Positions 1-64,000 of a stretch of 64,000 nt of DNA are shown piece after piece. Location: assembly GCA_951406725.2 (NCBI GenBank), contig OX597826.1, positions 17,980,001 through 18,044,000 on the forward strand, in the 5' to 3' direction. Each line of letters opens with the position of its first letter. The first letter of the stretch is position 1. The translations under genes and the position numbers were made by a program. Below the pieces are notes generated by a model. The model was not told the origin of the DNA. It saw nothing but the letters and a program-made list of their open reading frames with translations, and did no database searches. This DNA is from Octopus vulgaris (Eukaryota).

Positions 1-608
1 ATAATAAGTGTATAATAGGTGTATAATGAAGTACATGAATAGAAACAGAGCTAACAACTTTACACAGTCTAAAAAATAACCCTGCTAGGTTTAGTCCACA
101 ATTCAATTAAATTGCATAACTCATAATGAACACTTTCTGCTTAACTCACACAGCAAATTCATCATTACCCAGTAAAGTAACGCATCACATATTCTAACGT
201 AATCAACATCCAATACTTTAATACCTCTCTCAAAAGTTATATTCTATAGATTGTCACCCAATAATATAACAGAAACCTCACAACCTCCATTTGAACACTA
301 AAACAAACATACAAACTTAGACATCACACACAAACATCATCCAACAAACTACAACTAACATTGCATATATTCTGCACAATAAAACACCAAAACACATCCA
401 AAACCAATAAACCAAACCCAACAAGGTGCACCGGGTGATACAGAAAAACGTCACATAAAACTGTTGAAAACAAGATAGGTAATAGTAACTATTTATTAAA
501 TAGTTAATAATTTCTAACTTTGCCATATCCCAGAACATAATGAGGTATAATTAAATATTGCCAGGCATTTGGTTCAACTTTTTAATATCTCTGTTACTTC
601 ACCATCCC

Positions 609-609
609 T

Positions 610-650
<41 letters not shown>

Positions 651-913
651 AATAATAATAATAATAATAATAATGATAATAATAATAATAATAATAATGA
701 TATTTTCTAATTTATGCACAAGGCCCAAAATTTTGGGGGAGAGGGCCAGTCGATTAGATCGATCCCAATACACAACTGGTACTCAATTTATTGACCCCAA
801 AAGGATGAAAGGCAAAGTTGACCTCGGCAGAATTTGAATTCAGACCATAAAGACAGATGAAATATTGCTAAGCATTTTACCCAGCATGCTAACGATTCTG
901 CCAGCTCACTGCC

Positions 914-960
<47 letters not shown>

Positions 961-1083
961 TGACCCCTAAAAGGATGAAAGGCAAATCGATCTTGGTGGT
1001 AATTGAACTCAAAACACAAAGCTAGAAGAAATGCCGTGATGCATTTCATCCCGCATGCTAACAGTTCTACCAACTTCCTGCCT

Positions 1084-1118
<35 letters not shown>

Positions 1119-1620
1119 ATGATGATGATGATGATAATGATAACAATAATAACATTTCTCTATCCCTTTCATTACCATCAATCAAGATCAACAACAGTAC
1201 GTACCTTTGAATACTATTAATGATGATAATGATTATGTTGCCTATGATGAAGAGGACAATGATGATGATGATGATGATGAGGAGGAGGAGGAAGAAGAGG
1301 AGAGGAGGAGGACGACGACGACAACGACAACGACAATGATAACAATAAAGATGATGATGATGACAATTATAAGTGTGCCAGACTATAAAGGACCACGCTG
1401 GGGGTAGGGAATGATCGCATCACCTACCCCCATAACGTAAATAGTTGCAACTCATTAATATTCCCACAATAATACTATTCTGTTTTGCTAATGATGCAGT
1501 CTCCGTCGTTAAGTTTCTGTGTAATCTGACCTCTGACAGCCTTAAAGTCATCATCATGATCATGATCATCACCATCATCATCATTGTTGTCATTACCGTC
1601 GTCGTTGCAGTTGCCAACTC
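609..1620. repeat. Trinucleotide microsatellite cluster (CAA, TAA, TAG, GAT, GAG) with two SINE pieces
   Basis: Visible pure repeat runs; SINE segments at about 700-915 and 960-1085. Confidence 0.85.
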
Positions 1621-1986
1621 TCAAGTAACCCAGAGTAGCTTACCTCAGCAAAAACTCCCACCTCATTCCTCCATCTGTTGCATAATTTCTGTGTATGTGT
1701 GTGAATGTGTGTCTGTGTAACTGTGTGTGTGTGTGTGTAACTGTGCATGTGTGTATGTGTGCATCTGCTTGTGCATATAGAAGTGTGAATGAACGTCTGC
1801 ATATACAGAAGCATATGTATAAATATTTATGATTATGTCATGTCTGTGTGTGTAGACACACAGACATGTGCAAATGTATTTACATGGATGTGCTTTCAGC
1901 CTGTGTTTGCATTTGTACATATGTTTTTATAAAAGTGGATACATATACAAATAATGTATGTATTAAACTACACACAATTTTGTATA

Positions 1987-2048
<62 letters not shown>

Positions 2049-2070
2049 CACACATACATATATACATATA

Positions 2071-2113
<43 letters not shown>

Positions 2114-2479
2114 ATGAATAATTTCTCTTCTGCACATGGTATCTGATTCCTCTGGCATCTAGTTTCTCCTCTTAGCTCTCACTTGTGCTTTGTTGCTCAT
2201 GCATACACCTCCCCACACATGGGTGTATGTATAAATACCTTTAAGTGTGTTTGTGTGTGCTGTCTGTATGTTTATGTGTGTATACACGCGCACACACACA
2301 CACACACATATTTGTTTGCATATATATATATAGATATATATATATATCTATATATATATATATATATATATCAATGACCTACTTCTTATAGCTGAATCTG
2401 TAGACAGTTTAGAGAACAAAAATCCAGACATGGAAGCATAACCTTGAAGAAGGGACCTCAATAAATACTTGACAAAGAC

Positions 2480-3070
2480 TGAAGATGTAATAAGTCTAAA
2501 GAGACAAGACTCTGCTATTACCAGGGAGATGACTTTCCTTAATATGCAGAGAAGGAATTGGTAGGAATTTCATATATTATATTCAGTGCAAAACCATGGA
2601 TACATAAGAGGTGTTGTGGGATTACAAAAGGAAGATTTTGTTTGTGGCGGACACTCTGAAATAGTTAGTAGTACATGTGAACTAAATCCCTTAAAATAGC
2701 CTGAAGGATCCCTAAAAGTGACCTCAACTTAATTAGTAGCAGAGCTGGTTGTTTTGGAAGCAAAGCATTATACAAGAAGTTCAAGGAGTTATTACCTCTG
2801 GGGATAACAAAACTGTGACAGTTCTATAAAGAAGTGTTAAGTACTAAAACTGGATTGAACCTGTGGAATAAGTGAGTCTTTGGAAGATATGGTTACAAGA
2901 AGGGATACTTATTCCTAAGATGCTGAGACTCAAAGGAGGTAACAAGGGCTGTGACAATTGGTGGCATGAAAGGATGGAAAAGTACCATTATTAATGAAAA
3001 AGAGTCGTTAAATAATGATCGCAGTGGAGTCCAGAGGTTATAATATTTCTTCAGTTGACCTGACACACAT
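2480..3070 (-). mobile_element. Highly decayed LINE (CR1-group-like) 3' fragment
   Basis: Weak resemblance of minus-strand frames to the region C-terminal of a LINE RT; many stops. Confidence 0.3.
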
Positions 3071-3270
3071 CATATTTTTTCCTTTTACTTGTTTCCAGTT
3101 AATAGACAATGGCCATGCTGGGACCCCACTTTGAAGAATTTTTAGTTGAATGAATTGACCCCAGCATTTATTTCTTTTCTTTTAAACCTGATACTTTATT
3201 TTGTTGGTCTTTTTTGTCGAACAGCTAAGTTATGTGAATGTAAACACACCAGCACCAGGCACAAAGGCAC

Positions 3271-3448
<178 letters not shown>

Positions 3449-5091
3449 AAGTACAGGTGAGGATATAACCCTCAGAGGGATAAAAATAGCCAAGATTAGA
3501 CTGGTTGAATACCTAACAATATAGGTGCATGCATATGTATTATCATTTCCAGGCTTGCATGGGTCAGATGAAATTTATTGACGCAGATGCCTTTCCTGTC
3601 ACCAACACTCAACTGTTTCCAAACAAGGTAATATATTCCTAAGGCCAGGCATGCTTTACATGGAAGATTGGAAAAGAACACCCTTACTTTTTTGACAGTA
3701 ATGCTCATTTTCAACCTATTTCTTTACTACCCACAAGCACAGAGAGGACAAGCAAGGACAGACAAATGAATTAAGTTGATTATATTGACCCTAGTGCGTA
3801 ACTGGTACTTATTTAATCAACCCCAAAAGGATGAAAGGCAAAGTCGACCTCGGCGGAATTTGAACTTAGTGTCAAGACAAGAGGACCCTCACACATATAC
3901 ATACACACATATATAAGATAAGCTTCTTTCAGTTTCTACCAAATCTACTCACAAGGCTTTAATTAACTCAGGATTATAGATGTTTGCCCAAGGTGCAACT
4001 TAGGACTAAACTTGAAACTTTATGGTTGGGAAGCAAGCTTGTCATCCACATAGCAATGCCATTATATTCTTATAAACAAATAGATACTATCAAAGCATTG
4101 TTGTATATCTGGATGGTCTTCCTGTTGCAAACCCTTGTTTATCAAATAAGTTTTCATTGAACCAACTCACCTTTAAAAACACAGAGCTACTGGATGATTT
4201 ATTGACAGAGGAATATCAACAAACATTACCGTTTGTAGCTTATCATTTTGTTTTATACAGACACACCAAACATATGTACACATGAATACACATACACACA
4301 CACACACACACATACACACACACACACACACTTTAATAATCTATTAATAATTAAACAAATGATTACGTTACAAAGGATAAACTGTGAAAAGATTAATTAA
4401 ACAATCTAATTCTAGCTCAGATTTACAAAATGGTATTTTAAGTTTGGAATCATTTCAAGCTTACATTCAAGTTTCAAATTAAAAGTTTAAGTTTGTTACC
4501 AAATATTGTTAAATTTAGGAGCATGTCTAGTTAAAGGAGATTAATTAAAGGAGATTATGTGCTTGAGTCATAGATTCTTGAGGCATTACCCACAAGTTTT
4601 GGTTTTTCTGACTTTTTAATGGATTCTTTTTTCCCTTCTTTCTTTTTATCCCTTTCATTCTTCTCTCCCTCCCTCCCATTGACTTATGATAAACGCTTCT
4701 GCTTTGTTCAGGTTCAACAAATATTTGATCTTTTCAACAGGAGACGTTGGCTCTCTTATAACATGAACTCTAACTGAGCATACAGCTACTTGGTTTCCTT
4801 CTGTTACATTTTGGTGCTTTGACCTTTTGTTTCAATCAAGGCATGTTTCTTAAACTTTATTTATTAGCATTTATTTATATACTCTTTTACTTGTTTCAAT
4901 CATTTTGACTGTAGCCATGCTGGAGCACCACCTTTTAGTTGAACAAATTGACCTCAGGGCTTAATTCTTTGTAAGACTAGTACTTATTCTATCAGTCTTT
5001 TTTTGCTGAACCACTAAGTTACAGGAACATAAACACACCAACATCAGTTGTCAAGCGATGGTGGGGGGGATAAACACAGACACACAAATAC

Positions 5092-5140
<49 letters not shown>

Positions 5141-5201
5141 AAATTAGAAAATGGAGAAACATACTTAAATCAATCAAACATCGGATATATGTTATCCCCA
5201 T

Positions 5202-5261
<60 letters not shown>

Positions 5262-5297
5262 GGTTGAATTTTCAACCCTATCTCATTTTATAACTGA

Positions 5298-5344
<47 letters not shown>

Positions 5345-5411
5345 CTGTATATATATATGTATGTATATATATATATGTGTATATGTATATATATATATAT
5401 ATATGTATATA

Positions 5412-5619
5412 CAGTAATCCCTCACCACATTGCAGTTCCCCCATCATAGTTTATTATTTAAGCTTACAGTTTTTTTTGCATTTATGATAAAATAAATATA
5501 TTCAAATTTAAAAAATAGTATAAAAAAACATATAGTACAGTACTTTTTTTACTTTGTGAATTTTCACCTATTGTGGGAGGTTTTGGAGCATAATACCTGC
5601 AATAGTTGAGGGATTATCG
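5412..5619. mobile_element. Tc1/pogo-type MITE
   Basis: Imperfect TIRs CAGTAATCCCTC...GAGGGATTATCG flanked by TA on both sides. Confidence 0.65.
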
Positions 5620-5696
5620 TATATATATGTACATATATGAGTGTGTGGACAAATGAAAGAAGGGCACTCAACAAATTTATTGGGAGTTACATGTAT

Positions 5697-8334
5697 AGAT
5701 CAAAACAGTTTGATTCAAACTCATGGGTACTCTTGGGTTTCAAGCATGATGCTAGCCATCAGCCACTTTGAATGTGAATGACAAAAGTTTTTTGTCATTA
5801 CCATAAGGTAGGCTGCGATTGGTCGAGGAAGGTCACGTGATGTTTTGGTCTGATGTTGGTATATGGGTAACAGTTAGCTGGAAAATACCACATGGTGAAC
5901 AGGAAATTGATCACACGGAGGAGAGGAAATAGACCATGTGGCAGATAGGAAACTGGTCAGGTTGTTGGTGGGCAGGGAGTATATAGTGGCAGCATGTGCA
6001 AGTATATAGTGGGTGTGTAGACACACTCATATGGTTTTGCGTGCATGTGTGTATTGATGCAAGTGTGTGCATCTGTACATAGGCATGCATACATCAGCAC
6101 ACACACATACACTTGGATGAACACACATATACACACACATACACATGCATATGCACACATGCACACACACATGCATATTCATTCATATGTACATATGTAT
6201 ATTCACATGCATGTACACATGCATACCAATATGCATACACATGTGCATTCATGCATGCGAGTATACACATGCAAAACAAGCATTGGGTATTTGTAAGCAT
6301 TTTGAATTGGTAAGAGCTGGGGACTGGAATGCGTTGGGGGTTGGTAAACATTGGGGACTGGTAATTGGCGGTCCTGCTCATGGGGTTGGTTGGTTGGTAG
6401 CAGTGACTTTGGTACCTTGTCTGACGTCTCTATGGGGAGCTTTGATGGGGTGCTTTGACAGGGCTGATATCGCTGGCCTCGTTGGGTTATACATCTTGGA
6501 TACCATCAAGAGACGTATCCATCCACATAGGTCAGCCCTCTATAGGGATGCTGGTCTGGCTATCTCAAGCCCTATGAATGGCCACACCATGGACAGGTTC
6601 AAGAAGGACTTGATAAAAATATTTAAGTAGTTTGGCCTGTCCATAAAGGTTACCACTAACCTGACTACAGTCGATTTCTTCGACATAACCTGTACAGGAA
6701 GCCTAATGGGGATACAGTATTCATCCACAAGAGCTCAAACCATCCCCCTAGTTCCAGGTATTAGTAAATGACTATCTAATTTCTCGGCTAATAGAGAGAT
6801 CTTTTACACTACAAGAATGCTTTGACTAGGAGTGGGCTTACTGAGAAGTTCACGTATGTGGACAGCTTCCCAAACCCCTCCCCTCATCCCAAAAGGATTA
6901 ACAAAACGAAAATTAAATGGTATAACCCCCCCCTTTCAACCTAGAAGTTTTCACCAACATAGCTAGGGGCTTCCTGTCGCTAATTAAGAAACACTTCCCC
7001 ACAGGCCATAAGTACTACTAACTCTTCAACCTCCATGATGTCAAGGTGAACTAGTCCAGCTTAGACAACATCACATCTAACATTGCAGCATCAACAGACG
7101 TAAAAATGTACCTACACCACCCCCAACCCCAACTTGCAACTACTGAAACCCCACCATGTGCCCTCTAGAAGGATCTTGCCTCTCAAAGGCTGTAGTATAG
7201 AGAGCCACCCATACACCATCCGGTGGCATTACTAGGCACTATACGGGTATGATATCTAATGACTTCAAGGGAAGCTACTCCCAGCATATGCACTCATTCA
7301 GATTCAGGGACAAAGCGAACTCTACTTCCCTACCTCATTTTTTCTGGAGACTCTATGATCTCCAAGATGAAATAACCAGCATCAAATGGACTATTGTTGG
7401 CAGAGTGCCACCATATTCACCCGGTGCTCCCAACTGCCAGCTCTGCCTCCGCGACAAACTGCATATCCTCCAACAACCCACAGTATCTATCAACAAGGAA
7501 CACGATTTATCGTATTGCTGTCACCATAGATATGCCCTTCTGGCAAATTTCAGGCCTCTGACTGCCGACAACCCAGATATACCACCTTAGCACCAGCTGC
7601 TACTCTGCGCTGCTTAAACCAAGGTCACTGCTACTAACCAACCCCGTGAGTAGGACTGCCAATTACCAACCCCCAATGCATACCGATCCCCAACACTTAT
7701 TTTGTGCATGTATACTCACCCATGTGCATGCATGAATGCCCATGTACACATGCATGTGTATGTGCATGCACACTAGTATGCATGCACACATGCATACGAA
7801 TATACATATGCACTTATGAATGAATATTCATGTGTGTGTGTGTGAGTATATGTGTATATGTCTGCATGTGTGCATATGTGCATTATGTGTATTCATGTGC
7901 ACATATGTGTGTTCATCCAAGTGTGTGTATGTGCAGACATGTGCGTGTGTACCCATGTACAGATGCACATGCTCACATCAATACACACATGCATGCAAAA
8001 CCATTTGAGCGTGTCTACTCACCCACATACAGAACTATATACTTGCACATGCTGCCCCTTCCTACTCCCCACCAACAACTTGACCAATTTCCTATCTGCC
8101 ATTGACTATTTCCTCTCCTCCATGTGGTCGATTTCCTATTCACCATGCAGTACTTTCCAACTAACTGTTACCCATATATCAACATCAAACCATGACACCA
8201 TGTGACTTTCCTTGACCAATCACAGCTCACCTTACAGTAATAATAAACAACTTTTATCATTCAAATGGTTGATGACTAGCATCACGCTTGAAAATCAAGA
8301 TTACCAACGAATTTGAATCAAACTGTTTTGATCC

Positions 8335-8337
<3 letters not shown>
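5697..8337 (+). mobile_element. 5'-truncated Penelope-like element (RT C-terminus plus C-terminal GIY-YIG endonuclease, pseudogenised) with inverted pseudo-LTR
   Basis: About 6440-7590 encodes LYRDAGL (YRDD motif), VDFFDIT, IHKSSNHPP, WYNPP, C-N-Y-*-NPTMCPLEGSCL, VVYRA...HYTG (GIY-YIG) and CQLCLRDK, with stops and frameshifts. 5697-6413 is an inverted copy of 7618-8337. The element ends in (TA)n. Confidence 0.9.
8259..8318 (+). ncRNA. Degenerate type I hammerhead ribozyme in the Penelope pseudo-LTR (second copy at about 5713-5773, minus)
   Basis: TGG-TTGATGA-CTAGCATCACGCTT-GAAA-ATCAAGAT-TA-CCA. The inverted copy has CTGATGG, so the two-copy consensus restores CUGAUGA. Confidence 0.6.
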
Positions 8338-8419
<82 letters not shown>

Positions 8420-8510
8420 CATATATATATATATATATATACATACATATACTCCCAGCATATGCACTCATTCAGATTCAGGGACAAAGCGAACTCTACT
8501 TCCCTACCTC

Positions 8511-9133
<623 letters not shown>

Positions 9134-10418
9134 CATCATTTAACATCCGTTTTCCATGCTAGCATGGGTTGGACGGTTCGACCGGGGTCTGGTAAGCCAT
9201 GGAGGCTGCACCAGGCTCTAGTCTGATTTGGCAGTATAGTGGGTGTTTTTACGTGCTACAAGCACAGAAGCCAGAGCAGGCTGGCAAACGGCCATGATCG
9301 GTTGGTACTTTTATGTGTCACTGACACGGACGCCAGTCAGCCGGCGCTGGCATCTGCCACGTTTGGACAGTGCTTTTTACGAGTCACCAGCACGGGTGTC
9401 TTAATTACAATTTCCTATATATACATATATGTACGATGGACTTCTTTCAGTTACCATCTCCAAAATCCACTCACAAAGCTTTAGTCAGCCTGAAGCTATA
9501 GTAGAAGGTGCCATGCAGTGAGACTGAACCTGGAACCATGTGGTTGGGAAGCAAGCTCTTATCACACACCCACTCATGTTTTATTTTTTAAATTTTTATT
9601 TTATCTGTTTTAGTCATTAAACTGTGGCCATGCTGGTGCACCACTCTGAAGAACCCCCAGCTAAATGAATCAACCTCAATACCATTTTTTTTAAAGATTG
9701 GTACTTATTTTATCAATCTCTTTGCTGCTGAACCACTAAGTCATGGGAATGCAAACAACACTGGCCATCAGGTAGTGGTGAGGGACAAACACAGAGACAC
9801 AAACACACACACATGAGGTAGAGAAGTAGCGTTCTCTCTGTCCCTGAATCTGAATGAGTGCATATGCTGGGAGTAGCTTCCCTTGAAGTCATTAGATATC
9901 ATACCCGTATAGTGCTTAGTAATGTCACCGGATGGTGTATGGGTGGCTCTGTATACTACAGCCCTTAAGAAGCAAGATCCTTCTATTATATATATTATAT
10001 ATATATATAATATATGACAAGCTTCTTTCAGTTTCTGTTTACCAAATCCACTCACAAGGCTTCGGTTGGTCTGATGCTTTAGTGGAAGACATTTGCCCAA
10101 GGTGCCAAGCCATGGGACTGAACCTAAAACCATCTGGTTGGGAAGCAAACTTCTTACCATATAGTTACACCTGTACCTATATTAAGAAAATATCTTTTTA
10201 AAGTCGTTAAGTATTTAAAAGAATTATTCAAAACAGAAAATGTTACAAACCTTCCAGAAAGAAATTTTCATATAGTGTGTATTTTGTTTGTAAGCACTTT
10301 CATTCATGTATTTAAAAAGTTGAACAATATTTACACACAAAATGCACAATAAATGAAAACTTCTTTCCCAAAGGTTTTTGACATTCTGCTTTTTAAATAT
10401 ATATATATATATATATAT

Positions 10419-11600
10419 AATTAATTAATAAGGGTGAGAGAATTAGATACTAATTTAATAGCATATCTATTCAACACCAAGTGGCCCAGTGCCTCGAGAA
10501 ACCTGGATTATTATAATATTTTATAATATATTATAATATTTTATACAAAAATAAATATAAGAGAATGGTCACTATGTGGCTCATTCTAGCACTAGAAAAT
10601 CCAAAAGGTTTCAACCACAAAAATACATGTTTCCTATGAAAGTCAGTACGATTGTTAGCTCACACGAACAGGGCAAATAAAAAATAACAAAAATACAGAT
10701 TATTTTGGGACAATTGTTTCGCTATTAATGAATTAAATGTAATTTTACTTACAAAAAACCCACTTGTAGCTCCTCAGCCAAAACTATCTGGATGAAATCC
10801 ACTCAATCACACGCCAGATTTTACCATAACGATAAATACATGTGTGGTTCAATTGATTACATCCGACGTTATAATTCAAATGCCCTTACCAACAGCGCGC
10901 CAAACTTTCACGGAAACAAATACTACATTTAGAAATAAATGTAGCATAATTATAATTAATTAATAAGGGTGAGAGAATTAGATACTAATTTAATAGCATA
11001 TCTATTCAACACCAAGTGGCCCAGTGCCTCTTTTGGATTTTCTAGTGCTAGAATGAGCCACATAGTGACCATTCTCTTATATTTATTTTTGTATAAAATA
11101 TTATAATATATTATAAAATATTATAATAATCCAGGTTTCTCGAGGCACTGGGCCACTTGGTGTTGAATAGATATGCTATTAAATTAGTATCTAATTCTGT
11201 CACCCTTATTAATTAATTATAATTATGCTACATTTATTTCTAAATGTAGTATTTGTTTCCGTGAAAGTTTGGCGCGCTGTTGGTAAGGGCATTTGAATTA
11301 TAACGTCGGATGTAATCAATTGAACCACACGTGTATTTATCGTTATGGTAAAATCTGGCGTGTGATTGAGTGGATTTCATCCAGATAGTTTTGGCTGAGG
11401 AGCTACAAGTGGGTTTTTTGTAAGTAAAATTACAATTGTCCCAAAATAATCTGTATTTTTGTTATTTTTTATTTGCCCTGTTCGTGTGAGCTAACAATCG
11501 TACTGACTTTCATAGGAAACATGTATTTTTGTGGTTGAAACCTTTTGGATTTTCTAGTGCTAGAATGAGCCACATAGTGACCATTCTCTTATATTTATTT
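10419..11600. mobile_element. Fold-back retrozyme-like / non-autonomous Penelope element (family B), 535-nt monomer
   Basis: Left arm 10419-11030 repeats with period 535 (10431 = 10966). Right arm 11031-11600 is inverted, starts at a different phase and has period 512 because of a 23-nt deletion. (TA)n on both sides. Confidence 0.9.
10696..10790 (-). ncRNA. Type I hammerhead ribozyme, intact catalytic core
   Basis: Minus strand: CAGATAGTTTTGG-CTGAGGA-GCTA-(42 nt)-TAGC-GAAA-CAATTG-TC-CCAAAATAATCTG. GUC triplet, predicted cut between 10709 and 10708; palindromic stem III. Confidence 0.9.
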
Positions 11601-11620
11601 ATATATATATATATATATAT

Positions 11621-12458
11621 TTACATCTAATATAGGGTAATATTTTCGAAAAAATCTTATCAGTGGCCAGCATATTAAAAAATACCTTTGAAGGCTAAAT
11701 TTATTAACAACTTATAAACAAAGGCAAAAACAAAAAAATTCCAATGCCAAATATGCCGAAAATCGTCAATAACCATATAATTCATCACTATAAGCATGTG
11801 TCTCGAAGCAAGCCGACAGAAATTTCTAAAAAATTTCATTATTACCGAATCGGCCCCAATTTCTGAGTTAATTCATAAAGAATTTTCTCATCGTCAGTGG
11901 TAAATACGATAAGAAATAAATGAGATACTTACTTGCACCCATGGAAGAAGTAGCCACCAAGTCATGAGTACACTTAAGTACCCCCAAATATATCCAAAAT
12001 AGAAATTCTACAGCACTCCCTGAGATACATGTGATTTTTCGAAAATTTTATCCTATATTAGATGTAAATTTAATACTATTCACTTCCAGACTCACTCACT
12101 CTATGAGAATTTTCAGTCCGATCATACGCGTCTCGGGTGTGCTGCAGAATTTCTATTTTGGATATATTTGGAGTATTTAAGTGTACACATGACTTGGTGT
12201 CTACTTCTTCCATGGGCGCAAGTAAGTATCTCATTTATTTCTTATCGTATTTACTGCTGACGACGAGAAAATTCTTTATGAATTAACTCAGAAATCAGGG
12301 CCGATTCGTTAATAACAGAATTTTTTAGAAATTTCTGTCGGCTTGCTTCGAGACACGTGCTTATAGTGATGAATTATGTGGTTATTGATGATTTAAGTCT
12401 ATTTTCGGCATATTTGGCATTGGAAGATTTTTCTTTTGTCCTTGTATATAAGTTGTTT
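11621..12458. mobile_element. Fold-back element (family C), circularly permuted about 470-nt monomer with degenerate hammerhead
   Basis: About 11706-12016 is inverted relative to about 12131-12457, and about 12032-12067 is the reverse complement of 11621-11656. CTGACGA 12257-12263, GAGA-CACGTG 12350-12359. (TA)n flanks. Confidence 0.8.
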
Positions 12459-12475
12459 ATATATATATATATATA

Positions 12476-12920
12476 CAAGCAAAACGCCCCCTGTCCAATT
12501 GACAGTGCTAAGTTGTCAAACATTTAAACAAAATTTTCTCAAAACAACTTGTCCGACCGTCCCATAGACCTCCCCTTTGAGAAACACTGATTTAACCTAA
12601 ATTTGAGACACCAGCAAAAGACGAAATAAAGATAGACATTTTTTCTATTCCAAAGAAAAACGATTTTATTCACACAAATATGCAACCGAAGAGTTTAAAG
12701 TACCAGTAAGTACATTGCAACTGCTGATGTACTTGTGCATTCAAAGGCACGTTCCCACAGCTTTGTCGATGGCATTCTCACCTGGAATCGATTTTTGTAA
12801 TTTTTTCAAGACTTATACTGTCGGTATCTACATATCAAATTTGAGCACAATCGGATGGAGGATGCCCGAGATCCTAGAAGACACACACACAGACTGATAG
12901 AACGGATTTTATATAATAGA
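12476..12920 (-). mobile_element. Non-autonomous Helitron-like element
   Basis: Minus strand starts A|TCTATTATATAAAA and ends with a CTGTC/GACAG hairpin then CTTG|T (variant of CTRR). Confidence 0.45.
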
Positions 12921-13441
12921 TATATATATTTAAATACTTCATAACCTTTAAAAGCATTTTCTTTAAACAGTTTGATTATATCAAGTAGTTTATTCAAAAA
13001 CTTTTAACTATCGGTGACACATAAAAGGTACCTGTGTTGGTGGTGGTGGTGGTGGTGGAAGCTGAAATCAGCTCACTGTGTGTGTATATGTGTGTGTGTT
13101 TCTCTCCTCCACTCACTGTTGACAACCAGTTTGGTGTGTTTCTGTCGCCATAACTTAGCAGTTTGGCAAAGCCGACCAATAAAATAAGTACCAAGCTGTA
13201 AAAAAGAAGTACTGGGGTTGACTCATTCAAGTAAAATTCATTGAGGTAGTGTCTCAACGTGGCCGGCTGATGACTGAAACAAGTAAAAGAATAAAAGAAT
13301 GACAGTTCTCCAATTTCCTCTCTATCACATTTTATTCATAACCCAAGGCTATAGCAGCAGACATTTTTCTAAGTTGATATACCCAAATCTGGACTACGGA
13401 GTTGTAAACAGAGTTTCTTAAACAGCCTTGCCTGCATCAGT

Positions 13442-13610
13442 TAACCCTTAAACATTCAGATTATTCTGTCAAATGTAATGCTTATTGATTCCCTTTATTT
13501 TCAGAATGATATTGTATGGAACGTGTGACAGGTTGAATCTAGCCAGCTCGAACAGGCAACATGTAGAATATTTGGGCTGGATATGGCCAGTTTAAATACA
13601 TATGGGTTAA
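13442..13610. mobile_element. piggyBac-type MITE (related copies at about 33957-34149, 46330-46559, 53496-53716)
   Basis: TTAA-CCC...GGG-TTAA ends; internal sequence shared among copies. Confidence 0.65.
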
Positions 13611-13961
13611 ATATAAAGATATTTGTATATGATGGGCAAGTAAATTCACTAAAGGAACATTGTGAAGATAGAATAAAAAACAATACATTTCTTGATACTA
13701 TCTCAGATATTCATGTGATTACATATATAACTGTTACTTTTTTTTATCCACCAGTTTTAGTGCACATTGGGTATTTCTGTAAATTTACTGATTTATGATT
13801 TGGGATTTTTAATCCTAAATCCTATTACACATGGTCTCCATTTCACAAATATCATTGCATGAAAGGAAAGGAATTTATAATTTCCATTATTTTAATATCA
13901 TATATCTTTTGTCTCTCTTTTTCACTCACATGTCCACATGAATACACACACGCACACACGT

Positions 13962-14002
<41 letters not shown>

Positions 14003-15057
14003 CACAGTCATGCACACACACACACACACACACACGTGCACACACACACACACACACACACACTCATGCACAGTCATGCACATTTTCCCTATTTTGTCAT
14101 GTGTGATATGATTTTACAAGTTAGGCCAATTTCTTCTTTTTTTTTTTTACAGCTGGAGATCATTTTCACTGCTAGCCATTTAATTATGAGACAATTGGGG
14201 TTGTACCTTTTTGTCAACAAGAAAGATGGCAACCTACTGAATAATATTTCCTTTCTATGTAAGAAAATAAAAGCTGTGTCTAGTAAGCTAATATGTTAAC
14301 CTCACAACCTGTTCCAGCCATCATGCAATTCTTGACATGACACCAATCAGATGGCACATTTCTGCAGAACTGCAAAGCCCTTTTTATTTTTCTGAAATAT
14401 TCTGATATCTCCCCATGACTGCAAACATTGATATTTTCCCTGCAACCAATGTCTAACTTTCAACACTTTCTGAATGATAATTCCACAACAATCAGATGAG
14501 TTAATCTCACAACAGCCAAATAAGAAATATAAAACTCATTGAACACTAAAAACAAAAAAAAAAACATAACAACTACATTATATTTAATTTTAAATGCAAT
14601 TTATTCTCTTTTGTTCAGTTACCACTACATAGCCACAAGTTACTGCTACACTACCACTGGTTACTGCTATATACAAAGTACCAATAGAATCATTCCTTCA
14701 ATAGAATACAGCAACCTAATAACAACCAGATAGTGTTTCATTCAAGAGAAGATAAACAGATGTGGTTGGAGCGAGAGATAAGTGTGTAGTATTTACGGGG
14801 GGGGGGATAGTTATAAAAGTATGTAGGGGTGGGGTAGTTGCAGCAGGGTGGTAGAGTGGAATAATTATAACAGTAATTGTAACAGCAGTGTGGGGTAATT
14901 GTAAAAATGGTCGTGGAGAGTAGAGTGGTTTAGTTACATCAGTGGTTGTTAGGAGTGGTTATAATAGTGATTATGGTATAGTCGTAGCTATAGTGGTTAT
15001 GGGGTAGTTATAATAGAAGTTAAGTAGGTATAAGTTAAGTAGGCCTTAAGAATTCTT

Positions 15058-15230
15058 TTATTGAGAAATGCTAACACAGTGTCTTTGATTCTTTGCTCCT
15101 GCTGCAAGTGTAGTTTTTCCAAGAGGACATGGTTTGCAGAAAGTTTTCTCCCATTTGTTCTGGAAGGTCCCTATCGCACATGGCTCACAAACAGTGTCTC
15201 TTTGCCGGAAACTTCCTGGCTTACACATAT
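15058..15230 (-). CDS. Host gene last coding exon: ephrin-receptor-like (GCC2/GCC3) Cys-rich domain plus stop (not in ORF track)
   Basis: CTTTCAATTTCTGACAG acceptor, phase 1. DMCKPGSFRQRDTVCEPCAIGTFQNKWEKTFCKPCPLGKTTLAAGAKNQRHCVSISQ then TAA at 15060-15058 (C-x-x-C-x-x-GTFQ...C-x-x-CP-x-G-x-TT-x-x-x-GA signature). Confidence 0.92.
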
Positions 15231-15372
15231 CTGTCAGAAATTGAAAGAATATTTAATCAATACACACAGAATCAACATAGGAAATATGGTCAACATAATA
15301 AAACATTAGGTAAACTCATAATAAATGCAGATAATGAGCATAATAAACGTAAACAAATATTGATAATTGGAT

Positions 15373-15795
15373 ATAAATATAAGAGAGTGACCACCGTGTG
15401 GTCTACTCTAGCACTAAAAATAGATCCGCAAAGTTTCAGCCACAAAAGAAATTGTTTCCGTTGAAAGTTAGCACTACTACCAGCGCAAATGAACAGGGCA
15501 AATAAACATAATAAAATAACAAAATGTAGATTAATCTACATTTTATTATGTTTATTTGCCCTGTTCATTTGCGCTGGTAGTAGTGCTAACTTTCAACGGA
15601 AACAATTTCTTTTGTGGCTGAAACCTTGCGGATCTATTTTTAGTGCTAGAGTAGACCACATGGTGGTCACTCTCTTATATTTATGTATAAAATGTGTCGT
15701 AATCTGGGTTTTTTATGCACTAAGCCACTTGGTGGTAAATGGATGTGCTATTAAATTAGTACCCAATTTTCTCACCCTTATCGGTTGATAATTGT
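15373..15795. mobile_element. Fold-back copy of a diverged family B element in the last intron; palindrome 15373-15684, centre 15532/15533
   Basis: Near-perfect inverted arms; colinear similarity to 10431-10702 (tctagcacta, gaacagggcaaataaa, ctattaaattagta, cacccttat). Confidence 0.85.
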
Positions 15796-17470
15796 ATATA
15801 GATATTTAACATATTTTGACCAAATCGGCATAATAAACAATCAACATCATAATGTATTTTATAAACTACATTATTAATCTTAAACTTGGTGGTGGCACTC
15901 TGTTCTGCAGTATACAGAACAAACACCGATGCTCTGGTAATTTTGCCATTTCAAACAATCCTTTCTATTATAGGCACAAGGAGGGGCTAGTTGATTACAT
16001 TGACCCCCAGTGCTCAAATGATAGTCATTTTTGCCAACCCCAAAAGAATGAAAGGTAAAGTCAACCTTAGTGGAACTTGAACTCAGAACATAATGACATG
16101 AGATACTGCTAAGCATTTTGTCAGGCATGCTAATGATTCTGCCAGTTCACCACCATAATAAATATTCCACTATAAATATGGTGTATCAGGGAACAGATTG
16201 TAGATGTGCAACGAAAGATTTCAGTTGTAATTGTAATAAATATATGATACCACTACAAAATTTGAACAAGTGAATATAACTGTACATGTGTATTTCAAAC
16301 TGATATCCTGACTCTCCCCTAATGCAATTATAAATGACATTTGTCCACTAAAGCAGAAGTGAATTATAATGTATATACAATATAAAAACATAAAAATATA
16401 AATTATACAAAAATATATAATTCTTAAAATGTATATAAAAAAATTGCAAAAATGTTGCAATACTATATATATATATAGTGGTAATAAATAGATATAAATA
16501 CATTAAAATGATTTATAGTAATAATGATGATGATAATGATGATTGTTGTCATCAACATGGTACAAGGCCAGCAATTTTGAATCATCATCATCATCATCAT
16601 CATGATGATATAATATATATATTTCTGCTATATTTGAGAAATTTTGATCGGGTCAGAGAGGTCGCTCTTTTTAAAGATGAAATACCTGGTAGCATACTTT
16701 TAAAAGTTGAGATAAATCTCTGTTGAGCGAAAGACCGAAACGCTGGCTGTTGAGGAGTGCATTGTCTGAGGGTAGTGGTAGAAACATTACCATGACCAGT
16801 CATCTTATTTGTTAATGATGATCAGTGATGTGTACATTTTGGTGAGACAAGTAGATTACAAATGTACAGCTTTGGAAAACATTGTTGTCTGAGTAGGTCT
16901 TGGGGCTGGATGTAAAATGAACACCATCAAGTTCCAAACCAGCAGAAGTGGGGCCAACACCATCACCACTACTTCTGTCATCAGCAATGTGCTCTCCCTC
17001 CTCCATCATCATCATCATCATCACTGTCGTCGTTGTCACCACCACCATCACCACCACCAACAACAATGTTTTATGCCCACTTGTGTGTATTTATTGAGCA
17101 AAAACACCTAAAGCTCCATGATGCTCTGGCAGGGGGTGGTGGCGACCCCTGTTGTACTCTTTCGCTCCAACTTTAACTCACTCTTTCTTCCTGCTTCTTG
17201 TCCCCAACTTCCTTGGACTTCTCCCAAATGCTCAACAAACAAACAAACCACCAACAACAATGTTTTATGCCCACTTTTCCATGTTAGCATGGGTTGAATG
17301 GTGTTTCTGAGGTGGCATTTTATTGCCACATGCTCTTCTTACTGCCAACTGTTTCACTCACCTTTTACAACATACTGGTTGCATACTGGTGTGTCCATTC
17401 TAAAACTGGGATACACATAGCAACAAAGCAGTAATGGAAAAAAGATGAAAAAAAGAAGAAAAGCATTTAC

Positions 17471-17668
17471 CTATGCAATGCGTAAGTTGAATGGGTGGAA
17501 TATCCCACTTGTCTGAGTCAGGAGGACATCGGAATACAAATTTGGTATGGTTGTTTGGAAAACGGAAATAGGAATTACATCCTGCTGTGCATCTTTGTGC
17601 ATCATCATCAGTGTAACTGCAACGTAGGTAACCATTTTGGGGTTTGACTAATTCCGGACATCTTCCAT
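17471..17668 (-). CDS. Host gene exon: divergent Sushi/CCP domain
   Basis: TTGCTTTACCAG acceptor, GTAAAT donor, 198 nt, phase 1-1. HGRCPELVKPQNGYLRCSY...CTAGCNSYFRF...FRCPPDSDKWDIPPIQLTHCI. Confidence 0.9.
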
Positions 17669-17954
17669 CTGGTAAAGCAACAAAAAAAGCATTAAGATTT
17701 ATAATAATAAATGACTTATGAGCTAAATATAATCCATGGTAAAACACATGACTCTAGCTAACTCTGTCCACTTAATCTGCATAGGTCCCATGGATAGTCA
17801 CACACTACACTATAGAACGAAAGAGGTTGTAATTAAAGTGTATGTCGAAGCTGCAGTGTTGGAGTCATAAGAAACTGATGCAAAGTTGATTCGATATATT
17901 GATCCTAGAAATATCTATGCATGTATTTGTCTGCAGAATCAGCAATTTTGTTGG

Positions 17955-18017
<63 letters not shown>

Positions 18018-18337
18018 TAAAAGAGAAAGAGAGAGATGGTTCAAACAGTCACTCTAATGAAAGTAATCTGTAAACAGATGACTATACAATAACTATTAAT
18101 GAACGAATATCAATGTAGATTCTTAAACTTAAATTTTATGGAAGCTATTTCACTGTAATGTTCAAAGTCTACTGAGATTAAACCATGGCAGACTGTCTAT
18201 AAAGATAATCCAAAGTTATAAGAACTCCTATGATGATTTTAAGACATATAAAAGTATAGCACTTCTAGATAGTTATAGAAAACTAAAAGGATGGATATAA
18301 TAGGTACAAACCATAACAGTAGATTAAATTAACTTAC

Positions 18338-18443
18338 GTTTTACGTCCACCATAAATATACACCTTGCAAAATTATTTTCACTATCTCGACCTGTGTAAA
18401 TGACTTGGTTCATTCCATAATCCATTTCACTTTCTTCTGGGAC
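18338..18443 (-). CDS. Host gene exon: HYR domain 2, C-terminal half (not in ORF track)
   Basis: TTTCATTTAG acceptor, GTAAGT donor, 106 nt, phase 0-1 matching both neighbours. [35 protein letters not shown] (V-x-YT-x-x-D-x-x-x-N-x-A-x-C-x-F-x-V). Confidence 0.9.
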
Positions 18444-18590
18444 CTAAATGAAATGAAATAGGAATTTTAATTTCAAGAAAATCATTGTTCATGTCAACCG
18501 ATATGTATGTATGTATATATACATATACATATGTATATATATATATATATATATACATATACATGTATGCATATATAGATATATACATAC

Positions 18591-18638
<48 letters not shown>

Positions 18639-19256
18639 TTGTGTGTGTGTGTGTGTGTGGTAGCCACAGGTGTGGTAGCCACAGGTGTGGTAGCCACAGG
18701 TGTGGCTGTGTGGTAAGTAGTTTGCTTTCCAGCCACATGGTTCTGGGTTCACCCCCACAGTGCGCAACCTTGGGCAGATTTGGTAGATAGAAACTGTCTA
18801 TATGTGTGTGTGTGTCTTTGTGTCTGTATTTGTCCCTCACCACCACTTGATAACTGGTGTTGATGTGTTTATGTCTCCATGGCTTAGCGGTCAGCAGAAA
18901 AAAAACCAATAGAATAAGTACCAGGCTTATAAAAAAAAATAATTACTGGTGGTCAATTAGTCTGACTAAAATTCCTCAAGGCAGTGCCCCAGCATGGCCA
19001 TAGTCTAATGACTAAAGATAAAAGATACGTATACGTGGAGATCATCATTGTTTTAGCATCCACTTTTCCATGTTCACCTGGACTGGACAGAATTTGTTGA
19101 AGTACATTTTCTACAGCATGTAGCCCTTCCTGTTAAACATTCACCTGTTTCCAAGTAAGGCAATATTTCCACATAGCTGGACATGCTTTCATGGAAGTTT
19201 GGAAATGTTTACAACAAGGAGACACTAACTTAAACACAGACATACAGAAATATGTA

Positions 19257-19332
<76 letters not shown>

Positions 19333-19475
19333 ATAAAATATTAGGTAATAAATCCAAACTTACAGGGAAAAATCAGATTTAGGATTGAATCCAATTTTAT
19401 AGTAATCTTATGTATTGGCTTAAGTTTTTCATTGTATGATTTGCCTAATAGTGGTTTTATTTCTAATTTAATATA

Positions 19476-19522
<47 letters not shown>

Positions 19523-20029
19523 ACTTCTTTCATCTGATCAATCAAATCCACCAGATTATAGTAGAAGACCCATACCCATATACTCTTTTACTCTTTTACT
19601 TGTTTCAGCCATTTGACCGTGGCCATGGTGGAGCACCACCTTTAGTCAAGCAAATCAACCCCAGAGCTTATTCTTTGTAAGCCTAGTACTTCAATCCTCA
19701 TGATAAACTTAGATGATCAGATGACAGCTACATCCATCTCATATGTAACAACAATAATGCCCAGACACTGAATGACTGCATACAACATAGTTTTGTCCCT
19801 CTGTACACATCACAGATAAAGGCTATCTGAAAACACTTACATGCCTGCAGAGCACGGCTGGCCCTAGGGTTGCTGGTGCCCTAGGAAAACTGAACTTTGA
19901 TGTGTACAAGCTGATGGTTGTGGAAATTTCCTAGTCTTTGTCATGCCATAGTGCCCTGGGCAACTGCCTGAGTTGCTGGTACCTTGAGTTGGTCCTGCCA
20001 CAGAGTTTCTCAAACATGTTGTCCTTGGT

Positions 20030-21180
20030 AGCACTGCCAATCTAAGGAATTTTTAGAAGTTGTCCATAGTCATCCCCTAGTTGGAAGTCTTCTGAAACAG
20101 ACCAGTCACCTTGTTTCCAATGACATCCAGAACTTCTCCGAAGACGCCATTGCTCTTTCCCCACTACTAATTCTCTTTAGGTTGCAACAGTGGAACTTAC
20201 AACAATCCCATTGCTTGCCTGGGGTCTGATGACGTTCTAGATGCCAAGTGCCATTTCTTCATCTAAACTTCACCCAGGAATGTAGCTTTATAAAAGAAAG
20301 ACATACTTTATGCGTGGCTGTGAGGTAAGAAACTTGCTTCCCAACCAGATGGTTCTGGGTTCAGTCCCACTGAGTGGAACCTTGGGCAAATGTCTTCTCC
20401 TATAACCTCAGGCCAACTAAAGTCTTGTGAGAGGATCTGGTAGATGGAAACTGAAAGAAGCCCCATCGTATATGTATATATATATGTATATGTTTGTGCG
20501 TGTCTTTGTGTTTGTTGCATCATTACTTAACAACTGGTGATGGTGTGTTTACATCCCTGTAACTTAATGGTTTGGCAGAGACCAATAGGATAAGTACTAG
20601 GGTTAAAAAATACGTCCTGGGGTTGAATTGTTTGACAAAAACACTACAAAGCAGTGCTCCAGCATGGCTACAGTCAAATGACTGAAACAAAAGAAAGAAT
20701 AAAAGAGTGCTCCGCATCCAGTAACCTTTGGTGGTGGTGAAGCTTGCATATGTCTGCATCAGCAGCTGTAGTATGCCCAACTTGCCACACAGATGGTACT
20801 GGCAGTTAATGAACCCCACCTGTTCTATGAAATATATTTCTTTCACAAGAAGCTAAAGGTCAGACATTCCAGCCTGAAACCTAGAACAAGCTATGGTAGT
20901 CAAGCAATAAATGATAATGATAGAGATGATGTGGGCATTTGCCATCTCAATCTGACCTTTCAAAGATAGCTTCCTCTCAGCTCATTTCTGGGCAAAACTG
21001 GTCCACCTGTACATTGCTCCATCCCAGTTCGGATACACCTGGAGATTGTCCCACCATATCATTTGACAACATCAACCTGCCTCTCCACTCATGAAGCTGC
21101 AAGCCCACCAGCATATCTGGTTGCTTTCTGACCCAGCTACTGCCTCTCATATTTTCAATTATGTAGTTTGTCTTTGTCAC
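20030..21180 (-). mobile_element. Decayed LINE (RTE-like) fragments interrupted by a SINE at about 20310-20705
   Basis: Weak resemblance only; the SINE head, core and tail are clear. Confidence 0.35.
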
Positions 21181-21440
21181 AGGTTAGTAACCAAATAGCA
21201 ATTGGCCATGTTATTTAAGAACCAATACATTTTCTACATAATATCATATTTCTTAAAAATGTGAATTTTCTGAATCGTTGGAGGGATGAAGAAAATGCCT
21301 ATTAAGTTACATGGCACTTTGCATTCTGAGTTCAAATCTTGCGATGTCAGCTTTGTCTTTCATGCTTCAGGGATCAATAAAAGAATGTCCCATGAGGGAT
21401 GTACCTATATTAGAAAACAGTTTATTAAATTTCTACTTAC

Positions 21441-21574
21441 TTTATTACTTTTTATTTTGACAACAGCTACGTTGTCTAAAAATAATGGTATTTCCCAAAA
21501 AACTTTGGGATGTTTTCCCCATGCTACAGTTTGAACAATCTTGGGGCAAGATCTGTAAACTGGAGGTTCTTGAT
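21441..21574 (-). CDS. Host gene exon: HYR domain 2, N-terminal half (not in ORF track)
   Basis: T-run then ACAG acceptor, GTAAGT donor, 134 nt, phase 1-0. DQEPPVYRSCPKIVQTVAWGKHPKVFWEIPLFLDNVAVVKIKSNK (D-x-EPP...CP...V-x-W-x-x-P...DN HYR signature). Confidence 0.9.
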
Positions 21575-22579
21575 CTGTAAAAAAAAAAAAAGTATCAACA
21601 AATGTTCAAACTATTGTGAAATTTAATACAATTTGATTTCAATTATAAATCCAAATTCAAGATGACATAAATGGAACCATTGTTCTGGTTATTTCTGGGA
21701 AGTATATTTGACCACCCCACTTCAGAGACACTTGCAACAGCCTCACTTCACTATTTTGTTTCTTGCAAGCCATGTTACTGCCAGGTGAGTTGGTCAGAAG
21801 GAACTAAGTTTTTTAACCAGATCACAGAACCAAAGAATTTATGACAGCTACCACATCAGCATATTATTCCTCATTTTATTATAATATCTAGTACCTATCA
21901 ATTTAGCTGTTAGATTGTTATTTTTGGTGGCTAATCCTAAGTGAACCATGACTGAGAAGACCAATGATCAAAGGGATTCCAATTAGGATCAGTTTGTCTC
22001 CCTTTTTCAGACACAGTGAATCTATAATTAATGTCACTTCCATTTCCTTTGTCTTTTTAAAGATAGTTGGGACTAATTTGACAGTAAGACATGGTAGAAC
22101 TTGGTAAACAACATAAATGAGAGAATACAAATTTATAAGTATCCATTTGAGAAGTAAAATTCTTATCAGTTTGGCTGTTACAGCTCTCTTGCTGAGTTAC
22201 TGTGTTATGTAGATAATGACAGCAACCAACAGATGAATGAGAGATCAAATCTTACTTGTGGCATTTCATTGTCTGCTTAGACAGGGACAACGGTTTTATT
22301 TTAACTACTAACACAGAAAGAATAAATAATTATCAGATCCATAAATATAGAAATTTGAGTTAAAATATTATAAAAATATAAAGTAAACGTTGATAAAATT
22401 TGAACAAGTAATATGATGAAAATAATGGTAAATACCCAGACTATGGCTAATTCATTGAATTCTGTAAGTTATTAATGTTGACAGAGTAATAGTTAATTAT
22501 ATTTAATTTTAATTCTCTAAACCTAACAACATAGCCAACATTGACAGATAAGAGAAAACAATTCAATACCAATACATAC

Positions 22580-22822
22580 CAATGGCTTCAATGGTCAGAT
22601 TACATTTAACTATATCTCCTGATTTGCTCTTCACATTTAGATGAAGAACAGTTTTGCCAGCTTGGAACAGTACAGTGGATCTTTTAAAGTCTGCCCATGT
22701 CTCTTCAACTGTCCAATCGACTGCATTCTCAATATGTGGCATAGCAATAGCAATGTAACTCTTTCTCTTAGGTAGAACCTGTTGTATGTTGGCTGGACAC
22801 TGGATACCATTGACAATGGTTA
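22580..22822 (-). CDS. Host gene exon: HYR (hyalin repeat)-like domain 1 (not in ORF track)
   Basis: TTTCTTCTCTATTCTAAG acceptor, GTATGT donor, 243 nt open, phase 1-1. LTIVNGIQCPANIQQVLPKRKSYIAIAMP...FQAGKTVLHLNVKSKSGDIVKCNLTIEAI (I-x-CP-x-NI ... F-x-x-G-x-T ... C-x-L-x-I). Confidence 0.88.
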
Positions 22823-23393
22823 CTTAGAATAGAGAAGAAATGAAACATATAAAATTATTTCGAATAAAACAGGGAAAACCTTACTTTTTAGCATGTGTGT
22901 TCTAAACTATAAATCTCATTTTTTGTGCCTCCATCTGCATTCAGTTTTAACTGGTCTATTTTCAGTCTTAAGATTTCATATTTCTTTTGTCTTATATTTT
23001 AGTTTCAAATAAAAGAGAAATGTTCATAGCTACTTAAGGCATTTTGAGATTGCAAGATATAGTCAGCTGATTAAAATTAAATCTGTTATATTTAGTTTCA
23101 ATTTTTTGCATGTCTGGTGGTAGAGGAAAGGTGCCAAAGGAAAGGAGTTCAAGAGGATGCAGTGACAGGAAGTAGAACAATGGGAAATGGTATAAAACTA
23201 AGACTTTAAACCACTGAGTAACAACAAGTGGTTGAAGAATATTCAAAGATGAAGACTTGCCAATTAAGCAGATGATTTTTTTTCTTATGCAAGCAAGAAT
23301 CTCCAACCCGGATTTCAGAAATAACAACTTCTACCGACTTTGGCTCAAAGTCTCCCTTCCCTATTTTTCAACATCCATCTTCTGGGTTTCACA

Positions 23394-23426
<33 letters not shown>

Positions 23427-24407
23427 CTCTCTTTCTCTCTCTCTCTCTCATAATTTCCAACAGTTTTTTGCCCAACTCACTTCCTGCATTGAAGACATTG
23501 ATCTCACCCTGCCTTTTACTAAAATAAAGACATTACTTTTGAGGACTTCAAGGGATATAGTTTGTCCTGGGCTTTTCACTCATTGCAGAGTGAAGCTGGT
23601 AGTGCAGAAACTAAATCCTTTGCTACCTTTAATAAAAAGAAATGTCACTTACAATTCATATGAAACATCTAAGTAGATGAGCAAAACTATTCTTCTATGG
23701 AGTCTCGCTTCACATACTTCACACAACCAAAGCTCTTAACTCCAAAACCTGCAACTAGTTTATCATGAGCTGAAACAACATTCTTAGGCTTGCGTGACTT
23801 CCTTCAGATCATTCAATTCCATATTGAAAGAAGAAAGACATGTTGGACTTTAAAAGATGGGATGGTCATGGGTGGAATGCTTTCCATCATGGATCTGCTA
23901 ATTTATGGTTAACCCACAACTCAACAACAACAAGTTTACCTGTATCAGTGCTACAGCTTTACAGGTAAATAGCGTTGTCTACAAGAACTAGAATTCACTT
24001 TCTAGGAGTCTTTTACCTATCACTACAGCTCCTACTGAAAAATCAAAAGATTTAGCATGAAATGCAAGTTTTCATGCCTATTAAAAGCCTTTTGATCCAC
24101 AGAAGAAAATTCCACTCAACCAACTTCTTCACTCAATCATCCTTCTTCACCAAGATGGCTCTGTTAGCAGCACATTCACTGAGAAATCTTCAAGCATTTG
24201 CTAAATGCTTCACCTCTAATTCTACAATGCTTGCTCTCAATAAAGTTCCTTTCGAATTCCTCCTCTCCACATCACCAACCTCATCACCATACCATATACA
24301 GACAGTCACCATGGAGGAAAGGTTTCTAATTGCTTGATGTCAGCAAGGTGACTAGTTATGACAGCTTCTCTTTCATAACACCTATCCATGCCAGACTCTT
24401 CACTCTC

Positions 24408-24513
<106 letters not shown>

Positions 24514-24863
24514 AGAATGATGCCATTGTGTGTTCCATGCCAAACAGGGATAACTTCTTTCATCCTGTAAGCCACAAACCTATTCATTTCAACATCTCAG
24601 AAACAGAAACAATTGGGAGCCATTACTTCGTCTGTAATATTATTTCTCTCCCCTCAGTAATCACTGGTATACATATCTTTCATAGGATAAAAAACTTACT
24701 GTCTTATGTCTTTCACTACTTCTTCTTGTCTTTGAAATCTCTGGTAAAAGCATTTGACAATAGTAGTATGCTGAATGAAACTCATTAGGCATATATGCAG
24801 CTGGACAGGGGCATGTAGTATGATCATCTCTGTATAAGAGTGTACAGAGTTAGCCACGAAAGA

Positions 24864-27800
24864 TGTTATATTGTCAGAGACGATATATGATGTGTGTGCG
24901 TGATTGTGTAACAATATATCAATTTGCCAAATATAACCGTATAACAATAAGCAATGTAACAAGAGGTGGTTGTCTTATTATAAGAGATCATGCAATAACA
25001 ATCCAATACTCCAACGCAGAATTAATGAGACTAATGCTCCCACAGTTCGACCTCAACTGTCTACTGGCTCATCAATTTATGAGACTCATCCAGTCTTATT
25101 TATTTATTTTTTCCCCATATCTCCTCTTTTAAGGGAAAAAAATCAACTCTAAATGGAGTTCAATACGTCTTTCTCTTTGGTTCAACCATTAAAGGATCTG
25201 GAAATTTCTTCTTTCTAGTACTAGAACGTGTGTGTCAGTTTTATCTGGTAATGGTACTTCAAACACAGTGTACATAAAATCCATCAGTTCTTTAGTTCTT
25301 TTATTATTATCCTTGGTGTATCTTTTTCTTAACTAGTTTGCAGGTCTTTTGAAATCAAACCCTTCCTCTTTAGCTTTTTTAACCATACAGATCATTTTCC
25401 CAATACTATTACAAATAATACCTTCCTCCCATGATTGTTTTTCATATTTGTGTTTTTAAAAAGCACTTCTTCACTTACTTTATAATTTTTTGGCATAGCA
25501 CTTTTGTCATTGTTATTCCAAGTTTTTTTTTTTTTGCTTGACAACAGTTTGTTGAATATGGACTTAGTCTTTCTCATGAACATTAGTTCAACTGAGGATT
25601 TACCCAATGGTGTGTTTGGGTTTGGAGTAACTCTATATACCCTTAGAAATTTTATTAATGCCAGGTCACCAATCCTTCCATTGTCCACTTTTCTTAATGA
25701 CCTCTTGAACGTGTCTATGAACTGTTCCACCCAAACATTTGACTGTGGGATATATAGTGACATGGTTATATGATCAATTTGGAACATCTGGCAGAAATCT
25801 CTGAATTGAGATCCTGTAAACTGTGTCCAATTATCGAACACAATGGTATCTGGTATACCATATCAAGCAAATATCTCAAGGAGAAAATCAATTATTGCAG
25901 AGGACATAGGATGTCTACAGTTACATACTTCCGGCCATTTTGTGTAGCTTTCCACTACTACAAGAAAATAATTTCCATATAGTAGGCCTGCAAAGTCTAT
26001 GTGAAACCTCGACCGTAGTCTCTCAGCCTTTGGCCACAGGTGATAACTGACAGTAGGGGATTTCATTGTCAGAGCAGAGCATAAGATTTTCAGTATCTTT
26101 ATCCATCTTCAGCCAATACACATAGCTTCTCATAACTGCTGTCATGCACGACATTCTTAGATGTCTAATGTGAAAATCTTTCGGGTTTCCTTTTTGCAGT
26201 TTAAATGGCACTACAATCCTCTGTGCAGACATTAGATTGTTGTCACATACAGAATATGAGTTCAAATTTAAATTTCAGTACAGTATGTATTTACTTTATT
26301 TTCTTTCAAGTTGACTTTCATTTTATTCATAAAGTCATCTTTCGGTGCTTTGGCTTTGATTTCTTTGAAGGTTACAGGCAATTCATTAATCACATTACAC
26401 AAAATGTTTTTTATTTCCATTTCAGCTCTTCACAATGCAATCAAACTTTCTTCAAATGGTTCAAAATTTTTAGGTATTCACCTGGATAACCTGTCTGTAT
26501 GGCTGAACTTTTTTGAGGGGAGGCATTCTATTTTGAAATTGTAGTTCAACAAAATGATTCCCCATCTCTGCAATCTATTGGCAGTATGTGCTAGGATGCC
26601 CTTCTTAGAGCCAAATATAGTCAATAAGGGGCGACAAGCAGTTTGCAGACAAAACCTTCTGTCATTGATGAATTTATGGAACTTTTTTACAACATAAATA
26701 ATTGCCAAAGCTTCTTTTTCAGTCTGGCTGTAATTCCTCCCAATGGGCAATAGTGTACGTGATGCATTGTGCTACGGTTTTTGTATTACCATTTTCATAC
26801 TTATGCAAAATTACCACTCCGATGCCATGTTTACTGGCATCTGAAGCTGCTATAATTTCCTTTTACAGATCATAGGTAGCTCAAAAGTTAGTGTATCTTT
26901 TAACTGTTTGAAGGCTTCTTGGCATTTTTGTGTCCAATTCCATTTCATTCCTTTCATTAGCAGGTAATTTAATGGTGCATGCAAGTTATGAATATTAGGG
27001 ATGTTAATTTGGTAATAATTCACCAAACCCAAAAATGCTTGTAATGCCACTATATTCTTTGGCAGGGGCATATTTTTAATTGCTGATGCCCTGGAAGGAT
27101 CCAGACACTGACCCTTTCTATTTATGATTTGCCTCAAATATCTAATTTTAGGCAAAAATGAATCACACTTACCTGCGCTCAGTTGGAGCCTGAATTCACT
27201 TAGTTTTTTAAAATCCTTTTTCCACATGTTGCACATGCAGACTTCTTGATTCCCTCCTAATCAATATTTCATCAAACACCGCCAGTGCAATTTTTACGCA
27301 AAATGGTAACCTCTTGTATTGATACAGTCCTTTATGTGTGTTAATTGTTTGATATTTGGAGCATTCATGGTCTACTCTAATTCGTAGATACGTGTCAGAG
27401 AGATCTAATTCAGAAAATATCCTTGCCACCATTTAATTTCACAAATATGTCCTCTAGAGCAGATAGTGCATAGTTAAACATTTTAAGACATTCATTTAAC
27501 ACACTCTGATTTTATTATTCTTTTTCTTAATGTACACAGTTGGTGATGCCCATTGAGAATATTCCACTTTCTGGATAACTCCAATTTTTTCTAGTATCTC
27601 TTAGTTTATCTTCTCAAAAACTGTGTATGGCACATTTCCTTTTGGTTTAAAAATTGGTACTGCATTCTCTTTTATCTCAAATTTTGCTTTTGTTTTCAAA
27701 CATGCACCAAGTTCGTCTGGAAGGGATTACTTTCTTTAATTCTTCTTGCAATTTGTCTGAGTCAGTGTTAGCACTTGTGCCTGTGCCTATTACATTTTTT

Positions 27801-29355
27801 TTAATAGTGGTTAATGGATAAATCCCAGAGATAATGTCTCCAACCGATTCATTCCAAATAGGTTATTGGTATTATTTAGCACATAAGCCTTTGCCTTTAT
27901 TGTTTGCTTTTTGCCTCAGAAAGTCACATTGCAATTGAATTCACCTCTAAACAATAATTTCCTTCCTGAAACACCTCTCGCAGCTTTTGTAGTTTTACTT
28001 AGTTCTGGTTTACTTAACACACTCCATGCTTTGTCATTCAATATAGTTATATCATTCCCAGTATCGAGTTGTAATCTGATGTTTGTTCCAGTTATTTTTA
28101 TGTTTACAGACTTTCTATGTATTTCATTATCCTTAATCATTTTCAGATACACTGAATACATTTTATTATGTTACCTGTATGCATCACTTTTAGATTCTTT
28201 CCTTATTTTTATGCAACAATGAGAATCCAAAAATATAACCTTGAAAACCACACTTGAAATATTTAAGTATTTTGAACGGACAGTCATACTGGTCATGTAT
28301 TTGACTGCATCTCATGCACAGATCCACTTTACACTTTCTAATGATTTTTTTGGGGCCTTATAGCCTGTATGTTTGATACATCATGTTCCTGTGTTCTCTC
28401 AGTGTCATGTTCAAGCTTTACTATGTTGGCAGTCTTCTAATATCTGTTGAAGAGTAATACCCTGGTTCTGTTCTAGCTTAGTCAATATCCTTGTGTGAAT
28501 TTCTGAATCCTGCTGTGTTATTAGTCCTTGAATGAATATCAGGCACTTAAACATATCCATTGTTAGTTCCTTTAATTTGAACTTTTCACACACACACTTT
28601 CTATTCTGATATATACAATGAAGTCATCCTCTACATTTTCCATCAAATTTAAACAGGACCATCTCATGCTGAACAAAGATCTTTTTTTTCACTAAGAATT
28701 TTTGATAGTGTGCTTATTCTGTCTTGAAATCATAAATCTCCAGTTTTGGGGGTACTATGTAATTAATATACTTTTCATGTTCCACTCATGCCAATTTTCT
28801 TTGCAAAAGTCTAGTTTTCTGGTGTTCTTTCCAGTCTGAACATTTATTCTTGAATATTTCCTCAAATCAATTACAATAAGCAGCAAATGTGACATCTTCA
28901 TCCAGATTATATCTAAATTCATCGATGAAGCTTGTCAATAAATCTAGTGTAAATGCATTTGTAGCATTTTTCATTTCCTTGAGGAGAATCTGTAAAACTT
29001 CCTATTGCTGCTTTTGCAACTCTATTGCAGCTGGTAGTAATTCTTCCATGATAAACAACAAGATGAATTTTTTGTTCTCATAAACAAAAAATATATAATT
29101 GACAATACTTGAATACTTCTTGACACCAACTGTTATATTGTCAGTGACGATATATGATGTGTGCGTATGCATAACAATACATCACAGTACCAAATATAAC
29201 TGTATAACAATAAGCAATGTAACAAGCGTTGGTCATCTTATTATAACTATTTGCATGATAACAATCCAATAGCCCCAACACAGAATCAATAACGAGATTA
29301 ATGCTCACACAGTTTGACGTCAATTGTCTATTGGCTCATCAATTTATGAGACTCA
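24864..29355 (-). mobile_element. Decayed Ty3/Gypsy LTR retrotransposon (Mag-like)
   Basis: Diverged direct LTR segments 24864-25088 and 29131-29355. PBS TGGTGTCAAGAAGT (tRNA-Leu-like) at 29128-29115; PPT AAAAGAGGAGA at about 25130-25120. Order gag, protease (LQLDTG), RT (LDLSDTY, YKRLPF), RNase H (YSQTEKEALA), integrase (HIDFAG, DNWTQF); many frameshifts. Confidence 0.92.
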
Positions 29356-29364
29356 GTCCCATGC

Positions 29365-29514
29365 AGGGGTGTCAGTTCTATCTGATAGACTTGTAGGGGT
29401 GCCATTTCTATCTGATAGACTTGTAGGGGTGCCAGTTCTATCTGATAGACTTGTAAGGGTGCCAGTTCTATCTGATAGACTTGTAGGGGTGCCAGTTCTA
29501 TCCGATAGAATTGT
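29365..29514. repeat. 30-bp minisatellite, 5 copies
   Basis: AGGGGTGCCAGTTCTATCTGATAGACTTGT starting at 29365, 29395, 29425, 29455 and 29485. Confidence 0.92.
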
Positions 29515-29915
29515 AAGACCCCTCTTCCAAAATTCACTTGTCTGTGATGAACAATACTCCTCCAGTACTGTTCTGACCTTGTCAACAGAATTCATAATTT
29601 TTCAGTCCAAATGATTTTGAAGATTGCAGAATAAATGATAATGAGATGGGGAAATGACTGGCGAATATGGTGGGTGGGGCATTGTTTCCTATTCAAACTG
29701 CTCCATCCTTTGGAATGTCATCCTTGCTGTATGTAGCTGAGGATTATCCTGATGGAAGTTTGTGAGGAACTCACTGACCCAATTTGCTGACTTTTCCGAT
29801 GGCACACAGGGGTCAGTGAATGGTTGAATGACCAATTCCAAGCTTCTCTGCTAGTTCCTCAATAATTACGATGGGATTTTATTCCACCAGGCTTTGCAGG
29901 ATGTCCTCATCTACG
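29495..29915 (-). mobile_element. Mariner transposase remnant
   Basis: FHQDNPQLH, HPPYSPVISPSHYHLF (YSPDLAP motif) and C-terminal FWKRGLTILSDR. Confidence 0.8.
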
Positions 29916-29984
29916 CTTGAATGAACATATCCTTTGTCAATTCACAAATGAAATAAAAATATCATGAAGTGAGATATTTCGTAT

Positions 29985-32640
29985 GTAAGCTGGAGTTAAT
30001 GTTTCCAGCTGGCATTGGAATGGAATATGGTCAAAATAAATATTTGAATTTAATTGTTGAACTCAGAACTCAGTACCCAAACCCAGAACCTGAGCATAGA
30101 GGGTCTCTGTATCTCTCCTGTTCAATACAAAGAATGCAACAAATATCTAGGTATTGATAAAAATATATCATATGAATAATATTCATGATATGTAGTTCAC
30201 AAATAGAATATCACCTCTGATATGTAAAAATATGACATTTGGAGCTCTCTTCTTACAACAAGCAATATCCCACAACACATTTGCAGTACCAGGGCTGATT
30301 CCAATATTCAGAATACTTGACTGGTGTGTAGAAGGAATTCACTCCTTCTATATTAAAACCCACAAAACCCTGACGTCACCAGAAGCAGTGATAATGGGAA
30401 GGTTTTCTCTAAGTAGGGACAAAGAGCATAGAAGATTGAAATCAGTGAAGACAGCCTTTGAATGTTGTACAGTATCTCTCAGACAGCATAAATTTAAACA
30501 ATAGCAGCAAAGATAAATATTTAAAGCTAGAGCTGAAAAGAGAAGATAACAACATCATACAAGTCAGCTGTGAATTCGTCAGAAAGCACTCTCTTTCTGA
30601 CGACATTCCATACAACCCTGGAACAACTGAACAAACATACCACAAAGAAGACATAAATGTGAAATGCTCAGCATACCAAAAATTGTCTACGCATGGATAT
30701 GTTTCCCAAAGACTTGAAGGTGACAGTAATATCCTTTCTACTATAAGCACACAGCCTGAAATTTGAGGGGAGGGGGATAGTTGATTATGTGCCACTGGTA
30801 CTTATTTTAACAACCCTGAAAGGGTGAAAGACAAAGTCGACCTCAGCAGAATTTGAAGTCAGAATGTAAAGACAGACGAAATGCCATTAAGCATTTTGGC
30901 CAGAATGCTAAAGATTCTGCTAGATTGCTGCCTTAAAAATGGCAGTAATATCAACAGCCTTTCATGGACTTGTGACTTTTGCATCACTTCATACTTCCAA
31001 GGCTGTGCGTTTGCAATCCAAGGACAGGAAATTGTCACAAAATGCCTAATAAGCAAAACAGACAGTAAATCTCTTGGAACCTCAAAATGCAACCAAACAT
31101 GTCAATTATGTCACATTTCTGTGGAAGACAAAGGCAATGTGACCAGTAGCTGCCCCTAAATATCATCAAGAAACTACTCTTCCAATGCAGCATAAAATTT
31201 CTAAAACAATATTCAATGCCACCCAGAGAAAAGACTGACCTGAGATAAAAATAGAGAATAACCTCTCTCTTCTTTACCATCACATCTATGCGCTGATCCT
31301 TGTTATATGTGACTATACCCTTGCACTTAACCATCTCTCTCTTGTTCTCTCTTGCATTTTTGCTGTTTTCCACTCACTCCATCTCTCTCTCTTTTTCCTC
31401 TGGCTGGGTAACCATGTGTCTCCTCTACAGCAGCACACCTATTTCCTGCCCTCATTTTTGATCACTCTCTCTCCCCTCTTGTTTATCCTTTAACTAGGTA
31501 ACCAAGTATCTCCTTTATAACAACATACTTGTTTCTGTCCCCTTTCTTGTACCTCTCTCTCTCCCCTCTTTCTCTCTCTCTCTCTCTCGCTGGGTAATCA
31601 TGTACCTCCTTTATAGCAAGACACCTGTTTCTGTCTCTCTATTTCTCTGTCACACTTTAACTTTTCATCATCTGACACCAGATCATCTCCTCCTCCAATA
31701 CCCGCTCTGTTATAGCAGGACACCTGTTTCTGCCTCTCTATCTCACTCTAACCTTTCATCCCCTGACACAAGCTCCCCTTCTCAAATACTCCTGCGCCTC
31801 TCAAAATTCCTTGTTTTGCGAGTTACTTGGTGACCCTGCCAGTGTTGGTATCGTGTAAAAAGTATTAAGTCCCCATTGAAAAGTGGTTGACATTTGGAAG
31901 GGCAATCATCTGTAAAAATCATGCCTCACCTGTGCTAGTGCTACATTAGAAGCACCGTGTCCACTTTGCTGAGTGATTAGTGTTAGGAAGGGTATCCATA
32001 TATAAAATCCCTGCCAAAATAGACACAGTAGCCTGGGGTAGTCTTCTACCTGGTTGGCTCTTGTTAACTGTCCTACCCATGTATGTATGGAAGACAGGCA
32101 TTAAACAATGAGGATAATGAACCACCCTCTTACTGAACATCAGCACAAGGAATGGTGGTGGAACAACCCCCATCAAAATTTCTACCAAGTGTAAACAAAA
32201 CAGGCCAGATATAGTTGTTAAAGAGATTAAAGAAAAACTAGGTACCATAAAAGAGATCTGCTGCTCTTCTGATGTTAATATCTCTTCAAAAATCAAAGAG
32301 AAATAGGATAACTATGGATAACTTCTTTGAAACCTTCAGCTTCTATACCCTGCTTATAAATTCACATTTATACCAATAATAATTGGTGCACTAGGTTATT
32401 TTAGTAAATGTCAAAGTGACAATCCGGAAGAGCTAGGATTTTCAGAAAAAGAAGTCAACAATCTAAAATTTACATTACAAGCCGCAAGTTGAACGGTAAA
32501 AATATGCAAGACTTTTCTTAAGTTCAAAATGTGACATTGTTTTTGTTATCAACATTACAATGAAGGAGCTTTGAATCTTTGTTAGAAGCCAGTTCTTTTC
32601 TTACAGGAAGAATTTAAATAATTATAACTAGAAGAGAAGA
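29985..32640 (+). mobile_element. 5'-truncated R4/Dong-like non-LTR retrotransposon with restriction-like endonuclease, interrupted by SINEs
   Basis: IGMEYGQNK, FRILDW...IKTHKTLT, FAIQGQEIVT, CQLC...SSCP (CCHC remnant), NRPDIVV...EIC...KIKEK*DNY, FIPIIIGALGY; followed by a (TACA)n array. Confidence 0.8.
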
Positions 32641-32685
32641 TACATACATGTGTACACAAATGATACATAAATATATGTGCATAAG

Positions 32686-33108
32686 TACATACATACATAC
32701 ATACATACATACATACATACACACATACATATACACATACATATACACATACATACATATATATATATACATACACACATACATATACACATACATACAT
32801 ACATACATACATACATACATACATACATACACACACATACATATACATACATACATACATACATACATACACACATACATACATACATACATCAATACAT
32901 CAATACATCAATACATACATACATACATACATACACACATACATACATACATACATACATACATCAATACATACATACATACATACATACATACATACAT
33001 ACACACACACATACATACATACATACATACATACATACATACATACATACATACATACATACATACATTCACACACATACATACACACATACACACACAC
33101 ACATACAT
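32686..33108. repeat. (TACA)n compound microsatellite
   Basis: About 420 bp of ACAT repeats with CA variants. Confidence 0.95.
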
Positions 33109-34149
33109 AAATGGTGGATATTAAATGCAGAATTAATAACAACTCCAATTCCAATGTAGTCTTTTTTGCTCATTATACACACAGTGGTTTCATATATACT
33201 GTTGCTATTACATACAGGATTAAGAATAACCAATGAAGCTTATTATATAATAGCTAATGCACACAGAATAAGTAAAAAGTCCATAGTATAGCAATACACA
33301 CACACACACACGTATATGTACACACACACACACATATGTGTATGTATACACACACGCACACACAGCAGACAGTATTTACCTAGTTGTCTGTAAAAATAAT
33401 TTATAGAAAGAGAATAATTTTGAAATAACTTGTTTAAAAAAGAGTTTTATAAATGAAATTGTATTCCCAAATGACAATGATGATGATAATTTTTTTTACA
33501 CAAGTGAACTCTAAAGATTTTGTTGAGACTGATATCAAAAATGCATAAGTGAAAATTAGAGAAAAAAGTATCTCCACTATTGCAAGTCAGACACTGCAAT
33601 GTCTAAATTTCTCAACTCTGACAGCAATTCTGAAAATAACAGTAATATATAAGAGAATGTTGGTAATTTAAAACTGATTAAATATTTTGAATACCAACAT
33701 AAATTTGTGCAAATGTGGAGTAACAACTGTATTTTATTTGAACAGAAAATACCGTATGATTATTGATTAAGTTTTCCAAGCATCAGGAGATCAGTTGTGT
33801 CCCAGATATGAAAGAGTTCATATAACAATATGAAATCAATGAAGGAGCAATCACAGACCAGCATACTTGCCCCCACCAACAATATGCCAGCAGTTAGTCA
33901 ATATATCTGTGCTTGAATGTTATTTGCATTTTAAGAAGTATCAAGCTCTTTGAAATTTAACCCTTTAGCATTTAGTCTGACCATATATGGCCCAAATTTT
34001 TTACCTGTTAAAACTCACCAGATCCAATCCCTCATACCTACCCTACAATGTCATTTTTTGAAATATACAAACACACCATCGAAATCTTGAAGCTACAAGA
34101 TAATGCACGATTAATTCAAAACAATGAAATCTGAATGCTAAAGGATTAA

Positions 34150-34480
34150 GCATCTCTGAGAGTGGCTTGTAGGAAGCGCCATCCAACCAAAATGCAAATA
34201 TATGGGAAACTACCACCTGTGTCATCTCTTGTGAAAGGTAGGAGAGTCCAGTTTGCTCTACAACATGTAGAGCTGAAGACGAGGTAATTTCTACTCTTCT
34301 CCTCTGGAAGCTATCTGCTTGCAATACCAGAGGGCACACACTCTCCTACCCTGATGTAATCTCCAGGGATACAGGCATCCAGCAACAGGACCTCCGTAAT
34401 GCAATGATGGACGGTGAAGTCTGGTGTAGCATGGTAAATTCCATTGTCTCGACCACGGTCGAACAATGATGATGATGATG
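34150..34480 (-). mobile_element. Probable LINE/SINE remnant (RTE-like)
   Basis: GC-richer block next to a (GAT)n tract; family assignment by recollection only. Confidence 0.3.
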
Positions 34481-35045
34481 CAGACCAAGTTAAATGAAAT
34501 TAAGCTTAAGAGATTGCGGTTTGGAAATTGGTGGAAAATAAGATGCAGTTTGAAGCTGACCTAAGTAGAAGGTTTAAAAAAGCTCATTCAGTCATTCATT
34601 CATTCATTCAAACAGACATACATACATATATATGAATAACATATATGAATTTTTTTATCTTTTACATGTTCGAGTCAATAGACCGAGACCATGCTAGGGC
34701 AACACCTTGAAGAATTTTAGCCAAACAAATCAACCTCAATACTTATTCTATCAGGTTCTTTTGCTGAACTGCTAAGTTACATGGATAGAAACTAAGCAAC
34801 ACCAGTTGTCAAGCAGTAGTGGGGGATAAACACAGACACAAAGATGCACCCCCTCCACACACACACACACAAACACACACACACAATAGGCTTCTTGCAG
34901 TTTCTTTCTACCAAATCTACTCAGAGGTGTTTGGTTAACCTGAAGCTATAGCAGAAGACACTTATCCAAGGTGAAAAGAAGTGGGACTAAACCCAAAATA
35001 ATTGGTTGGAAAGTAAATTTATGACCACACTCAAATATGTGTGTA

Positions 35046-35540
35046 TCTATACTATAAGGGAGAAAGCTTTTTATTAATTATGTATGTAACAATTACTAAA
35101 AGTACCAAAAGAAAGCAATTATTAAAGGGTTGACTGCCTGGAAATATTTTTATAAATTCATGTTCTGAGAAATTTCCTATAATTTTGATTTCTCAAGTTT
35201 CTTGAATTTTTTAAACTCCAATTTCTTGCAAATATTCACTGCATCCAATTTCTCACAAATTTAAATATTCATTGCATTCACTGTGGAGTATTCCATCTTC
35301 ATTTGCAAAGTCTCTCACTTTCTATTTTAAATTTTAATTCGCTATTTGGAAAACCGACAGTTTATTCTGTTAATGTATACATAATGTAAAAACCTTATTT
35401 ATAGAATGAAAATTTTTTTAAATACCCATATAATTTTTGAACGTGGATAGCTGTGAGAAGAGCCTAGAAAGGTGGGTAATTACTATTAAAAGACGTGGAG
35501 GAAAAAAGTTACCGACAAGTATTCAAAACTGGTACTTGAA

Positions 35541-35572
<32 letters not shown>

Positions 35573-37141
35573 CTCACTGACAAAACTTTGTTCTGCATCA
35601 CTTTTTTGAAGTTTTGTCAGTGAACAGGCTGCGGTTTGAAAGTGACGAAAATATTTTGACACAAATATAATTTTAATGTTACAGTGAAACTGGTAATACT
35701 TAAATACAGAGGTCCCTTAACTGTACTACTTAAATACAGAGGTACTACATAAATATAAGTGTTATATACAAAACATTTTAAATGTACACTGTGTGGACGT
35801 GTGATGACATCCTAACCCTAACTAACCCTAAAACTAACCCACCCCTTCATATCATTACATAGATGAATCGGGAGCCCTGCATTTAAGCAGGACCTCTGTA
35901 TTTAAGTAGTGCTGTGAAACTAATGGTTTTTGTGTGTTCTTGAATAGCTTACAAACATCTACACTGCAATTGTTTTTGTTTCAGCACATGATTTCAGATC
36001 AAGTCATTTGCTATGCAAGTACATCTCTGTAATTTTTTAAAATCCCTGTGAATAAATGCCATCAATGACTTTCTCAGGCTCTCCAATATTTTAATTTCTT
36101 AATAGAAACAATTGGAGGTAGGGAGTGGGGTTGCAAAAAATTCATAATTTCTCAAATTTTCTTTTTGATAGCATATAAATGTATTTATGGGGGGAAATAT
36201 TGAAAAACATCAATACATGCAAGACTGATAAAGAACTGAGGAGGGTTGTCTTTGGATGTGATAGAAACAACAGCCAAATCACCCCTAAATCACTCCCTCT
36301 GAAAATATTAACAACTTTAAAAATTTTTTTACCAAAAATGTTCTCATGGTTTTGAAGTGCAAAAAAAAAAAATTGGCCAAAATAGGTCCGGAGTGAGATG
36401 ATGAGAGTGGGGTGTAAAAAAAAGAGTTTTCAAAACTTTTTCATACGAAGAAGCCCCACAACCCCATCATTTTGAAGGCTGTGGCTTAAAAAAATGGGGA
36501 AAATCACTGAAAACATCTTCCCACAGATTTCTTTATAATCTATGCTGTTTGAAAGGGATTTGTATAAGTTTTCATTAAAGGATACCCATCTTCCTGAAAG
36601 TTTTGAGGGAAAAAAGTCAGATCGTTTGAATTTTCTGAAACTCCTCTCTCCACCCCCTCAGAAAAATTATTTCCTATAATATATATTCTTTACTATATAC
36701 TCTGAAGCCACAACATCTAAGCAGTATTTGTAGACAATTTTGTTAAAACGTATCCATTTTTCTGGATGTTATGAGGCAACAAATTCAGGGGCGTATACAT
36801 CTGTAGTAACACCCTTTTGTTTATACAAATTTTTCATTTCATGTTTATTTCATTCATTGTTTGCAATGTTCTCTCTCTCCTCCTCTCTAACCCCCCCCCC
36901 CACACACACACACTGCAAAGCTTACAGATGGGTTGTTGAATTGAAATCTCTATGTTGCTTTGAGAGGAAGATAAAACTTGACAAAATGCTTCCCCCTGTT
37001 GTTGGACTACTATGATGTTTGTTTAAAAAAGAGAGATTATGACTGTGATAAAATATAAAAATTATTTGAATTGGGAATCAAATGTGAGAATATTATCAAG
37101 TGGCTAGCAGAAAACTGCCCGACAGGCAGTCTTCCTGCTAG
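35046..37141 (+). mobile_element. Non-autonomous Helitron-like element with nested insertions
   Basis: 5' A|TCTATACTATAA at 35046; 3' hairpin ACTGCC...GGCAGT followed by CTAG|T at 37138-37141. Whether both ends belong to one element is inferred. Confidence 0.55.
35692..35913. mobile_element. Merlin-like MITE with telomere-like CCCTAA repeats
   Basis: About 24-bp TIRs (GGTAATACTTAAATACAGAGGTCC), 8-bp TSD GTGAAACT (35684-35691 and 35914-35921), internal cctaaccctaactaaccctaa. Confidence 0.7.
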
Positions 37142-37177
37142 TTTATATAATACAGATATATATATGTATAATATATT

Positions 37178-37209
<32 letters not shown>

Positions 37210-37280
37210 CATTCACAAACTCCCATAGACAACATGGACTAACTCTTCTTAAGAAAATAAGAAATTACAATAATTTCAAT

Positions 37281-37311
37281 GTCATGATTAATGAAAGTGA
37301 AACCGGTCGAC
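37281..37311 (+). ncRNA. Degenerate minimal hammerhead motif in a (TA)n-embedded fragment (37210-37465)
   Basis: GTC-ATGATTA-ATGAAAGT-GAAA-CCGG-TC-GAC; the core differs from CUGAUGA at 2 positions. Confidence 0.5.
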
Positions 37312-37477
37312 TAACTCAATACTCTTTCACTTATAAACTATATCAAAAAATATATTAAAACTATGTAAACTGTGTACATTTTTCTTCTTTTATTTTATAT
37401 ATATATTTCTTACATTACTACTCCCACGTGGGGATAATCAGAATTCTCTTCCTCACTTTTTCTTATTATATATATAT

Positions 37478-37790
37478 CACCGTGACCACTGTGACAGACC
37501 AGGTTATAAAATGTTGCTACACATCACTGGTCACAATGCGCTTCACATTGTTTTAGCCTTCAAATGATGCCACCCTACTGGCTAAGCGAGCAGGCCAACA
37601 GAAGAACGAGTGAGAGAAAGTTGTGGCGAAAGAGTAGAGCAGGGATCGCCACCAACCCTTGGTGGAGCCTTGTGGAGCTTTAGGTGTTTTCATTCAATAA
37701 ACACTCACAACGCCTGGTCTGGGAATCGAAACCGCGATCCTACAACCATGAGTCCACTGCCCTAACCACTGGGCCATTGCGCCTCCACAC
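37478..37790 (-). mobile_element. tRNA-derived SINE (related copies at about 57745-58060 and 17080-17200)
   Basis: Head GTGGAGGCGCAATGGCCCAGTGGTTAGGG with B-box-like GGTTTCGATTCCC. Confidence 0.8.
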
Positions 37791-37849
<59 letters not shown>

Positions 37850-37946
37850 ATATTCCTATATAAATGAGGATATGATCGTTATTTAAATAACGATCAAATC
37901 AAGTGGCAGCATGGGAAGGAAAAACCTTAGAGGTTATAATTATTAT

Positions 37947-38165
37947 TAAAATTATAAATAAAGGTATCTAAGAGATACCATCATGCTTGAAATAGCAGTC
38001 AAAACCTGACTCTAAAACCACATCATGTATTCAATACAGCATAAAGTGAAAAGACAAATAGATAAATGAACTAGTGAAAAACTGGATAATTCCAGACCCT
38101 GGGTTTCTGACTCTGTATAAAAATACTTTGCCTTTGTCAATGAAATATATCAAGAATTGTACATA

Positions 38166-38227
<62 letters not shown>

Positions 38228-38476
38228 CACACAAAAACATAAGTATTTGTATGTTTGTGTGTATATATATATGTAATTCTTGATATATTTCATTGACAAC
38301 GGCAAAGTATTTTTATACAGAGTCAGAAACCCAGGGTCTGGAATTATCCAGTTTTTCACTAGTTCATTTATCTATTTGTCTTTTCACTTTATGCTGTATT
38401 GAATACATGATGTGGTTTTAGAGTCAGGTTTTGACTGCTATTTCAAGCATGGTGGTATCTCTTAGATACCTTTATT

Positions 38477-38486
<10 letters not shown>
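37947..38486. mobile_element. Fold-back element (family D): 212-bp inverted arms (37947-38158 / 38275-38486) around a CA/TA spacer, with degenerate hammerhead at 38282-38348
   Basis: Arms nearly identical. GATATATTTCA-TTGACAA-CGGC...GTCA-GAAA-CCCAGGG-TC-TGGAATTATC. (TA)n flanks. Confidence 0.85.
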
Positions 38487-38528
<42 letters not shown>

Positions 38529-39879
38529 AAGAAAGAGGAGCTAGTCAAGATTTGGATAAAAAATAATTTATCACTTTTGTTCTGTATAGGGATTTATCAT
38601 GAATGATTGCTCATAGAAAATTCATACCTTTTATATACATGTGAGTTACTTGAAAAACTTACAACACACACACACACACACGCACACACACACATACACA
38701 TACACACACACTCACACACACACACAGAGCCTTACAAGCACATATAGATTCAAAATGACAAAGAACCACTCAAATAACCACTCCCAAAACAACCTTTTCC
38801 TAAAACTCAAGAAAACAATTCAACTCCAGATCTTTTTTCAATTAACTCGTATATATTTATAATTGGTTTGAATTTTCTATAAGAAATCATGAATGATGAA
38901 TCCTTAAAAGACATGAAATTGGTAAATAAATGTTTTTTTATACAAATCCTTATTACCCCCTTTTTCTTAATGTATAAAATCTACACACCAATTCAAACAA
39001 TCTATACATCATCATCACTTAACATCCATTTTCCATGCTTGGGTTGGATGGTTTGACAGGCGCTGGCAAGCCAAAGAACTGCACTAAGTTTCACTTTCTG
39101 TTTTGGTAAGGTTTTTATGATTGGATGTATATATGTGTTTGTGTGTGTGAATCTATATGTATAAATATGTATAAATGCAGAAAGAACAAAGTTTGACTAA
39201 TATAATTTACTTTAACACTTTAGATGGAGAAAAAATTTTAGCAGTTTGGACATTGAGAAAGAAATAGTAAGAGAGTTTAGAGAGAGAGATAGGGAGAATA
39301 CGAAAAAGGATGAGAGGAGATAGGATGGAGGTGGGAGGTGTTCTAATGGGGATGAGCAATAAAAAAGGGTGGAAGGAATGGATGTGTAGATCCACGGAAG
39401 AAAGCATAGGAGAAAGTGGCTTGTGAGTGTCTGTGTGATGTATGTATGAGTATAGATGTGTGTAAGATGGAAGTACTGAGGTGCTGGTTAGTGAGGGGGG
39501 GTCAATTGTTAGTGGAGTAGTGTGAAAGTGTATGTGAAGATGTAAGAACCTGGATGTGTGTGTGGGGGGTACGTGAGTGAGAGAGAGAGAGGGAGTGAGA
39601 GAGAGAGAGGGAGAGAGAGAGAGAGAGAGGTATTGATGAAGCACATAAGATTGCAAAAGCCAGGTGGAAAGTGTTATTGATGTGTGTGCAAAAGCATAAA
39701 CAAAATTAGGCTGGAAAAGTGTTTTTCCAGGCATCTGACCTTGGAACAAAGAGAGAAGGTTAACGTTATAATTCAAAACTGAGGGGAAAAAGTCTAAGAT
39801 TGAAACAGATGCAGCTAAATAGATTTTAGTGGAGCCACAAAGTTTGTGAAAACAGAAATCATTAAAGCAAATTACTTAC

Positions 39880-40071
39880 ATGGAACACATTTGGCTGATT
39901 CCTTAGCCCAGGTTGATGAAGGAAGACAATGGTTTATAGCATCTCCAACTAATTGATATCCACTTGCACATTTTGTCAGGCAAAAGGTGTTCACAGGAAC
40001 AGTGCTATTTTGACAAATGGTTGGCTCAAAAGTGGCATGAGGGGTGATACCCATGTTAGGACATGATTTGG
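39880..40071 (-). CDS. Host gene exon: Sushi/CCP domain
   Basis: TTTCATTTCAG acceptor, GTAAGT donor, 192 nt, phase 1-1. AKSCPNMGITPHATFEPTIC...CLTKCASGYQLVGDAINHCLPSSTWAKESAKCVP. Confidence 0.92.
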
Positions 40072-40891
40072 CTGAAATGAAAATAGTTATTTGAAGTTAA
40101 ATACACCAGATATTTTGGTGAAGGAAATAAAAAAAAATGAAATTTTAAGAAAGTAAGAATGTTGTCAGATTGCTTCCATTGTTTTCCTTCTTCTATTCTT
40201 CAGCTTTTATTTTCCCATGACATTCCAATTTCTATTATTTCCCACATCTTAATATCAAGAGTAAAAGAAAGGTTTTATTAATATCAGTTCAATACCTTGC
40301 TTATGCACCATTTAATAACTTGGTAGCTTTCTAACTTGGATGCTGACAACAGCTACTGTTAAATTGACCCGGCAATGAGTTGATCTAGCAATGAATTAGC
40401 TTAGCGATGAGTTTACCAATGATGAACTGACTGAACACCACAAACACAATATTCTAAAAGAATGTTCCAGATTTCTCTCTTTCGTAAGGCATGTCATTTA
40501 CCAGCATCTATCAGACAAATACAGCAGACATTTGACAGCATTATACTAACTTGTTCCACTTCAGCTGTGGCAAATCTAGTTTCATCTTACTTTTTTTTAT
40601 ATATAACTTACTCATTGCAGGCTATCCCCCCCACCCATCTTTCACAATCATACAGTATCATTACCTTTAGTATTCCTTCATTATATACAGAATCACAATT
40701 CTGACACAGCATCTTTTACTCTATCCATTCTTCCTCACTCATATCAAATCCCTTATATCCACAGCTCATACCAAACACCATAATACATCACAAACAATCC
40801 AACTTTCAGCAACAAAAGAGAATTTACATTAAAAAAAACATCTTTTTATGATTGGCAAAATATAATTGAAAAAAACTAGTTGTATATTCAC

Positions 40892-41089
40892 CTGCACATG
40901 TTGCTTGTTTCTGAGACCAAGACCCATTTAACAAACATTTTACAGACTTTGTGCCATTAACTGTGTAACCTTTCAAACACTTCACCTTGCATACAGTTCC
41001 TGGTTTTATACCAGTTTCATTAGGGTATTGACAAGAGGCTGGTATTAACTGACCATTTTCTGGAAACACCAAGCTTGGACAATGTGATG
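40892..41089 (-). CDS. Host gene exon: Sushi/CCP domain
   Basis: AACAG acceptor, GTGAAT donor, 198 nt, phase 1-1. ASHCPSLVFPENGQLIPASC...GTVCKVKCLKGYTVNGTKSVKCLLNGSWSQKQATCA. Confidence 0.92.
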
Positions 41090-41451
41090 CTGTTTTAAGA
41101 ATGGTAAAAAAGATCAGTCAGTTAACCATTTCTGTATATAGAACTACTTATGTATAGTAAACATTTTTATCAAAGAGGCATGGACTGAAAAGCTCTACCA
41201 TATGAGGTTCTGTGCATATACATTTGTAACAAATGTTTATATAAGAATATATGTAAGGTGTATGAAGCATATGTGGTATAAAAGCTATAAGTGTGAGGGT
41301 GTGGCTGTGTAATAAAAGGGTTTCTTCCCAACTATATGGCTTTGGGGTTCAATCCTGCTACATGGCACCTTGGGAAAGTATATTCTGCTACACCTTTGGA
41401 CTGGCCAAAGCCTTGTGAGTGGATTTGATAGACGGAAGTGAAAGAAACCTG

Positions 41452-41493
<42 letters not shown>

Positions 41494-42089
41494 CTTTGTG
41501 TCTGTCCCTCACCACTGCTTGAAACCAGTGTTGATGTATTTACATCCTCATAACTTAGTAGTTCAGCAAAAAAAAAACCGATAAAATAAGTACCAGACCT
41601 AAAGAAGAGTCCTGGAGTCAATTCATTTGACTAACAATTCCTGAAGGCAGTGCCCCAGGGTCTTATGACTGAAAGAAGTAAAAGATAAAAGATACGTAAA
41701 GGCACAGGCATGGCGGTGTGGCAAGAAGCTTGCTTCCTAAAAACATGATTTCGGGTTTGGTCCTACCATGGGACACTTTGGGCAAGCATCTTCTACTAGA
41801 GCCTTCAGCCAATCAAAGTCTATCATAATACCCATTTTCCTTACACAAAAAGTTGTTAAAAGGTATTTAAATATTGCATAAGATAATTTTATAAATTTAT
41901 TTAGACTACCTAAATACAGAAAGTAGTATAAATGATAATTGGGAAATGTACAAAAATCATAAAACATTTGCAGAACTTCAGTATATACAATGATTTTAAC
42001 TTATTTCTTTGAAGCATCTGTGAAGAGTTCCTGTGGGTTTCCTACTCTGGAACAACCTACATACAATTAACCATTGGCTTCTAGAAGGA

Positions 42090-42315
42090 GACCGACAACC
42101 TGCAGTGTTTGACCTGGGAATTGCAATCATTTGAAATGACAGAGGATATCTGTTAGTATTAGTGACATTCTTGGTATAAATACGATGCCTCCCCTATCGC
42201 ATCCAGGGTAGATTTTTGCTTCAATGTGAGTCTGTTGTTCAGGCACAACCATACATGTACCATTGCTCAATCTTGGCTGATCCAGGTTTCTGAGAAGCAT
42301 GGGTGATGGCAGTAA
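42090..42315 (-). mobile_element. Helitron Pif1-like helicase fragment
   Basis: MLLRNLDQPRLSNGT...IEAKI...VFIPRMSLILTD...FK*LQFP matches the Helitron RepHel helicase C-terminus. Confidence 0.8.
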
Positions 42316-42849
42316 GTTGTGGTTGTGGTGGTAGTAGTGGTGACAGTATAGATTAATAGATATTAGTGGTTGTGGTGGTAGTATCGGTAGCACAATTTAA
42401 ATATTCTAAATAAATGTTAATCCCCCCTCTGTCTCACTTGTTTTTCTCTCTAACCCAGTTTCTATCTGTCTCACGTATTTTGTCTCTTGGGAAAAAAGAG
42501 GTTGAGGTAGTGAGACACACACACACACATACAACCAGAGAGAGAGAGAAATAGAGATTGCGAGAGAGATAGAGATGGACATATAAACAGATAGAAAGTA
42601 GAGGTCCGGTATCTCACTTGATTTTTCTCCATAACCCACTTTCTCTCTCTCACTCGTGTTTTTTCTCTAGAGAGAAAAAGAGGTAGTGAGAGAGACATAT
42701 ACAACCAGAGTGAGAGAGAGAGAGAGAGAGAGAGGGGGGGATGCAGTGGTCTGGCGGTGACTTCAAAGGAATAAATGTAATGTATAAACTTAGAGTAAGT
42801 TAGAGGTGGATTGAGTGATAGGTGGGGTATTTTTTCAATCTGTGAAAAG

Positions 42850-43510
42850 CATTACGGTGAAATAGACAGTACATGCTAGAAATAGGAGTCAATGCACCAC
42901 CAACTCAGCATCCTTCCTCATTCCGTTTTTGGAAAATAAGTGCACAATTATCTGCAGAATAGTCAAATTGATTTAGCATGACAAACCTGAAATATTATCA
43001 ATTTTATTTAGTGTTTTCAGCGGTCAACGTAGAAATAAACAAACTTTGCTTTTTATTAGGATATATAGACATTATGTTTAGATATACAGTATGTGGATTG
43101 CTAGACATAGGAACCAATACACCACCAACTCCCCGCCCCCGCCGTTCCTTTTGCGGAAAACAAGCACACAGTTGTCTGCGGAATGGTCAATTTAATTTAA
43201 ATGACATGTAAAACATGAAATATCAGTTCTATTCAGTGTTTCCAGCGGTCAACATACAAACAAACTTTGCTTTTTATAAGGATAGAGATATGGACATTAT
43301 AGTAAAATAGACAGTACACGGATTGCTAGAAAAAGGAGCCAATTCACCACCAACTCGTCCCCACTCCCATTCAGTTTTTGGAAAATAAGTGCACAGTTAT
43401 CTGCAGAATTATCAAATTAATTTAAATAGCACGAAAAACTTGAAATATTATCAATTTTACTTAGTGTTTTCAGCTGTCAACATACAAACAAACAAATTTT
43501 TTATAATGAT
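42850..43510. repeat. Diverged tandem triplication of an about 220-235 bp unit
   Basis: Anchors acagta...gctaga...caccaccaactc...ggaaaa...tgaaatat...gtcaac occur three times. Confidence 0.8.
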
Positions 43511-43928
43511 ATATAAAAATCACCTGAGTAATATGAGATGGCATACCATAGTTACTCACCTAGACAAGAATGACCATCAGATGTTAAGTTGAGTCCATCT
43601 GGACATTCACAATGATAACTGCCCACTTCATTGATGCATATGTTGCTACACTGCCCATTGTGGGTTTCACATTCGTTGATGTCTGCAAAGGATGATATGA
43701 CAATATCAATATTACTGGTTAGATTTTAAAGGGGAAAACTACACTAACATGCTGATGACAAACTCTCAGAGATTTGACTCTACTTACAGAATACAGGAAT
43801 TGACTGTTACTTTGAATTGGCAACTGAATTGTGGTAATGAAGTAGGTTTAATTTGAGGTGGGAGAGTGTTTCTATTGGAGGGATTCAATTGATGTGAAGA
43901 AACTCAGTGTAGGCTCATTATTGCTATA

Positions 43929-44813
43929 CAAGGGGACACCCCAGAGTAACTGGAAACGTTCCCTGTGGGACAAACCCATTGTAGTCCAGGCTTCTGCCAC
44001 TATAAACCACATGATGCAACCCCCAAACATAAGTCTGCCGACCAGCAATGGTGGTTGTGGTCACACTGCCACGTGATGCATCTTTGTTTTGCAGTGTTTC
44101 TACCCTGTTCACAGATTTTAGCAATAGCTGAAACAAAAGAACAGCATGCTTCTGCTTTCTGCTGGGGAAAATGGTGGCCGAAACAGTTCTCATACTTCAA
44201 ACAGCTTACAAGGGCACTGCTATAAACATAACACAAGTTTATGAGTGGTTTCCATGCTTTAGGAATGGTCACTTGTCGCTTGAAGATCAACTTTGTTCAG
44301 GATAACCAAAACCCTCCTGAACGAATGAAAACAGCATGAAGATTCATGAACTGATCTTGGAGAACGGTCACTGAACAACTGATGATCTTGTTGATATGAC
44401 TGGTGTGTCCTGGAACTCCTGCCAACGAATTTTGGTCAAGGAATTGTGAATGAAAAAAGTTGCAGCAAAATTTGTGCTTGTTTGCTCATAGAAGACCAAA
44501 ACTGAATACCTGTAATGAACTGAAAGAACAGTTGGAAGTTGATCTGGACCTTTTTTCAAAGGTCAGCACTGGTGATGAAAGCTGGTGCTACAGAATTTGC
44601 CTATGTGGAAGAGGTGGAGGAAAAAACGATGGAGGCATTAAAAGGCAACTCTTTGCAAGAGCTTCTGCACTGCTTTGAATAGTGGAAAATGTGCCTGGAC
44701 CAATGCATTGCTTCAAATGGAGAATACTTTGAAGGTGATAAAAGTGTAAACATGTAAAACTAAGGGAACAAAATAATATTACAAAATTCCAGTTTTATTT
44801 GGGTACCCACTCA
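43929..44813 (+). mobile_element. Internally deleted mariner
   Basis: Imperfect TIRs of about 28 bp flanked by TA; MKKVAAKFV (WVPHEL-equivalent) and TGDESWCY motifs. Confidence 0.8.
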
Positions 44814-46050
44814 TATGACCAATAATGAAAGGCAAACAGAGAAGAAAGAAGATGAAAAGAAAAAAGACGACCATTTTCAAAGTTCCAGCTCTATTCGGTA
44901 TAAAAATTTTACAGAAGCCAATATGGTTGCCTTTATACTAGAAATAGCAATCATATTTCCCTTAAATCACACCCTACTGTCTTTAAAAATAGGGCCAGAT
45001 GGGTATTCCTGAAATAACTTTTATCATAGGTGCCTACTCAAAGGTAACCTGAGGCTAAATAACAGCAACAGAGATTTTACAAATGAAGAATTTTACTGTA
45101 GGAGTCATTTTGATTGGTCGAAACATCAACTAAATCTCCTTCAAATTACATCTTAAATATCTTAGGAAGGAAAGATATACACTATGCCTGAGGAAAACAT
45201 AAAGTAGTCATGACTGAATCAACTTTTATGTTAGGTCTGCTTACTCAGAGCTGATCTGAAGCAACAACAATTGCAAACATTTGAAACAGTTGTAACATTT
45301 CGATGTCATAAATGATTAGAATAGTCTTCCAAAATCACTCTAGGAATCACATTAAATATTCTCCAAGATTAGATGATTCACTTTCTAACTTCAGACATTG
45401 TCTTGTCATAGCATATATAATCATTTCACTAGTCGAAGGAATTTGTATTTCCTTTCACAGGTCCCTTAATAAGAATATGATGCAAGTAATGGACCAAACA
45501 TTTTGTAATTATGTCAAAGAGTGGTGAATGCTTTCCAGTTTAGCAGAAGAAAATATGAAAGTTGTACTTTCCATGATTTTTGCAGGTTCATTTGTAGTGT
45601 AAGGAGAATGGGTAATGGCAAGAAATGAGATGGAGAAAGTAGGTTACAGTCTTAATTTGTTAGGACATTTAATTGTACCAAAAGTTTTCTGTAGTAGGGG
45701 ATTTGATAACCTCAGTAATGTCAAGTGAGGTGAGCAAGGCCATGGTCTTAGATTTAGTTTCAATTCCATGTTTTGGCTAGTTTGCTTTAACTCCTTTGAA
45801 ATAACATAAATTAACTCCCATTTTCTTTTCTTTGAAATTAAAGGAAGTATGATTCATATCATGAAATCTAAAATATAAAATGAGAAAAAGTTATTTCTCA
45901 AGTTCTATTCGAGCATAATATTTCATGTGTCTATTCAAATAATTTCTTGGAGCATCTATGGTTTTGTCTTTCTAGTACTGATAAAATAGGAACCAGCAGT
46001 TTACTGATGCTGACTTAATTTCTTTTAACCCTTTCTCTAAGCATAACAAA

Positions 46051-46650
46051 ATAGGCCCCTGATTTACAATGAGTAAACAGTATCAAGTTCCTACTCTATT
46101 CTTACATATTAAGTAAAGGTACTCCCAATTCACAACTACATTTTGTGTTCTTTAATTCCTTCAACTATTTTGGAATCTGTCAGGTTGACCTTAGGCCTGT
46201 GCACTGGAGACCATTCTATCCTATTTGGAACTTGATAGATTCTGCTAGGAGTATATATCCTGAACTGTAGTGGTTATGAAACAGCTGTTAAGCTGAGTAA
46301 CTTACCAAATCAAGGAAGTCATAAAAGATTTAATTTCATCCTCTAGCATTTAGATTACTCTGTCAAATGTAATACCTATTTGTTTACATTGTTCTGAATT
46401 AGTCATGCATAATCAATGATGTGGGTGTTCATTTCTTTTAGAATGACATTGTAGGGTAGATGTGAGTAGCCAGATCAGGCCAGTTTGGACAAAAACAAAA
46501 ACAAAAAACAGGTAGAATATTTTGGCTGGATATGACCAGTTTAAATGCTAAAGGGTTAACTTGCCATCACAGTGCATATTGTTGACAAAAAACATATGGA
46601 GCCTCATGTATAATTATCCATCAAAAAGTACTTACGCACATGTGCACATA
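46051..46650 (+). repeat. Intronic segmental duplicate of 53216-53807 (continues at 49716-49784 = about 53809-53878)
   Basis: Near-identical direct copy over about 600 bp, split by the RTE insertion. Confidence 0.92.
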
Positions 46651-49600
46651 GTAGGCATCTGTCAGTCTCAAGAAACCATGGATTTGCACCCGAAGAAATT
46701 GTGTCAGCTGCTGATGATGGTGTAGCATGTGTTGTGGCTGTAGAGGCCCACATGGGAGTGGCCGTTATGCATACACTGAATGCATTTGAAGGAGCTCTCT
46801 ACAGACACCACTGATTTTCCTTTCCTCAGGCAGGCTTTTATTTGATGGCAAGTTCCTGTTTCTCATCCCCCTTTTGCAGCATTTGTCTCCAGCATGGCTG
46901 ATCATTTGTAACCCCCCTCTCTTCTCAGGACGTCCAAATCAAGTGCTTTTACATCTCTCCTGAAACGGAGATGAGGTCGTCCTCATGCTCTTGTGTTGGT
47001 GGCCAATTCCCCATACAGAAGGTCTTTTGGGATCCCCCCATCCAGCATGCAATGTACATGACCCAACCAGTGCAGACTGTGCTGCTGAGGCAAGGTGTGC
47101 ATACTGGGTATCTTGGTGGGGTTGAGGACATCAGCGTTGATGACCTCTCTCAGACTACTTAGTATCATCATCATCATCATCATCATCGTCGTTTAGCGTC
47201 CGCTTTCCATGCTAGCATGGGTTGGACGGTTCTGCTGGGGTCTGTGAAGCCAGAAGGCTTCATCAGGCCCAGTCAAATCTGGCAGTGTTTCTACGGCTGG
47301 ATGCCCTTCCTAACGCCAACCACTCCGTGAGTGTAGTGGGTGCTTTTTACGTGCCACCCGCACAGGTGCCAGACAGAGCTGGCAAACGGCCACGAACGGA
47401 TGGTGCTTTTTATGTGCCACCGGCACAAGGGCCAGGCGAGCATCTCAAATTATGAAGGTGGCGCTGGTTTGGAGTAGAGGCTGCATGTCTCACTGCCATA
47501 GAGTAGTGTGATGAGGATGAATGCCTTAGAGACAGCAGTCTTGGTGTTTGCAGCCACTTTCCTCCTTTTTTCCACTCTCCCTTTGTGAGCCTGGCAAATG
47601 TGGAGGATGCTTGTTCAATTTGCTTGCTGATTTCAGGGTCTGGAGAGAGGCCATCAGAGATGGTAGAGCCAAGGTAGGTGAATTCACAAATTACCTCCAG
47701 CTTGTAGTTGTTGATGGCAAAGGTGGTGGTAGTGGGGGTGATGTTCGACATCTTGGCCCCAGTATGTTGGTCTTCTTTAAACTGATAGCCAGGCTTAATT
47801 CTTGACAGGCCTTTGAGAGTTTATCCACAAGGTGCTGCATTTTCTCCTCAGAGTGCACTGTCAGTGCTGTATTATCCACGTACAACATTTTTCAGATGAG
47901 TACCTGACACACTCTGTATTTTCCTTAATTTTCTGTCTGATCTGGTGTGAAGACTAACACCATCAGTTGATGTCCCAAATGTGTGCTTCAGCATGACTGC
48001 AAAGAAGATGCCAAACAATGTGGAGGAAAGCACACAACACTGATTCACACTGCTACACATGTTGAGTGCCTCCAATGAAGAGACATCAAACTGAGTGATG
48101 CTTTTCATATCCACATAAAATGATTGGACAATCCTGAGGAATCTTGGAGGACTGCCAATTTTGGCAAGGATTTTGAACAGGCTATCTCTACTGACTAGGT
48201 CAAAAGCCTTTGTGAAATCAATGAAGGTGATGAAGAGTGGTTGTCTTTGCACTTGGCACTATGTAGCAGTCAAAGACAGAAGATCATGTTGATGGTGGAG
48301 TGTTCTGATCTGAATACGAACTGAGATTTGGGGTATACCCTCTCAGTGATTTTCTGTAGTCTGTTTAGGACCATGAGATCAAAGACCTCGACGGTATTTA
48401 ACAGTGAGATGCCTCTGTAATTCTTGCAGTTGCTTTTGTCTCCTTTGTTCTTACATAGGGTGACAATGTTGCAGTCTCTCATGTCTTGCAAGATTGTTAC
48501 CTCCTCCCAGCACTGACACAGTAGTTTCAGCAAGTAGAGCTCTCCTTGTTCACCTGATGATCTCTAGTGGGATGCCATCCAAACCCGATGCTTTTCCAGT
48601 GGGCAAACCATCAATGGCTCAGCTCAGTTCTTCAGCCGTTGGCAGTGTGTCCAGCTCCTCCATTGCATGTAGTTGTTCTACAATGCATTCTTTTGCCCTT
48701 AATGACTTCCCCTATTCTGGATTTGAGTGGAGCTATCTTGTTCTGGGTTGGGCTGATGGCTTTCTTGATACCCTCATACATTCTGTGAATATTGCCCATA
48801 TCAAATGATAGTTGGATGTTTTCATATAGTTGTAACCAGTAGTCATTTTCACAGCATCTCACTATCTTCTGCATGTTGTTCTTTGCTGATCTCAATGCTT
48901 GCAGTGTTGTCCTAGTGGGTTGGTGGTTTGTGTTTCAGCAGGGCAGAACACTTCTCCATGGGTGTATTGAGCTCTTTCACACTCACCTCAAACCAATTTT
49001 GTGTCATTTTCTTTTTCCTCCCAAAGGCCTTCAGTGCAGTGCTATGAATGATGTCTCTGAGAGAGTCCCATCCCATTTCTGCCGAACATTGTCTTCTGGT
49101 GGGTCTGCAAGGTGGTCTGCAAGCTGGCTGCTGTGTTGAAGTAGCACTGATATGCTACTTGCTTAGGGGTTTGGTGCAGTGCATCATTTTGGATTGGAGT
49201 TTGAGATTGCAGCAAACCAGGGAGTGGTCTGTATTACAGTCAGTACTCTGAAAAGACTGAGACAGGCACACATTCCTCGAGTAGTTGTGTCTTGTAATGA
49301 TCAGATCTAGTTGGTGCCAGTGTCCTGAGTGAGGGTAACACCAGGAGACCCTGTGTTGAGCTTTGGCCTGGAAGTAGGTGTTGGTGACACATAGCCTATG
49401 GAGCATACAGTGCTCAAGCAGCTATTGCCCATTTTCATTCATGTTGCCAACCCTGTACTGACCCAGACACTTTGGCCAGGAGTCATGATCAGCACCCACT
49501 CTGGAGTTGAAATCACCAAGTAGCACCAGCTGTTCTCCATTTGGTATCACCTGTATTTTCTTAGAGAGCTGATTGTAGAGCTGATTGTGGAATTATGTTG

Positions 49601-49715
49601 GGGCATAAGCACTGATAATGTTGACAGGCCATCAGAAGAGTGCAATCAGAGCGAGAGTGTCTGCTCCAAACTGTTGCTGCTGAGTTCTACCAAGTTCAGG
49701 AGAGAGTTCCATTTA
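46651..49715 (-). mobile_element. RTE-clade LINE, decayed (APE endonuclease plus RT), with a SINE-like insert at about 47165-47440
   Basis: LLGDFN, HWHQLDLIITR, NYRGISLL, FIDFTKAFDLVSR, LYVDN (YADD), FTYLGSTIS, IPKDLLYGEL. Confidence 0.92.
47165..47440 (-). mobile_element. Repeat with (ATG)n tail, RTE-partnered SINE-like (related copies at about 9128-9410, 31800-32110, 39005-39130, 51450-51735, 56450-56690)
   Basis: Shared catcatc...ttccatgctagcatgggttggacgg...ggatgcccttcctaacgccaacc block. Confidence 0.75.
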
Positions 49716-50423
49716 TGCAAAAAATATAACATGCACTAATACATAAACACCTACATGTACACATATATACAAATTGAATAAATTTGATTACAGAGCGGCC
49801 TTTTGTCATGCTGAAGTGGTGAGTTCTTTGCAAAGTGAATGATTAGTTTGAGTTGATCCCTCACTAGAATGTCTGGTATGAGTTGATTGCTAGTGATACT
49901 CTGGTATAAATTGATCCTTATCTAGAATGTACGAATTCGTTTCTTATTAGAATGATTTTGAGTTAGAAGGTCTGAAACAAGTAGATTTCTAGTTAAAACT
50001 TGTGATACGAGTCGATTCCTTGTAAAAATATCTGATATAAGTTGGATCTAGTATGAGTTGAATCTTAGACATTCTGATATGGGTTGATTTTTTTTTGTTA
50101 GAACTTCTGGTGTAGATTGATTTCCAGTTAGAATCCTGAAGAATTAAAACGACTCACACACAAAATTGTTCTACATCTGTGGAGAATATGACATATAACA
50201 GCTTAAACATATTTAGTGTCTCATTAATGTTAACCCAGTTCAAGTCATGGGGTGGGTGCAGACTGAGCACTGTCAGTAGTTGCAGGAAGAAGAAGCCTGT
50301 CTTTAAGAGTAGAACGATTGTTATAACATTCTCTTGCTTTCTTGAGACATATAAGGAAGAACAACCCCACGCGCGCGCGCACACACATACAAACACACTT
50401 AAAAAAATTACACCCTCGCTTAC

Positions 50424-50624
50424 CTTGGCAGGTAGACATGAATTTTGACCAAGTACCATTTCCTAAACACTCCAAGAATGAAGGACCTTTTACTTCATGG
50501 CCTTCTGGACAAGCAAGTTGGCATTTAGTTCCAGCAATTAGCTTAGCTCTGGTGAGACACTTAACACTCTTCACTGTTACATTATTATTATTATCAGGGG
50601 CAGTAAGTGTGTTACACACTGAGG
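50424..50624 (-). CDS. Host gene exon: Sushi/CCP domain
   Basis: TTTTCAG acceptor, GTAAGC donor, 201 nt, phase 1-1. ASVCNTLTAP...GTKCQLACPEGHEVKGPSFLECLGNGTWSKFMSTCQ. Confidence 0.92.
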
Positions 50625-51878
50625 CTGAAAATTGTTTTAAAACAATGGGCAAATGATGAAAAAGTTCAATGACAGAATTCATTTGACAGTTTTATTGTAA
50701 TCAATTAGTATTAATATTTTAAGAATTATAGTAGTTAGTCTATAATTGAAGACATTGTTTTCAGTTCTCTTACCTCTGTAATCTTTCTTTACTTTTCCTC
50801 ATTTTCCTGAGACAAACAGTGTGTTAATACTCTTCCTCATCATCACCACCTTATCTTTATTATTATAAGGTAGACCAGTCTATCAATTAATTTGTATAAC
50901 TAAATTAGCTCTCTCCAGACTGTAGCTGTTCCAGAGCAACAAGAATGATGAATATAGAAATGATATTTTGACTGATACATAATACTATCTATTGAAAGTT
51001 TCACTTCTTGGGCCACTGTTATGTTCTGACTTTTCTCTGCAGTTTTCTTTTGATTCCACAACTGGTTTTTAATAAACTATACAAGCCACAACTAATTCTA
51101 AATATGGCCAGTGTATATTTAGATAGTGTGAAAATAATATACAATTTCTCATATAAAAATACTTGATAGATTCTGTGCTTCGGAAAATTGTGGGCTTTAA
51201 TTCCTCACCGTGAATCACTGTCATTTATCTCGTGACCTTTTCACAACATGTGAAAGAAAGCGGTTTCTTCCTCCATGGACAAAATAATATACAAAACCTG
51301 ACAACCAAATATCTTGATTAGACTCTGTATTTGGTGCCACTCAAGTGTTACCAGTCCACTGATACTATCAGCCACATCCTTTTCTGTTTCCACAAAGAGT
51401 AGATCCCAATATAAGAGGTGTTGTGCCTTCAATACTGGCTAATTTAAGGTTGCCATCGGCCCCAATCTGTGGCATGGTTAGCTGCCCACCACAACAAAAT
51501 TGATATCCTAAAACTAAGGTGTTACATAAAAAGTGCACTGGTATGGGTGCTGGTGCCACATAGAAAGCACCCAGTACACTCTGTGGAGTGGCTGGCATTA
51601 GGAAGGGCATCAAACCATAGAGACCAAGCCAAAACAGAGTATGTTACCTAGTGTGGCCCCAGGCCTCGCCAGTTCTTGTTAAGCTGTCCAACCCATGCCA
51701 GCATGGAAAACGGATGTTGAATGTTGATGATGGTTGCCTCTAATTACTTCTCATTAACTGTGTTTGGGAAGCACCATCAACATGATGAAGAGAAAAAGAA
51801 ATAAAAAAGAAAGAACTAAGATGAGAAGAAGTAGTGAAGAAGGGTAAATTATATTTTAGAACATTTTAATTTACCTAC

Positions 51879-52001
51879 CTGAGCAAGTGCGACCATTTGG
51901 ATTGAGATGGTAACCTGGGTCACATTTACAGAAGTAACTTCCCATTGTATTGACGCACTGGTGCTCACATTTACCATTATTCTTCTCACATTCATCAATA
52001 T
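51879..52001 (-). CDS. Host gene exon: calcium-binding EGF domain (not in ORF track)
   Basis: TTTTGGTAG acceptor, GTAGGT donor, 123 nt, phase 1-1. [41 protein letters not shown]. Confidence 0.93.
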
Positions 52002-54003
52002 CTACCAAAACAGAAAATCCCATTGTAAAGTGTTATCACAGATAGGTAATGGAGACAGAAAGACAGGCAAGTGGGCAGGTGCCGACACACATGTACAATG
52101 ATACTGGACAGTCTAATGTGATTTTCTATTGCTTTAAAATAAGTAGAGTTACACCTGTTATATAAAAAGGTAAAACAAAATAAGAACATGAGAAAACCAC
52201 AAAGGGACATGCTCCACACAAAACCAGACACTTAGGCTGATGCAAAAATCATGTAGTGAATAACAACAACAACAGCAACAACAACCAGCAAGTGCTACTG
52301 CCACTGCCACCACCTCAGATGCTGCTGTCCACTAATATCATCATCTACTTCCTCTTTGTCTTCATCACCATCATCATTGCTGTTTCCATCCCCTGTACTG
52401 CTTCTGCTGTTACCTTCTCCATCCCCACCACTACCACCTTTGTTGTCATCGTCTTTGTCATCATAATTTGTCATTACTGATAACCATTATTTCTTGCTGA
52501 GAAGTTCTCATAAAACTGAAACATGTCTATCCAAATCAGGCTCACGCCCCAGTACTGACTTTGCACAAAATACCATAGAATGTATGTTAGTCCAAGTGAC
52601 ATAGCTATGTTATCATCATTTTAACACTAACTTAAAATGGTCTCTTATATGTCATATTGCATCTTGTCTCTAGTATTAATAATTTCTTCTGAGAAGCCTA
52701 ATATCCTTAGATCCAGTCTCACTACTTACTTGTTATATGAGTCTTCATCATCAACAGCATATCAGACACTTTCATCTATTTGTATGCATCACATGTCTAT
52801 GTTGCACAGGCATCTCCGTTGCACACATCTTGACTCATGACTTCAATACTTAATTGCTTTGCTCTCCATGCTCATTAGCATCACACATTTAACATATGAT
52901 GCTTGTCAATCAAATTTTTCTTCATCCACTACAACTCTTCTACATCTAATGTCTATGTTCCTTAGCCATTCAGCTTTGTACAGTCTACTTTCCACAAAGA
53001 AACTTTTTGTTGTCAACAGAAGTATCAGCTATTATTGCTTTCATTACAACTGCAATCAAATGACTACAAATTTAGCAGAACCTATCATTTACATCCAGTG
53101 AACAATCCATAGACTTTATGAAATGAATTCCAATATTGCTAAATATTTGTATTTCTTTATCTCATTTGATGTATTGGCTCCCTGCTAAACTGCCAGAGAG
53201 TCTACTGTATCTTTCATAGGCCCATGATTTACAATGAGTAAACAGTATCAAGTTCCTACTCCATTCTTACATATTAAGTAAAGGTACTCCCAATTCACAA
53301 CTACATTTTGTGTTCTTTGTTGCTAACAACTATTTTGGAATCTGTCAGGTTGACCTTAGGCCTGTGCACTAGAGACCATGCTATCCTATTTGGAACTTGA
53401 TAGATTCTGCTTGGAGTATACATCCTTAACTGTACTGGTTATGAAACAGCTGTTAAGCTGAGTAACTTACCAAATCAAGGAAGTCATAAAAGATTTAATT
53501 CCATCCTCTAGCATTTAGATCACTCTGTCAAATGTAATACCTATTCGTTTACATTGTTCTGAATTAGTCATGCATAATCAATGATGTGGGTGTTCATTTC
53601 TTTTAGAATGACATTGTAGGGTAGATGCGAGTAGACAGATTAGGCCAGTTTGGACAAAAAAAAGACAGGTAGAATATTTTGGCTGGATATGACCAGTTTA
53701 AATGCTAAAGGGTTAACTTGCCATCACAGTGCATATTGTTGACAAAAAACATATGGAGCCTCATGTGTAATTATCCATCAAAAAGTACTTACGCCCATAT
53801 ACACATATATGCAAAAATATAACATGCACAAACACATAAACACTTACACACTCATATATTCATACAAACTGAGTAAATTATATAATGAAGTTTATACTGG
53901 TTTAGCAATAAATCATGGAAATTTTCTGATTTATGTGACTTAAGCTGTTTAAAATGAATATACAATTTTCGAATGTTTATGTCATAACCTTCAATCTACT
54001 TAC

Positions 54004-54195
54004 CTTCACAGGTGACATTATTTCTAGACCAGGAACCATTTTTAAGGCACCTTAGGGTTGAGGAGCCATCCAAATGAAAACCTTTGTGACATTTAATTGG
54101 ACATTTGGTTCCAATCTGTAATGTCTGGTTCTTTAAACAGGCTTTGTATTTCACATCAGCGTTTACAGGAGCATGGAAAGTTTCACAATATTCAG
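54004..54195 (-). CDS. Host gene exon: Sushi/CCP domain
   Basis: TTTTCTTTCAAAAG acceptor, GTAAGT donor, 192 nt, phase 1-1. AEYCETFHAPVNA...GTKCPIKCHKGFHLDGSSTLRCLKNGSWSRNNVTCE. Confidence 0.93.
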
Positions 54196-55502
54196 CTTTT
54201 GAAAGAAAACAGAACAAATATTTTGCAATTTTTAATTTATTACAATCTCAGAATTGATTGTTTGAAGTCTGGGAAAGCTACAAAATCATCAGGGATAGCT
54301 GCCAAGATATTAAAAGCATCAGGCTATATAGGTTCTATACTATTTACTCAGTTAATTATATAGTGAAAAAAGGTGTTATCTCCAGTGACTAGCATAGCAA
54401 TATCATTGCTAATTACTAAGGCAATTATGAAGGTCTCAAGAAAACAGACATCATAGTGAAAGTAGTTGAAAGAATTATGGTAGTTAGTATAAAACAGAGT
54501 AACTAAGAGAAATTACCCAGATAAAACTTTTGCATGAAGACTAAATAGCTATGTTGGTGCTTAACATACCCAAGATATTGAATTGTTAAGCTTCTAAGCA
54601 ACAATTTAATGAGTTAATCTTCATGTGGGTATTCCTCAAAGATTTCCCTCAGTCACTCTTACGTAACCAAACCTATCATCATTTATTCACCCAAATCCTT
54701 TATATTTAAGATCTGGCAAGAACAGGAAAAGACTATATTTTTGTTGAGGAGCTCTAATAAGACAAGCATGTCAAGAGTTAGCACCATGCTACCAAAGATC
54801 AAACTCACTCCTCAATGCGTGTCTCAGTTCAGTTGTTAATTAATTTGAATTTTAGAGCTTTCTCTTTTGTGTTTATTGACAAGAATTATCATTAACATTA
54901 ATGATTTTCCATTTTATAATTGCTGTAACATGATTTGGACTCGTTTTCAGTTGGTCAAAAGCCCAGAAAATTAACGATGCAATCATTAAATACATACGCA
55001 TACATATTTTGCATTATCCCACATCATAAACATGTGTATATGAAACTGAAGTTAGTAATGCTAATTAGCACACACACACACACACACACTCAATAAGTAA
55101 GTTTGTGAAGGCATCTGGCCAAGTGGTTAGAGTATTTGGGTTACTATTTCTAGTTCATGAGTTTGAGACCTGGTGTTGTGTCCTTGAGCAAGACATTATT
55201 TCACATCGCTCCACTTGACTCTGCTGGCAAAAATGAGTTGTAGCCGTATTTCAAAGGGCCAACCATATCACATTCTGTGTATGCATGTCTGTAGAGTGCT
55301 CCACCATTTACTTGTTAATGTCACGAGCAGGCTGTTCCATTTATCAGATCAACTGGAACCCTCATTGTCGTAACCGATGGAGTGCCAGAGTAAATTTGTG
55401 CAACTGTGTGAAGCTTTGAAAATAGGGTTTTTCTCCACCAAGTAGCAAAAATTCTTCATTGGTTAAAAATCCCTATTAGAATGAATACACATGTTAACTT
55501 AC

Positions 55503-55622
55503 CTTTACAAGAATGTCCTTTTGAATCAAGAGTGTAACCTTTTTCACATTTACAGAAATAGCTGCCAGGAGTATTGATACACTGGTGGTCACATTTATTA
55601 TTCTTCTCACATTCATTGATAT
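55503..55622 (-). CDS. Host gene exon (first seen in window): calcium-binding EGF domain
   Basis: CTAG acceptor, GTAAGT donor, 120 nt, phase 1-1. Encodes DINECEKNNKCDHQCINTPGSYFCKCEKGYTLDSKGHSCK (cbEGF consensus). Confidence 0.93.
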
Positions 55623-55837
55623 CTAGAATTTTACAAAAACTCCTGTTATAAATACTATCACATAAAGGATAGCGAGAAACATGTATCCTGCTCCCATACA
55701 CCCAGGCAAATGTGAATGAACCATGTGATGTGTAATGTTGATATGGATGAATAACAAGAGTGCAGATGAGTTGAGTGGAAAACTGGATAGAAGAGGAATA
55801 AGATACTGTGTGCAAGAGAGAAGCCTGTGCTAATACA

Positions 55838-56054
55838 TATTTCTTTATTGCCCACAAGGGGCTAAACATAGAGGGGACAAATGGATTAAGTCGATTATAT
55901 CGATCCCAGTTCATAACTGGTACTTTATTTATCGACCCTGAAGGGATGAAAGGCAAAGTCGACCTCGGCGGAATTTGAACTCAGAACATAACAGCAGACG
56001 AAATACCGCTAAGCATTTCGCCCGGCGTGCTAACGATTCTGCCAGTCCGCCACC
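55838..56054 (-). mobile_element. Young tRNA-derived SINE with TSD (related copies at about 700-915, 3720-3870, 15960-16155, 21255-21385, 30730-30935)
   Basis: Head GGTGGCGGACTGGCAGAATCGTTAGC, B box GAGTTCAAATTCC, core GCCTTTCATCCCTTCAGGGTCGATAAA; direct repeat CCTGTGCTAATACA at 55824-55837 and 56053-56066. Confidence 0.85.
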
Positions 56055-57214
56055 TGTGCTAATACAGACATGTGATACATATAGAGGAGGATATCTGTAT
56101 GAAAAATCCTGTGTGATTAAACTGAATTGAGTCCATTGAAAGCTTAGGACAAAGAGAGGAAAATTGCAAAATGTTGCACCTGACAAAGAAAGGACAAAGG
56201 ATGATGTTAGGTGGCAACAGAGAGTGCTGGAGAAGAGCCAACTTCCTCTGCAAGTACAGTGAATTGAACATAAAAAATTGTGGTAGTGATGAAGGTGAGA
56301 GACCTGTGTGTATGCGTGTGAGTGAGCATGTATACAAATATGAAACAAGAAGAGCAAGTGATAGACGAACTGAAAGGTGAATGATAAGTGTGTTAGAGGG
56401 GTGTAAGGCTATAACGAAATTCAAAGATGTTGCTTTGACAGTCTGTGTTTATATCATCAACAGGATCTTCATTTAAGATCCATTTTTTTATGCTGGTATG
56501 GGTTAGAATGTTTAACAGGAGTTGGCAAGCCAGAGGACAGTGCCTAGCACCACTGATTTGGTCTCTGTGACTGGATACCCTTCCTAACACCAGCCATTTT
56601 ACAGAGTGGATATTTTCCCTTTTACATAGCACCAGCACCAGCAGGGTCACCAAGTAACTTGCAAGACAAAGAGATCTTGACCGGGGGGGGGGGGGCAATT
56701 GTATTGAGGGAGGTGGTTTTGCATCTGTTGATGAAAGGTTACAGTATAATAGGGGATAGAGGCAGGTGTGATGCTGTCGAAGAAATACATAGCTATCCTA
56801 TTTGGAGAGAGAAAGATAGAGAGGGTGTGTGTGTGTGTGTGTGTGTGTGAGATAATACATGTGAAAACAGTAGTGAGAACTACTATCATCCTAAGTCAGA
56901 ATAGAACCACTGATACCAGGAAGAAGTGAGTGAAATATTAATAATAGAGGCATATAGGTGGCAGGGAGCAGATAAGAGAGGAGTGACAAGGACATGAGTG
57001 ACTGGTATGGGCAATAAATGGATGAGTAATAGAAATGAGAGATGCAAAAAAGAGCTAGAGGAGCAAATATATATGGGTGTTAAAGGGTTAAGAGGCTATC
57101 AAGGAGTCAATGATGTAGAGTAGACAGTTGACAGCTGTACACTTATACTTATGTGCACAAGTTACACTCATACATAAGTCTAGTAATGCATGCCTATATA
57201 TGCATGTGTGTGTG

Positions 57215-57369
<155 letters not shown>

Positions 57370-58559
57370 ATAAACATATATATAATATAAATTTTTATGC
57401 CTGTTTCACCATGCTTGGGCAGGTGGGCATGTCTTCTCTAATCCATCATACTGTCAGTTGATGTTGTCCTTTGCTATATACTTCATGAGGTGTAACAGCT
57501 TCTGCTCTTCTACCTCCACAACTTCTTCCCAATTTATCCCCACTTAAACATGGATATTCTGTTAGAACAAACTATACTGTAGTAGTTACCACGAGAGAAA
57601 CTGATATTGGCTTTTGGAGCAGCAACTCATCTCCTCATCAATGTTTTATTGTAAAACAGTGCCAGAACAAATCCTGGTATCTTGATTAGCCAGTGAGCCT
57701 GTAGAAAAGAAGTCATTTTAAGTCTCCCTCTTCCCTATATTTCAAGCTGTTGTTTGTTGTTTGTTCCTTCTCAAGCCACACCTGGTTCTTAGGGCCGGTT
57801 TCCCAGTTTCCTTGGCATATAGGTTCCCCAACTGGACGGGACGCCAGTCCATCCTAGGTGAGCTGCCAGATGCAGGAGGAAAGAGTGAGAAAAAGTTGTG
57901 GCAAAAGAGTCAGCAGAAGTTTGCCATTACCTTCTGCTGGAGCCGCATGGAGCTTAGGTGTTTCACTCATAAACACACACATCGCCTGGTCTGAGATTTG
58001 AACCCGCAATCCCTTGACCACGAGTCCACTGCTCTAACCACTAGGCCATGTGCCTCCACATATATTTCAACTACACAGTACATATTTATACAACTATCCT
58101 CCTCCATCTACGTTAATGCCCATACCAATGCAGTCTTCTCTTTTGCACACCACACCTAATTCTTCATATCTGTTTCAGTAATTTGATTGTGGCCATACTG
58201 GGGCACTGTCTTGAAGGGTTTTAGTTGAGGAAATCGAACACAGGACTTATTTTTATAAGCCTAGTACTTATTCTATCAGTCTCTTTTGCCAAACCACTAA
58301 GTTACAGGGACATAAACATATCAACGCCAGTTGTCAAGTGGTAGTGGGAAACAAATGCAAACACAAAGACCAATATATACATATATTTATGACAGGCTTC
58401 TTTCGGTTTTTGTCTACCAAATCCTCTCACAAGAATTTGGTCAGCCCAAGGCTATAGTAGAAGACAGCTGACCAAAGTGCACAATAGGGATACATATTCT
58501 TACTAACCTTTGCTGATCTTGTGCATCCAAAACCCACATCTCCCCATCATGTAGCATTA

Positions 58560-59400
58560 TATTTTGCACACATGCAACATACTATCTGCCTTTCATGCTG
58601 ATGTAGACCTCCTGTTAGTTCTTACTCTGATTTCTATGTTCTCAACCACCTGCCTCACTAACTCGGCTACATTGATAACAGAAGCTATCAACAACTTGTA
58701 GAGCACTATCTGGACATTAACTTGAATCTATAATGCAAGTGCTCTCAGTTCTTACTTCCTCTATGCACTTGCTGCATGTAAAGTGTTCCTTCTTTGTTGG
58801 CTTGTCTGTGATCCCACTATCTCTCTTATATTTTCACAGCTTAAAGTGAATACACTTTTAGGAGTTCCTACCTTTTTTCCAGACACCACGAAGGTTATTT
58901 TCCTGATAGAAGCAGGTTTCTGTATTCTTTTTTACTTACCAATGCATTAGTTTTTGCTAGATTCACTTTGAAGTACCTTCATTCCAAGTTTTGCCTCCAC
59001 ATCTGGAATTTCTTTTCTAATTCTACAAAGATTCTGCTATAAGAGTTAGATCATCAGCATAAAGAAATTCCTATGGACAGTCATGATTTAAACTTCTCTG
59101 ATATGGCTTGGAGAACCATATTAAATGGAAGGAGGCTGAGGACTGAGCCCTGGTGTATCCTCATCTTCACTCTGAACTTAACACTGTACTTATCACTGAC
59201 CCTCATCTTATTGACTGCACCTTCAAATATGGCAAGCACAGCTTACACAAGCCATTTAGTGAGCAGGGAAACCCTATCAAGGACCTTTAGGTCAACAAAA
59301 GTCTGGCTAGCTTCAGTAATACTTGTCTGGTACAAAACCAAACTGCAAATTCTCTGTGATAAATATCTTTCTAATCAATTCTGCTATAACTCTGTCTGCA
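58560..59400 (-). mobile_element. Decayed RTE-like RT fragment
   Basis: FLYADDL at about 59065-59045, preceded by QGSVLS-like and VDL-x-x-x-DRV motifs. Confidence 0.65.
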
Positions 59401-61772
59401 ACCTTCATAATCTGGTCTAATCTGCAACCTTCATAATCTGGTCTAACAGTGTAACATCTCTGTAGTTTCCCCTCTCTAATCCATCACCTTTCCCACTGTC
59501 GCAGTTGATAATGATTTGGTCACACTAATTATTGGTATGACACCTTCCTGTTCCCACTGTTTTACTACACTCCATGAATGCATGCACACACACGTACATA
59601 CACACACACACGTGCCCCATACACACACACACATGTCCCCATACATACACACGTGCCTCCACCTTCCACATTCATACACACTTGCACACGAAAGTACAAA
59701 TGCTTAAACATACAACACATACATGTACACATTGACACACATATTGCATGCAGATAGATAGATATATATCTCAGTGAGTCAGGTAGATGGTGATATACTG
59801 AATTGTCAAATAACTTTAAATCAGTCATTTAGTTGGAGAGAGAAAGACTCCTAGCGGTAATTGTTAGAAACTCTGAAAGAGAAAACAAATAATTTCAAGA
59901 AATTTAACATAGGTGCAGGTGTGGCTGTGTGGTAAGAAGCTTGGTTCCCAACCACATGGTTCTAGTTTCAATCCCACAGCGTGGCACCTTGCATAAATGT
60001 CTTCTATTATAGACTTGGGTTGACCAAAGCCTTGTGAGTGGATTTGATAGACGGAAACTGAAAGAAGCCCATCATATATATATATGCATATATTTATGTG
60101 TGTATGTCTTTGTGTCTGTGTTTGTCTTGCCACCATTACTTGACAACCAATGTTGGTGTGTTTAAATCCCTGTAACTTAGCAGTTCAGCAAATGAGGCTG
60201 ATAGAATAAGTACTAGGCTTACAAAGATTTCTTTCTTTGACTAAAAACCGTTTAAGGTGGTGCTCTAACATGGCCACAATCAAATGACTGAAACAAGTAA
60301 AAGAGTAAGAGAGTGGTTTAGGTATTGAACAGAATTGATAACAGAAGCTATCAACAACTTGTAGAGAACTATCTGGGCATTAGCTTGAATCTAGAATGCA
60401 AGTGCTCTCAGTTCTTACTTCCTCTATGCACTTGCTGCATGTAAAGTGCTCCTTCTTTGTTGGCCTGTCTGTGATCCCACTTAAAGTGGATACACTTTTA
60501 GGAGTTCCTATCTACCTTTTTTCTAAACACCATGAAGGTTATTTTCCTGATAGAAGTAGGTTTCTGTTTTCTGGTGGTTTAGGCATTGAACAGAATACCT
60601 TGTGGTATTTGTTCTGGCTTTCTGTCAAGTGAAATCCCACCATAGTCAAATTTACAGATTTTTTTTGCCAGTTTAATTTGCTTAATTACAAAAAGCCAAG
60701 GGAACTAAACAAAGAAATAAGTACTTGGGTTGATAATTTCTAATAAAATTCAAGGCAGAGTGTCCCAGCACAAGTAAATGAAAGATAAAGATGCAAAATA
60801 TATATTTGCTGAAAATCTCTGTAAAATCTCTTTTTCTATTTGTAGCAGTCAAATGAAAAACAAATATGTCATAATCCCATGGCTCCAGGTTCAGTTCCAC
60901 TGCATGGTATGTTGGAGAAGTGTCTTCTACCACAGCCTTGGGTCACAGCTGCATAGACACAATATCTACATTTGAGAAGCCCTCCAAGCATGCCGTCCAA
61001 ACAAAGTAGCAAACCTTGATGGCACCTTTTCCATTATCCATCCTGTGTGCGTGCATGTGTGTGTGTGTGTGTGTGTTTATCTTGCTGGGTACCACCTTGA
61101 AGAATTCGTTTTAGTGGAATGAATTGACCCCAATACTTAATTTCAAGCCTGTTACTTATTCTACTAACATCTTTTGCTGAACTGCTAGGTTACAGGGACA
61201 TAAACACACCAACACTGGTTGTCAAGCAGTGGTGGTGAGGCAAACACAAAGACACCCACACATAGATACAGATATATATGATGGGCTTCTTTCAGTTTCC
61301 ATCTGTCGAATCCACTCACAAGGCTTTGGTTGGCCTGAGGCTACAGTAGGAGACACTTGCCCAAGCTAGTTTTTTGTTTAGTTTGTCCATCCTTCTGGAT
61401 ACTTGCAGTGATTTCACGCAAGCATGTCATTCCTCATGGTCCCCAATACATTGCCATTGGACTGTCCTCAAGCAAGTTGTTTCATAGGTTAGATGTTTTC
61501 TCCCCTTGTCGATTCTTCCTTCAACTGGTTACCATAACACCAGTTGACACCCTGCTTCTCCTGGGTACCTGACACAATGACCAGCAATTCTTATTCTTCT
61601 CTGCTTAATCTTCTCAGTCACTTTAGGTAGATCCTGATAAAGCTGTACGTTGGTTAAATGAACTTTCCACAGAACATTCTGAGCCACATTTAACATTTTT
61701 GTGTTGCAGTCATCTATTTGTTTTCAAGCTTTTTTGGTGAAGGTTCAAGTTTCAGAACTGTATAACAAAACC

Positions 61773-62510
61773 TGGGAGTTATTGCCGACAGCGATTTGCG
61801 TTGGACAAAACACATTGCTAAAATTGCCAAGAAGGCTGAGGGTGTCTTGGCATCACTCACCAAGTCCTTTATGAGCCACTCTCCGGCTATCTATCTGTGG
61901 CTTTATATAGCTATGGTATGACCTCACCTGGAATTTGCATCACCAGTCTGGAACCCCTATCTTGCCCAAGATATTAATAGTCTGGAAGCTGTTCAGCGAC
62001 GTGCAACCAAGAGAATACCCTCCATCAGGCATTTGCTATATTCTGAACGCCTTACTTCCCTGGGCCTGGACACATTGAAACTCCAACGTCTGGCAGCTGA
62101 CTTGGCAGACGCCCATAAAACTATTAACCATCTTACAAGCAATAACTCTGAACACCTTTTCAAACTCCACCTGTCTAACACCCATGGACATGTTTACAAA
62201 GTCAGAAAACAACACAGCTCCCATGACTTTCGGAAACATTTTTTCATGCTAAGTGTTGCTGAAGCATGGAACAGACTGCCGGCATCAGTTGTTAGTTGTC
62301 GGAGCACTGCATCCTTCAAACCTCCCATGCTTCCTGAGATTCGCCAACACTACACCTGATTTTCTCCCCTCCATACACACACAAGCATATATCTGACTCA
62401 TACACTGTTCGCTTTCCAGACATTTGTACATTACTGCATATACTTTATATGCACTTTTGACAAGTTGTGGTGCACCTGAGCACTGTAAACAATAATTTCA
62501 TTATTATTAT
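61773..62510 (+). mobile_element. CR1-clade LINE 3' end
   Basis: LGVIADSDLRW, HLEFASPVWNPY, LEAVQRRATK, YSERLTSLGLDTL, WNRLP; 3' UTR ending in (ATT)n. Confidence 0.88.
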
Positions 62511-63534
62511 TTTTAACTGTCTCATCTGTGGAGACAAACAATCTAATTTTCAAAGTGCCACACAGAAAGACTGAACCTGGAACTATATGGTTGAGAACCA
62601 AGCTTCTTACCACACAGCCACACCTGTGCCTATAATCATCAAACTTTCTCTCCACACACTTCTTCTACAGATATCAAACTCAATCTTTGGAAACACATAT
62701 CAATCCATTCCATCTCCAAACAGATGACCTCTTTAACTCTATTAACTAAATCTCTTCCAACATCTCAAAAATGATGAACTTGGTTAACAATCACATTTGT
62801 CATCATCTTTCTTTATCCGTAGTGTACCCTAAGAATGGCTTCATAGAGACAGATCAACAGGAGGCATATATCTCCTACCTTGTTCTCAAAACTGTGAAAG
62901 CAAAGCTACAGCATTTGAAAACAGCAAAGCCTTCAATGGTGTTCCAGGATAGTAATACTGCTAAACACATCTGTATCCCAGACTAAATCCAAAAGAAAGT
63001 CATTAGGCCACCTGGCATGTATTCAATCACCAACATGTTTCAACCATTCATAGCTGCATTGTTCACTCTCTCTCTGCTTCTTCTTAGATAACCCTGTTTT
63101 TTAAACTAGACATCTGCACTACATTTCCACCATCCTTTCATAGATCTCTTTCCACTATCTCCTTTACTGGTATCACTTAAAAAGATCCTTCAAAAATATT
63201 CTTCACTCAATTTTTCTTCCCCATAATTACAATTTTCTAGAAATATAGCCCAACTCACCTGTTTCCTATAGACATCACCCTACAAATGTTCATTTCAAAC
63301 AGCATCAATCGCATTAGGGTGAGAGTGGCCATCAAGGTTATAAGACAATGCCTTCCCTCCTCCTCCTCTCTCTATGTAAAAGCTAGATCTAACTGGTATG
63401 GCTAATTATTTAGGGATATATAATGGTGTAAGATGATGGCTTAACTGTAATGTGGTAATTGATATAAGAATTGCTTAGTGTCATAATATACCATAAACTT
63501 CAAATACAAATATCCTGTTATTATATGGTGATAC

Positions 63535-63929
63535 TCTCTTTACTCTTTACTCTTTTACTTGTTTCAGTCATTTGACTGCGGCCATGCTGGAGCACCGCCT
63601 TTAGTTGAGCAAATCGACCCCGGGACTTATTCTTTGTTCTATCGGTCTCTTTTTGCCGAACCGCTAAGTGATGGGGACGTAAACACACTAGTATCGGTTG
63701 TCAAGCAATGCTAGGGGGACAAACACAGACACACAAACACACAAACACACACACACACATATATACAACAGGCTTCTTTCAGTTTCCGTCTACCAAATCC
63801 ACTCACAAGGCGTTGGTCAGCCCGGGGCTACAGCAGAAGACACTTGCCCAAGATGCCACGCAGTAGGACTGAACCCGGAACCATGTGGTTGGTTAGCAAG
63901 CTACTTACCACACAGCCACTCCTGCGCCT
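63535..63929 (-). mobile_element. Most abundant tRNA-derived SINE of the window (further copies or fragments at about 3080, 4880, 9600-10180, 13060-13300, 18680-19025, 20310-20705, 34660-35030, 41295-41695, 58170-58480, 59910-60310, 61080-61365)
   Basis: A box TGGCTGTGTGG, B box GGTTCAGTCC, internal CA/TA microsatellite, (AAGAGTA)n tail. Confidence 0.9.
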
Positions 63930-64000
63930 ACTTTTCTTTTTTTTTTAATATGAAATCTTAAGTGAAGGAGCAGTAAAATAGTGAAGCTGATTTCCGGGTT

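Follow-up and report, generated by a model that had tools for sequence, protein, structure and literature searches.

A young, protein-less hammerhead repeat in Octopus vulgaris with the insertion footprint of a Penelope-like element

A 64,000-nt stretch of the Octopus vulgaris genome (assembly GCA_951406725.2, contig OX597826.1, positions 17,980,001 to 18,044,000; hereafter "the window") harbors two inverted arms of a 535-nt, hammerhead-bearing unit. The explanation that we consider the best, and hold with fair but incomplete confidence, is that this unit is a protein-less hammerhead repeat inserted into (TA)n by a borrowed Neptune-type reverse transcriptase (RT)-endonuclease, with a 535-nt RNA circle as the probable template. 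Direct observations on genomic copies comprise the family itself, the fixed ends of its copies, the pairing of two end sites (A and B), the single haplotype within each insertion, and read-through of the predicted cut site.

The features of the locus (10398-11619) are collected in the table. The left arm has a period of 535 nt, with 10416-10495 repeated at 10951-11030 at 100% identity; the period of the right arm is 512 nt (11030-11095 repeated at 11542-11607). The arms are 98-99% complementary to one another and join over a single nucleotide at 11030. When a 23-nt deletion in the right arm is left aside, they mismatch at only 3 of 564 compared positions. An initial sequence-only reading had described head-to-head arms that each exceed one monomer, with (TA)n on both flanks and no ORF, and each of these elements was reproduced: the longest stop-free stretches around the unit (GC = 0.31) are 42 aa in the sense direction and 66 aa in the antisense. 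Both arms point outward in the RNA sense; the flanks thus hold the 3′ ends, which is where reverse transcription would start.

Table. Features of the retrozyme locus and of a related copy in the window
Feature	Position	Strand	Remarks
Left arm	10416..11030	-	1.15 units; RNA-sense 3′ end is site B (10416); bears the tail
Right arm	11030..~11600	+	~1.11 units of template; RNA-sense 3′ end is site A (~11600); without tail
Single complete 535-nt unit	10416..10950	-	
Tail	10416..10549	-	~131 nt separating priming sites A and B
TCACCCTTAT	10428..10437	-	Immediately ahead of site B; retained in 3/3 retrozyme families and in the tail end of the young Neptune-type element
Intact type I hammerhead motif	10696..10790	-	CUGAGGA at 10777-10771; predicted cut after GUC at 10709
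Right-arm hammerhead remnant	11372..11450	+	23 nt, including GAAA, absent at ACA 11432-11434
(TA)n target, left	10398..10415		
(TA)n target, right	11600..11619		
Inverted copy of sister family 2	15368..15804		70-75% identical; truncated just past the cut site; A/B ends alike

A second repeat adjoins the right (TA)n. This fold-back element (11616-12467) has arms that are ~83% alike and is separate from the retrozyme; it includes an inner 38-nt copy of its own left end (12035-12072) and displays high depth in public runs. A motif-plus-stem scan located no hammerhead in it.

The hammerhead of the left arm comprises CUGAGGA, GAAA, stems I and II, a short stem III with the palindromic CAAUUG, and GUC. 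Its predicted fold has a z-score of -4.0, which none of 200 shuffles equaled, and it was the sole match of the motif-plus-stem scan over the whole window. Motif and fold sustain the earlier type I assignment, on which an Rfam search was silent at E<=1. In the right arm, the deletion noticed in the initial reading is indeed present: 23 nt, including GAAA, are gone between two ACA words, and the remnant no longer folds as a hammerhead (z = -1.5). The deletion junction is private to this locus among all loci fetched. We propose that the loss occurred in one arm, during or after copying. Elsewhere in the family, the hammerhead core is intact in 132 of 148 passes through the unit. Both core and stems are kept across three families that are ~30% apart; in stem I, three of the six pair positions changed on both sides between families, i.e. 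in a compensatory manner, and the base of stem II carries a mismatch in family 3.

How widespread is this unit? In the 2.8-Gb genome, one exact 26-mer from it returned 914 matches and another 262, while controls returned none; the ORF-less unit is present at least 914 times. From these matches we sampled the first 60 loci on the list of one pattern and 38 more from the other. The copies range from stubs up to arrays of 5.2 and 6.7 units, and the tandem and inverted ORF-less monomers noticed at the outset thus recur in hundreds of copies. Two sister families (units of ~490-507 nt, 65-76% identical) are colinear with the first along the whole unit and have a hammerhead and an end pattern like its own. 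The third retrozyme family, which was recovered from loose ends of runs, yielded 30 exact matches. The median nearest-neighbor divergence is 0.5%, with an identical neighbor for 18 of 112 copies, and the window copy and its nearest relative disagree at 2 of 479 sites; judged by these comparisons, the 535-nt family is young.

Segmental duplicates (L077, L076 and L273) were excluded from the counts and L062 was retained; residual duplicates persist in the haplotype comparison and first end sample (L076), in the second end sample (L273), and in the 78-arm set described below (both). These four loci (G000:C1) represent one insertion that segmental duplication has made fourfold; L076 keeps the inner junction but divides the length differently between its arms, as if the center had flipped. 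A single-arm copy, L099, is flanked by a 9-nt direct repeat, a possible target-site duplication.

The ends of the arms proved to be the most informative part of the copies. With phase 1 defined as the first base after the predicted cut site, the outer (RNA 3′) ends cluster at two sites, A (phase ~154-162) and B (~286-295). The first sample contained 45 ends at A, 41 at B and two elsewhere (n = 88). In the second (n = 57), 29 were at A and 27 at B; the odd end was clipped by the edge of its locus and was later resolved as A. The sequence-only reading had posited arbitrary start phases. With 86 of 88 first-sample arm ends at A or B, this is incorrect: starts are fixed and only the inner (5′) ends are arbitrary in phase, although the two arms do differ in phase, as had been stated. 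Moreover, the two sites occur together. Once segmental duplicates were removed, 42 of 45 two-arm copies paired A with B, one of the 42 having been resolved after the other 41; the others were one B+B, one B+other and one complex copy, and no A+A copy was found. In the first sample, the pairing held for 25 of 26 copies (one duplicate included; p = 4e-7 against 50%). Thirty loci that derived from a query biased toward site B were excluded from the pairing count. The inner joins overlap by 0-2 nt at 34 of 53 two-arm loci. Each of the priming sites lies ~8-11 nt past a pyrimidine run ending in CTTAT (10428-10437 and 10557-10561, minus strand); with such a run ahead of both, a single signal may exist in two versions, A and B.

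This end pattern has a precedent. Penelope insertions are described as inverted, 5′-truncated copies in which a tail of 30-40 bp frequently marks just one end (PMC8557442), and the tail asymmetry has been traced in vitro to two initiation sites (PMC11167929). The A/B asymmetry is this known tail-on-one-end footprint, with an unusually long tail: ~131 nt, vs. the 30-40 bp published for Penelope. The inverted, 5′-truncated anatomy with a one-ended tail that marks EN+ Penelope-like elements (PLEs) is that of the 42 A+B copies, and the target was (TA)n or AT-rich at the junctions inspected. As a control, we examined Neptune elements of the same genome. In a young family, a tail was paired with no tail in 8 of 8 inverted copies; the same was true of 3 of 3 inverted copies from two other families. 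The Penelope-type insertion suggested in the initial reading is thereby corroborated. Because unequal arm phases are ordinary Penelope tail/no-tail asymmetry, also evident in 8/8 Neptune copies, they are not, by themselves, evidence of a circle.

The two arms copy overlapping template, as they pass each other's start sites: among 41 pairs, the B arm extends through site A in 36, the A arm continues around through site B in 17, and both arms are longer than one unit in 6. These observations bear on the proposal that PLEs are not involved at all, the locus being the product of LINE twin priming, of a Helitron or MITE-like DNA mechanism, or of an assembly chimera. Twin priming does generate 5′ inversions in L1, and the junction at this locus is that of the assembly. 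However, the overlap in template, the ends fixed in the PLE pattern, the lack of a poly(A) tail, and the recurrence of the anatomy at 42 of 45 independent two-arm loci render such an origin very improbable.

What, then, was the template? At 17 polymorphic sites, discordance was 21/1049 within arms and 14/594 between the arms of a locus, as opposed to 41% between loci. These low values indicate that each insertion holds one haplotype. We next consider the predicted cut site. Of 78 arms that cover phase 76-101, 65 extend to a point 10 nt ahead of the cut, and those 65 all continue to 5 nt past it; only 2 of the 78 end within 6-7 nt of the site. Hence, arms cross the cut site without a pile-up, and a cleaved linear monomer is not the usual template. 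The uninterrupted reverse transcription implied by the initial reading is accordingly evident in 65 of 65 arms that reach the cut.

Individual alleles allow a closer look at how the laps of an array were copied. In a comparison of 112 of several hundred loci, 22 locus-private alleles were present in all copies of their locus, and 14 of these span different laps; given the number of loci compared, some "private" alleles may be rare subfamily alleles. At positions that both arms read, 38 of 44 lap-specific variants occur in one arm only and 6 are in register. By our reading, a single one of the six is a clear non-consensus allele: the private allele of L088, found in the first lap of both arms. 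Taken together, the private alleles that extend across laps and the lap variants confined to one arm favor repeated copying of a single unit. The largest insertion seen, L332 (G000:C1:176053300-176063200), has arms of 4.7 and 6.7 units and is a mosaic at two sites; at one of them, a U4-to-C change in the core is present in 9 of its 12 hammerhead passes, in a pattern that is unlike between the arms. L088 and the mosaic L332 imply that some insertions came from multimeric or mixed templates, or underwent conversion later.

These two loci lend weight to an alternative that we regard as possible, at perhaps one chance in a few: with the element and the class of helper unchanged, what is copied is an uncut transcript of a homogeneous array, either linear or a multimeric circle, and the hammerhead only trims it or is dispensable for insertion. 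In L088, a non-consensus allele is in register, and L332, the longest array, has a mostly mutated core. There is also experimental precedent: the anole Poseidon protein used unprocessed RNA in vitro and ribozyme mutants still inserted (PMC11167929), and 8 of 9 Xenopus dimers were described as lacking cleavage (10.64898/2026.07.22.740005). Nevertheless, an uncut template fits poorly with the one-arm confinement of 38/44 lap variants, with one clear in-register allele set against 14 every-lap private alleles, and with the conservation of the hammerhead core and stems across the families. From these sequence patterns, a circle appears to be favored over an uncut multimer as the template.

In fold predictions, the sense-strand circle outdid both its shuffles (z -2.6 to -5.6) and the antisense circle for 5 of 5 units. 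In one run guessed to be RNA (no listed run is on record as RNA), we encountered a single 565-nt contig that matches the unit plus 30 nt in one piece, with 3 differences. This would be the length of a closed assembly loop at 31-letter words, and a tandem array, in DNA or in RNA, would give such a contig just as readily as a circle. Contigs from such runs were set aside as evidence of expression: they covered the unit in fragments, and the neighboring repeat was covered too.

We then sought an enzyme that could serve the family. GIY-YIG matches are abundant in the genome and belong to RT-GIY-YIG elements; an ORF with RT plus GIY-YIG is absent from the unit and was found only in separate elements. 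Among these, the candidate helper is a very young Neptune-type family, with at least 25 copies at full score over 563 nt among the matches listed. It has intact ORFs of 446 aa and 784 aa, the latter encoding RT-GIY-YIG. The Neptune/Nematis group is defined by RT, a CX2-5CxxC linker and GIY-YIG at the C terminus (PMC8557442), and the candidate exhibits this order, with a linker read by eye as CX4CxxC. Its tail ends in TTTTCACCCTTAT. Among the retrozymes, families 1 and 2 have TCACCCTTAT just ahead of site B, and family 3 has all 13 nt there. Shuffling gave a shared word of at least 10 nt 494 times in 200,000, and 1 of 3726 background windows contained one; the chance of such a word is ~1% over the four families compared, with its matching position not counted. 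A three-family profile revealed no wider homology between the retrozymes and the candidate helper, and site A has no matching word. We therefore treat the helper link, which resides in one shared word, as a lead and not as proof.

Other candidates were discarded. Two further young PLE families (with ORFs of 781 aa and 574 aa) have different tails. A stem that seemed, by eye, to be common to the retrozyme and the helper's tail region was set aside, since it is disrupted in families 2 and 3, and a CTGATGA motif in loose ends turned out to be the flank of one duplicated locus. As a separate observation, two young Neptune-type families (L322-L324 on G000:C9, and L181-L190) have an upstream ORF (446 aa, and up to 479 aa). 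It lies in a different frame from the RT ORF, which it overlaps, and gave no Pfam match over the cut-off; this arrangement suggests a frameshift-linked ORF1.

Could the copies simply be remnants of a protein-coding element? In such a scheme, an autonomous Penelope-like element would have left them as 3′ stubs (pLTR plus tail), and later unequal crossing-over would have generated the arrays. The footprint is identical to that of PLE stubs, and a few arrays show the partial allele sharing that local recombination predicts. Yet the sequence beyond site B re-enters the unit, and never an ORF, in the arrays examined, and the three families are colinear throughout the unit. No pLTR homology to the three-family profile was detected in 79, and then 10, PLE loci found with the Pfam GIY-YIG model; the lone profile match (L197) is ~3 kb from an endonuclease match and is likely another old copy. 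Nor did we find a junction between unit and ORF: among 114 loci, three had a PLE protein match in their 400-nt flanks, all of them neighbors (an old fragment, a piece beyond (TA)n, and a 5′-truncated young Neptune). We consequently deem a stub origin improbable. The initial reading had set its proposal against an ordinary pseudo-LTR with an attached RT ORF and fixed ends; at the loci examined the unit is never joined to an ORF, while the outer ends are fixed.

Several loci that resembled such junctions were inspected and rejected. In L278, a putative retrozyme-Neptune chimera, the Neptune fragment is old (83% to its nearest relative). A (TA)n run separates the retrozyme from the Neptune piece in L291, and in L219, which resembled a unit-to-ORF junction, a family-3 copy sits inside the (TA)n that borders a Neptune end. 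L101 is a closer case: at 4262-4280, nothing but (ATT)n separates its site-A end from a similarly oriented, 5′-truncated copy of the candidate helper, and its retrozyme arm and the nearest relative disagree at 4 of 309 sites. As a later insertion is at least as likely, we did not count it as a chimera.

In the mechanism that we prefer, namely insertion of a protein-less repeat by a borrowed Neptune-type enzyme, transcripts of a genomic array would be cleaved at one hammerhead after another and closed by ligation into a monomer circle, in analogy to the retrozymes of coral and mussel. The Neptune protein would cut both strands of (TA)n. One DNA end would then prime at A and its partner at B, which lies 131 nt downstream, either on a single RNA or on identical ones; the ends are those observed, and the chemistry is presumed. 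From each, the polymerase would run a variable distance, the observed run lengths extending from a few tens of bases to 6.7 laps, and the two cDNAs would be fused head to head, in most cases overlapping by 0-2 nt. A bolder version, which we consider possible but not likely, is that the Neptune protein primes both ends of the (TA)n break at the two fixed sites of one closed 535-nt RNA and rolls around it from both sites simultaneously for at most ~7 laps, a 10-13 nt mimic of the helper's tail end being the sole sequence kinship between parasite and helper. If true, the genome would preserve in these copies the traces of two-ended rolling-circle reverse transcription on a viroid-like RNA, and both the enzyme and its recognition word would be named. 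If circles are absent, the family is an ordinary non-autonomous Penelope parasite.

The retrozyme literature cited here proposes, without demonstration, that PLE proteins copy retrozyme circles into genomes. The full Penelope junction signature, the youth of the octopus family, and an intact young candidate helper with a shared word make the questions of enzyme, template and tail testable in vitro, and a tail four times the usual length constrains the spacing of the two priming sites.

How does the octopus family compare with known systems? For the metazoan non-LTR retrozymes of coral, mussel and axolotl, circles and cleavage have been demonstrated, while PLE helpers and circular templates have been proposed (PMC7229834). 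Like these, the octopus units are ORF-less, low in GC and tandem, with one type I hammerhead each and no LTR, PBS or PPT. They differ in size (535 nt vs. ~170-400 nt), and for them cleavage and circularization are predictions. The main text of PMC7229834 describes neither inverted arms nor cephalopods; the present work locates both the fixed A/B ends and the (TA)n target. Our literature search, to which subscription papers and repeat databases were mostly external, found no cephalopod retrozyme and no tail/no-tail inverted retrozyme insertion. Vertebrate retrozymes are reported to derive from PLE pLTRs (10.64898/2026.07.22.740005). They share with the octopus family a co-occurrence with PLEs, a range from monomers to multimers, and a span of consensus lengths (51-972 bp) that includes 535. 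The evidence in that preprint is distribution and pLTR homology, its available text mentioning neither "tail" nor "junction" nor molluscs, whereas the octopus evidence is a junction footprint, with no pLTR homologue found. Also, octopus arrays appear to arise with the insertion itself and not through local amplification afterwards.

With EN+ Neptune-type elements, as described in PMC8557442 and PMC11167929, the octopus insertions have in common an inverted 5′-truncated copy, a one-ended tail, an AT-rich or (TA)n target, two initiation sites and a hammerhead upstream of those sites. Unlike them, they have no ORF, the tail measures ~131 nt instead of 30-40, and both arms can exceed one unit; the retrozyme hammerhead is also larger than the minimal ones in this genome's Neptune elements. 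The non-autonomous Chlamys MRC1 is likewise PLE-dependent and forms multicopy head-to-tail insertions, but elements of its type resemble an autonomous family at the 3′ end and belong to a clade without canonical hammerheads (PMC8557442). As far as these sources extend, both the retrozyme kind and its link to Penelope are already published (PMC7229834; 10.64898/2026.07.22.740005). What the octopus copies add is junction-level evidence for the Penelope mobilization of a young retrozyme family, along with a testable candidate helper.
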